Assembly: GCA_963528105.1 (NCBI GenBank)
Contig: CAURUY010000004.1
Location: 6,331-70,330 of the forward strand
Direction of reading: 5' to 3'
From: an uncultured Streptococcus sp.
Lineage (GTDB): Bacteria > Bacillota > Bacilli > Lactobacillales > Streptococcaceae
DNA length: 64,000 nucleotides
Shown here: positions 1 through 64,000 of the stretch, in pieces
How the letters are laid out: each line of letters opens with the position of its first letter
How positions within the stretch are numbered: position 1 is the first letter of the stretch
Notes under the pieces: generated by a model
Databases searched by the model: none
Told to the model about the DNA's origin: nothing
What the model saw: only the letters and a program-made list of their open reading frames with translations
Program-made: the position numbers and the translations under genes

Positions 1-484
1 GCAGTTGGGATTGGATCAAGTTCTGCTCATGCCTGAGTATCAACCACCTCACGTAGACAAAAAGGAAACCATTCCTGAATACCACCGCCTCAAGATGCTT
101 GAATTGGCTATCGAGGGAATCGAAGGCCTAGCTATTGAAACCATCGAGCTGGAGCGCAAGGGCATTTCCTACACCTACGACACCATGAAGCTTCTAACAG
201 AGAAAAATCCAGATACAGATTACTATTTCATTATCGGTGCCGATATGGTAGACTATTTGCCTAAATGGTACAGAATTGATGAGTTGGTGGAACTAGTTCA
301 GTTTGTAGGGGTTCAGCGCCCACGTTACAAGGCAGGGACTTCTTATCCAGTTATTTGGGTGGATATACCTCTCATGGATATTTCATCTAGCATGGTACGT
401 GACTTCATTGCCCAAGGTCGCACACCTAACTTTCTCCTACCCAAGCCAGTGTTAGATTATATTGAGAAAGAAGGACTTTACTGA
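1..484 (+). CDS. nadD: Nicotinate-nucleotide adenylyltransferase (5'-truncated by window edge)
   Basis: PPHxDK, SYTYDT, FIIGAD and ISSSMVR motifs; lies before yqeK and rsfS as in the conserved Firmicute operon; frame is open to the window start. Confidence 0.95.
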
Positions 485-1064
485 TGGCCTATCAAGACTA
501 TATCAACTGTTCCCGTGAGGAATTATTGAAAAAAATGGCAGAGCTTCTACCCGAGAAACGTTTGACCCATTGTTTGGGTGTAGAGCGCGCAGCTATTGAA
601 CTTGCAGAACGATTCGGAGTGGATGCCGAGAAAGCTGGTTTGGCAGGTCTTCTTCATGACTATGCTAAAAAGCTATCAGATCAAGAGTTTCTAAACTTGA
701 TTGACCGTTATCAACTTGACTCTGATCTAAAAAACTGGGGTAATAATGTCTGGCATGGCATGGTCGGTATCTACAAGATTCAGGAAGATTTAGATTTGAA
801 AGATTCTGAAATTTTGCGTGCAATAGAAATCCATACAGTTGGAGCTAGTCAAATGACGGACCTTGACAAGGTTATCTACGTCGCAGACTATATCGAGCAC
901 AATCGTGCCTTTCCAGGGGTGGACCAGGCGCGTGAGATTGCAAGCTTATCACTCAATAAGGCTGTAGCTTACGAAACAGCTCACACAGTGGAACATTTAG
1001 CTCATCAGGGATTTCCCATATATCCCCAAACCCTTGAAACCTATAACGCTTATGTGCACTATTT

Positions 1065-1077
<13 letters not shown>
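484..1077 (+). CDS. yqeK: HD-domain Ap4A hydrolase YqeK
   Basis: [22 protein letters not shown] and YVADYIE HD motifs; operon position. Confidence 0.9.
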
Positions 1078-1944
<867 letters not shown>

Positions 1945-1950
1945 GAGATG

Positions 1951-1980
1951 AACTCAGTTGTAATCAACTGGGTTTTATTT
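1951..1980 (+). terminator. Probable intrinsic terminator after rsfS
   Basis: AACTCAGTTG-taat-CAACTGGGTT stem followed by T-rich tract. Confidence 0.6.
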
Positions 1981-2054
1981 GCTTAATTTAGAAGAAAATC
2001 GTTAGAAAGGTGAGAGCGAGTGGTATTTCCAGAGGTGCTCTTGGTATCATGATT

Positions 2055-2795
2055 ATGGCAACATACGAAACCTTTGCGGCTGTTTACGATGCTGTGATGG
2101 ATGATAGTTTATACGATAAATGGATGGACTTTTCTCTGCGTCATTTACCCAAGACTAAGGAGAGAAAGAAACTCTTGGAACTGGCTTGTGGGACAGGGAT
2201 CCAATCTGTCCGATTTTCTCAAGCAGGTTTTAATGTGACTGGGCTTGATTTAAGCGCGGATATGTTGAAAATTGCCGAGAAGAGAGCTTCTTCAGCCAAG
2301 CAAAAGATTGATTTTATGGAAGGCAACATGCTGGATTTATCCAAGGCGGGGAAATACGACTTTGTGACCTGCTATTCCGATTCTATCTGCTACATGCAGG
2401 ATGAAGTGGAAGTAGGGGATGTCTTTCAAGAAGTCTATAATGCTCTCAATGAGGACGGGGTCTTTATCTTTGATGTGCATTCGACTTACCAGACAGATGA
2501 GGTCTTTCCTGGCTATTCTTATCATGAAAATGCAGAAGACTTTGCCATGCTCTGGGACACCTATGAAGATGATGCACCACATTCTATCGTGCATGAGTTG
2601 ACCTTTTTTATCAAGGAAGCGGATGGTTCCTTTAGTCGTCACGATGAGGTACATGAGGAACGAACTTACGAAGTCTTGACCTATGATATCTTGTTGGAAC
2701 AAGCTGGTTTTAAGTCTTTCAAACTCTTTGCAGACTTTGAGGATAAGGAGCCGACAGAGACTAGTCTCCGTTGGTTTTTTGTGGCACAGAAGTAG
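2055..2795 (+). CDS. Class I SAM-dependent methyltransferase (YqeM-like)
   Basis: LLELACGTG motif I, GLDLS; start at ATG 2055 (MATYETFA) preferred over GTG 2010, start uncertain. Confidence 0.85.
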   Translation: MATYETFAAVYDAVMDDSLYDKWMDFSLRHLPKTKERKKLLELACGTGIQSVRFSQAGFNVTGLDLSADMLKIAEKRASSAKQKIDFMEGNMLDLSKAGKYDFVTCYSDSICYMQDEVEVGDVFQEVYNALNEDGVFIFDVHSTYQTDEVFPGYSYHENAEDFAMLWDTYEDDAPHSIVHELTFFIKEADGSFSRHDEVHEERTYEVLTYDILLEQAGFKSFKLFADFEDKEPTETSLRWFFVAQK

Positions 2796-2804
2796 GAGAT
2801 TACC

Positions 2805-3902
2805 ATGACCATTACAGGTATTATCGCGGAGTTCAATCCCTTTCATAATGGGCACAAATACCTACTGGAACAGGCGGAGGGACTGAAAATTGTGGCCATG
2901 TCTGGAAATTTCATGCAACGAGGAGAGCCAGCTATTGTGGACAAGTGGACACGGGCCCATATGGCACTAGAAAACGGTGCGGACTTGGTAGTGGAATTGC
3001 CCTTTTTAGTCAGTGTTCAGGCAGCGGATTTCTTTGGACAAGGAGCAGTAGATATCTTGGCACGGTTGGGGGTTGATACCCTAGCCTTTGGGACAGAGGA
3101 AGTTCTGGATTACCAGCAAATTGCTGATTTATATGCAGAACGTGGTCAAGAGATGGAATTCTTCATGGAAAACTTACCTAATTCCCTATCTTATCCCCAG
3201 AAAACCCAAGCCATGTGGAAGGAATTTGCAGGTCTTGATTTTTCTGGTGATACGCCTAATCATGTCCTTGCTCTAGCCTATGCCAAAGCAGTTGCTGGAC
3301 GAAATATCAAGCTTCATCCAATCAAACGTCAGGGGGCAGGCTACCATTCGGTGGACAAGGATGTTGACTTTGTATCTGCAACAGCCCTCCGTCAGCACCA
3401 ATCAGACCGAGATTTCTTAGAACGCTTTATGCCTTCTGTCACTCTTTTTGAACAGACGTGTAAGGTGAGTTGGGATAACTATTTTCCCTTGCTCCACTAT
3501 CAAATCTTGTCAAATCCAGACCTAACCGCCACCTATCAGGTCAATCAAGAAATGGCAGTGCGCATCAAGGAGGCTATTAAGACAGCCCAATCTGTAGAGG
3601 AATTAGTCGAAACAGTTGCGACCAAACGGTACACCAAGGCGCGTGTGCGACGCCTCTTGACCTATATCTTGGTGCAAGCCAGAGAAAGCGACTTGCCAGA
3701 AGGTATTCACGTCCTTGGTTTTACCGAAAAAGGCAGACAACACCTTAAAGCTCTCAAGGAGCAAGTTAATCTAGTTAGCCGAATCGGCAAAGAACCCTGG
3801 GATTTTATGACCCAAAAGGCAGACCAGATTTACCAGCTAGGGAACCAAGGCATAAGAGAGCAAAATTTTGGCAGAGTGCTAATTAAAATTGAATCAAATT
3901 AA
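2805..3902 (+). CDS. tmcAL: HIGH-motif nucleotidyltransferase, tRNA(Met) cytidine acetate ligase family (YlbM/TmcAL)
   Basis: [29 protein letters not shown] and KRYT motifs. Confidence 0.8.
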
Positions 3903-4116
3903 CTCTACTAAGCAGTAGGCTTTTTACTTATTTTTTTGTAAAAAATTCTTTAAAAATTTAGTTAGGGAGAATAGCTTATTTTACTAGGGAAACTGAAGAA
4001 AACAACTCCTAAAATGACAAAAACAACTTTTATTTTGGTTTGTGAAAAAGATTTTTTTGTGGTAGAATATAAAAGAATGTATTTCATTCGATAAACAAAT
4101 ATAATGAGGTAAAAAC

Positions 4117-5730
4117 ATGGAAATCATGACGATTGGGATTGTTGTTTTTGCCGTCATCATTGGTTTAGTCATTGGATATGTCAGCATCTCAGCCAAGATG
4201 AAATCATCTCAGGAAGCTGCAGAGTTGATGCTTTTAAATGCTGAACAAGAAGCAACTAATTTACGTGGACAAGCTGAACGTGAAGCGGATTTGTTAGTAA
4301 ATGAAGCCGAACGTGAAAGTAAGTCTCTTAAAAAAGAAGCACTATTGGAGGCCAAAGAGGAAGCCAGAAAATACCGTGAAGAAGTGGACGCTGAATTCAA
4401 GTCAGAGCGTCAAGAACTCAAGCAAATCGAAAATCGTTTGACAGAACGTGCTAGCAGTCTTGATCGCAAAGATGACAATTTGACGAACAAGGAAAAAACA
4501 CTTGAACAAAAAGAACAAAGTATTTCTGATAGAGCAAAAAACCTTGATGCACGTGAAGAGCAATTAGAGGAAGTCGAAAGACAAAAAGAAGCTGAACTAG
4601 AACGCATTGGTTCCCTTTCTCAGACAGAAGCGAGAGATATTATCCTCGCTCAAACTGAGGAAAACTTAACCAAGGAGATTGCTAGTCGCATTCGTGAAGC
4701 AGAGCAGGAAGTTAAGGAACGCTCAGACAAGTTAGCAAAGGATATTTTATCCCAAGCTATGCAGAGAATTGCTGGTGATTATGTAGCTGAGTCTACAAAC
4801 TCAACAGTCCAACTTCCTGATGATACGATGAAAGGTCGCATTATCGGACGTGAAGGTCGAAATATTCGTACCTTTGAAAGTTTGACGGGTGTTGATGTGA
4901 TTATTGATGATACACCTGATGTCGTAACCTTGTCAGGTTTTGATCCGATTCGTCGCGAGATTGCCCGTATGACGATGGAAACCTTGCTCAAAGATGGTCG
5001 AATTCATCCAGCTCGTATCGAAGAGTTGGTTGAGAAAAATCGTCTAGAGATTGACAATAAAATTCGTGAATACGGGGAAGCAGCAGCCTATGAGATTGGC
5101 GCACCAAATCTTCATCCTGACTTGATGAAGATTATGGGACGTTTGCAATTCCGTACATCTTACGGACAAAATGTTTTGCGTCACTCCATCGAAGTTGCCA
5201 AGCTATCTGGTATTATGGCTAGTGAGCTTGGTGAAAATGCAGCTCTTGCCCGCCGTGCAGGATTCCTCCACGATATTGGAAAAGCCATTGACCGTGAAGT
5301 CGAAGGTAGCCACGTTGAAATTGGTACGGAGTTGGCTCGCAAGTATAAAGAACATCCGGTTGTTGTCAATACTATTGCAAGTCACCATGGTGATGTAGAG
5401 CCAGAGAGCGTTATTGCAGTTATCGTTGCTGCAGCAGATGCTTTAAGTGCTGCTCGCCCAGGTGCTCGTAGCGAATCTCTCGAAAGTTACATCAAACGTC
5501 TTCATGATTTGGAAGAAATTGCGAACGGCTTTGAAGGAGTTCAAAATAGCTTTGCCCTTCAAGCGGGACGTGAAATCCGCATCATGGTCAATCCAGGTCA
5601 AATTAAGGATGACAAAGTTACAATCCTAGCTCACAAAGTTCGTGAGAAAATTGAAAATAACCTTGATTACCCAGGAAATATCAAGGTAACTGTAATTCGC
5701 GAGCTTCGTGCAGTAGATTATGCAAAATAA
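4117..5730 (+). CDS. rny: Ribonuclease Y
   Basis: N-terminal TM helix, coiled coil, KH ([13 protein letters not shown]) and HD (LHDIGK) domains. Confidence 0.97.
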
Positions 5731-5737
5731 ATAAGAA

Positions 5738-5766
5738 AGAGCAGTTGAAAAATTACTGCTTTTTTG
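5738..5766 (+). terminator. Intrinsic terminator after rny
   Basis: AGCAGT...ACTGCT stem plus T run. Confidence 0.6.
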
Positions 5767-5826
5767 TTACACTAGATAGAAAGATTGTAGTAAGCAGAAA
5801 TGGCTTTATACTGTGAATTCTGATGA

Positions 5827-6492
<666 letters not shown>

Positions 6493-6516
6493 AAATTAGA
6501 AAACAGGTACAAACAA

Positions 6517-6831
6517 ATGATGCTTAAACCCTCTATTGATACCTTGCTTGACAAGGTCCCATCAAAATATTCACTCGTAATTTTAGAAGCAAAACGTGCC
6601 CATGAACTTGAATCTGGTGCACCTGCAACCCAAGAATTTAAATCCGAAAAATCAACTCTTCGTGCTTTGGAAGAAATTGAATCTGGGAATGTAACCATCC
6701 ACCCAGATCCAGAAGGAAAACGCGAAGCTGTTCGTCGTCGAATCGAAGAAGAAAGACGATTGAGAGAAGAAGAAGAAAAGAAAATCAAAGAGCAAATCGC
6801 GAAAGAAAAAGAAGAAGGTGAAAAAATTTAA
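6517..6831 (+). CDS. rpoZ: RNA polymerase omega subunit
   Basis: [27 protein letters not shown]; gmk-rpoZ-priA synteny. Confidence 0.95.
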
Positions 6832-6915
6832 GGTTGGGGGGACTCAATCTTATTTTTTCTATTGCAAGAATACTCAATCAATTAAAAGGATTTAACTAGC
6901 GGAGGAGGTGAGGAT

Positions 6916-9312
6916 ATGACTATTGCAAAAATCATTGTGGATGTCCCCTTGATGCAGACGGATCAACCATACAGTTATAAGGTTCCTGAGGAATTTGAAG
7001 GAATGTTGGAAGTCGGTATGCGAGTTCACGTTCCCTTTGGAAAGGCCAATCGCTTGATTCAAGGGATCGTACTTGGAATAGAACAAGAAAATGATGCGGA
7101 AGTGGCAGAAGATGACTTGAAAGAAATTGCTGAGGTGCTGGACTTTTCTCCAGTCTTAACGGAGGAACAACTCTGGTTGGCTGAAGAACTACGTAAGTCA
7201 GTTTTTTCATACAAGATTTCTATTCTAAAAGCTATGCTTCCTGGATTTTTGAACTCTAGCTATGATAAAATCCTCTATCCTCTGGAAGGCTTGAATCAGA
7301 AAGACAGAGACCGTTTGTTTGGATCGCAAGAGTCCTTAGCATTTTCATCTCTAGACTTAGAAAAGCAGGCTGAGATGATGCGCTTGACCCGAAAAGGACT
7401 CTTGAAGCTAGAGTATCAGGCTGTGGATCAGAAGAAAGTTAAAATGCAGTCTTGGGTTGAGGTCAATCTTGACAAACTAGAAAAACTAGAAATCTCAAAT
7501 CGCGCCAAGAAGAAATTGGAATTGCGAGATTATTTATTAGCACATCCTGAAACAGTTCCATTAGCTGATTTGTTAAAACATTACTCACGCGAACAAGTTA
7601 ACTTCTTTGTGGAACAGGGTGCCTTGACGATTCTTCAAAAAGAAGTGCAACGTTCAGCCGCCTACTTTGAAGGAATCGAGTCAAATCAAGCCTTAGAGTT
7701 AAATCCAGAGCAAAAACAAGCTTGTGAGGCGGTTGTTGGAGCGATTGGGAAGAAACACCCTCCATTTCTTCTACAAGGAATCACTGGAAGTGGGAAAACG
7801 GAGGTGTACTTGCAGATTATCCAAGGAGTCTTGGATATGGGGAAAACAGCGATCGTTTTAGTCCCAGAAATCTCTCTGACGCCTCAAATGACCGAGCGTT
7901 TCATTGCTCGTTTTGGTGAGCAAGTTGCCATCCTCCACTCAGGCTTGTCCAACGGTGAAAAGTACGACGAATGGCGCAAGGTCGAGCGAGGAGAAGCCCA
8001 GGTAGTCGTTGGGGCTAGATCTGCTATTTTCGCTCCTTTGAAAGATTTAGGCGTTATCATTATCGATGAAGAGCACGAGGCTAGCTATAAGCAAGATAGC
8101 AATCCTCGTTATCATGCTAGAGATGTGGCTCTTTTACGAGCTCAGTACAATCAAGCTGCCCTAGTCCTTGGTTCTGCAACACCGAGTCTAGAAAGCCGAG
8201 CGCGTGCTGGTAAGGGTGTTTATCAACATCTACGTCTGACTCAACGGGCCAATCCTTTAGCAAGTATTCCTGAAGTTCAACTTATTGACTTCCGTGATTA
8301 CATCGGGCAGAATGAAACATCAAACTTTACACCACCACTGATTGAGGCCATTCAAGATCGACTGGATAAAAAAGAGCAGGTTGTACTCATGCTCAATCGT
8401 CGTGGTTATTCTAGCTTTGTCATGTGTCGGGAATGTGGGACTGTTGATACCTGTCCAAACTGTGATATTTCCTTGACGCTACACATGGATACCAAAACCA
8501 TGAACTGCCATTATTGTGGCTTTTCGAAGGAAATTCCACATGTCTGTCCAAACTGTCAGAGTCGTAGCATTCGCTATTATGGAACGGGGACACAGAAAGC
8601 TTATGATGAGCTAGCGGAACTCTTTCCAGAGGCACGCATTCTACGCATGGATGTGGATACAACTCGTAAAAAAGGCAGTCACCAAGCTTTACTTGAACAA
8701 TTTGGCAATGGTGAAGCGGACATATTGCTAGGAACCCAGATGATTGCCAAGGGCTTGGATTTTCCAAATGTGACCTTGGTTGGTGTTCTCAATGCGGATA
8801 CAGCCTTGAATCTGCCTGATTTTCGTTCTTCTGAGAGAACCTTCCAACTCTTGACCCAGGTAGCAGGCCGTGCCGGTCGCGCTGAAAAAGTAGGTCAGGT
8901 CTTGATTCAGTCTTATAATCCACAACACTATGCAATTCGTTTTGCCAAGGATCAGGACTACGAAGGTTTCTATGCCTATGAAATGGGAATCAGACGTCAG
9001 TTGGGTTACCCACCTTATTATTTCACTATTGGAATCACCTTATCTCATAAAAAAGAAGAAGAGGTTCTCAAACGTGCTTATCAAGTCATGGAGATTTTGC
9101 GGTCAGGTTTATCGGATGCTAGTATCATCCTTGGACCAACACCAAAACCTATCGCTCGCACTCATAACCTCTATCATTACCAAATTTTGATTAAATACCG
9201 TTTAGAAGATGAGTTGGCTTCTACCCTTAATCAGGTCTTAGCTCTAACTCAAGAACGTGAAAATAGCGAACTTCGTCTCAGTATTGACCACGAACCGCAA
9301 CAATTTTTATAG
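6916..9312 (+). CDS. priA: Primosomal protein N'
   Basis: [16 protein letters not shown], four CxxC pairs, [19 protein letters not shown]. Confidence 0.97.
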
Positions 9313-9323
9313 AAGGAGAAAAG

Positions 9324-10259
9324 ATGACAAAACTAATCTTTATGGGAACTCCCGAGTTTTCAGCGACCGTTTTAAAGGGCCTTTTGACAGATGACCGCTA
9401 CGAGATTGTAGCGGTTGTAACTCAGCCAGACCGTGCTGTCGGCCGTAAAAAAGTTATCCAAGAGACCCCAGTCAAACAAGCTGCCAAAGAAGCAGGACTT
9501 CCTATCTACCAACCCGAAAAATTATCGGGTAGTCCAGAGATGGAAACTATCATGAATTTGGGAGCTGACGGCATTGTGACTGCAGCTTTTGGGCAATTTC
9601 TCCCAAGTAAACTCCTTGATAGCATGGATTTTGCAGTCAACGTTCATGCTTCTCTTCTTCCTAAACATCGTGGTGGTGCTCCAATTCATTATGCCTTGAT
9701 TCAAGGTGATGAAGAAGCAGGAGTGACCATTATGGAAATGGTCAAGGAAATGGATGCAGGAGACATGATTTCTCGTCGCAGTATTCCCATTACTGATGAG
9801 GACAATGTTGGAACTTTGTTTGAAAAATTGGCCATTGTTGGGCGTGATTTGCTTTTGGATACCCTACCTGCTTATATAGCTGGTGAAATTCAGCCAGAAC
9901 AACAGGACCCAAGTCAGGTTACATTTTCACCAAATATCAAACCTGAGGAAGAAAAATTGGACTGGAATAAGACCAATCGTCAACTTTTCAACCAAATCCG
10001 TGGGATGAATCCATGGCCAGTTGCTCATACCTTTCTCAAGGGAGAACGCTTCAAGATCTATGAAGCTCTGCCTGTAGAAGGTCAGGGGAATCCGGGTGAG
10101 ATTATTTCCATCGGTAAAAAAGAATTAATCGTCGCAACTGCAGAAGGAGCTCTGTCTCTCAAACAGGTTCAACCAGCAGGAAAACCTAAAATGGATATTA
10201 CTTCCTTCCTTAATGGTGTGGGACGAACGTTAGCAGTGGGAGAACGATTTGGTGACTAA
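9324..10259 (+). CDS. fmt: Methionyl-tRNA formyltransferase
   Basis: [29 protein letters not shown]. Confidence 0.97.
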
Positions 10260-11565
10260 ACTAGAAACGGCTAGAAGTTTAGCCTTGGAGGTGCTAGAGG
10301 ATGTCCTTGTCAATCAAGCTTACTCAAATATCACCTTAAATAAACACCTCAAGAGAAGTCAACTGTCAGCAGCAGACAAAGGCTTGGTGACAGAGCTGGT
10401 CTATGGAACAGTAGATCGAAAACTCACATTAGAGTGGTATATTTCCCACTTTATTGAGGATAGAGATAAGTTAGATAGCTGGCTCTATGTTCTACTTCTT
10501 ATGAGCCTTTATCAACTTCAATATCTAGATAAACTTCCTGACCATGCAGTGGTCAATGAAGCGGTAGAAATTGCAAAATCTCGTAAGAAAGGCAGTGAAA
10601 AACTTGTCAATGCTGTTTTGCGCAGTATTTTGCGTGAAGGTTTGCCAGATATTACTAGTATCAAACGTAAAAATAAGCGTGATTCCATTGCTTACTCTCT
10701 GCCAGTTTGGTTAGTTTCTAAACTCAAGGAAGAGTACGGAGAAGAGCGAGCGCAAGCGATTTTTGAAAGTCTTTTGCAAAGGAATAAAGCCAGTATCCGA
10801 GTGACAGATTTGAGCCGAAAAGAAGAAATTAAAGCTTTGCTTGGTGCAAGTGATTCGCTCTTGGCACCTACTGGTTTGGTCAAAGAGCAGGGGCATTTTG
10901 CAGGCCATGACTTATTTTCAGAAGGACTTATTACCATCCAAGATGAATCTAGTCAGTTAGTAGTGCCAACACTGGCCTTGCAAGGAGATGAGCAGGTTTT
11001 AGATGCTTGTGCCGCTCCTGGAGGGAAAACAGCTCATATAGCATCCTATTTAACTACTGGACAGGTGACAGCTCTGGATCTCTACGACCACAAACTCACT
11101 TTGATTCAAGAAAATGCAGAACGTTTAGGCGTAGCAGACCGTGTACAAACGCAGAAACTGGATGCTCGAAAAGTGCATGAGTTTTTTGGCAAGGATCAAT
11201 TTGATAAGATTTTAGTCGATGCTCCTTGCTCGGGGATTGGACTTTTACGCCGTAAACCAGATATTAAATACAATAAAGAAACAGCAGATTTCACGTCTTT
11301 ACAGGAAATTCAGCTTGAAATACTAGGTAGCGTTTGTCAAACGCTACGTAAAGGTGGTATAATAACTTATAGTACCTGTACTATTGTCTCAGAGGAAAAC
11401 TTTCAAGTCGTTCAGGCTTTTTTAGAAAGTCATCCCGAGTTTGAGCAGGTGAAACTAGAACATGAATGCAAGGATATTATGAAAGATGGATGTATTTTAA
11501 TTACTCCTGAATTGTATGGAAGTGACGGATTTTTTATCAGTCAATTTCGCAAGATATCCAATTAG
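10249..11565 (+). CDS. rsmB: 16S rRNA m5C967 methyltransferase RsmB (Sun)
   Basis: NusB-like N-terminus, [21 protein letters not shown]. Confidence 0.95.
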
Positions 11566-11580
11566 GAAGGAACTGACACA

Positions 11581-12318
11581 ATGGAGATTTCATTATTAAC
11601 AGATGTGGGTCAGAAACGAACAAATAATCAGGACTATGTCAACCACTTTGTCAACCGAGCAGGTCGTACAATGATTATCTTGGCTGACGGGATGGGAGGA
11701 CATCGCGCTGGAAATATCGCTAGTGAAATGGCGGTGACTGACCTAGGTGTTGTTTGGGTAGATACTCAGATTGACACCGTGAATGAAGTTCGTGAATGGT
11801 TTGCAGAACATCTTGAGATCGAAAATCAAAAAATTTATCAAATGGGTCGTGATGATGCCTACAAGGGAATGGGTACAACTCTAGAAGCCCTTGCAATCAT
11901 AGATAATCAGGCTATTTATGCCCACATTGGAGATTCTCGTATCGGCTTGATTCGTGGTGAGGAATACCATCAATTAACAAGCGATCATTCTTTGGTGAAT
12001 GAATTACTCAAGGCAGGTCAATTAACACCTGAAGAGGCCGAGTCTCATCCACAAAAGAATATTATTACCCAGTCTATCGGACAAAAAGATGAGATTCAAC
12101 CAGATTTAGGGATTGTAAGCTTGGAGGCTGGTGATTATCTTGTTATGAATAGTGATGGCCTAACTAACATGATTTCAGGAAGCGAGATCTACGACATCGT
12201 GACAAGTGATATTCCACTTGATGACAAGGCAGAAACTTTGGTGCGTTTTGCAAACAATGCCGGAGGACTTGACAACATTACTGTTGCCTTGATTGCGATT
12301 GAGGAGGAATCAAAATGA
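11581..12318 (+). CDS. phpP: PP2C-type Ser/Thr phosphatase
   Basis: RTNNQD, ADGMGGH, GTT, HIGDSR, SDGL and DNIT motifs; overlaps stkP. Confidence 0.95.
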
Positions 12319-14174
12319 TTCAGATCGGCAAGATATTTGCCGGACGATATCGGATTATCAAACAAATTGGTCGTGGAGGCATGGCAGATGTCTACCTGGC
12401 TAAAGATTTGATTCTGGATGGGGAAGAAGTAGCAGTAAAGGTTCTAAGGACCAATTACCAGACTGACCCTATCGCTGTTGCACGTTTCCAGAGAGAAGCG
12501 CGTGCGATGGCGGACTTAGATCATCCTCATATCGTTCGAATTACGGATATCGGTGAAGAAGATGGTCAGCAGTACCTAGCTATGGAATATGTAGCGGGTC
12601 TTGACCTCAAACGCTATATCAAAGAACACTATCCTCTCTCAAACGAGGAAGCTGTTCGTATCATGGGGCAAATTCTTTTGGCTATGCGTTTGGCACATGC
12701 TAAAGGCATTGTTCACCGTGATTTAAAACCACAAAATATTCTTTTGACTCCTGATGGCACTGCAAAAGTTACAGACTTTGGGATTGCAGTGGCCTTTGCG
12801 GAAACTAGTTTGACACAGACCAACTCCATGTTAGGTTCTGTCCACTATCTATCACCTGAGCAGGCGCGTGGTTCTAAAGCGACTGTACAGAGTGATATCT
12901 ATGCAATGGGAATCATTTTCTTTGAAATGTTGACGGGACATATTCCTTATGATGGAGATAGTGCCGTTACTATTGCACTTCAGCATTTCCAAAAACCTCT
13001 TCCATCTGTTATAGCTGAAAATCCTTCAGTTCCACAATCGTTGGAAAATGTGGTTATTAAAGCGACGGCTAAAAAGTTAACAGACCGTTATCAAACAGTT
13101 TCAGAGATGTATGTGGATTTATTAAGCAGTTTATCCAATAATCGTCGCAATGAGCCAAAGTTGGTATTTGATGATTCAAGTAAGGTTGACACAAAAACCT
13201 TACCAAAGATTCCTCAGTCTACTTTAACTTCAATTCCTAAAGTACAACAGCCAGTTGATCGTCCTCAGACACAAAAACCAAATAAAAAGGCAACAAGTAA
13301 AGAAGTTGCTCCAAAACCAGTTAAGAAACGCCGTTTTAGAGCAAGATACTTGGTGCTTTTAGCTAGCTTTGTACTCGTTTTAGCATCTCTCTTCTGGATT
13401 ATATCGAAGACACCAGCTACTGTTGAAATTCCAAAAGTTGCAGGTCAAACTGTTGCTGAAGCTAAGGAAAACCTTAAAAAAGCGAATTTTGAAATTGGTG
13501 AGGAAAAGTCAGAAGCGAGTGATACGGTAGAAGAAGGGAGAGTTATCCGAACAGATCCAGATGCTGGCTCAGCTCGCAAGGAAGGGACTAAAGTCAATCT
13601 CATCGTCTCTTCAGGTAAACAATCATTTAAGATTGGAGATTATATTGGGCGTAAATCTACTGATGTTATTGCTGAGTTGAAGGAGAACAAAGTTCCTGAA
13701 AATCTGATTAAGATTGAGGAAGAAGAGACCAGTGAATGGGAACCAGGGGTGATTTTTAAACAAAGTCTCTCAGAAGGTACGACCTATGATCTCACCAAAG
13801 CGACCCCTATCGTTTTGACTGTTGCTAAAAAGAAAAAGGTAACGACGATAAATATGCCAAATTATGTTGGATATAGTCTTGAATTTGCTAAAAATAATCT
13901 TAAAAGTTTAGGTATTAGTGAAGATAAGATTGAGGTAAAAGAAGTGGATACTGTACAAGAAAGGATTAGTGAAGGAGAGGTTGCGAAACAAATTCCCGCA
14001 CCATATGAAAAACTAGATATAAACAACCCGATCGTTAAATTATATATCTATAAACCTAAAACAACAACGACAACAAATCCTGCCATAAGTAATCCTAACC
14101 GTGCAGAAACAGCTCCGCAGAATAGAGAAGGGCAGTCTAATCAAACAACCTCAAATCCATCAGGTGGACATTGA
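12315..14174 (+). CDS. stkP: PASTA-domain Ser/Thr protein kinase (three PASTA repeats)
   Basis: [22 protein letters not shown] helix and three PASTA-like repeats. Confidence 0.95.
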
Positions 14175-14188
14175 GAGAATAACGAATC

Positions 14189-14225
14189 AATCTTTGTCAC
14201 AGTTTTTGTGACAAAGATTTTTTTT
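14189..14225 (+). terminator. Intrinsic terminator after stkP
   Basis: AATCTTTGTCAC...GTGACAAAGATT stem plus T run. Confidence 0.8.
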
Positions 14226-14273
14226 CCTTCAAAATTATGATAAAATAAAAGGGAGTTTTGAAAGGAGGGAAAC

Positions 14274-15032
14274 ATGGACGAATCAAAAAAGCTGAATGCA
14301 GTTATTGATGTCATCATGCTAGCAGGAACGATACTGCTTCGAAATGGATCTGAGATTTATCGTGTTGAAGATACCATGATTCGGATTGCTCATTCACAGG
14401 GCATCATGGATTGTAATGTTTTAGCTATGCCTGCAGCCATTTTTTTCTCCATTGAAAATACAAATATTTCTCGCATGAAGCGAGTAACCTCTTCGGCTTA
14501 CAATATTGAGAAGGTTTGTGATGTTAATCAGATTTCAAGGCAACTTGTGTCAGGGCAGATTGATTTGGAAACAGCTTTTAATCAACTAAAGGAATTGAAT
14601 GCCAAAGCATCTCCCTACACCAATGTTCAGTTAACTATTGCAGCAACACTCAGTGCCCCCTTCTTTTCAATTATGTTTGGTGGAAATCCTTACGATGCCA
14701 TTGGAGCAGGGGTGGCGACCTTATTTGCCTTCACTTTTTCTCTCTATGTAGAAAAGTTTATTCGCATTCCTTTCATGACAGCTTTTGCAGGAGCTCTTGT
14801 CTTTGGCTTGATTGCACAATTTTGGGCGCGTTATTCTGGCTTGCCATCTACAGCTGATTTAGTCATTGCTGGTGCGGTCATGCCATTTGTACCTGGGATT
14901 GCTCTGACAAATGCTGTTCGAGATATTATGACCAATCACATTAACTCTGGTATGAGCAAGATGTTTGAATCCTTGCTGATTACCCTTGCCTTAGGGGCTG
15001 GAACATCAGTCGCCCTTGTACTCATGAACTAA
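14274..15032 (+). CDS. ThrE-family threonine/serine exporter, large subunit
   Basis: GSEIYRVEDTMIRI, hydrophobic helices, VPGIALTNAVRD. Confidence 0.85.
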   Translation: MDESKKLNAVIDVIMLAGTILLRNGSEIYRVEDTMIRIAHSQGIMDCNVLAMPAAIFFSIENTNISRMKRVTSSAYNIEKVCDVNQISRQLVSGQIDLETAFNQLKELNAKASPYTNVQLTIAATLSAPFFSIMFGGNPYDAIGAGVATLFAFTFSLYVEKFIRIPFMTAFAGALVFGLIAQFWARYSGLPSTADLVIAGAVMPFVPGIALTNAVRDIMTNHINSGMSKMFESLLITLALGAGTSVALVLMN

Positions 15033-15033
15033 T

Positions 15034-15483
15034 ATGACAGTAGCAACATTTTTATTGCAAGCTCTAGCAAGTCTGCTTGCCATTATCACTTTTTTAATCG
15101 TTTTAAATGTCCAACGTTCTATGCTTGTCCCTGGTGGAGTTTTAGGAATGTCCATCTGGCTACTCTATCTATTACTCAAGGAGCCAACTAATGTTATTTT
15201 GGCGACCTTTATTGCTGCTGTAATTGGTTCTTGTATCAGTCAGATTATGAGTATTATCTACAAAACACCAGCCGTTGTTTTTGCTTTAGCAATACTGGCA
15301 CCACTAGTACCAGGTTATCTGTCTTATCGAACGACTTCCTTCTTTGTAACAGCTGACTTTAGCCATGCTATTTCTAGTGCCATGCTAGTCATGATGTTAG
15401 CCCTTGTTATTTCCATAGGGATGGCAAGTGGAACAGTTTTATTGAAATTGTATAATCATCTTAGAAAGGGTCGAGCTAGCTAA
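15034..15483 (+). CDS. ThrE-family exporter, small subunit
   Basis: Hydrophobic 149 aa with PLVPG motif; adjacent to ThrE. Confidence 0.8.
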   Translation: MTVATFLLQALASLLAIITFLIVLNVQRSMLVPGGVLGMSIWLLYLLLKEPTNVILATFIAAVIGSCISQIMSIIYKTPAVVFALAILAPLVPGYLSYRTTSFFVTADFSHAISSAMLVMMLALVISIGMASGTVLLKLYNHLRKGRAS

Positions 15484-15656
15484 GACTCGATTTTTTCTTG
15501 GCTCTACATTTTTGAGAGTTAATATAGAAAAATGGGATAAGATTTTAAACACAAACTTGATTTGGGGATTCAAGTCTTTTTTCGCTCATTTGACCTTAAT
15601 TATGATAAAATAGGGTGAGCGAATTTTTACAATGAATGATAAAAATAGAGGTAAAT

Positions 15657-16829
15657 ATGACAATCGGTATTGATAAGATTGGTTTTGCAACCAGTCAATA
15701 CGTTTTGAAATTACAAGATCTAGCAGAAACCCGAGGAATTGATCCTGAAAAATTGAGTAAAGGGCTACTTTTAAAAGAATTGAGTATTGCTCCTTTGACA
15801 GAGGATATTGTGACATTGGCGGCTAGTGCAGGAAATTCCATCCTGACTGAAGAAGATAAGCAAGAGATTGATATGGTTATCGTAGCGACAGAATCTGGAG
15901 TCGATCAGAGTAAAGCAGCTGCGGTTTTTGTACATGGTTTGCTTGGAATTCAACCATTTGCTCGTAGTTTTGAAATCAAGGAAGCTTGCTATGGTGCAAC
16001 TGCGGCACTTCACTATGCTAAGTTACATGTAGAAAATTCTCCCAAATCAAAAGTTTTAGTACTTGCCAGTGATATTGCAAGATATGGGGTCGAAACTCCT
16101 GGGGAACCAACTCAAGGTGCAGGTTGTGTTGCTATGTTGATTAGCCAAAATCCACGTATTATGGTTTTCAATAACGATAACGTTGCGCAAACTCGTGATA
16201 TTATGGATTTTTGGCGTCCAAATTATTCAACGACACCATTCGTAAATGGGGTCTACTCAACGCAACAGTATCTTGATAGCCTAAAAACGACTTGGGTAGA
16301 GTATCAAAAACGTTATGAATGTAGCCTGGATGATTTTGAAGCAGTATGTTTCCATTTACCATATCCCAAGCTGGCTCTCAAAGGATTGAAAAAAATCCTT
16401 GATAAGTCCTTGCCTCAAGAGAAGAAAGATGTGTTGCAAAAACACTTTGATGAGTCTATTATTTACAGCCAAAAGGTTGGGAATATCTATACTGGTTCAC
16501 TCTTCTTAGGTTTACTATCTCTGTTGGAAAACGCAGACAGCCTTAAAGCTGGGGATAAGATTGCTCTCTACAGTTATGGTAGTGGTGCAGTATCCGAGTT
16601 CTTTAGTGTGGAATTAGTTGAAGGTTTTGAAAAGCAGTTGCAGAAAAATCGCCTAGCACTTCTAGATAGACGCCAAGCTTTGAGTGTTGCCGATTATGAA
16701 CGAATGTTCTTTGAAGAAGCGAAATTGGATGATTCAGGTTCTGCAACCATGTCAGGTTATGAGGGACAAGATTTTGCCCTCGTTGAGATTGTAGATCACC
16801 AACGTCGCTACAGCAAGGTTGAAAAATAA
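15657..16829 (+). CDS. mvaS: Hydroxymethylglutaryl-CoA synthase
   Basis: MTIGIDKIGF, ATESG, KEACYG, GEPTQGAG, FHLPY, GNIYTGS. Confidence 0.96.
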   Translation: MTIGIDKIGFATSQYVLKLQDLAETRGIDPEKLSKGLLLKELSIAPLTEDIVTLAASAGNSILTEEDKQEIDMVIVATESGVDQSKAAAVFVHGLLGIQPFARSFEIKEACYGATAALHYAKLHVENSPKSKVLVLASDIARYGVETPGEPTQGAGCVAMLISQNPRIMVFNNDNVAQTRDIMDFWRPNYSTTPFVNGVYSTQQYLDSLKTTWVEYQKRYECSLDDFEAVCFHLPYPKLALKGLKKILDKSLPQEKKDVLQKHFDESIIYSQKVGNIYTGSLFLGLLSLLENADSLKAGDKIALYSYGSGAVSEFFSVELVEGFEKQLQKNRLALLDRRQALSVADYERMFFEEAKLDDSGSATMSGYEGQDFALVEIVDHQRRYSKVEK

Positions 16830-18127
16830 TGAAAAATAATTGGAATGGATTTGCTAAAAAATCCACCGAAGAGCGCCTGGAGCTAGTAAAAGCTCAGGCG
16901 CTTACTTCTCTAGAAGCCCAAAAAAGTCTTGAGCAAAATGAAAATCTTAGTCTAGCAGTCGCGGACCAGCTGAGTGAAAATGTGGTGGGTACCTTCTCCC
17001 TTCCTTACTCAGTAGTTCCAGAAGTTCTGGTAAACGGTCAGGAGTACACAGTCCCTTACGTGACAGAAGAACCCTCTGTTGTTGCTGCAGCTAGTTTTGC
17101 TAATAAAATTATTAAACGATCAGGGGGCTTTACTGCTCAGGTTCACCAACGACAAATGATTGGTCAGGTTGCCCTTTACAATGTTCCAGATGAAGAGCAG
17201 GCTCGTCAAAATATTCTTGATAAAAAAGCAAGTCTCCTTGAAATGGCTAATCGAGCTTATCCCTCTATTGTAAAACGAGGCGGTGGTGCGCGTGATTTAC
17301 ATGTGGAGCAGATTTCTGGAGAAACAGACTTTTTAGTGGTTTATCTTCATGTGGACACCCAGGAAGCCATGGGGGCCAATATGCTCAATACCATGCTTGA
17401 AGCTTTGAAACCTAGCTTAGAAGAGTTAAGCCAAGGACAAAGTTTGATGGGGATTTTGTCAAATTACGCAACGGATTCTCTAGTGACAGCCACTTGTCGC
17501 CTTGGTTTTCGTTATCTGAGTCGTCAAAAGGATGAGGCGCGAGAGTTAGCCCAAAAAATGGTTCTCGCTAGTCAATTTGCTCAGGCTGATCCCTATCGAG
17601 CAGCCACCCATAACAAGGGAATTTTCAATGGGATTGATGCCTTCTTGATTGCGACTGGAAATGATTGGCGAGCTATCGAGGCGGGTGCTCATGCTTATGC
17701 AAGTCGCGATGGTAGCTATCGAGGTCTCAGTCGTTGGACCATAGATTTAGAAACCGAAGAGTTAGTTGGAGAAATGACACTTCCAATGCCAGTTGCAACC
17801 AAGGGCGGCTCTATTGGTCTCAATCCTCGTGTTGTGCTTAGTCATGAATTGCTCGGTTATCCAACTGCTAAAGAATTAGCTCAAATCATAGTATCTATGG
17901 GGTTGGCCCAAAACTTTGCAGCTCTCAAGGCCTTGGTGAGTACAGGGATTCAGTATGGACATATGAAATTACAAGCCAAGTCCTTAGCTCTCTTAGCAGG
18001 AGCCGGAGAAACAGAAGTCTCTGAGCTAGTAGCAAAATTGATTACTGAAAAAATTTTTAATCTAGAAAAAGCACAGGAACTTTTATCTGAAATACGTTCC
18101 TCCACAAAAGAAAACTCAGACAAATAA
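16829..18127 (+). CDS. mvaA: Class II HMG-CoA reductase
   Basis: ENVVG, TEEPSVVAAAS, EAMGAN, THNKGIFNG, GHMKLQ. Confidence 0.96.
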   Translation: MKNNWNGFAKKSTEERLELVKAQALTSLEAQKSLEQNENLSLAVADQLSENVVGTFSLPYSVVPEVLVNGQEYTVPYVTEEPSVVAAASFANKIIKRSGGFTAQVHQRQMIGQVALYNVPDEEQARQNILDKKASLLEMANRAYPSIVKRGGGARDLHVEQISGETDFLVVYLHVDTQEAMGANMLNTMLEALKPSLEELSQGQSLMGILSNYATDSLVTATCRLGFRYLSRQKDEARELAQKMVLASQFAQADPYRAATHNKGIFNGIDAFLIATGNDWRAIEAGAHAYASRDGSYRGLSRWTIDLETEELVGEMTLPMPVATKGGSIGLNPRVVLSHELLGYPTAKELAQIIVSMGLAQNFAALKALVSTGIQYGHMKLQAKSLALLAGAGETEVSELVAKLITEKIFNLEKAQELLSEIRSSTKENSDK

Positions 18128-18141
18128 AGTCTGAGTTTTTT
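18111..18141. terminator. Bidirectional terminator between convergent mvaA and scrR
   Basis: AAAACTCAGAC...GTCTGAGTTTT inverted repeat. Confidence 0.7.
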
Positions 18142-18148
18142 AATGCTA

Positions 18149-19114
18149 TTAAATGCTTTTCCCTGGTAAGAGGGTGACGGGTAAAAAGTAACCAGTTGTT
18201 GCTACTTTTTTGCCCTCAATCTTTTGTAGTAGTAACTCAACGCATAAGAAGGCAATTTCTTCCAGAGGTTGCTTGACAGTTGTTAATTGTGGGTAATAAT
18301 TTTCAATAAAGTAAGTGCCATCATAGCCAATGACCTTGAGTTGATCTGGAACAGAAATTCCAAGCTCTTTTGCGATGTTGATGATTAAAATAGCAGTCAA
18401 ATCATCTGAAGCAAAGATGGCATCTGGCTTTTGCTGAGTAAGGATGTTTTTTATTTCCATTTCCTTCCTTACAGGTGAAAAGTCACTAGAAACATTGATG
18501 ATAGGAGCATCCGGTAAAATTGAAGCAAATCCAGCGTGACGGAGTCCCGTTGGAGAATTGGAGTTGTCATTTCCGGTAATCATGATGATGTCATTAGCTC
18601 CAGTTTTGACTAGAGTCTGGGCTGCCAGGACGCCCCCTCCATAGTTATCGGAAGATACGACAGGAATATCAGGAGAAAGGTTTCGGTCAAAGGAAATGAT
18701 AGGTGCTGTAACTCGGTTGTAGTCTTCGATTCCTAGGTTGTGACTTCCTGAAATAATGCCGTCGACTTGATTGGCTTCTAGCATCTCAATGTATTCTCGC
18801 TCCTTTTCAGAGTCGTGCTCGCTATTACAGATAATCGTTTTATATCCTTTTTTAAAGAGTTCATGCTCGAGTTTATCAATCAATTCCGCATAGAAAACAT
18901 GACGTATATTAGGAAAGATTAAACCGATTAGTTTAGCGGATTTACCTTGAAGACTACGAGCTAGGTTATTGGGTTTATAGCCCAGCTCACGCATAGCATC
19001 ATTGACTTTTTGGATGGTTTTCTCTGAAAGATAGCCCTTTTTATTGATGACGCGTGAGACGGTAGTTGGGCTGACGCCTGCTAATTTTGCGACATCAGTT
19101 AGTTTTGCGACCAT
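18149..19114 (-). CDS. scrR: LacI-family sucrose operon repressor
   Basis: LTDVAKLAGVSPTTVSRVIN HTH; downstream of scrB. Confidence 0.92.
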   Translation of the reverse strand: MVAKLTDVAKLAGVSPTTVSRVINKKGYLSEKTIQKVNDAMRELGYKPNNLARSLQGKSAKLIGLIFPNIRHVFYAELIDKLEHELFKKGYKTIICNSEHDSEKEREYIEMLEANQVDGIISGSHNLGIEDYNRVTAPIISFDRNLSPDIPVVSSDNYGGGVLAAQTLVKTGANDIIMITGNDNSNSPTGLRHAGFASILPDAPIINVSSDFSPVRKEMEIKNILTQQKPDAIFASDDLTAILIINIAKELGISVPDQLKVIGYDGTYFIENYYPQLTTVKQPLEEIAFLCVELLLQKIEGKKVATTGYFLPVTLLPGKSI

Positions 19115-20549
19115 AATCTAATTCATAGTAAGTTCCAGTTGGATTTCCAGACTTAATCAAAATTCCATTTTGATCTTCATGAGGGAAGACACGACCAGAA
19201 AATACTTTTTCTCCTTTATTGATGAAAATTTCAAAGACAGAGTTGTCGATGAAGATAGTTACAGTAGTAGCTTGGTTGTCAATTGAACATGAGCGAGTCG
19301 TTCCAAATTCTTGAGCATATTGCTCACCTGCTTGACTGCGGTCAACGATCACTTGACCATTGACAAGGTCAAAGTTGATAGAAAGTCCCTTGCCCTCCTT
19401 ATCAGCAAGTAGAACAATTTCACTTTGACTATTAGTTTCTAGGTTAAGCTCAAGTTCGTAGGTGTTTTTGGTTTCAGAACGATTTGAAAATTCTTCTTCT
19501 GAAGCACGGAGTTCTTTGATAGCAGCTACAGGATACTGATAGAGTTTGCCATCCTTGATTGTAAGTTCTTTTACCAATGAGAAAGTTCCCTGATGATCGA
19601 AACGATCAGATGGGTAAGAAACATCTGGCAAACCAAGCCAACTTACTGCTAAGGCACGTCCATCAGGAGCGTTGAAGGCTTGAGTAGCGTAGGCTTCAAA
19701 CCCATAATCGAGGTTGTGTAGTTCAGATACATTTACCATACGAGCATTTTCTGGATCAAAGGAAGCACCAATTTTATACATATTTGGATAGATATTATCA
19801 TAGTCAAGAACCTTTTTATCTAAACCTTGTGGACAGTAGAGAAGGACAGGCTGTTCTCCGATAAAGACAAGATTTGGGCACTCCATCATGTAAGCAGTGC
19901 GGTCATTGTTAAAGTCAAGGTCACCAACTTCTTGCCAGTTTGTATAATCATTATTGACAGCCTTGTAGAGACGGACAAAACCTTTCTTTTCCAAGTCCTG
20001 ACCGCCGATGATTGCGTAGTATTGACCTTTGAAGTTAAAAATTTGTGGATCGCGGAAGTGGTCAGTAGCATCAGCAGGTTGGTCAATCAAGACTTTGTCA
20101 ATCTTTTCAATCTTACCGTCTTTATCCATCAAGGCACCAATCTGATAAGGGTGGCGAACCCAATTTTTATCACGGACATTACCTGTATAAAATAAGAACA
20201 ATTGATCCCCAAACTGCATAGCAGATCCTGAGTAAGCACCATGACTATCAAGATATGTATCAGGCAGAAGTTTGATTCCAGTTTCCTTAAAGTGAACCAG
20301 ATCAATACTTTCAAGTTGTACCCAAGATTTCAAACCATGGGCTGCACCAAAGGGGAAGTTTTGATAAAACAGAATCCACTTACCATTAAAAAAAGAAAAG
20401 CCATTTGGATCGTTAAGAAGTCCTTCTTTGGGTTCAATATGATAGATGACATGCCATGGGGATAGTGCTATATTTTCTTGGATTTTTTTTCTTTCTTCTT
20501 GTGTCCAATCTTCATAGCGCCTATAACGACGTTCAGTTGTCCATTCCAT
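19095..20549 (-). CDS. scrB: Sucrose-6-phosphate hydrolase (GH32)
   Basis: LNDPNG, YSGSA, FRDP and MECP motifs. Confidence 0.95.
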   Translation of the reverse strand: MEWTTERRYRRYEDWTQEERKKIQENIALSPWHVIYHIEPKEGLLNDPNGFSFFNGKWILFYQNFPFGAAHGLKSWVQLESIDLVHFKETGIKLLPDTYLDSHGAYSGSAMQFGDQLFLFYTGNVRDKNWVRHPYQIGALMDKDGKIEKIDKVLIDQPADATDHFRDPQIFNFKGQYYAIIGGQDLEKKGFVRLYKAVNNDYTNWQEVGDLDFNNDRTAYMMECPNLVFIGEQPVLLYCPQGLDKKVLDYDNIYPNMYKIGASFDPENARMVNVSELHNLDYGFEAYATQAFNAPDGRALAVSWLGLPDVSYPSDRFDHQGTFSLVKELTIKDGKLYQYPVAAIKELRASEEEFSNRSETKNTYELELNLETNSQSEIVLLADKEGKGLSINFDLVNGQVIVDRSQAGEQYAQEFGTTRSCSIDNQATTVTIFIDNSVFEIFINKGEKVFSGRVFPHEDQNGILIKSGNPTGTYYELDYGRKTN

Positions 20550-20586
20550 TTAAAGTACCCTCCAAAAAAGTTTGTTCATTATTAAT

Positions 20587-20868
20587 AGTAAACGTTTTCT
20601 GGTAAAAAAGCAAGTCTTTTGTGTTAAAAATAAGAAAAAACTGATAAACGAATGACATACAAAAAACAAGTTGATTTTGACTGTAATAATCAAAATAGAA
20701 AAAGAAAACGCTTAATAACACGGAAATATAGACTTTTTTAAAAACTCTTATTCTTTTTATAAAAAACATAAGGTAAAATTAAAATAAAAAATATTTTTTC
20801 TGCAAAACGCTTGACATATTTTTGAATCGTGATAAAATAATACTCGTAGGGCGAATAAATCGCTTTCA
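20587..20868. promoter_or_regulatory. Divergent scrB/scrA control region with cre-like and LacI(ScrR)-like operators and the scrA promoter
   Basis: cre-like AGTAAACGTTTTCT (20587-20600) and ATAAATCGCTTTCA (20855-20868); LacI-type TGATAAACGAATGACA (20642-20657) and TGCAAAACGCTTGACA (20801-20816), the latter overlapping -35 TTGACA; TGaTAAAAT -10 at 20830-20838. Confidence 0.55.
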
Positions 20869-20905
20869 AACAAGAACAAATTTTTTTATAAGGAGATTTT
20901 TGCAA

Positions 20906-22801
20906 ATGACTAATACAGAAATTGCAAAAAAAGTCATCGAAGCCTTGGGTGGGCGTGAGAACGTTAACAGTGTGGCTCACTGTGCGACTCGCCTTCGTGT
21001 TATGGTCAAAGATGAAGGGAAAATTAATAAGGACGCTATCGAGAATTTGGAAAAAGTTCAAGGTGCTTTCTTTAACTCAGGTCAATACCAAATCATCTTT
21101 GGTACGGGTACAGTAAACAAGATGTACGATGAAGTCGTAGCTCTTGGATTGCCAACTTCTACAAAAGCTGAGATGAAGGCAGAAGCTGCTAAACAAGGGA
21201 ATTGGTTCCAACGTGCTATCCGTACTTTCGGTGACGTATTTGTACCAATTATTCCAGTTATCGTAGCAACGGGTCTCTTCATGGGTGTTCGTGGTCTCTT
21301 GAACGCTCTTGGAATGACGCTTCCAGAGGATGTAACAATTTATACTCAAATCTTGACTGACACAGCCTTTATCATCTTGCCAGGTTTGGTTGTTTGGTCA
21401 ACCTTCCGTGTATTTGGTGGTAATCCAGCCGTTGGTATTGTTCTTGGTATGATGCTCGTTTCTGGTTCGCTTCCAAATGCCTGGGCTGTTGCTTCTGGTG
21501 GTGAAGTGACTGCCATGAACTTCTTCGGATTTATCCCAGTTGTTGGTTTGCAAGGATCAGTTCTTCCAGCCTTCATTATCGGGGTTGTCGGAGCTAAATT
21601 TGAAAAAGCTGTTCGTAAGGTTGTTCCAGATGTACTTGACCTCTTGGTAACACCGTTCGTAACACTCCTTGTAATGTCAATTCTTGGATTGTTTGTTATC
21701 GGACCAGTCTTCCACGTTGTTGAAAACTACATCCTTATCGGAACAAAAGCTATTCTTAACTTGCCATTTGGACTTGGTGGTTTCTTGATTGGTGGAGTTC
21801 ACCAATTAATCGTCGTATCAGGTGTTCACCACATCTTCAACTTGCTTGAAGTCCAATTGCTTGCTGCTGACCATGCTAATCCATTCAACGCTATCATTAC
21901 TGCAGCTATGACTGCTCAAGGTGCTGCTACTGTTGCCGTTGGTGTGAAAACTAAAAATCCAAAACTTAAAACTCTTGCTTTCCCAGCTGCTCTATCTGCC
22001 TTCCTTGGTATTACTGAGCCTGCTATCTTTGGGGTTAACTTACGTTACCGTAAACCATTCTTCCTTTCATTGATTGCTGGTGCAATCGGTGGTGGACTTG
22101 CTTCAATCCTTGGACTCGCTGGTACTGGTAATGGTATCACAATCATCCCTGGTACAATGCTTTACATTGGTAACGGACAACTTGCACAATACCTTCTAAT
22201 GGTAGCTGTATCATTTTCACTTGGTTTTGCACTTACTTACATGTTTGGTTACGAAGATGAAGTAGAAGAAGTTTCAGGAGCAATTTCTGAAGCTGAAACT
22301 GACCGTTTAACAGAAGAAGCAGTGACTGGTACTGTTGTTGCACCTAGCGAAGGTATCATCCAAACACCAATCGTTGGTGATGTAGTTGCCCTTTCAGATG
22401 TCAATGACCCAGTATTCTCAAGCGGAGCTATGGGACAAGGAATCGCCGTGAAACCTAGTCAAGATGTTGTTTATGCACCAGCTGATGCTGAAGTAACAAT
22501 CGTCTTCCCAACTGGCCATGCTTATGGTTTGAGAACATCTAACGGTGCTGAAATCTTGATTCACGTTGGTATCGACACTGTTTCAATGAACGGTGAAGGC
22601 TTCAACCATAAAGTTGCTCAAGGTGACAAGGTTAAAGCTGGAGATGTTCTTGGAACATTTGACTCTGCTAAGATTGCTGCTGCAGGTCTTGATAACACAA
22701 CAATGGTTATCGTGACGAACACTGCTGACTTTGCTTCAGTAAATCCAGTTGCTTCTGGATCAGTTGCTAAGGGAGATGCAATCATCGAAGTTAAAGCTTA
22801 A
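20906..22801 (+). CDS. scrA: PTS sucrose-specific EIIBCA
   Basis: HCATRLR EIIB, GITEPAIFG EIIC, LIHVGIDTV EIIA; start at ATG 20906 after AGGAG. Confidence 0.95.
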   Translation: MTNTEIAKKVIEALGGRENVNSVAHCATRLRVMVKDEGKINKDAIENLEKVQGAFFNSGQYQIIFGTGTVNKMYDEVVALGLPTSTKAEMKAEAAKQGNWFQRAIRTFGDVFVPIIPVIVATGLFMGVRGLLNALGMTLPEDVTIYTQILTDTAFIILPGLVVWSTFRVFGGNPAVGIVLGMMLVSGSLPNAWAVASGGEVTAMNFFGFIPVVGLQGSVLPAFIIGVVGAKFEKAVRKVVPDVLDLLVTPFVTLLVMSILGLFVIGPVFHVVENYILIGTKAILNLPFGLGGFLIGGVHQLIVVSGVHHIFNLLEVQLLAADHANPFNAIITAAMTAQGAATVAVGVKTKNPKLKTLAFPAALSAFLGITEPAIFGVNLRYRKPFFLSLIAGAIGGGLASILGLAGTGNGITIIPGTMLYIGNGQLAQYLLMVAVSFSLGFALTYMFGYEDEVEEVSGAISEAETDRLTEEAVTGTVVAPSEGIIQTPIVGDVVALSDVNDPVFSSGAMGQGIAVKPSQDVVYAPADAEVTIVFPTGHAYGLRTSNGAEILIHVGIDTVSMNGEGFNHKVAQGDKVKAGDVLGTFDSAKIAAAGLDNTTMVIVTNTADFASVNPVASGSVAKGDAIIEVKA

Positions 22802-22810
22802 TAGATTCAT

Positions 22811-22843
22811 AAAAACGAACGAATGTCATGTTTGTTCGTTTTT
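22811..22843 (+). terminator. Terminator after scrA
   Basis: AAAAACGAAC...GTTCGTTTTT inverted repeat. Confidence 0.6.
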
Positions 22844-22939
22844 CTTGAATGGAAAGTTTACAGAGGAAAATCTAAAAAATAGAGTAACTTTTATTCTGGG
22901 AAAATGCTATAATAGAAAAATAAATACAAGAGGTTTGTC

Positions 22940-23827
22940 ATGACAAAATTATATGGAAGCTTGGAAGCAGGCGGTACGAAATTTGTCTGTGCTGTCGGTG
23001 ATGAAAACTTTAACGTTGTAGAAAAAGTACAATTTCCAACAACAACTCCTATCGAGACAATCGATAAAACCATCGAATTCTTTTCAAAATTCGATAATCT
23101 TGCAGGACTTGCCATTGGTTCATTTGGTCCTATAGATATCGATAAAAACTCTAAAACTTATGGTTTTATCACAACAACTCCAAAACCTCACTGGGCAAAT
23201 GTTGACTTGCTTGGTGCCCTTCGTCGCGCTTTAAATGTACCAATGTACTTCACAACAGACGTAAATAGCTCTGCCTACGGTGAAGTGGTTGCTCGTAATA
23301 ATGCTGGTAGTCGTATCGAAAACTTGGTTTATTACACAATCGGTACAGGTATCGGTGCTGGGGTTATCCAGCGTGGAGAATTTATTGGTGGTGTTGGTCA
23401 CCCTGAGATGGGGCACTACTATGTGGCAAAACACCCAATGGATGTTGAAAAAGAATTTAACGGTATATGTCCTTTCCATAAAGGTTGTTTGGAAGGGCTT
23501 GCAGCTGGCCCAAGCTTGGAATCTCGCACAGGAACTCGTGGTGAAAACATTGAACTGAATAGTTCTGTTTGGGATGTTCAAGCTTACTATATTGCTCAAG
23601 CTGCAGTAAACGCAACTGTAACTTTCCGTCCAGACGTTATCGTATTTGGTGGTGGGGTTATGGCTCAACAACACATGCTTGACCGTGTCCGTGAGAAATT
23701 CACATCCTTGCTCAATGGTTACCTACCAGTTCCAGATGTACGTGACTATATCGTAACACCAGCTGTTGCAGGTAATGGTTCAGCTACACTTGGGAACTTT
23801 GTTCTTGCTAAGAATGTTGCAAAATAA
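22940..23827 (+). CDS. scrK: Fructokinase (ROK family)
   Basis: EAGGTKF, GTGIGAG, HPEMGH, CPFHKGCLEG. Confidence 0.93.
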   Translation: MTKLYGSLEAGGTKFVCAVGDENFNVVEKVQFPTTTPIETIDKTIEFFSKFDNLAGLAIGSFGPIDIDKNSKTYGFITTTPKPHWANVDLLGALRRALNVPMYFTTDVNSSAYGEVVARNNAGSRIENLVYYTIGTGIGAGVIQRGEFIGGVGHPEMGHYYVAKHPMDVEKEFNGICPFHKGCLEGLAAGPSLESRTGTRGENIELNSSVWDVQAYYIAQAAVNATVTFRPDVIVFGGGVMAQQHMLDRVREKFTSLLNGYLPVPDVRDYIVTPAVAGNGSATLGNFVLAKNVAK

Positions 23828-23867
23828 GTATAAAAAAGGAGGTCGGGATTTATCCCGTCCTCTTTCT

Positions 23868-25058
23868 TTAGTCTTTTTCTATTTTGGCTTCCTGATGGAA
23901 TATATTTTGCCAAGTTTCGTGGCGGCGCCAGATACTGGTATGGATAGTATCACCAATCTGATAGCGGATGAGTTTTGTCTTCTGACTTATGGATGTTAGG
24001 TGAAGTTCCTTGATAGCGGAGGTTAACTCTTTTTCTGCTTTATAGGCTTCCTTGTCCAGTTCTTGCCCGTCTTGGCGGATATAAATGAAGTCTTCAGTCA
24101 ATAACTCTTCCAGTTGATTTCCTTGGTCGATTAGTTGCTCTCTCATGAGCAATTTTTTATAGACATTATCTAGAATTTCATCCTCAGGGATTGGTGCTGG
24201 TTCGATATGAATGTCTGTATCAAAGACACCAAAGCGTTCCGTCAGCATGGATTCTACCTGATCTGCAATTTCGTGGCTTTCAAAAACGGAGAGATCCGGA
24301 TTCATCTCAAGAGTAATGTCTAGGTAAATATTACTTCCATAAGTACGACCCCGTTGTGATTTGACCTTACTAATCTTAGGAATTTCCATGATAGCCTTTT
24401 GGTAATCTTCGAGCAAATGCTCATCAAAACCATCTGAAAGACTGAAGGAAGACTCAATAAAGATATCATAGGCAGTCTTGAGAATAAAGAAGGTAATGAC
24501 GATGGCAACCAACTTATCCACGAGAGGGAAGTTAAAACTGCTGGCTAGGATGGCGATGGTGGTTCCAAGTGAAGTGACCGCATCTGATAGATTGTCCTTG
24601 GCAGCAGCTTTCAGCGCCTTAGATTTGGATTGCTTACTGAGGTGAGTGTTGTAGAGATAGACTCCAAACATAATCACTGCAGAGATCACTCCTAGAATCG
24701 CTCCAAGTGGGTCAATCACAGTTTCTTCGCGACTAATAATCTTTTGAATCGTATCTCGCAAGACATCAAAACCAACATAGAACATGATGATAGAGGTGAT
24801 AAGACTTGCTAAGTCTTCGATTTTCCAGTGACCGAAACGATGATCTCTATCTGCCGGTTGGCGGGCCAAACGAATCCCGATTAGGAGGGCCACGTTTCCA
24901 ACAATATCTGAAACGTTGTTAAAACCATCAGCTACCAAACTGGATGAATGGAGGAGGTGTCCGGTTGCTAGCTTAGCTGCAGACAAGAATAGATAGGTCA
25001 AAATGCTGATAATGGCACCACGCTCAGCTAATTTCAAGTTTGAAACCGATTGATTCAT
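23868..25058 (-). CDS. mntE: Cation diffusion facilitator, Mn exporter MntE
   Basis: CDF motifs (ADGFNNVSD, DHRFGHWKIE, DNLSD); divergent from mgtA as in pneumococcus. Confidence 0.85.
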   Translation of the reverse strand: MNQSVSNLKLAERGAIISILTYLFLSAAKLATGHLLHSSSLVADGFNNVSDIVGNVALLIGIRLARQPADRDHRFGHWKIEDLASLITSIIMFYVGFDVLRDTIQKIISREETVIDPLGAILGVISAVIMFGVYLYNTHLSKQSKSKALKAAAKDNLSDAVTSLGTTIAILASSFNFPLVDKLVAIVITFFILKTAYDIFIESSFSLSDGFDEHLLEDYQKAIMEIPKISKVKSQRGRTYGSNIYLDITLEMNPDLSVFESHEIADQVESMLTERFGVFDTDIHIEPAPIPEDEILDNVYKKLLMREQLIDQGNQLEELLTEDFIYIRQDGQELDKEAYKAEKELTSAIKELHLTSISQKTKLIRYQIGDTIHTSIWRRHETWQNIFHQEAKIEKD

Positions 25059-25152
25059 CTAACTCCCTTTCTAACATTTTAGTATTCTTTCATTATACTG
25101 GTTTTCTAAGGAAAATTCAAATGTGGGAAGTAAGTTAAACACACCTCAACCC

Positions 25153-25180
25153 TTGAAAACTTTTGAATTTCTGATATAAT
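25153..25180 (+). promoter_or_regulatory. Sigma-A promoter for riboswitch-mgtA
   Basis: TTGAAA (25153-25158) and extended -10 TGaTATAAT (25172-25180). Confidence 0.7.
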
Positions 25181-25187
25181 AGAACTA

Positions 25188-25297
25188 CTCAAGGGAGTAG
25201 CTGGCAGAAACCTGTGATAGTGTCGTCATTACGAAATCATTTCCGGCACTATATTAAACAGCGAGACTTGTTTTTTTAAAAACAGGTCTCTTTTTTT
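25188..25297 (+). ncRNA. yybP-ykoY (Mn2+-sensing) riboswitch with terminator
   Basis: AAGGGAGTAGC...GTCGTCATTACG...CCGGC...CAGCGAGAC hallmark segments; GAGACTTG/CAGGTCTC terminator plus T7; upstream of a P-type ATPase. Confidence 0.88.
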
Positions 25298-25328
25298 GTA
25301 AAAAGAGGCCAAAAAGGAGGAGACTGTT

Positions 25329-28013
25329 TTGTCAAAAGAACAAAATAAAGACTTGTTTTACACACAAGCCTCAGAAGAAGTCCTAAAGAACTTGGACTCA
25401 TCGATCGAAGGCTTGTCAAGTATGCAAGCTCAAGAACGCTTGGCGACTTATGGCCACAATGAACTGGATGAAGGTGAAAAACGTAGTATCCTGTCTAAGT
25501 TTATTGACCAGTTTAAAGATTTGATGATTATCATCTTACTAGCAGCAGCGGCACTTTCTGTGATTACAGAAGGAATGGACGGTCTAACGGATGCCATTAT
25601 CATCTTGGCTGTTGTAGTCTTGAATGCTGCCTTTGGGGTTTACCAAGAAGGGCAAGCAGAAGCAGCCATTGAAGCTCTGAAAAATATGTCTAGCCCGATG
25701 GCCCGTGTTCGTCGGGATGGCCATGTTATTGAGATTGACTCAAAAGAATTGGTACCTGGAGATATCGTCTTGCTTGAAGCGGGAGATGTAGTGCCTGCTG
25801 ATATGCGTTTGCTTGAAGCGGCGTCTCTTAAAATAGAAGAAGCAGCTCTTACAGGGGAGTCTGTGCCAGTTGAAAAAGATGTAACAGGACTTGTTGAAGC
25901 TGATGCAGGTATCGGGGATCGTGTTAACATGGGTTACCAAAACTCAAACGTAACATACGGTCGTGGTATTGGTGTCGTGACCAACACTGGTATGTACACA
26001 GAAGTTGGTAAGATTGCGGATATGTTGGCTAATGCTGACGAGACAGAGACACCATTGAAGCAAAGCTTGGAACAATTATCTAAGGCCTTGACTTACTTGA
26101 TTGTTGTGATTGCCGTTATTACTTTCTTGGTTGGTGTCTTCGTTCGTGGCGAACATCCATTAGAAGGTTTGATGGTTGCAGTTGCTCTTGCGGTTGCTGC
26201 GATTCCAGAAGGTCTCCCTGCCATTGTTACTATCGTTCTATCTTTGGGAACTACAACTCTTGCTAAACGTAATTCGATTGTTCGTAAATTGCCAGCGGTT
26301 GAAACTCTTGGTTCAACAGAAATCATCGCATCTGATAAAACAGGTACTTTGACCATGAACCAAATGACGGTTGAAAAAGTTTATACCAACGGTCAATTGC
26401 AAAGCTCGGCATCTGAGATTGCTGCTAGCAATAATACCCTCCGTATCATGAACTTTGCCAACGATACCAAAGTGGATCCATCTGGCAAGTTGATTGGAGA
26501 CCCAACAGAAACTGCCCTTGTACAGTTTGGCTTGGACCACAATTTTGACGTTCGTGAAGTCTTGAAGGATGAGCCACGTGTGGCTGAATTGCCATTTGAC
26601 TCAGACCGTAAGCTTATGTCGACTATCCATAAGGAAGCAGACGGTTCTTACTTTATCGCTGTCAAGGGTGCGCCTGATCAATTGTTCAAACGTGTGACGC
26701 GTATTGAAGTCAATGGGCAAGTTCGCCCTATCACGGATGAAGATAAGAAAGCTATCCTTGCTACCAACAAAGATTTGGCTAAACAAGCCCTTCGTGTCTT
26801 GATGATGGCTTACAAGACAAGTAACGAAATTCCAAACTTGGAATCTGAAATTGTTGAGTCTGACCTTATCTTCTCTGGTTTGGTCGGAATGATTGACCCT
26901 GAGCGCCCAGAAGCTGCAGAAGCTGTTCGTGTCGCTAAAGAAGCAGGTATCCGTCCAATCATGATTACGGGTGACCACCAAGATACAGCAGAAGCTATTG
27001 CTAAACGTCTTGGTATTATCGATCCAAATGACACAGAAAACCATGTCTTTACGGGTGCTGAGTTGAATGAACTAACGGATGAAGAATTCCAAAAAGTCTT
27101 TAAGCAATACTCAGTTTATGCGCGTGTATCACCTGAACACAAGGTTCGGATTGTCAAAGCATGGCAAAATGAAGGTAAAGTTGTTGCCATGACTGGTGAT
27201 GGGGTTAACGATGCACCATCACTTAAGACAGCTGATATCGGTATTGGTATGGGAATTACAGGTACAGAGGTTTCTAAGGGTGCTTCTGATATGGTCCTTG
27301 CTGATGATAACTTTGCAACCATTATCGTAGCGGTAGAAGAAGGACGTAAGGTCTTCTCCAATATCCAAAAATCCATTCAATATCTCTTGTCTGCCAATAT
27401 GGCTGAAGTCTTCACCATCTTCTTTGCGACTCTCTTTGGTTGGGATGTATTGCAACCAGTACATCTTCTCTGGATCAACTTGGTAACAGATACGCTACCA
27501 GCCATAGCTCTTGGTGTGGAGCCAGCTGAACCAGGTGTCATGACCCACAAACCTCGTGGACGTAAATCTAACTTCTTTGATGGAGGTGTCTTCGGTGCCA
27601 TTTTGTATCAAGGTGTCTTCCAAACTCTACTCGTTCTTGGTGTTTATGGTTGGGCCTTGTTATGGCCAGAGCATGCTATACGTGCGGAAATCCATGCGGA
27701 TGCACTGACCATGGCCTTTGCTACTCTTGGTTTGATCCAATTGCTCCATGCCTTTAACGTCAAGTCGGTTTACCAATCCATCTTTAAAGTGGGTCTCTTC
27801 AAGAACAAAACCTTTAACTGGTCCATTCCACTCGCCTTCGTTCTTTTAATGGCAACAATTGTTGTTCCTGGATTTAATAAACTCTTCCATGTCTCTCATT
27901 TGAGTTTGACCCAATGGTTAGCTGTTTTAACAGGATCCTTCTTGATTGTTGTCCTTGTCGAGATTGTGAAAGCTATTCAGCGCGCACTTGGAAGAGATAA
28001 AAATGCCATTTAA
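25329..28013 (+). CDS. mgtA: P-type II cation-transporting ATPase (MgtA/CaxP-like)
   Basis: LTGES, AIPEGL, DKTGTLT, KGAPD, TGDGVNDAP; TTG start after AGGAGG. Confidence 0.9.
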   Translation: MSKEQNKDLFYTQASEEVLKNLDSSIEGLSSMQAQERLATYGHNELDEGEKRSILSKFIDQFKDLMIIILLAAAALSVITEGMDGLTDAIIILAVVVLNAAFGVYQEGQAEAAIEALKNMSSPMARVRRDGHVIEIDSKELVPGDIVLLEAGDVVPADMRLLEAASLKIEEAALTGESVPVEKDVTGLVEADAGIGDRVNMGYQNSNVTYGRGIGVVTNTGMYTEVGKIADMLANADETETPLKQSLEQLSKALTYLIVVIAVITFLVGVFVRGEHPLEGLMVAVALAVAAIPEGLPAIVTIVLSLGTTTLAKRNSIVRKLPAVETLGSTEIIASDKTGTLTMNQMTVEKVYTNGQLQSSASEIAASNNTLRIMNFANDTKVDPSGKLIGDPTETALVQFGLDHNFDVREVLKDEPRVAELPFDSDRKLMSTIHKEADGSYFIAVKGAPDQLFKRVTRIEVNGQVRPITDEDKKAILATNKDLAKQALRVLMMAYKTSNEIPNLESEIVESDLIFSGLVGMIDPERPEAAEAVRVAKEAGIRPIMITGDHQDTAEAIAKRLGIIDPNDTENHVFTGAELNELTDEEFQKVFKQYSVYARVSPEHKVRIVKAWQNEGKVVAMTGDGVNDAPSLKTADIGIGMGITGTEVSKGASDMVLADDNFATIIVAVEEGRKVFSNIQKSIQYLLSANMAEVFTIFFATLFGWDVLQPVHLLWINLVTDTLPAIALGVEPAEPGVMTHKPRGRKSNFFDGGVFGAILYQGVFQTLLVLGVYGWALLWPEHAIRAEIHADALTMAFATLGLIQLLHAFNVKSVYQSIFKVGLFKNKTFNWSIPLAFVLLMATIVVPGFNKLFHVSHLSLTQWLAVLTGSFLIVVLVEIVKAIQRALGRDKNAI

Positions 28014-28017
28014 GCAG

Positions 28018-28049
28018 AAAAAAGTCATCTTCGGATGGCTTTTTTGCTT
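28018..28049 (+). terminator. Terminator after mgtA
   Basis: AAAGTCATC-TTCG-GATGGCTTT plus T run. Confidence 0.75.
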
Positions 28050-28117
28050 TTATATATGGTAAACAGAGATAGATTTTATGCTATAATCAAGTTGAGAAAA
28101 AGATGGAGGAAAGAGTC

Positions 28118-28528
28118 TTGAAAAAGAAAATTGTAACAGATATTTTATTTCTATCGCAGGTATCCCGACTTGCTAGTCAGGAGGATTTACCTCTAGCAAA
28201 GGACTTACAGGATACCCTACAGGCCAATAAAGAGACCTGTGTCGGCCTAGCAGCTAATATGATTGGGGTGCAAAAGCGCGTGATTATCTTTAATCTTGGA
28301 ATGATTCCCGTGGTTATGTTTAATCCAGTTCTCAAATCTTTTGAAAATCCATATGAGACGGAAGAGGGTTGTTTGTCTCTGACAGGTATGAGACAAACAA
28401 GGAGATATGAGAAAATTACCGTATCCTACAGAGATATCCATTGGCAAGAACAGACCATTACCTTGACAGGATTTCCGGCTCAGATTTGTCAGCATGAATT
28501 GGATCATTTGGAGGGGATTATCATTTAA
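28118..28528 (+). CDS. def: Peptide deformylase (short paralogue)
   Basis: GLAANMIG, EGCLS and HELDH motifs; TTG start after GGAGG. Confidence 0.85.
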   Translation: MKKKIVTDILFLSQVSRLASQEDLPLAKDLQDTLQANKETCVGLAANMIGVQKRVIIFNLGMIPVVMFNPVLKSFENPYETEEGCLSLTGMRQTRRYEKITVSYRDIHWQEQTITLTGFPAQICQHELDHLEGIII

Positions 28529-28573
28529 GCTTAAATCCTTGGTAGTCCAAAAAAAATATGCTACACTAACACT

Positions 28574-29296
28574 ATGAAAATTCTAATCCCAACTGCAAAA
28601 GAAATGAACACTGAAATCCCTAGTTTAGAAGCAAAACCCTTGCGTCCTAAAAGTCACGCTATTCTGGAGGAGTTAGCAACATACTCTGTCCAAGAGCTAG
28701 AGAACTTTTACAAAATTTCCGCCGAAAAAGCGCAAGAGGAGTATGAACGCATCCAGACCTTGAAAAATGGGACTGCAAAATCTTATTCAGCCTTGCAACT
28801 CTTTGATGGGCTCATGTATCGTAACATCAAACGAAAAAACCTAAGCAAGGCAGAGCAGACCTATCTAGAGGAACACCTCCTAATTACGTCTGCTTTTTAT
28901 GGAGTAATTCCAGCCTTTGAACCGATTGCGCCTCACCGACTGGACTTTTTAATGAAGTTGAAGGTGGATGGTAAAAGTTTAAAAACACATTGGCAAACTG
29001 CATACAGTGAAGCTTTGGAAGGTGAAAATCTCATTTTTTCACTGTTGTCCTCAGAGTTTGAGACTGTATTTCCAAAAGAAATCCGTGAAAAAATGGTGAC
29101 CTTCAAGTTTATGGAAGAAAGAGATGGAAAACTAAAAATCCACTCTACCATTTCAAAGAAAGCTAGAGGGGCCTTCTTAACAGCTTTGATGGAACATCAA
29201 GTGACTTCAGTTGAAGAAATTAAAAATCTTAGCTTTTCGGGATTTAACTATCAGAGGGATTTGTCTACCCAAAATGAGTATATTTTTGTCAAATAA
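28574..29296 (+). CDS. yaaA: Peroxide stress protein YaaA (DUF328)
   Basis: ILIPTAKEM, FDGLMY, HRLDF, SKKARG. Confidence 0.85.
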   Translation: MKILIPTAKEMNTEIPSLEAKPLRPKSHAILEELATYSVQELENFYKISAEKAQEEYERIQTLKNGTAKSYSALQLFDGLMYRNIKRKNLSKAEQTYLEEHLLITSAFYGVIPAFEPIAPHRLDFLMKLKVDGKSLKTHWQTAYSEALEGENLIFSLLSSEFETVFPKEIREKMVTFKFMEERDGKLKIHSTISKKARGAFLTALMEHQVTSVEEIKNLSFSGFNYQRDLSTQNEYIFVK

Positions 29297-29373
29297 GAAA
29301 GGTGAAAGCTTGCGATGATACTACTAATCGTAAGCTTTTTTGTTTGCGAAGTCTTTTCGGTAGGAGTGGTAGG

Positions 29374-29398
29374 AATTTTCACAAAATTCTGGTATAAT
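29374..29398 (+). promoter_or_regulatory. CodY-box-like site adjacent to the extended -10 promoter of hom-thrB
   Basis: AATTTTCACAAAATT (one mismatch to AATTTTCWGAAAATT) followed by TGgTATAAT. Confidence 0.65.
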
Positions 29399-29429
29399 GT
29401 TTTTATTATAAAATTTCAAGGAGACACAG

Positions 29430-30716
29430 ATGTCAGTTAAGATTGCATTACTTGGATTTGGTACAGTTGCGAGTGGTGTTCCTTTCCTTCTCAAGGAAAA
29501 TGGAGAAAAAATAACCCAATCAGGTCGTTCAGAGATTGAAGTAGCAAAGGTTTTAGTTAAGGACGAGGAAGAAAAAAATCGTTTACTTGCTGCTGGAAAT
29601 GATTTTCATTTTGTAACAAATATTGACGAAATCTTGTCAGACAAAGATATTACAATTGTTGTTGAATTGATGGGACGTATCGAGCCAGCGAAAACCTTCA
29701 TGACACGTGCTTTAGAGGCAGGAAAACATGTCGTTACTGCCAATAAAGATCTTTTAGCGATGCATGGAACTGAATTGTTAGAGATTGCTAAGAAAAATCA
29801 TGTTGCTCTTTATTATGAGGCAGCAGTTGCAGGAGGAATTCCAATCCTTCGTACATTAGCGAATTCCCTAGCTTCTGATAAAATTACGCGTGTCCTTGGT
29901 GTTGTCAACGGTACTTCCAACTTTATGATGACCAAAATGGTAGAAGAAGGCTGGTCTTACGAAGATGCGCTTGCTGAAGCTCAACGTCTTGGATTTGCTG
30001 AAAGTAACCCAACCAATGACGTTGACGGGATTGATGCGGCTTATAAGATGGTCATTTTGAGCCAGTTCGCTTTTGGGATGAATGTCAAGTTTGAAGATGT
30101 TAGTCATCAAGGAATTCGCAATATCACTCCAGAAGATGTAGCAGTTGCCCAAGACCTTGGTTATGTAGTCAAACTGGTTGGCTCAATCGAGGAAACACCT
30201 TCTGGAATTGCTGCTGAGGTGACACCAACTTTCCTTCCGAAAGCTCATCCACTAGCAAGTGTTAATGGTGTTATGAATGCCGTCTTTGTGGAGTCTATCG
30301 GTATCGGTGAGTCTATGTATTATGGACCAGGTGCAGGTCAAAAACCAACTGCAACCAGTGTCGTAGCCGATATTGTGCGTATTGTTCGTCGTTTGAATGA
30401 TGGTACGATTGGAAAAGACTTTAATGAATACAGCCGTCCAGTAGTTTTGGCTCAGCCAGAAGATGTCAAAGCTAACTATTATTTCTCAATTTTGGCTCCT
30501 GATTCTAAAGGCCAAATCTTGAAATTGGCTGAGATTTTTAATGCAGAAGATATTTCCTTCAAACAAATCCTACAAGATGGGAAACAAGAAGGCAAGGCTC
30601 GTGTCGTTATCATCACTCATAAAATCAACAAGGCACAGCTTGAAAATATTACAGCAGCTTTGAAGGCCTTGGCTGAGTTTGAACTTCTCAATACCTTCAA
30701 GGTTTTAGGAGACTAA
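29430..30716 (+). CDS. hom: Homoserine dehydrogenase
   Basis: [29 protein letters not shown] and C-terminal ACT domain. Confidence 0.96.
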
Positions 30717-30717
30717 G

Positions 30718-31587
30718 ATGAAGATTATTGTACCTGCTACAAGTGCCAATGTGGGTCCAGGTTTTGACTCGGTTGGTGTAGCTGTAACTAAATATCTAGA
30801 AATTCAGGTTTGTGAAGAACGTGAAGAATGGATGATAGAACATCAACTAGGCAAATGGATTCCACGTGATGAACGTAATCTTTTGCTGAAGATTGCTCTG
30901 CAAATTGCTCCAGACCTCCAACCTAGACGTCTGAAGATGGTCAGTGATATTCCTCTTGCGCGTGGACTAGGTTCATCGAGCTCTGTCATCGTTGCAGGGA
31001 TTGAACTGGCAAATCAACTCGGAAACTTGAAGCTAAGCAAGCATGAAAAATTACAATTGGCGACTAAGATTGAAGGGCATCCTGATAATGTTGCACCAGC
31101 TATCTATGGAAACCTCGTCATTGCTAGTTCGGTAGAAGATCAGGTTTCAGCAGTTGTAGCGCCTTTTCCAGAGTGTGCCTTTCTAGCTTATATTCCAAAC
31201 TATGAATTGCGCACTAGAGATAGCCGTGGTGTCTTGCCCAAGAAACTTTCTTATAAGGAAGCTGTTGCAGCAAGTTCTATCGCCAATATAGCCATTGCAG
31301 CCCTATTGACAGGAGATATGGTCAAAGCTGGTCAAGCTATTGAGAGTGACCTCTTCCACGAGCGTTACCGTCAAGAATTGGTACGAGAATTTGCGACGAT
31401 TAAAAAAGTTGCCAAGAAAAATGGCGCTTATGCGACTTACTTGTCCGGTGCTGGTCCAACTGTCATGGTTCTTGCTGAGCCTGACAAGATGCCTAAGATT
31501 AAGGCTGAGCTTGGAAAACAACCGTTCAAAGGTAAGCTTCACGACTTGGAAGTAGATACACAAGGCGTTCGCGTCGAAGAAAAATAA
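30718..31587 (+). CDS. thrB: Homoserine kinase
   Basis: [34 protein letters not shown]. Confidence 0.97.
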
Positions 31588-31709
31588 AGATAGCGATAGG
31601 ATGGGGAAACTCTTTAAGAGGGCTTCCTATCCTTTTTTTGAAAATGAAACGTGGGATATGAAATGTTTCCCGTGTTTAGCGACCGATAGACGGTCAAGGA
31701 GGATTTGAA

Positions 31710-32648
31710 ATGGCAGAAATATATCTAGCAGGTGGCTGCTTTTGGGGCTTAGAAGAATACTTTTCACGTATTTCTGGAGTACTTGAAACGACTGTTGGTT
31801 ACGCTAATGGTCAGGTAGAAACTACCAATTATCAATTAATCAAAGAAACAGATCACGCTGAGACTGTGCAAGTTATCTATGATGAAAAGATAGTGTCGCT
31901 CCGTGAGATCTTGCTCTATTATTTCCGAGTCATTGATCCACTGTCTATCAATCAACAAGGAAATGACCGTGGTCGTCAATATCGTACAGGGATTTATTAT
32001 CAAGACGAAGAGGATTTGCCAACTATCTATGCAGTCGTTCAAGAGCAGGAGCGTATGCTTGGACGCAAGATAGCAGTAGAAGTGGAGAAACTTCGTCACT
32101 ATATCCTAGCTGAGGACTATCACCAAGACTACCTCAAGAAAAATCCTGGTGGCTATTGCCATATCGATGTGAGAGATGCAGAGAAACCCTTGATTGATGC
32201 GGCTAACTATGAAAAACCTAGTCAGGCAGTTTTACGAGAAAATTTGTCAGAAGAATCCTACCGAGTTACCCAAGAAGCTGCGACGGAAGCTCCCTTTAGC
32301 AATGCTTACGACCAAACTTTTGAGGAAGGAATTTATGTCGATATCACGACTGGTGAGCCCCTCTTCTTTGCCAAGGATAAGTTTGCCTCAGGCTGTGGTT
32401 GGCCAAGTTTTAGTAGACCGATTTCTAAAGAGCTTATCCATTACTACCAGGACTTGAGTCATGGTATGGAGCGAATCGAAGTCCGGTCACGTTCGGGTAA
32501 TGCCCACTTGGGACATGTCTTTACAGACGGACCTCAGGAACTGGGTGGATTGCGTTATTGTATCAATTCTGCTTCTTTACGATTCATTGCTAAGGATGAA
32601 ATGGAAGAGGCTGGCTATGGCTACCTACTTCCATATTTGAACAAATAA
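31710..32648 (+). CDS. msrAB: Peptide methionine sulfoxide reductase MsrA/MsrB fusion
   Basis: GGCFWG (MsrA); GCGWPSF and RYCINS (MsrB). Confidence 0.96.
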
Positions 32649-32699
32649 AAAAAGATGGTGGTTTTTCCACCTTCTTCATTTTGAAAATAGAAGGGACGT

Positions 32700-34424
32700 A
32701 TGAAACAATTACTTTCTTACTTTAAACCCTACCTCAAGGAGTCATTTCTAGCGCCCTTGTTTAAGCTACTAGAAGCCATTTTTGAACTCTTAGTTCCTAT
32801 GATTATAGCTGGAATTGTAGACCAATCCATCCCTCAAAAAGATCAAGGACATCTGTGGCTGCAAATAGGTCTCCTCTTTGTTTTTGCAGTTATTGGCGTT
32901 TTGGTAGCTTTAGTGGCTCAGTTTTACTCAGCCAAGGCAGCAGTAGGATTTGCCAAGGAGTTGACCAATGACCTCTATCGTCATATTCTTTCCTTGCCCA
33001 AGGATAGTAGAGACCGTTTGACGACCTCGAGTTTGGTGACGCGTTTGACTTCAGATACCTATCAGATTCAAACGGGAGTCAATCAATTCTTACGCCTATT
33101 TTTAAGGGCGCCTATTATTGTTTTTGGTGCCATTTTTATGGCTTATCGTCTCTCTCCTGAATTGACCTTCTGGTTTTTGGCTATGGTTGCCATTTTGACC
33201 CTTGTCATTGTCGTTCTGTCACGTTTGATCAATCCTCTCTATAGTATTTTGAGAAAGAAAACAGACCAGCTGGTTCAGGAAATACGCCAACAGATACAAG
33301 GGATGCGTGTAATTCGTGCCTTTGGCCGAGAAAAACGAGAAATCGAGAACTTCCAAGTACTTAATCAAGTCTATACGGCTATCCAAATGAAAACAGGCTA
33401 CTGGTCCAGTCTCTTGACACCCTTGACCTATTTGATTGTCAACGGAACTTTGCTTGTGATTATCTGGAATGGTTATCTTTCTATCCAGGGAGGCTGGCTC
33501 AGTCAGGGAGCCTTGATTGCCCTGATTAATTATCTTTTACAAATTTTGGTAGAGTTGATCAAACTGGCCATGCTCATCAATTCACTCAACCAGTCCTATA
33601 TATCTGCCAAGCGGATTGAGGAAGTCTTTGCAGAAAAGCCTGAAGATATACTGGCAGAAATTGCCCCAAAAGAAACCTCCTCGAACCAGTCCTTACGAGT
33701 TGAACACTTGAGCTTTACCTACCCAGATGCTGCTCAACCATCCTTGCGAAATCTTTCTTTTGCTATGCAACAAGGACAAATTCTTGGAATCATTGGGGGA
33801 ACTGGTTCTGGTAAGTCAAGTTTGGTACAGGTCCTTCTCGGTTTGTACCAACCAGATAGTGGTAGTATAGCCCTATCCCAGGCTGGGAACAGTCCTCAAA
33901 ATCTAGCCCAATGGCGGTCCTGGATGGCTTATGTTCCTCAAAAGGTTGAACTCTTTAAGGGAACCATTCGTTCTAACTTGACTCTGGGTATGGAAGAAAC
34001 AGTCTCCGACCAAGAACTCTGGCAGGCCTTAGAAATTGCCCAGGCCAAGGATTTTATTAGTGACAAGGAAGGTCAGCTGGACGCAGAGGTTCAAGCAGGT
34101 GGTCGTAATTTCTCAGGTGGGCAAAAGCAACGTTTATCGATTGCCCGGGCAGTCTTGCGTCGAGCACCATTCCTCATCTTGGATGATGCTACTTCGGCTC
34201 TTGATACCATAACTGAGTCCAATCTTCTGAAGGCTGTTCAAGATAACCTACCAAACACCAGCTTGATCTTGATTTCCCAACGAACTTCAACCTTGAAGAT
34301 TGCTGATCAAATTCTCCTTTTAGAGAAAGGGGAGCAATTAGCACTTGGAAATCATGAGGAATTGATGAAGACTAGCCAAATCTATCGTGAAATCAATGTA
34401 TCCCAACATGGAAAGGAGGACTAG
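32700..34424 (+). CDS. ABC exporter TMD-NBD subunit with degenerate catalytic residues
   Basis: TMD, GGTGSGKS, FSGGQ; Walker B LDD and Q in place of the H-switch. Confidence 0.9.
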   Translation: MKQLLSYFKPYLKESFLAPLFKLLEAIFELLVPMIIAGIVDQSIPQKDQGHLWLQIGLLFVFAVIGVLVALVAQFYSAKAAVGFAKELTNDLYRHILSLPKDSRDRLTTSSLVTRLTSDTYQIQTGVNQFLRLFLRAPIIVFGAIFMAYRLSPELTFWFLAMVAILTLVIVVLSRLINPLYSILRKKTDQLVQEIRQQIQGMRVIRAFGREKREIENFQVLNQVYTAIQMKTGYWSSLLTPLTYLIVNGTLLVIIWNGYLSIQGGWLSQGALIALINYLLQILVELIKLAMLINSLNQSYISAKRIEEVFAEKPEDILAEIAPKETSSNQSLRVEHLSFTYPDAAQPSLRNLSFAMQQGQILGIIGGTGSGKSSLVQVLLGLYQPDSGSIALSQAGNSPQNLAQWRSWMAYVPQKVELFKGTIRSNLTLGMEETVSDQELWQALEIAQAKDFISDKEGQLDAEVQAGGRNFSGGQKQRLSIARAVLRRAPFLILDDATSALDTITESNLLKAVQDNLPNTSLILISQRTSTLKIADQILLLEKGEQLALGNHEELMKTSQIYREINVSQHGKED

Positions 34425-34425
34425 A

Positions 34426-36174
34426 ATGAAAGGCAAACATGCAAGCCAAGCCTTCAAACAATTAGCAAAAGATTTAGCTGGTCATCCCGTCCTTCTTTTC
34501 CTAGCTTTCTTGGGAACCATTGCCCAGGTGGCTCTATCAATCTATCTGCCAATCTTGATTGGGCAGGTGATTGACCAAGTCCTAGTAACGGACTCATCTC
34601 AGGTATTTTGGCAGATTTTCCTCCAGATGGTTTTAGTGGTGATAGGAAATACTTTGGTACAATGGGCCAATCCCCTCCTATATAATCGCCTCATCTTTTC
34701 CTATACCAGAGATTTACGTGAAAAAATCATTGAAAAGCTCCATCGTCTTCCGATTGCCCTGGTAGATAGACAAGGTAGTGGGGAAATGGTCAGCCGTGTA
34801 ACGACAGATATCGAACAGTTGGCAGCGGGGCTGAACATGATTTTTAATCAATTTTTCATAGGAGTTTTGATGATTTTGGTTAGTATTCTTGCCATGCTCC
34901 AAATCCATCTCTTGATGACTCTCTTGGTTCTACTCTTAACCCCTCTGTCTATGGTCATTTCACGCTTTATCGCTAAGAAATCCTACCATCTCTTTCAAAA
35001 GCAGACAGAGACTAGGGGGATTCAGACTCAGTTGATAGAAGAATCGCTCACCCAACAGAACATTATCCAGTCTTTTAATGCCCAGGAAGAATTTATCGAG
35101 AGACTTCATGAGGCAAATAATAACTACGCAGGTTATTCTCAGTCAGCCATATTTTACTCATCGACGGTCAATCCTTCCACCCGATTTGTCAATTCTCTTA
35201 TTTATGCCCTACTTGCTGGTGTTGGAGCCTTGCGCATCATGGCAGGTTCTACTTTGACGATTGGTCGATTGGTAACCTTCTTGAACTATGTGCAGCAGTA
35301 CACCAAACCTTTTAACGATATTTCATCAGTCTTAGCCGAGTTGCAAAGCGCCTTAGCTTGTGCAGAACGTGTTTATACGGTTTTAGAAAGCCCTGAGATT
35401 ACAGAAACTGGTCTTAAAGAATTGAACAGCGACCAAGTCAAGGGAGCTATTTCCTTTAAGCATGTTTCTTTTGGGTACAATCCTGAAAAGATGCTGATTA
35501 AGGATCTGTCTATTGATATCCCAGCTGGTAGTAAGGTTGCTATCGTTGGACCAACGGGTGCTGGGAAGTCTACCCTTATCAATCTCCTCATGCGTTTTTA
35601 CCCGATTAACTCAGGAGCTATTTTGCTAGACGGTCATTCTATTTACGACTATACTAGAGCCTCTCTTCGACAGCAGTTTGGGATGGTGCTCCAAGAAACT
35701 TGGCTCAAGCAGGGAACTATTCATGACAATATTGCCTTTGGCAATCCTGATGCTAGCCGAGACCAGGTCATTGCAGCAGCCAAGGTAGCAAATGCGGATT
35801 TCTTTATCCAACAATTGCCACAGGGATATGATACCAAGCTTGAAAATGCAGGGGAATCCTTGTCTGTTGGTCAAGCTCAGCTTTTGACCATCGCCCGCGT
35901 CTTTCTAGCTATTCCTAAGATTCTGATCTTAGACGAGGCAACTTCATCCATCGATACCCGGACAGAGGTCTTGGTTCAGGATGCCCTTGCCAAACTCATG
36001 AAGGGACGGACAAGCTTTATCATTGCCCACCGTTTATCGACCATTCAAGATGCTGATTTGATTCTTGTCTTGGTCGATGGAGATATTGTCGAGCACGGCA
36101 ATCATCAGGAACTCATGACGAGAAAAGGCAAATACTATCAAATGCAGCAAGCAGCAGCTTTTAGCCCAGAATAA
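34426..36174 (+). CDS. ABC exporter TMD-NBD subunit (heterodimer partner)
   Basis: GPTGAGKS, degenerate signature LSVGQ, LDEAT, AHRL; ATG 34426 after GGAGG. Confidence 0.9.
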   Translation: MKGKHASQAFKQLAKDLAGHPVLLFLAFLGTIAQVALSIYLPILIGQVIDQVLVTDSSQVFWQIFLQMVLVVIGNTLVQWANPLLYNRLIFSYTRDLREKIIEKLHRLPIALVDRQGSGEMVSRVTTDIEQLAAGLNMIFNQFFIGVLMILVSILAMLQIHLLMTLLVLLLTPLSMVISRFIAKKSYHLFQKQTETRGIQTQLIEESLTQQNIIQSFNAQEEFIERLHEANNNYAGYSQSAIFYSSTVNPSTRFVNSLIYALLAGVGALRIMAGSTLTIGRLVTFLNYVQQYTKPFNDISSVLAELQSALACAERVYTVLESPEITETGLKELNSDQVKGAISFKHVSFGYNPEKMLIKDLSIDIPAGSKVAIVGPTGAGKSTLINLLMRFYPINSGAILLDGHSIYDYTRASLRQQFGMVLQETWLKQGTIHDNIAFGNPDASRDQVIAAAKVANADFFIQQLPQGYDTKLENAGESLSVGQAQLLTIARVFLAIPKILILDEATSSIDTRTEVLVQDALAKLMKGRTSFIIAHRLSTIQDADLILVLVDGDIVEHGNHQELMTRKGKYYQMQQAAAFSPE

Positions 36175-36210
36175 ATGGGAAAGCCGTTATAATGCTAATG
36201 AACAAATAAG

Positions 36211-36236
36211 AAAAGTTGCCTTCGGGTGACTTTTTT
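36211..36236 (+). terminator. Terminator after the ABC pair
   Basis: AAAAGTTGCC-TTCG-GGTGACTTTT plus T run. Confidence 0.7.
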
Positions 36237-36295
36237 GTTACAATAGCTAGAAAAATTATCCAGTATGAATACTTATATAGAAAAGGAGCCTAGGG

Positions 36296-37555
36296 ATGAA
36301 AGTCTTTCAGCATGTAAATATCGTGACTTGTGACCAAGATTTCCAGGTCTATCTGGATGGGATTTTAGCTATTAAAGAATCCCAAATCGTCTATGTCGGT
36401 CAGGAAAATCAAGAGATTCTTAAACAAGCAGATCAAATCATAGACTATCAGGGGGCTTGGATCATGCCTGGCTTGGTTAACTGCCATACTCACTCTGCCA
36501 TGACAGGCTTGAGAGGCATTCGTGATGATAGCAATCTCCACGAATGGCTAGAGGACTATATCTGGCCAGCAGAAGCAGAATTCACACCAGAGATGACTAC
36601 AAAGGCCGTCAAAGAGGCTCTGACAGAGATGCTCCAGTCAGGAACGACAACTTTCAATGATATGTACAATCCTAATGGAGTGGATATAGAGAAGATTTAT
36701 GAGGCAGTCAAGGCGTCCAAGATGCGTTGCTATTTTTCTCCAACCCTTTTTTCATCAGACGTGGAGACGACGGCTGAAACTATAGCCAGAACTCGAGTTG
36801 TTATCAAGACAATCAAAGGTTATCAAGACCCAAATTTCAAGGTGATGGTGGCTCCTCACTCGCCCTACAGTTGTAGTCGAGATTTGCTGGAGGCAAGTCT
36901 TGAGCTAGCAAAAGAAGAAAACATTCCCCTTCATATCCACGTGGCAGAAACACAGGAAGAGTCAGGCATTATCCTGAAACGCTATGGCAAACGCCCATTA
37001 GCATTTCTAGATGATCTTGGCTATTTAGATCATAAAGCTGTCTTTGCTCATGGTGTGGAGTTAAATGAAGCAGAAATAGAACGCTTGGCAGATTCGCAAG
37101 TCGCTATCGCCCACAATCCTATCAGCAACCTCAAACTAGCCTCAGGGATTGCACCAGTTGTCCAACTTCAGAAAGCAGGAGTACCAGTTGGTATCGCAAC
37201 GGACTCAGTTGCTTCTAATAATAACCTTGATATGTTTGAGGAAGGTCGTACGGCAGCCCTTTTACAGAAAATGAAGAGTGGTGATGCCAGCCAATTTCCT
37301 ATTGCAACTGCCCTCAAGGCACTGACGATTGAAGGAGCTAAGGTGTTGGGAATGGAAGATGAGATTGGTAGCCTAGAAGTCGGCAAGCAAGCAGATTTTC
37401 TCGTCATCCAACCGCAAGGAAAAATCCATCTCCAACCTCAAGAAAACATGCTGTCTCACCTAGTTTACGCTGTCAAATCCAGTGATGTTGATGACGTCTA
37501 CATTGCTGGTAACCAAGTCGTAAAAGACGGTCAAGTGTTGACAGTTAACTTGTAA
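36296..37555 (+). CDS. TRZ/ATZ-family amidohydrolase (MTA/SAH deaminase-like)
   Basis: PGLVNCHTH, APHSPY, HVAET, HNPISNLKL, IATD. Confidence 0.85.
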   Translation: MKVFQHVNIVTCDQDFQVYLDGILAIKESQIVYVGQENQEILKQADQIIDYQGAWIMPGLVNCHTHSAMTGLRGIRDDSNLHEWLEDYIWPAEAEFTPEMTTKAVKEALTEMLQSGTTTFNDMYNPNGVDIEKIYEAVKASKMRCYFSPTLFSSDVETTAETIARTRVVIKTIKGYQDPNFKVMVAPHSPYSCSRDLLEASLELAKEENIPLHIHVAETQEESGIILKRYGKRPLAFLDDLGYLDHKAVFAHGVELNEAEIERLADSQVAIAHNPISNLKLASGIAPVVQLQKAGVPVGIATDSVASNNNLDMFEEGRTAALLQKMKSGDASQFPIATALKALTIEGAKVLGMEDEIGSLEVGKQADFLVIQPQGKIHLQPQENMLSHLVYAVKSSDVDDVYIAGNQVVKDGQVLTVNL

Positions 37556-37736
37556 AAAAGTAGTATAAATTTTCTAAATCTCATGGGAAAATTCTTGTGA
37601 GATTTTCTATTTTTGCTTAAGGAATTGTAGGTTTAACTTTTTACAGAAATATGTTGATACTAAATTTAAAAAAACACCGATTAGATAAATAAGAAAAATT
37701 GTGGTATAATAAAACGATACAATTAAAGGAGTATGT

Positions 37737-38832
37737 ATGGACATTTCAGAAATTCGTCAAAAAATTGACGCAAATCGTGAAAAATTAGCTTCTTTTAGGG
37801 GGTCTCTTTGACCTCGAAGGTTTAGAGGAAGAGATTGCCATTTTGGAAAACAAAATGACAGAACCTGATTTTTGGAACGATAATATTGCGGCTCAAAAAA
37901 CGTCGCAAGAATTAAACGAACTCAAAAATACCTATAATACCTTCCACAAGATGGATGAGTTGCAGGATGAAGTTGAGATTTTACTAGACTTTTTGGCAGA
38001 GGACGAATCTGTAAAGGATGAGTTGGTTGAAAAACTCGATGAGTTAGCGCAGATGATGACTAGTTACGAAATGACCCTGCTTTTGTCAGAACCTTATGAT
38101 CACAACAATGCTATCCTAGAAATCCATCCGGGTTCAGGGGGAACAGAGGCTCAAGACTGGGGCGATATGCTCCTTCGTATGTATACTCGCTATGGAAATG
38201 CCAAAGGCTTCAAGGTTGAGGTCTTGGACTACCAAGCAGGTGATGAGGCAGGAATCAAGTCAGTAACCTTGTCTTTTGAAGGACCAAATGCTTATGGTCT
38301 TCTCAAGTCAGAGATGGGAGTTCACCGTTTGGTCCGAATCTCACCATTTGACTCTGCTAAACGTCGCCACACCTCATTTACTTCTGTAGAAGTCATGCCA
38401 GAGTTGGATGATACCATCGAAGTTGAAATCCGTGAGGATGATATCAAGATGGATACCTTCCGTTCAGGAGGAGCAGGTGGACAAAACGTCAACAAGGTTT
38501 CAACAGGTGTCCGCTTGACTCACATTCCGACAGGTATCGTCGTAGCATCAACTGTTGACCGTACTCAGTATGGGAACCGTGACCGTGCTATGAAGATGCT
38601 TCAGGCAAAACTCTACCAGATGGAGCAGGAAAAGAAAGCTGCTGAGGTAGACTCGCTCAAGGGTGAGAAAAAGGAAATTACATGGGGAAGCCAAATCCGC
38701 TCCTATGTATTTACGCCTTATACAATGGTAAAAGACCATCGTACCAACTTTGAAGTAGCGCAAGTAGATAAGGTAATGGATGGAGACCTAGATGGTTTCA
38801 TCGATGCTTATCTGAAATGGCGTATCAGTTAA
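37737..38832 (+). CDS. prfB: Peptide chain release factor 2 with programmed +1 frameshift
   Basis: ATG 37737 gives 24 codons to CTT-TGA-C (37806-37812) with internal SD AGGGGG at 37797-37802; the +1 frame contains SPF and GGQ motifs. Confidence 0.97.
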
Positions 38833-38847
38833 AAGAAAGGAAGTCAC

Positions 38848-39540
38848 ATGTCAATCATTGAAATGAGAGATGTTGTCAAAAAATATGACAACGGGACAAC
38901 AGCCCTACGTGGCATCACTGTAAATATCGATGCAGGAGAATTTGCCTACATCGTAGGACCTTCAGGTGCTGGTAAATCAACCTTTATCCGTGCCTTGTAC
39001 CGCGAAGTAAAAATTGAGAAAGGAAGCTTGCAGGTCGCAGGTTTTAACCTGGTTAAGATTAAAAAGAAAGACATTCCATTCTTACGTAGAAACGTAGGCG
39101 TAGTCTTTCAGGATTACAAACTTTTGCCAAAGAAAACCGTTTATGAGAACATTGCATACGCAATGGAGGTTGTCGGCGAAAGCCGTCGTAACATCAAAAA
39201 ACGTGTTATGGAAGTCTTGGACCTTGTCGGTTTGAAGCACAAGGTTCGTTCATTCCCAAATGAGCTTTCAGGTGGTGAGCAACAACGTATCGCCATTGCG
39301 CGTGCTATCGTAAACAATCCTAAAGTATTGATTGCCGACGAACCAACAGGGAACTTGGACCCAGATAACTCATGGGAAATCATGAACCTCTTGGAACGTA
39401 TCAATCTCCAAGGGACAACTGTTTTGATGGCGACCCACAACAGCCAAATCGTAAATACCTTGCGCCACCGCGTTATTGCCATCGAAAATGGTCGCGTGGT
39501 ACGTGATGAAGCGAAAGGAGAGTACGGATACGATGATTAG
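38848..39540 (+). CDS. ftsE: Cell division ATP-binding protein FtsE
   Basis: GPSGAGKS, VFQDYKLL, LSGGEQQR; prfB-ftsE-ftsX synteny. Confidence 0.96.
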   Translation: MSIIEMRDVVKKYDNGTTALRGITVNIDAGEFAYIVGPSGAGKSTFIRALYREVKIEKGSLQVAGFNLVKIKKKDIPFLRRNVGVVFQDYKLLPKKTVYENIAYAMEVVGESRRNIKKRVMEVLDLVGLKHKVRSFPNELSGGEQQRIAIARAIVNNPKVLIADEPTGNLDPDNSWEIMNLLERINLQGTTVLMATHNSQIVNTLRHRVIAIENGRVVRDEAKGEYGYDD

Positions 39541-40459
39541 TAGATTTTTCCGCCATCTGTTCGAAGCTTTAAAAAGTTTAAAGCGTAATGGATGGATGAC
39601 CATTGCTGCTATCAGTTCAGTAATGATTACCTTGACCTTGGTTGCTATTTTTGCGTCAGTTATTTTCAATACTGCAAAATTGGCAACTGATATCGAAAAC
39701 AACGTCCGCGTCATGGTTTATGTTCGTAAAGACGTTGAAGACAATAGTGAAACCATTGTAAAAGAAGGCCAAACAGTCACGAACAATGACTACCACAAGG
39801 TCTACGATGCCCTCAAAGCCTTGCCAGCCGTTAAAAATGTAACCTTTTCAAGTAAAGAAGAACAATACCAAAAGCTAACTGAAACTATGGGTGATGAGTG
39901 GAAGGTTTTCGATGGAGATGCTAATCCACTTCACGATGCATATATCGTAGATACCAATTCACCAAGTGATGTAAAACCTGTAGCTGAAGAAGCTAAGAAA
40001 ATCGAAGGTGTCTCTGAAGTTCAAGACGGTGGTGCCAATACCGAACGTCTCTTCAAGTTGGCTTCCTTCATCCGTGTATGGGGATTGGTCATCGCAGGAC
40101 TCTTGATCTTTATCGCAGTCTTCTTGATTTCAAATACCATCCGTATTACTATCATTTCACGTAGCCGTGAAATCCAAATCATGCGTTTGGTTGGTGCCAA
40201 GAACGGTTATATCCGTGGCCCATTCTTGCTAGAAGGTGCCTTTATCGGATTGTTGGGAGCAGCTCTTCCATCAGCATTGGTTTACTTTATCTATAACCGA
40301 GTGTTCCAATCTGTCAACCCATCCTTGGTTGGTCAAAACTTATCTTTGATTACACCGGATCTCTTTATTCCATTGATGATTGCTCTCTTGTTCGTCATCG
40401 GAATCTGTATCGGTTCACTTGGTTCAGGAATCTCAATGCGTCGATTCTTGAAAATTTAA
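39533..40459 (+). CDS. ftsX: Cell division permease FtsX
   Basis: SLKRNGWMT, ISNTIRITI, EIQIMRLVGA; ATG 39533 overlaps the ftsE stop. Confidence 0.95.
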   Translation: MISRFFRHLFEALKSLKRNGWMTIAAISSVMITLTLVAIFASVIFNTAKLATDIENNVRVMVYVRKDVEDNSETIVKEGQTVTNNDYHKVYDALKALPAVKNVTFSSKEEQYQKLTETMGDEWKVFDGDANPLHDAYIVDTNSPSDVKPVAEEAKKIEGVSEVQDGGANTERLFKLASFIRVWGLVIAGLLIFIAVFLISNTIRITIISRSREIQIMRLVGAKNGYIRGPFLLEGAFIGLLGAALPSALVYFIYNRVFQSVNPSLVGQNLSLITPDLFIPLMIALLFVIGICIGSLGSGISMRRFLKI

Positions 40460-40630
40460 ATCAAATATCTTGATAAAACATATAAAAGTGGGATGTCATC
40501 AAGACTTTATAGTGCTTGATGCCCCGCTTTTTCTTTTGGTCTCATTACTTAGTCACTTGCCAATTTTTGGGAAACAGTGTATGATAGGAAAGGACCTTTT
40601 TTACTAACATGAATCATGAATGAGGACAAG

Positions 40631-41785
40631 ATGAAACAATTTTTAGAAAAAGTGAGTATACTCTCTCTGTCGTTAGTATTAATCACATCGTTTTCAATTT
40701 CGAGTGCCCTGCCAGCTATGTTTGACTATTATCAGGGCTACTCAAAAGGCCAGGTCGAGCTCTTGGTCAGCCTTCCATCCTTTGGAATTATGGCTATGCT
40801 TTTATTGAATGGAGTTTTAGAGCGGATTTTTCCAGAACGTCTCCAACTGACTCTAGGACTTTTAGTTTTGTCAATTAGTGGAACAGCCCCCTTCTGGTAT
40901 CAGGGTTATTACTTTGTCTTTGCGACACGTCTTCTCTTTGGACTTGGAGTTGGAATGCTGAACGCCAAGGCAATCTCTATCATCAGTGAGCGTTATCAAG
41001 GCAAGACTCGTATCCAAATGCTTGGTTTTCGTGGCTCAGCTGAGGTAGTAGGTGCTTCTATCTTGACGCTGGCGGTGGGGCAACTTTTGGCTTTTGGTTG
41101 GACCGCTACTTTCTTAGCCTATGCAGCAGGTTTAGTGGTTCTTGCACTCTTCCTTCTCTTTGTACCCTATGGTAAAGCTGAAATATTCGCTTCAAAGCAA
41201 AAGACAGAAGAAACAGTGAGTTTGACTCGTTCTATGCTACAGCTAATTTTCTTCCTAGCCATTGGGGCTGCAGTCATTGTATGTACCAATACAGCCATTA
41301 CATTCCGAATTCCTAGTCTCATGATTGAGGCAGGTTTCGGAGATGCTCAGTTGTCTAGTCTAGTATTAAGTGCCATGCAGTTGATCGGGATTTTAGCGGG
41401 AATTAGCTTTTCTTTCCTCATATCTGCCTTCAAGGAAAAATTGTTATTGGTTGCAGGAGTCACCTTTGGAATTGGGCAAATCATTATTGCCATAGCACCA
41501 TCACTCTGGGTGGTTGTTGCAGGATCTATCCTGGGAGGATTTGCCTACAGCATTGCTCTGACGACAGTCTTTCAGTTGATATCTGAGAAAATTCCAGCTA
41601 AACTCCTCAACAAAGCAACTTCCTATGCTGTTTTGGGCTGTAGTTTTGGTGCATCTTTAACGCCATTCGTTCTTTCAGGGATTAGCTTTGTGACTTTAGA
41701 TGGTCGCATGACATTTATCATTCTAGGAGCATGGATGATTGCCACATCAGTCCTTGTTTCCTTTTTATTGAAAAAAGAAGTCTAA
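40631..41785 (+). CDS. MFS transporter
   Basis: About 12 hydrophobic segments, RLLFGLGVG motif; start after GAGGA (alternative 40616). Confidence 0.8.
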   Translation: MKQFLEKVSILSLSLVLITSFSISSALPAMFDYYQGYSKGQVELLVSLPSFGIMAMLLLNGVLERIFPERLQLTLGLLVLSISGTAPFWYQGYYFVFATRLLFGLGVGMLNAKAISIISERYQGKTRIQMLGFRGSAEVVGASILTLAVGQLLAFGWTATFLAYAAGLVVLALFLLFVPYGKAEIFASKQKTEETVSLTRSMLQLIFFLAIGAAVIVCTNTAITFRIPSLMIEAGFGDAQLSSLVLSAMQLIGILAGISFSFLISAFKEKLLLVAGVTFGIGQIIIAIAPSLWVVVAGSILGGFAYSIALTTVFQLISEKIPAKLLNKATSYAVLGCSFGASLTPFVLSGISFVTLDGRMTFIILGAWMIATSVLVSFLLKKEV

Positions 41786-41790
41786 CAAAG

Positions 41791-41821
41791 AAAAACTCAA
41801 GGATTCTCCTTGAGTTTTTTG
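41791..41821. terminator. Bidirectional terminator between convergent genes
   Basis: AAAAACTCAAGGA-TTC-TCCTTGAGTTTTT. Confidence 0.8.
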
Positions 41822-41825
41822 TGTA

Positions 41826-42446
41826 TTAGCCAACCATTTGCCAAAAGAAATCGATGATATAGGTCAAGCCATAGGTGTAAACGACCAGGGTAAAGGGTTT
41901 GGTCAGGATGATAATGGTCATATACCGCTTGAAGCTCATTTTAGTCAGAGCGGCTAGCATGCAGAGAAAGTCAGCTGGACTAACTGGCCAAATCATCATA
42001 AAGATAAAGAATCGGTCAAAGCGATTGTCCTTATCCAACCAGCCAATGTACTTATCATAGGTCCGCTTGCTGACGACAGACTGAACAAAGGGGGCTCCGT
42101 AGAGACGCACCAAGTAAAAGATAATGGCGCAACCAATAACAATGCCAATATAGTTGTAAATCGTCCCCACGATATGCCCGTAGATAAAGACACCGGCAAC
42201 GGATGTCAGAGCACCAGGAATGATAGGAACAACTGTCTGCAAAATCTGTAGAAAGATAAAGAGCGGTGGCCCCCAGAAACCAGCCTGTTGGATAAAAGCA
42301 GATAGGGTTTCCTTGGAGTGCAAAATTCCAGCCTGATAGGCCCAGATACAGAATATCACCGTACCAACTCCACCGATGATGGAGGAAATATTGATTGCTT
42401 GCTGTAGAAGGGGAGAAACAGCTTTCATTTCTTTATCGTGTGACAT
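41826..42446 (-). CDS. TVP38/TMEM64 (DedA/VTT) family membrane protein
   Basis: LQTVVPIIPG and PVSPADFLCMLAAL motifs; hydrophobic. Confidence 0.8.
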   Translation of the reverse strand: MSHDKEMKAVSPLLQQAINISSIIGGVGTVIFCIWAYQAGILHSKETLSAFIQQAGFWGPPLFIFLQILQTVVPIIPGALTSVAGVFIYGHIVGTIYNYIGIVIGCAIIFYLVRLYGAPFVQSVVSKRTYDKYIGWLDKDNRFDRFFIFMMIWPVSPADFLCMLAALTKMSFKRYMTIIILTKPFTLVVYTYGLTYIIDFFWQMVG

Positions 42447-42582
42447 GTAAACTCCTCTTGTGTAGTATGATTCTACTATACCATATTTTAGGGAGAAAGA
42501 CTATATGGGATACTTCGTGTGACTTTGCCTCAAGTATGGTAAAATGGGAATAAGAAAATGACAGCTTAGAATGAGGAAAATC

Positions 42583-45228
42583 ATGTTAGGATTGAAGTTT
42601 AATGGCACTTGGCGCAACTACCAAAAACAGGTCTTGGATAACTTCCAAGAATACCAAGCAGATGGTCATGTTCACTTGGTGGCAGCGCCAGGTTCAGGGA
42701 AAACAACCATAGGAATCGAGTTGATTGCTCGCTTTGATAAGCCTGCTCTCGTTTTGGTACCGACGGTGACCATTCGGGAACAATGGGTGGATAGGATTCG
42801 CCAGGCCTTTTTAGAGGATGAGGACCAGGTCACAAGTCTCGTGTCTCAAAATCTCAAGGACATGAAGCAAATCACCATCGCCACCTACCAAGCTTTTCAC
42901 AGTGCTATGCAACAGGTACAATCTCAAGAAGATAACGGCGAGGTTGAGGATTTTGTAGGCTTTGACCTGCTTGCCAGACTCAAGGAAAGGGGTGTCGAAA
43001 CCCTCTGTCTGGACGAATGCCATCACTTGAGAAATGAATGGTGGAAAAGTCTAGAAGATTTCCGTAAAAACTATCCGCAACTGCAAGTCATCTCTCTCAC
43101 TGCGACACCGCCTTATGACAGTGAGCCAGAACTCTGGGATCGCTATCTCCAGATGTGTGGCGAGATTGACCAAGAAATCACGGTGCCAGAACTGGTCAAG
43201 GAAGACACTCTTTGCCCTCATCAGGACTTTGTCTATATCTGTTTTCCGACTAAGGAAGAGGACAAACGCTTGGAAGAGTTTGAAGACACTAAGTGGCAGT
43301 ATGTCAGCCAACTAGTCGATGATCCTGACTTCCAAGAGTTGATTCGGAGTTCCAAGGTTCTGAAAGGGGAAATTTCTGCGGATATGCTCCTCGAAGACCC
43401 CAAGTATCTCTCAGCACTCCTCATTTATCTACAGGCTCAAAAGCTAGAAATCCCCAAGTATCTACGAGATTTACTAGGTGCTGAAGGCTTGCCTTCCCTT
43501 AATTACTATTGGCTAGAAGTTCTCTTGCAAGGCCTTCTCTATCAGACTCCTGATTGGTATGAGGATCCGCAGGAGACAAAGAAAAAGATAGAAGCAGAAC
43601 TGAAATCAAGAGGACTAATTGAAAAACGTCAGGTTTTCTTGGTCAAATCCAAGGCCAATGACCAAATCCTCAACCAATCTCTAGGAAAACTGGCTTGCAT
43701 CGCATCTATTTTTGAAACCGAGTATGCTAGTCTAGGAAAGGACTTGAGACAGTTAGTCTTGGCGGATTATATCCGTAAGGACTTTGCTAACTATCTAGGG
43801 GATGATCAGGCACCAATCACGCAATTAGGTGTCCTCCCTTATTTTGAAACCATTCGCAGAAGTGCACAAAAACAAGGCTTGTCTGTCCCTATAGCAGTCC
43901 TTTCAGGTAGTGTCGTAATCATACCGGCTAGTGTCAAGGCAGAACTTCAAGCACTCATTCCAAACACTAGCTTAAGCTTCTCTGCCATCGGAAAACTCGA
44001 TCAAGGTGCTTATCTCCAAGTAGGCTTTCCATCCAGCTTTAAGGGGATGGTCGCAGCAGTGACCGAGCTCTTCCAACGTGGTTCTATACAGGTCTTGGTC
44101 GGTACCAAGTCTCTCTTGGGAGAAGGATGGGATGCGCCTTGTGTCAACTCTCTCATCCTCGGAAGTTTTGTCGGAAGCTTTATGCTCAGCAATCAAATGC
44201 GGGGCCGTGCCATCCGTATCTGGTCAGGACATCCAGATAAGACCAGCAATATCTGGCACCTAGTAGCCATCAAACCGTACAAAAATCCAGCCTTTTCTAA
44301 GGAGGATCAAGAGGAACTAGACCTCAATCCTTATCAAGACCTCCAAACCCTTGCCCGTCGTATGGAGCATTTCCTTGGCTTGTCCTATAAGGAAGATACC
44401 ATTGAAACAGGTCTGGATCGCTTGAACTTTCCTGAGTTCCCATTTAAGAAAAAGAAACTCGAAGACTATAACGAGAAGATCATGGAACTATCCAAGGATC
44501 GTGCCTCCCTTCGTAAAAAATGGCAGGAATCTCTCATTGTTGCTGATAAGATTGAGATTGTCAATGAAGTGGCGACCGACAGCAAACGAATCCCTCTGCT
44601 TGCCCTAGCGGATGCTGAAAAGTGGCTTCGCTATGCTCTGATAGTATTTGCCATTAGTCTCCTAACTTATGTCGTTCGACTAACCATTTTTGCCTTGCCA
44701 TGGTTGACAGCTCTTTGTGTCCTCTTCCTAGCTATCACAGCCTTTCGCTACTACAGCTACAAGAGTCCTTATAAACGCTTGCGCCAGATCGGTGAAGCTA
44801 TTCGCAAAGCCATGGTGACTGCCGGGCATTTGTCTGATGACCAGTCGCGCGTGCAGGTCGATGAGGACAAGGACAGCTTTAATGTCTTTGCCTATCTAAA
44901 AGGTGGCAGCATGCGAGACAAGGAACTTTTTTCCAAGGTCTTAGGAGAATTCTTTGCCCCAGTGGACAATCAACGTTACCTCTTAGTCGCTCAAAAAGCA
45001 CCAGCAGGTCAGTCCAAGTATTTCGTAGTGCCTAGCCTCTTTGAAAAACGCAAGGAAGATGCCCAGCTCTTCCAAAATGCCGTCGCACCACACATTGGCA
45101 ACTACCAACTCGTCTACACCCGCAACGAAGCAGGCCGAAGAATTCTGCTCGAAGCCAGACTCAAATCTCTAGCCAACAAAAACGACCGCATCATCACCAA
45201 AAAGAAGGTTAAAAGTGCTTTGAAATAA
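42583..45228 (+). CDS. SF2 (DExH) helicase-like protein with two C-terminal-half TM helices
   Basis: AAPGSGKT, LDECHH, TAT, LGEGWDAP, QMRGRAIR; hydrophobic pair at about 44623-44754. Confidence 0.85.
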   Translation: MLGLKFNGTWRNYQKQVLDNFQEYQADGHVHLVAAPGSGKTTIGIELIARFDKPALVLVPTVTIREQWVDRIRQAFLEDEDQVTSLVSQNLKDMKQITIATYQAFHSAMQQVQSQEDNGEVEDFVGFDLLARLKERGVETLCLDECHHLRNEWWKSLEDFRKNYPQLQVISLTATPPYDSEPELWDRYLQMCGEIDQEITVPELVKEDTLCPHQDFVYICFPTKEEDKRLEEFEDTKWQYVSQLVDDPDFQELIRSSKVLKGEISADMLLEDPKYLSALLIYLQAQKLEIPKYLRDLLGAEGLPSLNYYWLEVLLQGLLYQTPDWYEDPQETKKKIEAELKSRGLIEKRQVFLVKSKANDQILNQSLGKLACIASIFETEYASLGKDLRQLVLADYIRKDFANYLGDDQAPITQLGVLPYFETIRRSAQKQGLSVPIAVLSGSVVIIPASVKAELQALIPNTSLSFSAIGKLDQGAYLQVGFPSSFKGMVAAVTELFQRGSIQVLVGTKSLLGEGWDAPCVNSLILGSFVGSFMLSNQMRGRAIRIWSGHPDKTSNIWHLVAIKPYKNPAFSKEDQEELDLNPYQDLQTLARRMEHFLGLSYKEDTIETGLDRLNFPEFPFKKKKLEDYNEKIMELSKDRASLRKKWQESLIVADKIEIVNEVATDSKRIPLLALADAEKWLRYALIVFAISLLTYVVRLTIFALPWLTALCVLFLAITAFRYYSYKSPYKRLRQIGEAIRKAMVTAGHLSDDQSRVQVDEDKDSFNVFAYLKGGSMRDKELFSKVLGEFFAPVDNQRYLLVAQKAPAGQSKYFVVPSLFEKRKEDAQLFQNAVAPHIGNYQLVYTRNEAGRRILLEARLKSLANKNDRIITKKKVKSALK

Positions 45229-45257
45229 AAGGAAGTGAGCGTTTTCTGCTAGGAATA

Positions 45258-45296
45258 TGATATAATAATAGCAAGAATATTGTCCCTGAAGGAGAA
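45258..45296 (+). promoter_or_regulatory. Extended -10 promoter and RBS for hsdR
   Basis: TGaTATAAT at 45258-45266; AAGGAGA before ATG 45303. Confidence 0.55.
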
Positions 45297-45302
45297 ATAT
45301 AG

Positions 45303-48293
45303 ATGCAGGTAAAACCAGAACTGGAAATAGAAAAACAACTGATAAACCAGCTGGTAACTGGTGAAAGCCAATGGACTTATAGAGAAGACCTAAAAACAGA
45401 AGAACAACTATGGGACAATTTTTTTGAGAAAATAGCCCAAAACAACGTTGCTCTGCTAGCAGACCATCCCTTGACTGAGCAGGAAAAACGCCAGATTCAG
45501 AATCAACTCAACTTTGTCAGCTACTATGATGCTGCCAAGTGGTTGGTCGGAGAAAATGGCATTGCCAAAGTCGAGGTTCAAAGAGAAGATGCGAGCCTAG
45601 GCACCATCCGTTTGTCAGTCATTTGGCGTGACAATATCGCAGCAGGAAAGTCTAGCTACGAAGTTGTCAATCAAGTCCAGAGAGAAAAAGTAAATCCTCT
45701 GGACCAAGACCGTAGATTGGATGTTACTCTCCTCATCAACGGCTTGCCTATGATTCAAATCGAGCTTAAGAGTTCCCAAGCAGCATTTATCGATGCCTTT
45801 CATCAGATTAAAAAATATGACCGTGAAGGGAAATTCCGTGGTATCTACTCTAGCTTGCAGATGTTTGTCGTAACCAACAAGGTCGATACTCGCTATATCG
45901 CTGCAGCTCGTGAAAATAAACTCAACAAGCAATTTCTAACCAAATGGGTGGATAAGGACAATCATCCTGTGACAAACTTGACCAGTTTTGCCCACGAAGT
46001 CCTTTCTATCCCTCGTGCTCATCAGATGGTCATGCAGTATTCTGTCATTGACGATAGTAAGAAATCACTCATCCTCTTACGTCCCTATCAGATCCATGCC
46101 ATCGAAGCGGTGCAGGAAGCATCTCGCCAGCAAGCATCAGGCTATGTTTGGCATACGACAGGTTCAGGGAAGACCTTGACTTCTTATAAGGTGGCTCGTA
46201 ATCTCCTTCAGATTCCATCTATCCAAAAGACGATTTTTGTCGTTGACCGCAGGGACTTGGACCAACAGACCACATCATCCTTCCTCTCTTATGCGACCAA
46301 TGATGTCATCGATATCGACGAGACGGATAATACACATGATTTGGTCAAGCGCTTAGGAAGTAATGATAAGCGGGTTGTGGTGACCACTATCCAGAAAATC
46401 ACCACCATGATGCGCAAGTTTGACCAAGGTCTTTACCAACGAGATGCGGACAAAATCAAGGGACTCCGAGTGGCCTTTGTTGTAGATGAATGCCACCGTG
46501 CCGTGACGCCACAAACACAAAAAGACATTAAAACTTTTTTCCCTCAGTCACTATGGTATGGTTTTACAGGCACCCCCATCTTTAAGGAAAATAAACGCCA
46601 GCAAGTCGGCGACCTAGCCCAAACCACCCAGCAACAGTATGGAGACCGTCTCCATGAGTATACAGTCAAGGAAGCCATCCATGACGGAGCTGTCCTAGGA
46701 TTTAAGGTAGACTATCGCAATACCCTCATCACGGATAAATCTGAAAATGACATACCAGATACCGTCTACGAGGATGAGGAGCACATGCTGGAAGTCTTGG
46801 ATGCCATTATCAATAAATCCCGCCAACAACTAGGTTTCCAAAAAGGAGTGGGCAATACCTACAATGCCATCCTAACGGTCAAGTCCATCCCTCAAGCCCA
46901 AGCCTACTATGACCTTCTCAAAAAAGTCAAGGATGGTCAGAAAAGAGTCAAGGTATCCGAGAGAGTCAAGATGGTCCTCCCGGACTTTCCAAAGGCGACC
47001 ATCACCTACTCGGTTACAGAAAATGAAGAAGACTCAAGAGCCAACCAAGACCACATGAAGCAGGTCTTAGAGGACTATAACCAAGAGTTTGATACTCACT
47101 TTACTATGGCGGATCTGCGTGGCTTCAATACCGATGTCAATAACCGCTTAGCCCGAAAACAGGATAAATATCTCTATCGCAATGAGCAGTTGGACTTAGT
47201 CATCGTGGTCAATCGTCTCTTAACAGGATTTGATGCACCTTGTCTATCGACCCTCTTTATCGACAGAAAGCCCATGCAACCGCAGGATTTGATTCAGGCC
47301 TTTAGTCGAACCAACCGTATCTTTGATTCTAGTAAGACCTATGGTCATATCATCACCTTCCAAAAGCCACTAGCCTTTAAGGAAGCAGTTGATAATGCCC
47401 TCAAGCTTTACTCAAATGGTGGTGAAAATGATGTCCTAGCACCTAGCTGGGAAGAGGAAAAGAGAAACTTTTTGAAAAGTTGTAGCGACTTTCAAAATCT
47501 CATCACAGATGATCCCGTCGAAGGACTCCAACTCGAGCAAATCTCTACGCCTCAGTTGAGAAAAATCGCCAAGGCCTATCAAGGATTTGATAAGTATCTA
47601 GCTTCTATCCGAGTATACAAGGAGTATGATGAGGACGAAATTTACGCCCAAACGGGACTCAGTGCAGAAGAGTTGGAAGCTTATCTTGGTTTTTATCAGA
47701 ATATCTTAGCAGAGTTGAAAAGCCGAATCGAAGATGATAACGACGATGATGGACCTTTTGATATCCACTATGAATTAGAGTCTATCCAAGTAGATGAGAT
47801 CAACTACGCCTATATCCTGACCTTGATCCAAAGCCTGCTCGATCAAGAGCAGAGTCCGGAAAAGAGTCTCAGTGCACAGGACAGAGAAGCAGTGGATACC
47901 TATATCCAAAGTCTGGAGAAGACCAATCCAAACCTTGCACAGATCATCTCAGAACTTTGGCAAGAAGTACAGGCAAATCCTGACCGCTACAAAGGTCAAT
48001 CCATCGCCAATATCCTTGATCAGATGATTGAAGCAGTCATCCAGCAGCATATTCAAGACTTTAGTAAGACTTGGTATGTGGGTGAAGACGAACTCCGCTA
48101 CTATGTCAATCACTACCGCAAGGGCGCTAAAAAACAACTAGGAGAAAGTCAACTGACCAAGAGTCAACGCTACAAGGACTATAAAGTTGAGGTGGCAGAT
48201 GCCCTCAACCCACTCCTCTATAAAAAACAAATCAAAGAAGCCTATACCCAACTGATCGAAGAGGTGATTGAACCACTGAGAGTGGGGAGGTAG
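45303..48293 (+). CDS. hsdR: Type I restriction endonuclease subunit R
   Basis: D...QIELK nuclease motif, [33 protein letters not shown]; uninterrupted 996 aa. Confidence 0.95.
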
Positions 48294-48314
48294 GAGAAGG
48301 GAAGTAAAATACAT

Positions 48315-49166
48315 TTGATAAAAAAATCATTTAAATTATCGTGCAAGTATTTTTTTAGTTTTTTATCCTTGTTATCATTATTGGCGACTTTCATAAATAT
48401 CAGTGATATTTATGAAAGTAATAATCTAATAAACCATATAATTAAAGTTATAATAACTTTAATTATATTATATGCCTTAAGCTTCGTTTGTGCATTTTTA
48501 TATTACTATTTCAAAAGGAGAGTAATATATTTTAAATATAATAGGTTTGTAGTTTCAGGAACATATGGAAATATACTAGATTACATTGGCGCTAATAAAG
48601 TTAATTTAATAGTTCCTGTAAATAGTTGTTTTGATACCAAAATAGATGATTCAGTTATTTCTGCCAATTCACTTCATGGGCAAGTTATTAATTTTTTATA
48701 CGATAATAATTTAGTATCACAGTCGGATCTCTATAAGAAGATTAAGCGTAGTTTGAAAGAACAGAATATATCATCAGTAAATATTAGTAATGATGTAAAA
48801 GAAGGTGGAAAATCAGTAGGAAATTATAAAAGGTACCCTATCGGAAGTACTGCTTTTGTGGATATTGGTAACGTTAGATATCATTTTATAGCATTATCTA
48901 TTATAGAAAATAATAAGAATGCTAAAACTAGTGATCAAGACTATCTTATAGTTTTGAATGCAATAGTTGATAATTGTTTTAGGAATTCTAATGGTAATCC
49001 AATATATCTACCCTTGATTGGTTCTGGTTTGTCAAAACTAAATTATAATCATCAGCAACAATTAGAATTTATGGTTAAATACTTCATGCTTCGTAAAACA
49101 AAATTAACATCTGATGTCGAAATCGTAATCCGAAAGGAAGATGGAGATACAATTTCTATATTATAA
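48315..49166 (+). CDS. 2TM plus macrodomain protein, type II Thoeris ThsA-like (ThsA_Macro/DUF6430)
   Basis: TM helices at about aa 12-29 and 42-66; IVPVNSCFDTKIDDSVISANSLHGQ, YPIGS and PLIGSGLS segments match the recalled ThsA macrodomain pattern; about 25% GC in a sampled line; TTG start. Confidence 0.75.
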   Translation: MIKKSFKLSCKYFFSFLSLLSLLATFINISDIYESNNLINHIIKVIITLIILYALSFVCAFLYYYFKRRVIYFKYNRFVVSGTYGNILDYIGANKVNLIVPVNSCFDTKIDDSVISANSLHGQVINFLYDNNLVSQSDLYKKIKRSLKEQNISSVNISNDVKEGGKSVGNYKRYPIGSTAFVDIGNVRYHFIALSIIENNKNAKTSDQDYLIVLNAIVDNCFRNSNGNPIYLPLIGSGLSKLNYNHQQQLEFMVKYFMLRKTKLTSDVEIVIRKEDGDTISIL

Positions 49167-49178
49167 TTTAGGTGAGAG

Positions 49179-51869
49179 ATGAGTACGAATAAGGTAAAAG
49201 ATCCGATTATAGTTTTTATTAGTTCTAAATGCGATGGGAAGTATAGAGAGATGCGTAAAAGACTCTCTAAACTCATTAATGATTCGCCTTTAATGAATTC
49301 AATTTGTTATGAAGAAGAGGGAAGTCGCAGTGTTAAATCGGAGGAATTTTATGTAAATCATGTAAAGTCTTGTGATGTATGCTTGATTATCATTGATAAT
49401 GAAGATGGAATCAGTCCTTCGGTTTTGAAGGAAATTGACACTGCAAAGAAGCATAATAAAAAATGTTTATATTTCTTTTGTACTGAAAATTCTAGTGAAA
49501 AGACTCAATTACAGGAAGATCTTTATGCCAAAGAAAAATTTTCAGAAATACCCGTGTTTGATCAGATCCCTGAAAAAGTAATTGAATCAATTGTTGGAGA
49601 TATTATTTTTTATTATCGTAATAAAAATAGTGATACTGTTGATTACAAAATTTCTGACATCAATACAGATAAGTATTCTTCAACAATTCTTGATATTTCA
49701 AAAGAATCAAAAGTGTTATGTGAATATCTTTTCAAAGTGTTTCAGTTGAACTTATCACATGATGAAAATAAAATATCAAACATTGAGCAGGAGATAATAA
49801 AGTTTTTCCAATTTGTTTTTAATAAACATAAATTCTTAGAAATTAATTTTGATATTCTAGAGGAGTATTTTGTTTCAAAAACTGAAGAGGAATTAAAAGA
49901 AATCCTAACTCAAAGATTCAATGCTTTAAAACTATATTTTAGGGGTGATCTAAATGGTGCAATATCCATTCTATCTGATAGTTTAGTGAAAGCAACTGAC
50001 GATGTAAATATTCCAAAATGGATAGTTAACAATATAGCAATAGATTTAAGAAATGTTCAAAATGAGAAAGGGAATTATGAAAATAGATGGCCAATTTTAA
50101 ATACTGGTCAGGAATATATAAATAAATCAAAAGAGCCTCTTTACTTTCCATTGTTAGATAGAAGAGAAAAAATGTTTTTTGAGCAAATAGACAAATTTCA
50201 AGCAGATAATTTATATTCAGAATCTGTAAAGAGTTATAATCTATGTAATATTGGACTATTTCAATGGATATCGGAATCATTTGTATTATCATTAGGTTAT
50301 GCCTCTATTACTCATATACAACATGCAAAAAATTTGATGAAAGTGCTATTAAGAACACTTGTCGAAATGTATGATGGTTATGAATTTAAAAAAGAATTAT
50401 TTGTCTTAGCAGTAACTTCTTCGGACAAAGAACTAGCGAATTTCTTGCTTAAATCTAAACAGATAATAGGAACCATTAGTTCAGAAGAGATTGAGTATAC
50501 TATAGGATTGATTCGTAATATTGATTTTTTTAATAATCGTTTGCGTTCTCAATGTTACTTGTTACACCATTTTTCAGATTATATAAATGATTCTATAATT
50601 GTTTCGTTTCTTATGGAATTTAAAGGAGAGGTCATAAAATGGCTGAATCAAGATAATCGCGAGTTGAATTTGGAAAAGCCAATTTTTGATGCTTTAAAAA
50701 AAGTAATAACACGTTTTAATTATGAAGATACTATTGTAATCTTAAACATAATTTTTGAAAAAAAACTAATTCGGTTTTATGATAGCGCATTTTCTCTATT
50801 ATGTAGAATGGACTATCGTTGGCTAACAAACCAAACTCAGAAAAAAGTTGGAAATTATTTTATATTTAAAAATAATGAATATCAATTAGATGCATATGGA
50901 AGTTATAGTAATGCTTTGATAAATTATATAAGAAATTCTTCTATTGATAATACCAATTTATTAAGGTATATTGAAGAGAATAATTCTGTATTAATGGAGA
51001 AAATCAATCTTGAATTGGAACACAATACTGTTCCTGAAAAATATATTGATAAATATATTGAGGATATAATCAGTTATAATAGAACTCAAGGAGAAAATGG
51101 GATATTTACGTTTTCGGCAGTAAATAATTTCCAAACAATATTTAATATTATTAAGATAGATAATGTAAAATTATCTGAAGAGATTTTTAATAGACTTATT
51201 GATGTTTGTAAGCAGACTATTATTTCAGATAATCAAATATTAAGTGATAAATATTCTTCATTTAACCTTTTATTTCAAATCTATTTTTCTCAGACTCATG
51301 ACTATAATTGGGAAAAACTAGCAGATGTATTTCAATCAAGTAAAAATACATTACTAGTACATAGTGATTTAATTGACGAAAATCCAATTATTTTATCTAT
51401 TCAACTGAATGTAATGAAAAGTATTTTTGATGGTAATTATAATCTTGTTATTAACGATATACTCAAACTATCTGATGAAAATATATTTGAAATTAAGAGA
51501 GTAATATCATTTTTGCAAACAATCTTCGAGTTTGATAAATTTTCTCCAAATGGTGAATTTATTATGTTTTGTACTTATTTTTGTTTAAACATGACCAAAC
51601 ATTATTCTAGAAATATTAAGATGAATGCAACAGATTTGTTGATTAAACTAACTAAATATGAAATAGTTAATCAGATTATATTAAATCAACTATCGAATAT
51701 GATGGATAATTCTAACTCTGACATAAAGCTAGTTATTGTAAAAAATATAGATAAAATTATTTCAAATGATGATTACAAAGAATATATTATAGAGAAGGCA
51801 AGATTAGATAATCACTATTTAGTAATTAAGTATGCAAATGAATATAGAATGGAAAATTCTAATGAATAA
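49179..51869 (+). CDS. DUF4062/TIR-like domain fused to a long alpha-helical (TPR/HEAT-like) region; putative defence sensor-enzyme
   Basis: VFISS...R...CDVCLIII...SVLKEIDTAKKHNKKCLYF head (putative catalytic E85); remaining approximately 750 aa look helical with no Walker A; very AT-rich. Confidence 0.7.
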   Translation: MSTNKVKDPIIVFISSKCDGKYREMRKRLSKLINDSPLMNSICYEEEGSRSVKSEEFYVNHVKSCDVCLIIIDNEDGISPSVLKEIDTAKKHNKKCLYFFCTENSSEKTQLQEDLYAKEKFSEIPVFDQIPEKVIESIVGDIIFYYRNKNSDTVDYKISDINTDKYSSTILDISKESKVLCEYLFKVFQLNLSHDENKISNIEQEIIKFFQFVFNKHKFLEINFDILEEYFVSKTEEELKEILTQRFNALKLYFRGDLNGAISILSDSLVKATDDVNIPKWIVNNIAIDLRNVQNEKGNYENRWPILNTGQEYINKSKEPLYFPLLDRREKMFFEQIDKFQADNLYSESVKSYNLCNIGLFQWISESFVLSLGYASITHIQHAKNLMKVLLRTLVEMYDGYEFKKELFVLAVTSSDKELANFLLKSKQIIGTISSEEIEYTIGLIRNIDFFNNRLRSQCYLLHHFSDYINDSIIVSFLMEFKGEVIKWLNQDNRELNLEKPIFDALKKVITRFNYEDTIVILNIIFEKKLIRFYDSAFSLLCRMDYRWLTNQTQKKVGNYFIFKNNEYQLDAYGSYSNALINYIRNSSIDNTNLLRYIEENNSVLMEKINLELEHNTVPEKYIDKYIEDIISYNRTQGENGIFTFSAVNNFQTIFNIIKIDNVKLSEEIFNRLIDVCKQTIISDNQILSDKYSSFNLLFQIYFSQTHDYNWEKLADVFQSSKNTLLVHSDLIDENPIILSIQLNVMKSIFDGNYNLVINDILKLSDENIFEIKRVISFLQTIFEFDKFSPNGEFIMFCTYFCLNMTKHYSRNIKMNATDLLIKLTKYEIVNQIILNQLSNMMDNSNSDIKLVIVKNIDKIISNDDYKEYIIEKARLDNHYLVIKYANEYRMENSNE

Positions 51870-53070
51870 TTTTAAAATTCCAAAAATTAGGTTTATGAAT
51901 TTTAATGACAAGTGGAAATATAAAATACTTGGTGAAATATCAAATTCTATTGAATATGGTTTAAATGCTTCTGCAAAGGATTTTGATGGTATTCATAAAT
52001 ATCTTAGAATCACAGATATAGATGATTCTTCTAGATTGTTTTTAACTGATAAACTTAGTTCTCCAGATGTCAATTTTACTGAAGAGGACTATGAAAATTA
52101 TAAATTGCAGATTAATGATCTCCTATTCGCACGTACTGGTGCAAGTGTTGGGAAAACCTATCTTTACAGAGAATCAGATGGTGAAGTTTATTATGCTGGA
52201 TTCTTAATCAGAGCAAGATTACATGATTCATATGATGGGAATTTTATTTTTCAACAGACGCTTACTGATAAGTATAAGCAGTTTATTGAAATCACCTCAC
52301 AACGTTCAGGTCAACCAGGGGTTAATGGGAAAGAATATGGAGATTGGAAGATTGGCATGACATCCTATCCCGAACAATCCGCCATCGGCTCCCTCTTCCG
52401 CACCCTCGACGACCTTCTTGCTAGCTACAAGGAGAATCTTGCTAACTACCAATCTCTCAAGGCGACCATGCTTTCCAAGATGTTTCCCAAAGCTGGACAG
52501 GCAGTTCCTGAGATTCGTTTGGATGGATTTGAAGGTGAGTGGAAAGAAAAGGAATTCAGTAAACTTGTAAAAAGAGTTACTCAAAGTTCTGACTCTGATT
52601 CATTGCCAAAGGTAGAGTTTGAGGATATTATTTCTGGTCAGGGAAAGCTTAATAAAGATATTAGTACTAAATTTGATAATCGTAAAGGTATACACTTTAA
52701 ACCTGGATACACATTATATGGGAAATTACGTCCATATTTAAATAATTGGCTTTTGCCGAAATTTGAGGGAGTAGCTTTAGGAGATTTTTGGGTATTTGAT
52801 CCAAATGGAAATGATTCAAATTTCATTTATTATTTAGTTCAATCAAATCGCTATCAAAAAGTTGCTAATGACACATCTGGTACTAAAATGCCTCGTTCAG
52901 ATTGGAAGTCAGTTTCAACAACTATTTTTGCAATTCCACAAACAATTGCAGAACAACAAGTCATCGGATCCTATTTCTCAAACCTTGATAATCTCATTAA
53001 CTCTCACCAAGAAAAAATTTCTCAGCTAGAAACACTGAAGAAGAAACTTTTGCAGGATATGTTTATATAA
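51862..53070 (+). CDS. hsdS: Type I R-M specificity subunit with two TRDs
   Basis: PKIRF..F...W, central EQSAIGSLFRTLDDLL...KMFP...VPEIRLDGFEGEW, C-terminal EQQVIG...LKKKLLQDMF; ATG 51862 overlaps the upstream stop. Confidence 0.93.
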   Translation: MNNFKIPKIRFMNFNDKWKYKILGEISNSIEYGLNASAKDFDGIHKYLRITDIDDSSRLFLTDKLSSPDVNFTEEDYENYKLQINDLLFARTGASVGKTYLYRESDGEVYYAGFLIRARLHDSYDGNFIFQQTLTDKYKQFIEITSQRSGQPGVNGKEYGDWKIGMTSYPEQSAIGSLFRTLDDLLASYKENLANYQSLKATMLSKMFPKAGQAVPEIRLDGFEGEWKEKEFSKLVKRVTQSSDSDSLPKVEFEDIISGQGKLNKDISTKFDNRKGIHFKPGYTLYGKLRPYLNNWLLPKFEGVALGDFWVFDPNGNDSNFIYYLVQSNRYQKVANDTSGTKMPRSDWKSVSTTIFAIPQTIAEQQVIGSYFSNLDNLINSHQEKISQLETLKKKLLQDMFI

Positions 53071-53085
53071 AAGGAGTGCAGTAAA

Positions 53086-54000
53086 ATGTCAAAAGTAAAA
53101 TCAGAAACTCTAAAGAAAGAAGAAAAACCTGTAGTAGCTATCTGCTATGATTTTGATAAAACGCTGTCTCCTGATGATATGCAAGCCCAAGGATTTATAC
53201 AGAAGCTTGGGTATGAAATCAGTGAATTTTGGAAGAAATCCAATGGTTTTGCCAAGGCTAATAATATGGACAAAAATCTTGCCTATATGTTTACGATGAA
53301 AACAGAATCTGAAGGGACAGTCCTATTTACAAAGACAGAGTTAGCTAAGTTTGGTTCAGAGGTAGAACTATTCCCAGGAGTCGAAGACTGGTTTGAGCGT
53401 ATTCGAAAATATGGTGAAGAAAACGGAGTTATTGTAGAGCATTACATCATTTCATCTGGTTTGAAAGAAATGATAGAGGGGACTTCAATAGCTAAAAATG
53501 GTGCTTTTAAGAAAATTTATGCAACTTCTTTTTATTGTGATGAAAAGGGTGTCGCGGTCTGGCCTGCTCAAGTTGTTAACTACACCAATAAGACTCAATT
53601 TCTTTTTAGAATTACTAAAGGTATTTTAGATGTCAATGACGATGCGGTGAACGATTTTGTTGCTGAAAGTGATTTACGAGTTCCTTTTAGAAATATGGTT
53701 TATTTAGGGGATAGTGATACAGATATTCCGTGTATGAAGCTAGTCAAAACAAGAGGTGGCTACTCTATCGGTGTATTCAATCCAAAAACCAATGATAGAA
53801 AGAAAGTTCACAAAATGACTCAGGATAATCGTATTGATTATTTTGTTCCAGCTGACTACTCAGAAAATACAGAACTTGATAAACTAATCAAGACGATTAT
53901 TAAAAAGACGGCTTATAATGAATTGTTAGAAAACAAGAAAAATGCTGATAAACTTGAAGCAAGCAAAAGAAAGCGAAAAAGAAATCCAAAACTAAGGTAA
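53086..54000 (+). CDS. HAD-superfamily hydrolase/phosphatase of unknown substrate
   Basis: Motif I YDFDKTL, motif II ISSG, motif III K (NKTQ), motif IV YLGDSDTD. Confidence 0.85.
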   Translation: MSKVKSETLKKEEKPVVAICYDFDKTLSPDDMQAQGFIQKLGYEISEFWKKSNGFAKANNMDKNLAYMFTMKTESEGTVLFTKTELAKFGSEVELFPGVEDWFERIRKYGEENGVIVEHYIISSGLKEMIEGTSIAKNGAFKKIYATSFYCDEKGVAVWPAQVVNYTNKTQFLFRITKGILDVNDDAVNDFVAESDLRVPFRNMVYLGDSDTDIPCMKLVKTRGGYSIGVFNPKTNDRKKVHKMTQDNRIDYFVPADYSENTELDKLIKTIIKKTAYNELLENKKNADKLEASKRKRKRNPKLR

Positions 54001-54187
54001 TTGTTTCAAAAGGCTCTGATTTCCTTTCTATCGAAAATCTGGATTTTATAACCCTCGAAAAAATATCGTTTATCAACTTCCTATTTCTGATATTCCTTTG
54101 GACTTGATTCAAACGGTAGAAAGAGAAGTGATTGGTTATAAATGATTGCCTGTTTAAAAATAATTGCAAAAATTAGAAAGAAACATT

Positions 54188-55789
54188 ATGGAAACAACAC
54201 AAACTTCCCAGTCGCTCTACCAAGCCCTGTGGAACTCAGCGGATGTTCTCCGCTCTAAGATGGATGCAAATGACTACAAGTCCTATCTTTTGGGCATGGT
54301 CTTTTATAAGTATCTGTCAGATAAGATGCTCTTTTTCGTGGCTGAGACCATGGAAGAGGGGACGGATAGTCTGGAGGCTGCCCTTGAGGTCTATCGCAAC
54401 TACTACGAGGATGCGGAGACCCATGAGGACCTGGTCTCTGTCATGAATGATGAGCTCAACTATATTATCAAGCCCGACTTGACTTTTACGGCTCTGGTAG
54501 AGCGTGTCAATGAAGGGACTTTCCAGCTGGAAGATCTGGCTCAAGGTTTTCGTGATATCGAGCAAAGTGACGACCTCTATGAAAATCTCTTTGAAGATAT
54601 CGACCTCTATTCTTAAAAGCTAGGGGCAACTCCACAAAAGCAAAACCAAACGGTAGCAGCAGTCATGAAAGAGTTGGCTGTGCTAGATGTGGCTGGTCAT
54701 GCTGGCGATATGTTGGGGGATGCCTATGAGTATCTGATCGGTCAGTTTGCGACCGACTCGGGTAAGAAAGCAGGTGAGTTCTATACGCCTCAACCTGTTG
54801 CCAAGCTCATGACTCAGATTGCCTTTTTGGGTCGTGAAGATCAGGAAGGCTTTACCATCTATGATGCGACTATGGGGTCAGGCTCTCTCTTGCTCAATGC
54901 CAAGAAATACTCTCATAAACCGCAGACGGTTGTCTACTTTGGTCAGGAGCTCAATACCTCAACCTATAACCTAGCTCGGATGAATATGATCCTACACGGT
55001 GTTCCAGTAGAGAATCAATTTCTACACAATGCCGATACACTGGATGAAGACTGGCCGACTCAAGAGCCGACTAACTTTGATGGGGTTCTCATGAACCCTC
55101 CATACTCTGCCAAGTGGTCTGCAAGCTCTGGATTCCTGAACGACCCTCGTTTCTCTCCTTTTGGGAAACTGGCGCCCCAGTCCAAGGCTGACTTTGCCTT
55201 TCTCTTGCATGGGTATTACCACCTCAAGCAGGATAATGGGGTCATGGCTATCGTCCTTCCCCACGGTGTTCTCTTCCGTGGAAATGCGGAAGGGACCATT
55301 CGCAAGGCCTTGTTAGAAGAAGGTGCCATTGATACGGTTATCGGTCTACCAGCCAATATCTTCTTTAACACCAGCATTCCGACTACGGTTATCATTCTCA
55401 AAAAGAACCGTACTAATCGTGATGTCTACTTTATCGATGCTTCTAAGGAGTTTGATAAGGGGAAAAACCAGAATATCATGACGGATGCCCATATCGAAAA
55501 GATTCTGGAAGCCTACAAGTCTCGTGAGGAGATTGATAAGTTTGCCCACCTAGCAAGCTATGAAGAAATCGTCGAAAATGACTATAACCTTAATATCCCT
55601 CGCTACGTGGATACCTTTGAGGAAGAAGAAGTAGAGCCACTGACAGACATCGTCAGCAAGATTAACGAGACAAATCAAGCAATCCAAAGCCAAACAACTT
55701 CTTTACTTGAAATGCTCGGTCAGCTCCACGGAACCACACCAGAAGCCGATGCCGAACTCAAAGAGTTTTTGAAGGAATTTAAAGGGTGA
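54188..55789 (+). pseudogene. hsdM: Type I R-M methyltransferase subunit M interrupted by an in-frame TAA at 54614-54616
   Basis: LWNSADVLRSKMDA N-domain; reading continues in frame after the stop (KLGATPQKQNQ...) into GEFYTP, DATMGSGSLL and NPPY; about 533 aa if read through. Confidence 0.88.
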
Positions 55790-55908
55790 TGGGGAGTTGC
55801 AAAGATTGTAATGAAAAAAACGACAATTGACAGGGAATCCTAACTAGTTTAATGTGGTAGAATAGAATGTAAAGATTTTACTTAAAGATATACATAGAAA
55901 GGAAGAAC

Positions 55909-56898
55909 ATGACACCCAACTATAAAATAACAGAAGAAATATTGAATCTCGTTCAGAAGATTTCTGAGTTGGCGACTCAACTTTCTTTCGAAACGAGGGA
56001 ACTACACCTACGAAAGGAAAATCGTATTCGCTCCATTCAGTCTTCCCTTGCCATTGAAAATAATAGTCTTTCTTTGGAGCAGGTGACAGATGTCATAGAG
56101 GGGAAAAGAGTTCTAGGCCCTCTTAAGGATATCCATGAAGTCCAAAATGCTTATGAAGCTTATGAGAAGGTTTTTCGCTTAAATCCATATAGTATAGATG
56201 ATTTTTTATTGGCTCATCGATTGCTGACCCATGATTTGGTCAAGCATCCAGGACAGTTTCGTATAGGAGATGTGGGTGTTTTTGATGGAGCAGGGAAAGT
56301 TGTTCACCTTGGAGCGAGACCCCAGTTTGTTCCTAATCTGGTATCGGACTTATTTTCTTGGGCTGAGTCCAGCCATATATCTGATATTGTCAAATCTTGT
56401 ATCGTGCATTTTGAATTAGAAATTATTCATCCTTTTGAGGATGGGAACGGTCGTATGGGTCGGATGTGGCAGAGCCTAATTTTGAGTAGATGGAATCCTT
56501 TATTTGAGTGGCTTCCTGTCGAGTCTGTTATTTACCGACATCAGTCAGGATATTACCAAGCCTTAACTGATAGTAATGAAGCCAATGATTCTACTAGATT
56601 TATTCAATTTATGCTTGAAGCGATTTTAGAAACCTTGCTGGATTATAGTCAGCAAAAAATTGATAGTAGGAACAAGTCAGTTAAATTGTATTTGAAACCA
56701 CGTGAGCTAGCTATTTTTGAAAAAATAGAGTCTTATCTCGAAGAGAATTATCAGATAACAAATGCAGTTGCACAAGAACTAACAGGTTTAAGTGCGGCAA
56801 CCATGCGTCGTTATCTCCAACTATTTGTAAATCAAGGTTTGTTAGAAAAATCAGGAACTACAAAAAACACTATCTATTCGCTCATATTCCGCTCATAA
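55909..56898 (+). CDS. Fic-domain protein with internal inhibitory motif and C-terminal HTH
   Basis: HPFEDGNGRMGR catalytic motif; N-terminal SLAIEN matches (S/T)xxxE(G/N). Confidence 0.9.
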   Translation: MTPNYKITEEILNLVQKISELATQLSFETRELHLRKENRIRSIQSSLAIENNSLSLEQVTDVIEGKRVLGPLKDIHEVQNAYEAYEKVFRLNPYSIDDFLLAHRLLTHDLVKHPGQFRIGDVGVFDGAGKVVHLGARPQFVPNLVSDLFSWAESSHISDIVKSCIVHFELEIIHPFEDGNGRMGRMWQSLILSRWNPLFEWLPVESVIYRHQSGYYQALTDSNEANDSTRFIQFMLEAILETLLDYSQQKIDSRNKSVKLYLKPRELAIFEKIESYLEENYQITNAVAQELTGLSAATMRRYLQLFVNQGLLEKSGTTKNTIYSLIFRS

Positions 56899-56966
56899 TT
56901 CGCTCATTTTATAGATCTAACTTTGTTTCCGTATTTCCTGGGAACTAGTAGAAGTTAAGGAGAAAT

Positions 56967-57371
56967 ATGGAAAACAACAACCAACGTGCCCTTTGTCAAC
57001 AACTCTGGGCGGAAAAAAAATACCTTGTTTTGAGCCATTCCAGCAATATTTACAAGGATATTCGCCAGTATCTCAAGCAAGAAGTGGTGGAGCTGAGTCA
57101 GGTTCAAGAGATGATTGATCGTGCCTGCCAGATTCCAGAACACAGGGGTCAGGTATGCAATGCCTTTCAGCATATTTGGGGCTATTTTAAAAAGGAAGCC
57201 AGCCTTGACGAACGCAAAGACTATATACTCTTGCTGGATCGCTATCGCTTTGGCCAAGCTTCAAAGGAAGACTTGATTGCTAAGACGAGAGATTTGCTTG
57301 AACGTTACCCAAATGCTTATCTGCAACAATCTACTTTGTTGAAAGGAGACTCCCATGAGACTTTGGCATGA
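56967..57371 (+). CDS. DUF1722 (YbgA-like) protein
   Basis: LWAEKKYLVLSHS, NAFQHIWGYFKK, YLQQST. Confidence 0.7.
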   Translation: MENNNQRALCQQLWAEKKYLVLSHSSNIYKDIRQYLKQEVVELSQVQEMIDRACQIPEHRGQVCNAFQHIWGYFKKEASLDERKDYILLLDRYRFGQASKEDLIAKTRDLLERYPNAYLQQSTLLKGDSHETLA

Positions 57372-57723
57372 GGCTTTGATTTCACAACTTCCCCGTCCTC
57401 AGCTCTTGGGGCAACATCGAGAGTGTTGCGCTCTGCGTGGCAATGGCTGGGGCAGAAAGCATGCGACGGTGGACTATGCCTTTACCCACTCGCCTTATCG
57501 TCTCTATGCCTATCATCGCTTGATCATGGAGGAGATGGCGAGTCGTGGCTACAATGTCAGTCCAGAGTGGCTAGACAAGAACTACCGTGGCAAGACCTGC
57601 CCTCCTTATCAAGACTTAGTAGTGGAAAAGCTGAAAAGTCCAATCTATAGTGAGCATGATGCTGCCTACTATGAGGAGTGTCTGGCTAATCTCCGTGAGA
57701 AAGGCATAGAGCTGGAACAATAG
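57355..57723 (+). CDS. TIGR02328-family protein (pyrimidine-dimer DNA glycosylase-like)
   Basis: MRLWH...LPRPQLLGQHRECCALRG...EMASRGY. Confidence 0.75.
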   Translation: MRLWHEALISQLPRPQLLGQHRECCALRGNGWGRKHATVDYAFTHSPYRLYAYHRLIMEEMASRGYNVSPEWLDKNYRGKTCPPYQDLVVEKLKSPIYSEHDAAYYEECLANLREKGIELEQ

Positions 57724-57777
57724 TAAGGATTTTCTTAAATTTAGAACTCTTTTCGTATTTTTTCGAATAATAAAAAT

Positions 57778-57812
57778 GAGACCTTTAGAATTTTCTAAGG
57801 TCTTCTTTTTTT
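57778..57812 (+). terminator. Terminator after the TIGR02328 gene
   Basis: GAGACCTTTAGAA/TTCTAAGGTCTTC imperfect stem plus T7. Confidence 0.65.
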
Positions 57813-57823
57813 GAATATTTGGA

Positions 57824-57852
57824 TTTACTTTTAATAACTTTTAAGTTATAAT
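57824..57852 (+). promoter_or_regulatory. TA operon promoter with overlapping palindromic operator
   Basis: TTTACT-17-TATAAT; ATAACTT-TT-AAGTTAT inverted repeat at 57834-57849. Confidence 0.7.
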
Positions 57853-57874
57853 TGAATTGAAAAGAGGTTGCTTG

Positions 57875-58240
57875 GTGCACACGATTTACTTCTATAAGGA
57901 CAAAAATGGAAATGAGCCAGTCTTGGATTATATGAGAGAATTGGCTAGTCGTAAAAGTAAAGATAGTCGCATAAAACTCAATAAACTAAACGACTATATC
58001 GAGTTACTTAGTCAGCATGGGACTAGAGCTGGTGAACCCTATATTAAACATTTAGAAGATGAGATATGGGAGTTAAGACCTCTTCGGGATAGGATTTTAT
58101 TTGTAGCTTGGCTTGATGGGAGTTTTGTTCTTTTACATCATTTTGTTAAAAAGACTCAGAAAACCCCTAGGAGAGAGATTGATAAAGCCAAGCGTGAACT
58201 GAAGGACTTAAAAGAAAGAGGGTTAAGTGATGAAAAATAG
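57875..58240 (+). CDS. RelE/ParE-superfamily (HigB/Gp49-like) toxin
   Basis: [33 protein letters not shown]; toxin-first order; GTG start after AGAGG. Confidence 0.88.
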
Positions 58241-58523
58241 TGCTATTGGAAGTAACTGGAAGGATGTCCGGTCCCAACTCTTCACCAAGGAGGAAATCCT
58301 TGAAAGTGATATGCGGGTGGCAATCATGAGTGAATTGATTGAGGCTAGACGTGAGCAAGGAATTAGTCAGAAAAAGCTAGAAGAACTCAGTGGAGTGAGC
58401 CAGCCTGTTATTGCTAGGATGGAAACAGGTAAGACCAGTCCTCAGTTAGATACCGTCTTAAAAGTTTTAGCCAGTTTAGGAAAGACACTAGCAGTCGTTC
58501 CACTTGAACAGGAAAAAAGTTGA
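58230..58523 (+). CDS. XRE-HTH antitoxin (HigA-like)
   Basis: [29 protein letters not shown]; overlaps the toxin 3' end. Confidence 0.88.
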
Positions 58524-58633
58524 TTAAACTGACCTATAGTCTTTTCTAATAACAAGCCATAGTCAGTTCTCGGTTCACTATTATTTTGCGAAGAACATAG
58601 CAACCTTGAAAGGCTACTAATCTATATCTATCA

Positions 58634-58667
58634 AAGGATTTGGGGAATCTTCTCCAAATCTTTTTTT
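58634..58667 (+). terminator. Terminator after the TA operon
   Basis: AAGGATTTGGGGA-ATCT-TCTCCAAATCTTT plus T run. Confidence 0.75.
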
Positions 58668-58681
58668 GTCTTTTAAATCGA

Positions 58682-58702
58682 GATATAGTTTCAAACTATA
58701 TC
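58682..58702. promoter_or_regulatory. MET-box (MetR/MtaR LysR-type site) upstream of metE
   Basis: Perfect inverted repeat GATATAGTTT-C-AAACTATATC containing TATAGTTTCAAACTATA. Confidence 0.8.
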
Positions 58703-58782
58703 AAAGCCTAATTTTTTACAATTATACAGACAGTTTCTTTTCTGTTAAGATAGTTTCAATAACAATTTTTGGAGGACAAAAC

Positions 58783-61032
58783 ATGTCAACTACTATTATC
58801 GGTTTCCCTCGTTTGGGTGAATTCCGCGAATTAAAATTTACAACTGAAAAATACTTTAGAAAAGAAATCTCAGAAGAAGAACTCCTTGCAGCCGCAAAAG
58901 ACTTGCGTGCTAAACACTGGAACATTGTCAAAGAAAAAGGCATCACTGAAATCCCATCAAATGACTTTTCTCACTATGACAACTTCCTTGATGCTGCCTT
59001 CCTTTTCAACGTAGTTCCTGCATCTGTTCAAAACTTGGAATTGTCTGATCTTGAACGTTACTTTGCTTTGGGGCGTGGTTACCAAGGAGAAAAAGGGGAT
59101 GTCCGTGCCCTTCCAATGAAGAAATGGTTCAACACCAACTACCACTACATCGTTCCAAAATTTGAAAAAGACACTCAAGTAAAATTGGCTGGTCACAAGA
59201 TCTTTGATGAGTTCCAAGAAGCTAAAGAACTTGGCCTTAACACTCGTCCTGTGCTTGTAGGTCCATTCACATTCCTTCAATTGTCAGACTTTGAAGAAGG
59301 TGTTAAAGCAGAAGACTTCGTAGATAGCTTTGTAGCTGCTTACCAAGAAGTTTTTGCAAAATTGGCTGAACTTGGTGCGACTCGTATCCAACTCGATGAA
59401 GCTGCTCTTGTCAAAGACTTGACAGAAGAAGAAAAAGCCCTCTTCTTGAACATCTACAACAAGCTCTTGGCTGATAAAAAAGGTCTTGAAGTCTTGCTTC
59501 AAACTTACTTCGGTGACGTTCGTGACGTCTACGCTGACCTTGTGAAATTGCCAGTAGATGCCATCGGTCTTGACTTTGTTGAAGGTAAGAAAACTCTTGA
59601 ACTCGTTAAAGGTGGCTTCCCAGCTGACAAGACTCTTTATGCAGGTATTGTCAATGGTAAGAACATCTGGCGCAACAACTACGAAAAGAGCTTGGCTATT
59701 CTTGAGCAAATCCCAGCTGAAAACATCGTTTTGACTAGTTCATGCTCACTTCTTCATGTACCATTTACAACTGCTAATGAAGAATTTGAACCAGCTATCT
59801 TGAACCACTTTGCATTTGCAGTTGAAAAATTGGAAGAACTCTGTGAATTGGATGCTATCCGCAACGGTCAAGGTGCAGAAGCTCTTGCAGCAAACAAAGA
59901 ACTCTTTGCGACTGAACGTGTTGGTGAAAATGCAGAACTTCGTGCTCGTATCGCTGCTTTGACTGATGCAGATTATACTCGTTTGCCAGCCTTCGCAGAA
60001 CGTGAAGCTATCCAAGAAGAAGCATTCAAACTTCCACCTCTTCCAACAACAACCATCGGTTCATTCCCTCAAACCAAGGAAGTTCGTGCTAAACGTTTGG
60101 CCTTCCGCAAGGGTGAATTGTCTCAAGAAGAATATGATGCTTTCCTTGCTAAAACAATCGATGAATGGATCAAATGGCAAGAAGAAGTTGGATTTGACGT
60201 GCTTGTACACGGTGAATTCGAGCGTAATGACATGGTTGAGTACTTCGGTCAAAATTTGTCAGGTTACCTCTTCTCTAAGAATGGTTGGGTACAATCATAC
60301 GGTATGCGTGGGGTGAAACCACCAATCATCTGGGGTGATGTCACTCGTCTCAACCCAATCACTGTGAAATGGTCTAGCTACGCACAAAGCCGTACTGACA
60401 AACCTGTTAAAGGTATGTTGACTGGACCTGTTACCATCCTTAACTGGTCATTCCCACGTGAAGACATCTCTATCAAGGATTCTACTCTTCAAATCGCTCT
60501 TGCAATCAAGGATGAAGTTCTTGACCTTGAAGCTGCAGGCGTGAAAATCATCCAAATCGACGAGGCTGCTCTTCGTGAGAAATTGCCACTCCGTCGTAGC
60601 GACTGGTACGAAGACTACCTTGACTGGGCTATTCCAGCCTTCCGCTTGGTACACTCAACAGTAGCACCAGACACACAAATCCACACTCACATGTGTTACT
60701 CAGAATTTACAGATATCATCCCAGCTATCGACAACTTAGATGCAGACGTTATCTCATTTGAGGCTAGCCGTTCAAATCTTGAAATCTTGGACGAACTCAA
60801 AGCCAAAAACTTCCAAACAGAAGTTGGACCTGGGGTTTACGATATCCACTCACCTCGTGTGCCTAACGAAGGCGAAATCGACCACACCATCGAAGCCATC
60901 CTTGCTAAAGTTCCAAGCAAAAAAGTTTGGATTAACCCTGACTGTGGTTTGAAAACACGTGGTATTCCAGAAACGAAAGAAAGCTTGATCCGCCTTGTAG
61001 AAGCTGCCAAAGCTGCGCGTAAGAAATTGTAA
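58783..61032 (+). CDS. metE: Cobalamin-independent methionine synthase
   Basis: [42 protein letters not shown] 58783 after GGAGG. Confidence 0.97.
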
Positions 61033-61094
61033 GAAAAGACAGTTCTCCCTACTTGGTTGATCAGTAAGAAATCAACTAGAAAAGGTTATTACAT

Positions 61095-61955
61095 ATGTCG
61101 CGTCAAACACCGTCACTCTCATTTGAAGTTTTCCCTCCAAACCCAGCAGTAGGCAATGAAAAAATTATTGCAGCTCTAAAAGATATGCAGGGCTTGGCAC
61201 CACACTTCATCAGTGTAACTGCCAGCAATAATAAATTTAATATCAAAGAGACGACGGTTCGTTTGGCAGACTATATCCAAAATGACTTGGAGATTCCGAC
61301 CATTGCTCACTTACCAGCTATCTATTTGACTAAGGATAAGGTGGCTGAGACCATTGCGGATTTGGATAAAGTTGGGGTTCAGAAAATCTTGGCTCTTCGT
61401 GGAGATATCATTCCTGATGTGGAACCTCAAAAGGATTTTCGTTACGCCACAGACTTGATTGAGTTCATCAAGGAACAGGCTCCAAACTTTGATATCATTG
61501 GAGCTTGTTATCCAGAAGGACACCCTGATTCGCCAAACCAAATCTCAGATATCCAAAATCTCAAGAGAAAAGTGGATGCAGGCTGTTCAAGTCTTGTCAC
61601 TCAGCTTTTCTTTGACAATGAGCGTTTCTACGATTTCCAAGACAAATGTACATTGGCAGGGATTGATGTTCCTATTCATGCAGGGATCATGCCAATCCTG
61701 AATCGTAACCAAGCGCTTCGTCTATTGAAGACTTGTGAGAATATCCATCTCCCACGTAAGTTTAAGGCTATCTTGGACAAGTATGAAAATGACCCTGAGT
61801 CACTCAGAGCGGCAGGACTTGCCTATGCCGTGGACCAAATCGTAGACTTGGTAACGCAAGACGTAGCAGGCGTGCATCTCTACACCATGAACAACGCAGA
61901 CACTGCTCAGTACATTCACCAAGCAACCCATGCCTTGTTCAACCACCAACCTTAA
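61095..61955 (+). CDS. metF: 5,10-methylenetetrahydrofolate reductase
   Basis: SFEVFPP, LALRGD, ACYPEGHP, TQLFF, HLYTMN. Confidence 0.97.
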   Translation: MSRQTPSLSFEVFPPNPAVGNEKIIAALKDMQGLAPHFISVTASNNKFNIKETTVRLADYIQNDLEIPTIAHLPAIYLTKDKVAETIADLDKVGVQKILALRGDIIPDVEPQKDFRYATDLIEFIKEQAPNFDIIGACYPEGHPDSPNQISDIQNLKRKVDAGCSSLVTQLFFDNERFYDFQDKCTLAGIDVPIHAGIMPILNRNQALRLLKTCENIHLPRKFKAILDKYENDPESLRAAGLAYAVDQIVDLVTQDVAGVHLYTMNNADTAQYIHQATHALFNHQP

Positions 61956-61968
61956 AATAATAAAAAGC

Positions 61969-62006
61969 AAACCATTCTTCTTTTCATAGAGGAATGGTTC
62001 CTTTTT
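61969..62006 (+). terminator. Terminator after metF
   Basis: AACCATTCTTC...GAGGAATGGTT stem plus T run. Confidence 0.65.
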
Positions 62007-62038
62007 CATAGAAAAGACCGTACTTTTTAAGAAAAATA

Positions 62039-62499
62039 TGATAAAATAGACTCTGTACGTACTTGATACAAAGATGAGGGTATTTAGGTTGTAGAAGTTT
62101 GTTTAAAGTTGATTATTTTTAAAACAAAATCTGATAATGTGTGTCTCAAAAAACACGAACGGAGTGAGTATTTAAAAGATATTTCACGCTATCGTGGTAT
62201 CCTAGAGAATAACTCTGTTATTTTCTAGGACGGAATTTTTTAGACTTCAGGCTTAAAAATTAGGGATGAAATTACGCAGTAAGTTGCTCCCGTCCGCACT
62301 GTACCAGTGAAATATCAAAAAGATTCATAATTGAATTTTGGCCTCATTTCTTAGGAAAAAAGATAAGCTTCCTAGCACTCATCGAGTGCGGCGTCACCTT
62401 CCTATTTTTCTACAGAAATGTTCGGCAAGCCGAAACGTCCAAAATATCTTGATTTTTGTAGGCAAGGCGTATAATTTTATCAATCCAAAGGGGATTAAA
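62039..62499 (+). promoter_or_regulatory. pnp promoter and long structured 5' leader
   Basis: Extended -10 TGaTAAAAT at 62039-62047; long-range pairing of 62055-62085 with 62442-62472, plus nested hairpins. Confidence 0.6.
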
Positions 62500-64000
62500 A
62501 TGACAAAACATGTGTTTCAAACGACTTTTGCGGGTCGTGAGTTGATCGTAGAGACTGGTCAGGTTGCGAAGCAAGCAAATGGCTCTGTTGTCGTACGTTA
62601 CGGTGAGTCAACTGTCTTAACGGCAGCTGTCATGTCTAACAAAATGTCAACTGGGGATTTCTTCCCTCTTCAAGTCAACTACGAAGAAAAAATGTATGCA
62701 GCTGGGAAGTTTCCTGGTGGCTTTATGAAACGTGAAGGACGTCCTTCAACAGATGCGACTTTGACAGCGCGTTTGATTGACCGTCCAATCCGTCCAATGT
62801 TTGCGGAAGGTTTCCGTAATGAAGTGCAAGTGATTAACACGGTTCTTTCTTATGATGAAAATGCATCTGCACCAATGGCAGCTATGTTCGGTTCATCCTT
62901 GGCGCTTTCTATCTCAGATATTCCATTTGACGGACCAATCGCTGGGGTACAAGTAGGATATGTCGATGGGGAAATCATCATCAACCCAACTCAAGAGCAA
63001 GCAGAGCGCTCGCTTCTTGAATTGACAGTAGCAGGTACCAAGCATGCTATCAACATGGTAGAGTCTGGTGCCAAAGAATTGTCAGAAGAAATCATGTTGG
63101 AAGCTCTTCTTAAAGGACACGAAGCTGTCAAAGAATTGATTGCCTTCCAAGAAGAAATCGTTGCGGCAGTCGGTAAAGAAAAAGCAGAAGTAGAATTGCT
63201 TCATGTAGATGCTGCATTGCAAGCTGAAATTATCGCAGCCTACAATAGTGACCTTCAAAAAGCTGTTCAAGTTGAAGAAAAATTGGCGCGTGAAGCTGCA
63301 ACTCAAGCAGTGAAAGACCAAGTCATTGCTGCTTACGAAGAAAAATATGCAGACCACGAAGAATTTGACCGTATCATGCGTGATGTGGCTGAAATCTTGG
63401 AACAAATGGAACATGCAGAAGTGCGCCGTTTGATTACTGAAGACAAGGTTCGTCCTGACGGCCGTAAGGTTGATGAAATCCGTCCGTTGGATGCGCAAGT
63501 CGACTTCCTTCCTCGTGTGCACGGTTCAGGTCTATTCACTCGTGGACAAACTCAGGCCCTTTCTATCTTGACCTTGGCACCAATGGGTGAAACCCAAATC
63601 ATCGATGGTTTGAATCCAGAGTACAAGAAACGCTTCATGCACCACTATAACTTCCCTCAATACTCTGTAGGGGAAACGGGTCGTTATGGTGCGCCTGGTC
63701 GTCGTGAAATTGGTCACGGTGCTCTTGGTGAGCGTGCCCTTGCTCAAGTCTTGCCAAGCTTGGAAGAATTCCCATATGCTATTCGTCTGGTGGCGGAAGT
63801 CTTGGAATCAAATGGTTCTTCATCTCAAGCCTCTATCTGTGCGGGAACACTTGCTCTTATGGCTGGTGGTGTGCCAATCAAGGCTCCTGTAGCAGGTATT
63901 GCTATGGGTCTCATCTCAGATGGAAACAACTATACAGTATTGACAGATATCCAAGGTTTGGAAGACCACTTTGGAGATATGGACTTCAAGGTTGCAGGTA
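62500..64000 (+). CDS. pnp: Polyribonucleotide nucleotidyltransferase (runs off the window; absent from the ORF track)
   Basis: [76 protein letters not shown] in one frame. Confidence 0.97.

Follow-up and report, generated by a model that had tools for sequence, protein, structure and literature searches.

Organization of the locus

The window, a 64,000-nt stretch of a contig from an uncultured Streptococcus sp., contains a type I restriction-modification (R-M) operon on the + strand, in which hsdR, hsdS and hsdM are all found with Pfam and PADLOC models. The restriction subunit gene hsdR (45303..48293) carries five type I R Pfam domains, including HSDR_N, SWI2_SNF2, a T1R_D3-like domain and EcoR124_C, and matches PADLOC REase_I (E 1.6e-165). 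The initial annotation had described two closely spaced, AT-rich ORFs between hsdR and hsdS, and coordinates, flanking domains and base composition all agree with that description. ORF1 (48315..49166, + strand) is an open frame of 283 aa with a TTG start, and ORF2 (49179..51869, + strand) is an open frame of 896 aa with an ATG start; the 12-nt gap between them (49167..49178, + strand) holds a Shine-Dalgarno-like AGGTGAGAG. GC content is 0.22-0.31 in 500-nt windows across the pair (48500-51999) versus 0.42-0.47 at 45000-47999.

The specificity gene hsdS (51832..53070, + strand; Pfam Methylase_S, PADLOC Specificity_I E 3.2e-82) overlaps the 3' end of ORF2 by 38 nt. The hsdS-hsdM interval holds a second inserted gene, a HAD-like hydrolase (53086..54000, + strand) matching the PADLOC candidate PDC-S34 (PDLC05001, E 1.7e-159) and Pfam HAD (E 1.8e-8). 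The methylase gene hsdM (54164..55789, + strand) is split by an in-frame TAA at 54614-54616 into two same-frame ORFs with HsdM_N and N6_Mtase; three comparison loci (L001, L002, L004) have AAA at this position, and the stop may be genuine or an assembly error. No terminator-like site was found on the + strand from 46179 to 54918. Upstream of hsdR lies a ResIII/DEAD helicase-like gene of 885 aa (42571..45228, + strand; Pfam ResIII E 1.2e-23) with a weak match to PADLOC PbeA (E 5.6e-14). It is kept upstream of hsdR in L001-L003, L061 and L062 and is regarded as context only.

ORF1, a TM-Macro ThsA

Type II Thoeris consists of a TM-Macro ThsA, named ThsC in the 2025 nomenclature, and a TIR-domain ThsB, with His-ADPR as the signal. 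ORF1 belongs to this effector family. Two hydrophobic segments, centred on residues 21-23 and 46-58 (Kyte-Doolittle, 19-residue windows, >1.6), give two predicted transmembrane helices at about aa 11-66 (48345..48512, + strand), and a ThsA_Macro ligand-binding domain covers aa 84-273 (48564..49133, + strand; Pfam PF20016, E 5.5e-37), which bears out the earlier assignment of two helices and a macro domain. The PADLOC ThsA1 model (PDLC00408) is matched over the full length (aa 3-282, E 1e-45), and the solved ThsA macro chains 8v6q, 9uuz and 8r66 are matched at E ~1e-8 with the single sequence and at 1.5e-41 with a profile. Against four Streptococcus orthologues dN/dS is 0.28-0.44.

The pocket residues of ORF1, mapped with published contact residues and an alignment to 8r66, are N86, H121, Q123, S195, K241 and R273. 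Two of the six positions that contact His-ADPR in B. amyloliquefaciens ThsA (D100, N133, Q135, S194, R240, Y277) are kept, as Q123 and S195, and the other four differ (D100N, N133H, R240K, Y277R); ThsB-linked ThsAs likewise vary there. The motif G85-N86-I87, to which a change of ligand had been tentatively attributed, is real in so far as G-D stands here in each of the four ThsA macro sequences with solved structures, but it is not partner-specific. Asn occurs at this position in 22/49 more distant ThsA loci that have no ORF2-family gene, nearly all of them ThsB-linked, and in 4/18 ThsB-linked ThsAs from viral contigs, while the ThsA of locus L108, whose only partner is a DUF4062 protein, retains Asp. 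No pocket signature that tracks partner type is found among the ThsA loci compared. Where the histidine carboxylate is held by an Arg, ORF1 has Lys and the ThsA of a second Streptococcus pair (L006) has Ser, so any ligand that ORF2 might make may differ from His-ADPR.

ORF2, a NIR domain fused to an alpha-solenoid

The N-terminus of ORF2 had been read as DUF4062/TIR-like, and both profile and structure comparisons uphold this. Pfam DUF4062 (PF13271), here also called NIR, is matched at aa 12-75 with 26.1 bits, just over the gathering cut-off of 24.7, and aa 1-160 alone reach 27.4 bits; 39/42 N-termini of ORF2-family members match as well. The domain (aa 10-150; 49206..49628, + strand) is a TIR/NDT-like alpha/beta fold, with five strands in an AF2 model of aa 1-160 (pLDDT 87). 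This model resembles nucleoside 2'-deoxyribosyltransferase and DNPH1 (Foldseek E 2e-5; VIA Z 12-13.5) and also TIR domains (Z 9-12), including ThsB 6lhy (Z 10.1) and the SARM1 TIR (Z 11.2). Invariant residues of the domain are F13, S15, S16 and E85. Glu85 (codon GAA, 49431..49433, + strand), which does not vary across alignments of 106 and of 42 relatives, is by its position the predicted catalytic glutamate, and F13 and E85 are spaced similarly to F11 and E87 of Eva01.

The remainder of ORF2 (aa 174-894; 49698..51860, + strand) is modelled by AF2 as an all-alpha solenoid with helices throughout (mean pLDDT 89.4), presumed to be the phage-sensing region. Its nearest folds are HEAT/ARM proteins (PP2A-A, importins, CAND1) and DSR2, all weak matches (Foldseek E at least 1.3e-3). 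Sequence alignment shows the polar residues D289, P324, D327, S376 and R512 to be invariant. The dN/dS of ORF2 is 0.21-0.35. ORF2 gives no match to TIR Pfam families, to the PADLOC ThsB models or to Pfam HEAT. Since it matches nothing in PADLOC-DB v2, that catalogue would list ThsA alone at this locus, the outcome foreseen in the initial annotation.

Conservation of the pair

A ThsA-centred scan of metagenome contigs kept 80 loci of 124 relatives. An ORF2-family sequence lies directly downstream in 31/31 loci with a ThsA of 55% identity or more to ORF1; it is full-length and open in 21, in pieces in seven, cut by the contig end in two and truncated in one. Of these 31 loci, 25 have an intact ThsA, as do L001-L006; the ThsA frame is split in L083-L087, and in L076 it runs off the contig. 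The pair is kept despite shuffling of alleles, with a ThsA of 57% identity beside an ORF2 of 89% in L078, and 87% beside 75% in L069. The 31 close pairs come from related oral streptococci and all occupy the hsdR-hsdS insertion site; they represent few independent events, many loci being near-copies. The pair is found again in Streptococcus locus L006 at 31% (ThsA) and 33% (ORF2) identity, in an unrelated context without R-M genes, flanked by rsfS and a methyltransferase on one side and a HIGH nucleotidyltransferase on the other.

Co-occurrence of the two genes, which the initial annotation had proposed to survey, is complete when counted from close ThsA relatives and limited to a minority of loci when counted from ORF2. 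In flanking DNA of up to 6 kb on each side, shorter in several loci that reach a contig end, no ThsA is seen in 36/44 genome-contig loci of the ORF2 family or in 4/4 viral-contig loci. The ORF2 family is thus evidently able to work alone; its frequent neighbours are hsdR, SLFN/AlbA_2 genes and recombinases. Taken together, the comparative sequence evidence favours ORF1 and ORF2 as a conserved unit and a functional pair.

ThsB and other DUF4062 lineages at ThsA loci

Searches for Pfam ThsB_TIR, TIR_2, TIR and CAP12-PCTIR_TIR came up empty in four of five Streptococcus genomes that carry the pair, one of these four being complete; the fifth has a separate canonical ThsA and ThsB some 300 kb from the pair. 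ThsB_TIR and TIR_2 were not found in the genome of the window itself (65% complete). Among the more distant ThsA loci, ThsB_TIR is adjacent in 44/49, in the slot that ORF2 fills here, and it is likewise adjacent in 20/21 ThsA loci of viral contigs.

One of the 49, L108, has an unrelated DUF4062 protein in the ThsB slot: a gene of 422 aa (E 1.7e-24) begins 73 nt after ThsA, and no ORF of 80 aa or longer in this 10.8-kb locus shows a TIR match. In L140 a DUF4062-NACHT gene overlaps ThsA by 23 nt and ThsB comes next, and in L007 and L008 an ORF2-family gene, ThsA and ThsB form three overlapping genes. As canonical ThsB is present too, the ThsA of L007, L008 and L140 needs no other partner. The DUF4062 genes that adjoin ThsA_Macro in L108 and L140 represent lineages independent of ORF2. 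The ORF2 lineages of Streptococcus and of L007/L008 fall into separate clades in a quick tree.

Proposed mechanism and alternatives

These observations point, with somewhat better than even confidence, to a Thoeris-II-like system that has a NIR-solenoid sensor in place of ThsB. ORF1 and ORF2 would together make up a two-gene module for abortive infection, akin to type II Thoeris, which would have arrived as a low-GC cassette inside the type I R-M operon, with which it is probably co-transcribed. The C-terminal solenoid of ORF2 would recognise a phage component, by analogy with Vulcan, DSR2 and Swarozyc, and recognition would activate the NIR domain, which would then cleave NAD+ at Glu85. For this step the fold and the invariance of the glutamate are observed here, and the chemistry is suggested by characterised DUF4062 enzymes. 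The product, either ADPR or a base-exchange conjugate (His-ADPR or IAD-like), would bind the Macro domain of ORF1, and ligand binding would lead to oligomerisation, clustering of the TM helices and membrane damage or growth arrest. This last step draws on published work on TM-Macro ThsA, which according to PMC11204291 binds both ADPR and IAD, with self-aggregation following. ORF2 would thus take the role of ThsB, and its depletion of NAD+ may supply a second layer of defence.

Signal generation by ORF2 is proposed by analogy. In the 2026 preprints, as far as their accessible text goes, DUF4062 is a NAD+-hydrolysing defence domain (Swarozyc, Evangelion, Avs, Vulcan, Vesta) that yields ADPR (10.64898/2026.05.01.722283; 10.64898/2026.09.04.749371), and the characterised proteins are all NAD+ depleters producing ADPR and nicotinamide, with none described there as a signal maker; this counts against ORF2 as a signal generator. 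A wider proposal is offered tentatively and with more doubt than belief: that NIR is a second immune-signal enzyme family independent of TIR, that the NIR-solenoid makes the ligand of the TM-Macro protein, and that DUF4062 has been recruited repeatedly, in at least three architectures (solenoid, 422-aa and NACHT), as an alternative or additional "ThsB" sensor.

Defence genes cluster, and adjacency by itself is weak evidence. The two genes might instead be independent neighbours, with ORF2 a self-sufficient Vulcan-like sensor-NADase acting by NAD+ depletion and ORF1 an orphan ThsA, either inert or served by an unrecognised signal. The many ORF2-family loci without ThsA fit this explanation, as do the single-gene nature of Vulcan, Swarozyc and Evangelion, the habit of the family of adjoining hsdR, SLFN/AlbA_2 genes and recombinases, and the acceptance by the hsdR-hsdS slot of further cargo such as PDC-S34. 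Against it stand the pairing in all 31 close loci in spite of allele shuffling, the return of the pair at about 30% identity in the unrelated context of L006, a ThsA that is under purifying selection and mostly intact, and the unrelated DUF4062 proteins that occupy the ThsB slot (L108) or overlap ThsA (L140). Independence is judged unlikely.

Two further explanations were considered. ORF2 could be the sole killer by NAD+ depletion, with the TM-Macro protein an accessory that binds ADPR and so buffers basal activity or tunes the threshold, like VstB of Vesta or MisB of Metis. Macro domains do bind ADPR, and the NIR preprint has operon-conserved partner genes that are dispensable for defence. 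Yet two-TM ThsA_Macro proteins are established effectors that oligomerise upon ligand binding, a stoichiometric membrane-anchored sponge would be an odd design, and hydrolase activity is unlikely, the catalytic Asp of MacroD being absent from the published ThsA Macro; an accessory role is held to be improbable. The other explanation, direct contact in which the solenoid of ORF2 would restrain or free ORF1 without a diffusible signal, draws on the tight operon structure and allele co-variation. The invariance of Glu85 and the NIR core suggests that catalysis is conserved, and a common small-molecule product fits three unrelated DUF4062 architectures with ThsA better than a common interface would. 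Direct contact is judged very improbable.

Should ORF1 and ORF2 indeed form a signalling pair, signalling immunity would extend to a domain also present in human TEP1 and NWD/NPHP3 proteins, and the "orphan ThsA" calls of annotation tools in oral streptococci would be accounted for. Otherwise this would be a defence island of the ordinary kind, with a Vulcan-like NADase beside an orphan effector. Thoeris is now defined by TIR-domain signal generators. The systematic survey of 2025 was seeded on six TIR Pfams, PF13271 not among them, and would therefore miss DUF4062-based systems. The 2026 NIR preprint speculates in closing that signalling molecules might be products of some NIR domains and, in its accessible text, names no candidate. 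The present cassette and L108, L140, L007 and L008 are concrete candidates, each placing a NIR enzyme beside a ligand-gated effector for which ligand assays are feasible.

Comparison with known systems

The locus resembles type II Thoeris in its full-length effector-family member, its tight two-gene operon in a defence context and a partner with a TIR/NDT-like fold and a conserved predicted catalytic Glu. It differs in that ORF2 is a DUF4062/NIR protein outside the Pfam TIR families, with no ThsB present, and at 896 aa with a solenoid is about five times the length of ThsB.

Vulcan is described as an N-terminal NIR domain fused directly to C-terminal HEAT repeats (founding protein WP_050009967.1). 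The architecture of ORF2, at first not recognised as described, is thus partly known already, while the NIR-solenoid and ThsA pairing appears undescribed, the accessible text of the 2026 preprints on DUF4062 systems containing no Macro-effector pairing. ORF2 shares with Vulcan the two-part layout and the conserved Glu (E98 in Vulcan, E85 predicted in ORF2), and most members of its family are also solitary genes in defence islands. Unlike Vulcan, ORF2 has no Pfam HEAT match, belongs to Bacillota rather than Pseudomonadota and is coupled to a Macro effector. The sole lead on homology to the Vulcan protein is an Atlas feature score of 0.81 with a Pseudomonadota DUF4062+HEAT_2 cluster.

Swarozyc and Evangelion are single-gene systems with a DUF4062 core and an AUX region, for which the accessible text describes no effector partner. 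The core, its N-terminal aromatic residue and Glu (F11/E87 in Eva01, F13/E85 in ORF2) and the antiphage context are common to them and ORF2; their AUX regions are different and far shorter than the ORF2 solenoid. Eva01 is enriched on plasmids, whereas tblastn of ORF2 against 72,556 plasmids gives no match.

DSR2, a single gene with a SIR2 NADase and a HEAT-like sensor that binds the phage tail tube protein, differs in its SIR2 fold and single-gene action, and its matches to ORF2 are weak (E at least 1.5e-3, TM ~0.15). It shares with ORF2 a NADase head on a long helical-repeat sensor and is among the best full-length Foldseek matches.

Organization and transcription of the cassette

The cassette consists of two co-directional genes, ORF1 (48315-49166, 283 aa) and ORF2 (49179-51869, 896 aa), set between hsdR (45303-48293) on the 5' side and hsdS (51832-53070) on the 3' side. 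Between ORF1 and ORF2 are 12 nt with a Shine-Dalgarno-like AGGTGAGAG; the 3' end of ORF2 shares 38 nt with hsdS. GC content is 0.22-0.31 over the cassette compared with 0.42-0.47 in hsdR. Coordinates, gap and low GC all bear out the two-ORF insertion between hsdR and hsdS described in the initial annotation. Both genes are under purifying selection (dN/dS 0.21-0.44). The closest record is Streptococcus infantis strain SO (ORF2 identity 99%); the assembly from which the window comes is 65% complete, at 1.16 Mb.

No terminator-like site is present on the plus strand from 46179 to 54918. From this, together with the layout of gap and overlap, transcription of the cassette probably rides on the hsd transcript. 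A scan for promoter-like sites is uninformative in DNA so rich in AT (62 sites against 39 +/- 7.7 in shuffles). Part of the stretch is contained in 20 of the 24 RNA runs listed, none with more than 0.19 of the sampled words. Contigs of four RNA runs (80% likeness) span only 51.1-52.4 kb, i.e. the 3' end of ORF2 and hsdS of a diverged relative; they reach neither ORF1 nor the ORF1-ORF2 junction and have no bearing on expression or co-transcription.

Domain composition of ORF1 and ORF2

Judged by profile matches, ORF1 is a genuine type II Thoeris effector of the TM-Macro kind, as first proposed. It matches Pfam ThsA_Macro over aa 84-273 (E 5.5e-37), PADLOC ThsA1 over its full length (E 1e-45) and, by profile, the solved ThsA macro domains 9uuz, 8r66 and 8v6q (E about 1e-41), and its N-terminus holds two hydrophobic segments. 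TM-Macro ThsA carries the new name ThsC in 10.64898/2025.12.03.692087.

The single family match of ORF2 is DUF4062, also called NIR, at 26.1 bits against a threshold of 24.7; because the N-termini of 39 of 42 ORF2 relatives match the same family, the match is taken as real. Residues F13, S15, S16 and E85 are invariant across 106 sequences. An AF2 model of aa 1-160 (pLDDT 87) resembles DNPH1 and nucleoside 2'-deoxyribosyltransferases (Foldseek E 2e-5 to 1e-3; VIA Z 12-13.5) as well as the TIR domains of RPS4 (Z 12.0), SARM1 (Z 11.2), ThsB 6lhy (Z 10.1) and SpbK (Z 10.0), in agreement with the earlier call of a DUF4062 N-terminus with a TIR-like fold. In the full-length model (pLDDT 89.4) aa 150-167 form a disordered linker, beyond which there are only helices, to residue 894. 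The best matches of this model in fold, to HEAT/ARM solenoids and DSR2, are without exception weak (E at least 1.3e-3), and Foldseek returns nothing for it at E <= 0.001. ORF2 has no PDB sequence match at E <= 10, no PADLOC match at E <= 0.1 and nothing meaningful in NCBIfam; by tblastn it has no match among 72,556 plasmids or 50,697 phage records.

Within the helical region, aa 281-379 (window about 50019-50315) contain invariant polar motifs, namely D289 and R291 (IAIDLRN-like), P324, D327, R328, S376 and H379. Their conservation across the 106 sequences equals that of the NIR active site, which may point to another functional site or a conserved interface.

The preprints on Swarozyc (10.64898/2026.05.01.722283), NIR/Avs/Vulcan/Vesta (10.64898/2026.09.04.749371) and Evangelion (10.64898/2026.06.25.731849) present DUF4062 as an NAD+-depleting effector, a TIR-like NADase. 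Vulcan combines NIR and HEAT repeats in one protein (10.64898/2026.09.04.749371). The main texts of the Swarozyc and Evangelion preprints have no mention of 'ThsA', and in the main texts of all three 'macro' is absent or occurs only within 'macrophages' or 'macrolide'. The seeds of a 2025 Thoeris survey are given as six TIR Pfams, PF13271 not among them.

Conservation of the ThsA-DUF4062 pairing

From a metagenome scan with ThsAs of the cassette type, 80 loci were retained; near-copies are common among them, so that the counts overstate independent events. Where ThsA is at least 55% identical, ORF2-family sequence lies directly downstream in 31 of 31 loci, and the co-occurrence of the two genes required by the initial annotation is seen at every close locus. 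These ORF2-family copies comprise 21 full-length open frames, 2 at contig ends, 1 truncated and 7 broken; five of the broken copies are on BNJ-prefix contigs in which the ThsA frame is broken too. Where flanks exist, the close loci share the hsdR-hsdS site. At 29-35% ThsA identity (49 loci) the ORF2 family is found at none, and ThsB_TIR, the small TIR signal-making partner, is adjacent in 44; the remainder are L108 (with DUF4062), three loci at contig edges, and L116. On viral contigs a TIR gene adjoins ThsA in 20 of 21 loci.

From the ORF2 side, 44 family loci came out of a pattern scan of genome contigs; their hosts are Bacillota wherever lineage is shown, except for one Spirochaetales-labelled MAG. 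ThsA_Macro adjoins eight of these: upstream of the ORF2-family gene in six Streptococcus loci (L001-L006), and downstream in two Clostridia loci (L007 and L008), where overlapping genes run in the order ORF2-like, ThsA, ThsB_TIR. In the other 36, and in all four viral-contig loci, ThsA was not found in the available flanks, several of which end at contig edges. Around the ThsA-less members lie defence or mobile genes of various kinds, and no other partner recurs. In a quick IQ-TREE tree, which includes ten P-id rows without assigned genomic context, the Streptococcus clade (including L006) stands apart from the L007/L008 clade, and a ThsA-less clade is sister to the Streptococcus clade. Among 400 other Streptococcus genomes sampled, three hold the ORF2 family, one as a deleted remnant. 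In this remnant (L051/L052, G295:C1:996825-997759) profile positions 7-117 run almost straight into 702-911, which indicates an internal deletion of the gene; it also contains one TGA.

In all, four lineages have a DUF4062 protein next to ThsA_Macro, with three architectures represented, and in two cases ThsB is absent altogether. At L108 (4935-7190, metagenome contig) a 304-aa ThsA_Macro is followed 73 nt downstream by a 422-aa DUF4062 protein unrelated to ORF2, the C-terminal half of which (about 250 aa) is without family assignment. A divergent HTH regulator lies upstream of the pair, and in the 10.8-kb locus no ORF of 80 aa or longer has a TIR match. At L140 (1534-5304, viral contig) three overlapping genes encode DUF4062+NACHT (780 aa), ThsA_Macro and ThsB_TIR, the first overlapping ThsA by 23 nt. 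At L116 (1443-5873) a 1147-aa protein without Pfam match ends exactly at the start of a 329-aa ThsA_Macro; ThsB was not found at the locus, and the protein may be another non-TIR partner of ThsA.

Four of five pair-carrying Streptococcus genomes have no match to Pfam ThsB_TIR, TIR_2, TIR or CAP12-PCTIR_TIR. The exception is S. sanguinis SK330R, where a separate canonical pair, ThsA (277 aa) and ThsB (166 aa) with overlapping start and stop, lies about 300 kb away (L046, G002:C1:805979-809275, 647-1980). A second hsdR follows immediately after this pair, so type I R-M genes are neighbours of Thoeris genes there too.

The ORF1 ligand pocket

The published His-ADPR contacts of ThsA, D100, N133, Q135, S194, R240 and Y277 (10.1101/2024.01.03.573942), correspond through the 8r66 alignment to N86, H121, Q123, S195, K241 and R273 of ORF1. 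The GNI motif, initially read as a hint of a different ligand, is real and occupies the position that contacts adenine N6 (D83 in E. coli ThsA; PMC11204291). It is not partner-specific: Asn also occurs there in 22 of the 49 more distant ThsAs, none of which has an ORF2-family gene, and nearly all of these 22 are linked to ThsB. Asn is likewise present in 4 of 18 ThsB-linked viral ThsAs. Lys at the R240 position is found in 26 of 26 Streptococcus-cassette ThsAs with data versus 2 of 49; K241, replacing the histidine-carboxylate Arg, is the sole near-specific pocket change. The L108 ThsA retains Asp at the GNI position and Arg at the R240 position. Pocket residues were rejected as a means of separating DUF4062-linked from ThsB-linked ThsA, as no pattern follows partner type.

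Possible mode of action

In published work ADPR is a product of DUF4062 enzymes, and self-aggregation of TM-Macro ThsA follows its binding of ADPR and IAD (including PMC11204291). The folds, conserved residues and gene linkage are what the analysis shows; each functional step of the simplest scheme is inferred. In this scheme the ORF2 solenoid would sense a phage protein, the NIR domain would cleave NAD+, the product would load the ORF1 Macro domain, and the TM helices of ORF1 would then cluster. The scheme posits no binding of the two proteins to each other.

Three other explanations can be set beside this scheme. The likeliest of them is that ORF1 and ORF2 are independent neighbours; across the close loci the ThsA and ORF2 alleles occur in varying combinations, and the two genes are nevertheless found together at each. 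A buffering role for ORF1 comes second in likelihood, and direct contact between the ORF1 and ORF2 proteins is the least likely of the three. The reading of the cassette as a Thoeris-type effector paired with an NIR enzyme is partly supported: the domain calls and the conserved pairing stand, and GNI as a signature of ligand or partner does not. That some NIR domains make signalling molecules is a speculation in the discussion of 10.64898/2026.09.04.749371, and the cassette is a case in which signalling by NIR domains could be tested directly.

Neighbouring genes

A second inserted gene, encoding a HAD-like hydrolase (53086-54000; PADLOC candidate PDC-S34, E 1.7e-159), occupies the interval between hsdS and hsdM. 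This slot is variable, holding a 67%-identical 398-aa version in the related loci L003 and L005 and being empty in L004. In hsdM the codon at 54614-54616 is an in-frame TAA, against AAA in three related Streptococcus loci. The gene is thereby divided into two same-frame ORFs, HsdM_N (150 aa) and N6_Mtase (374 aa); the stop may be either a genuine nonsense mutation or an assembly error of this incomplete genome. A ResIII/DEAD helicase-like gene (42571-45228, 885 aa), with a weak PADLOC PbeA match, is conserved at the same place, immediately 5' of hsdR, in several related loci.
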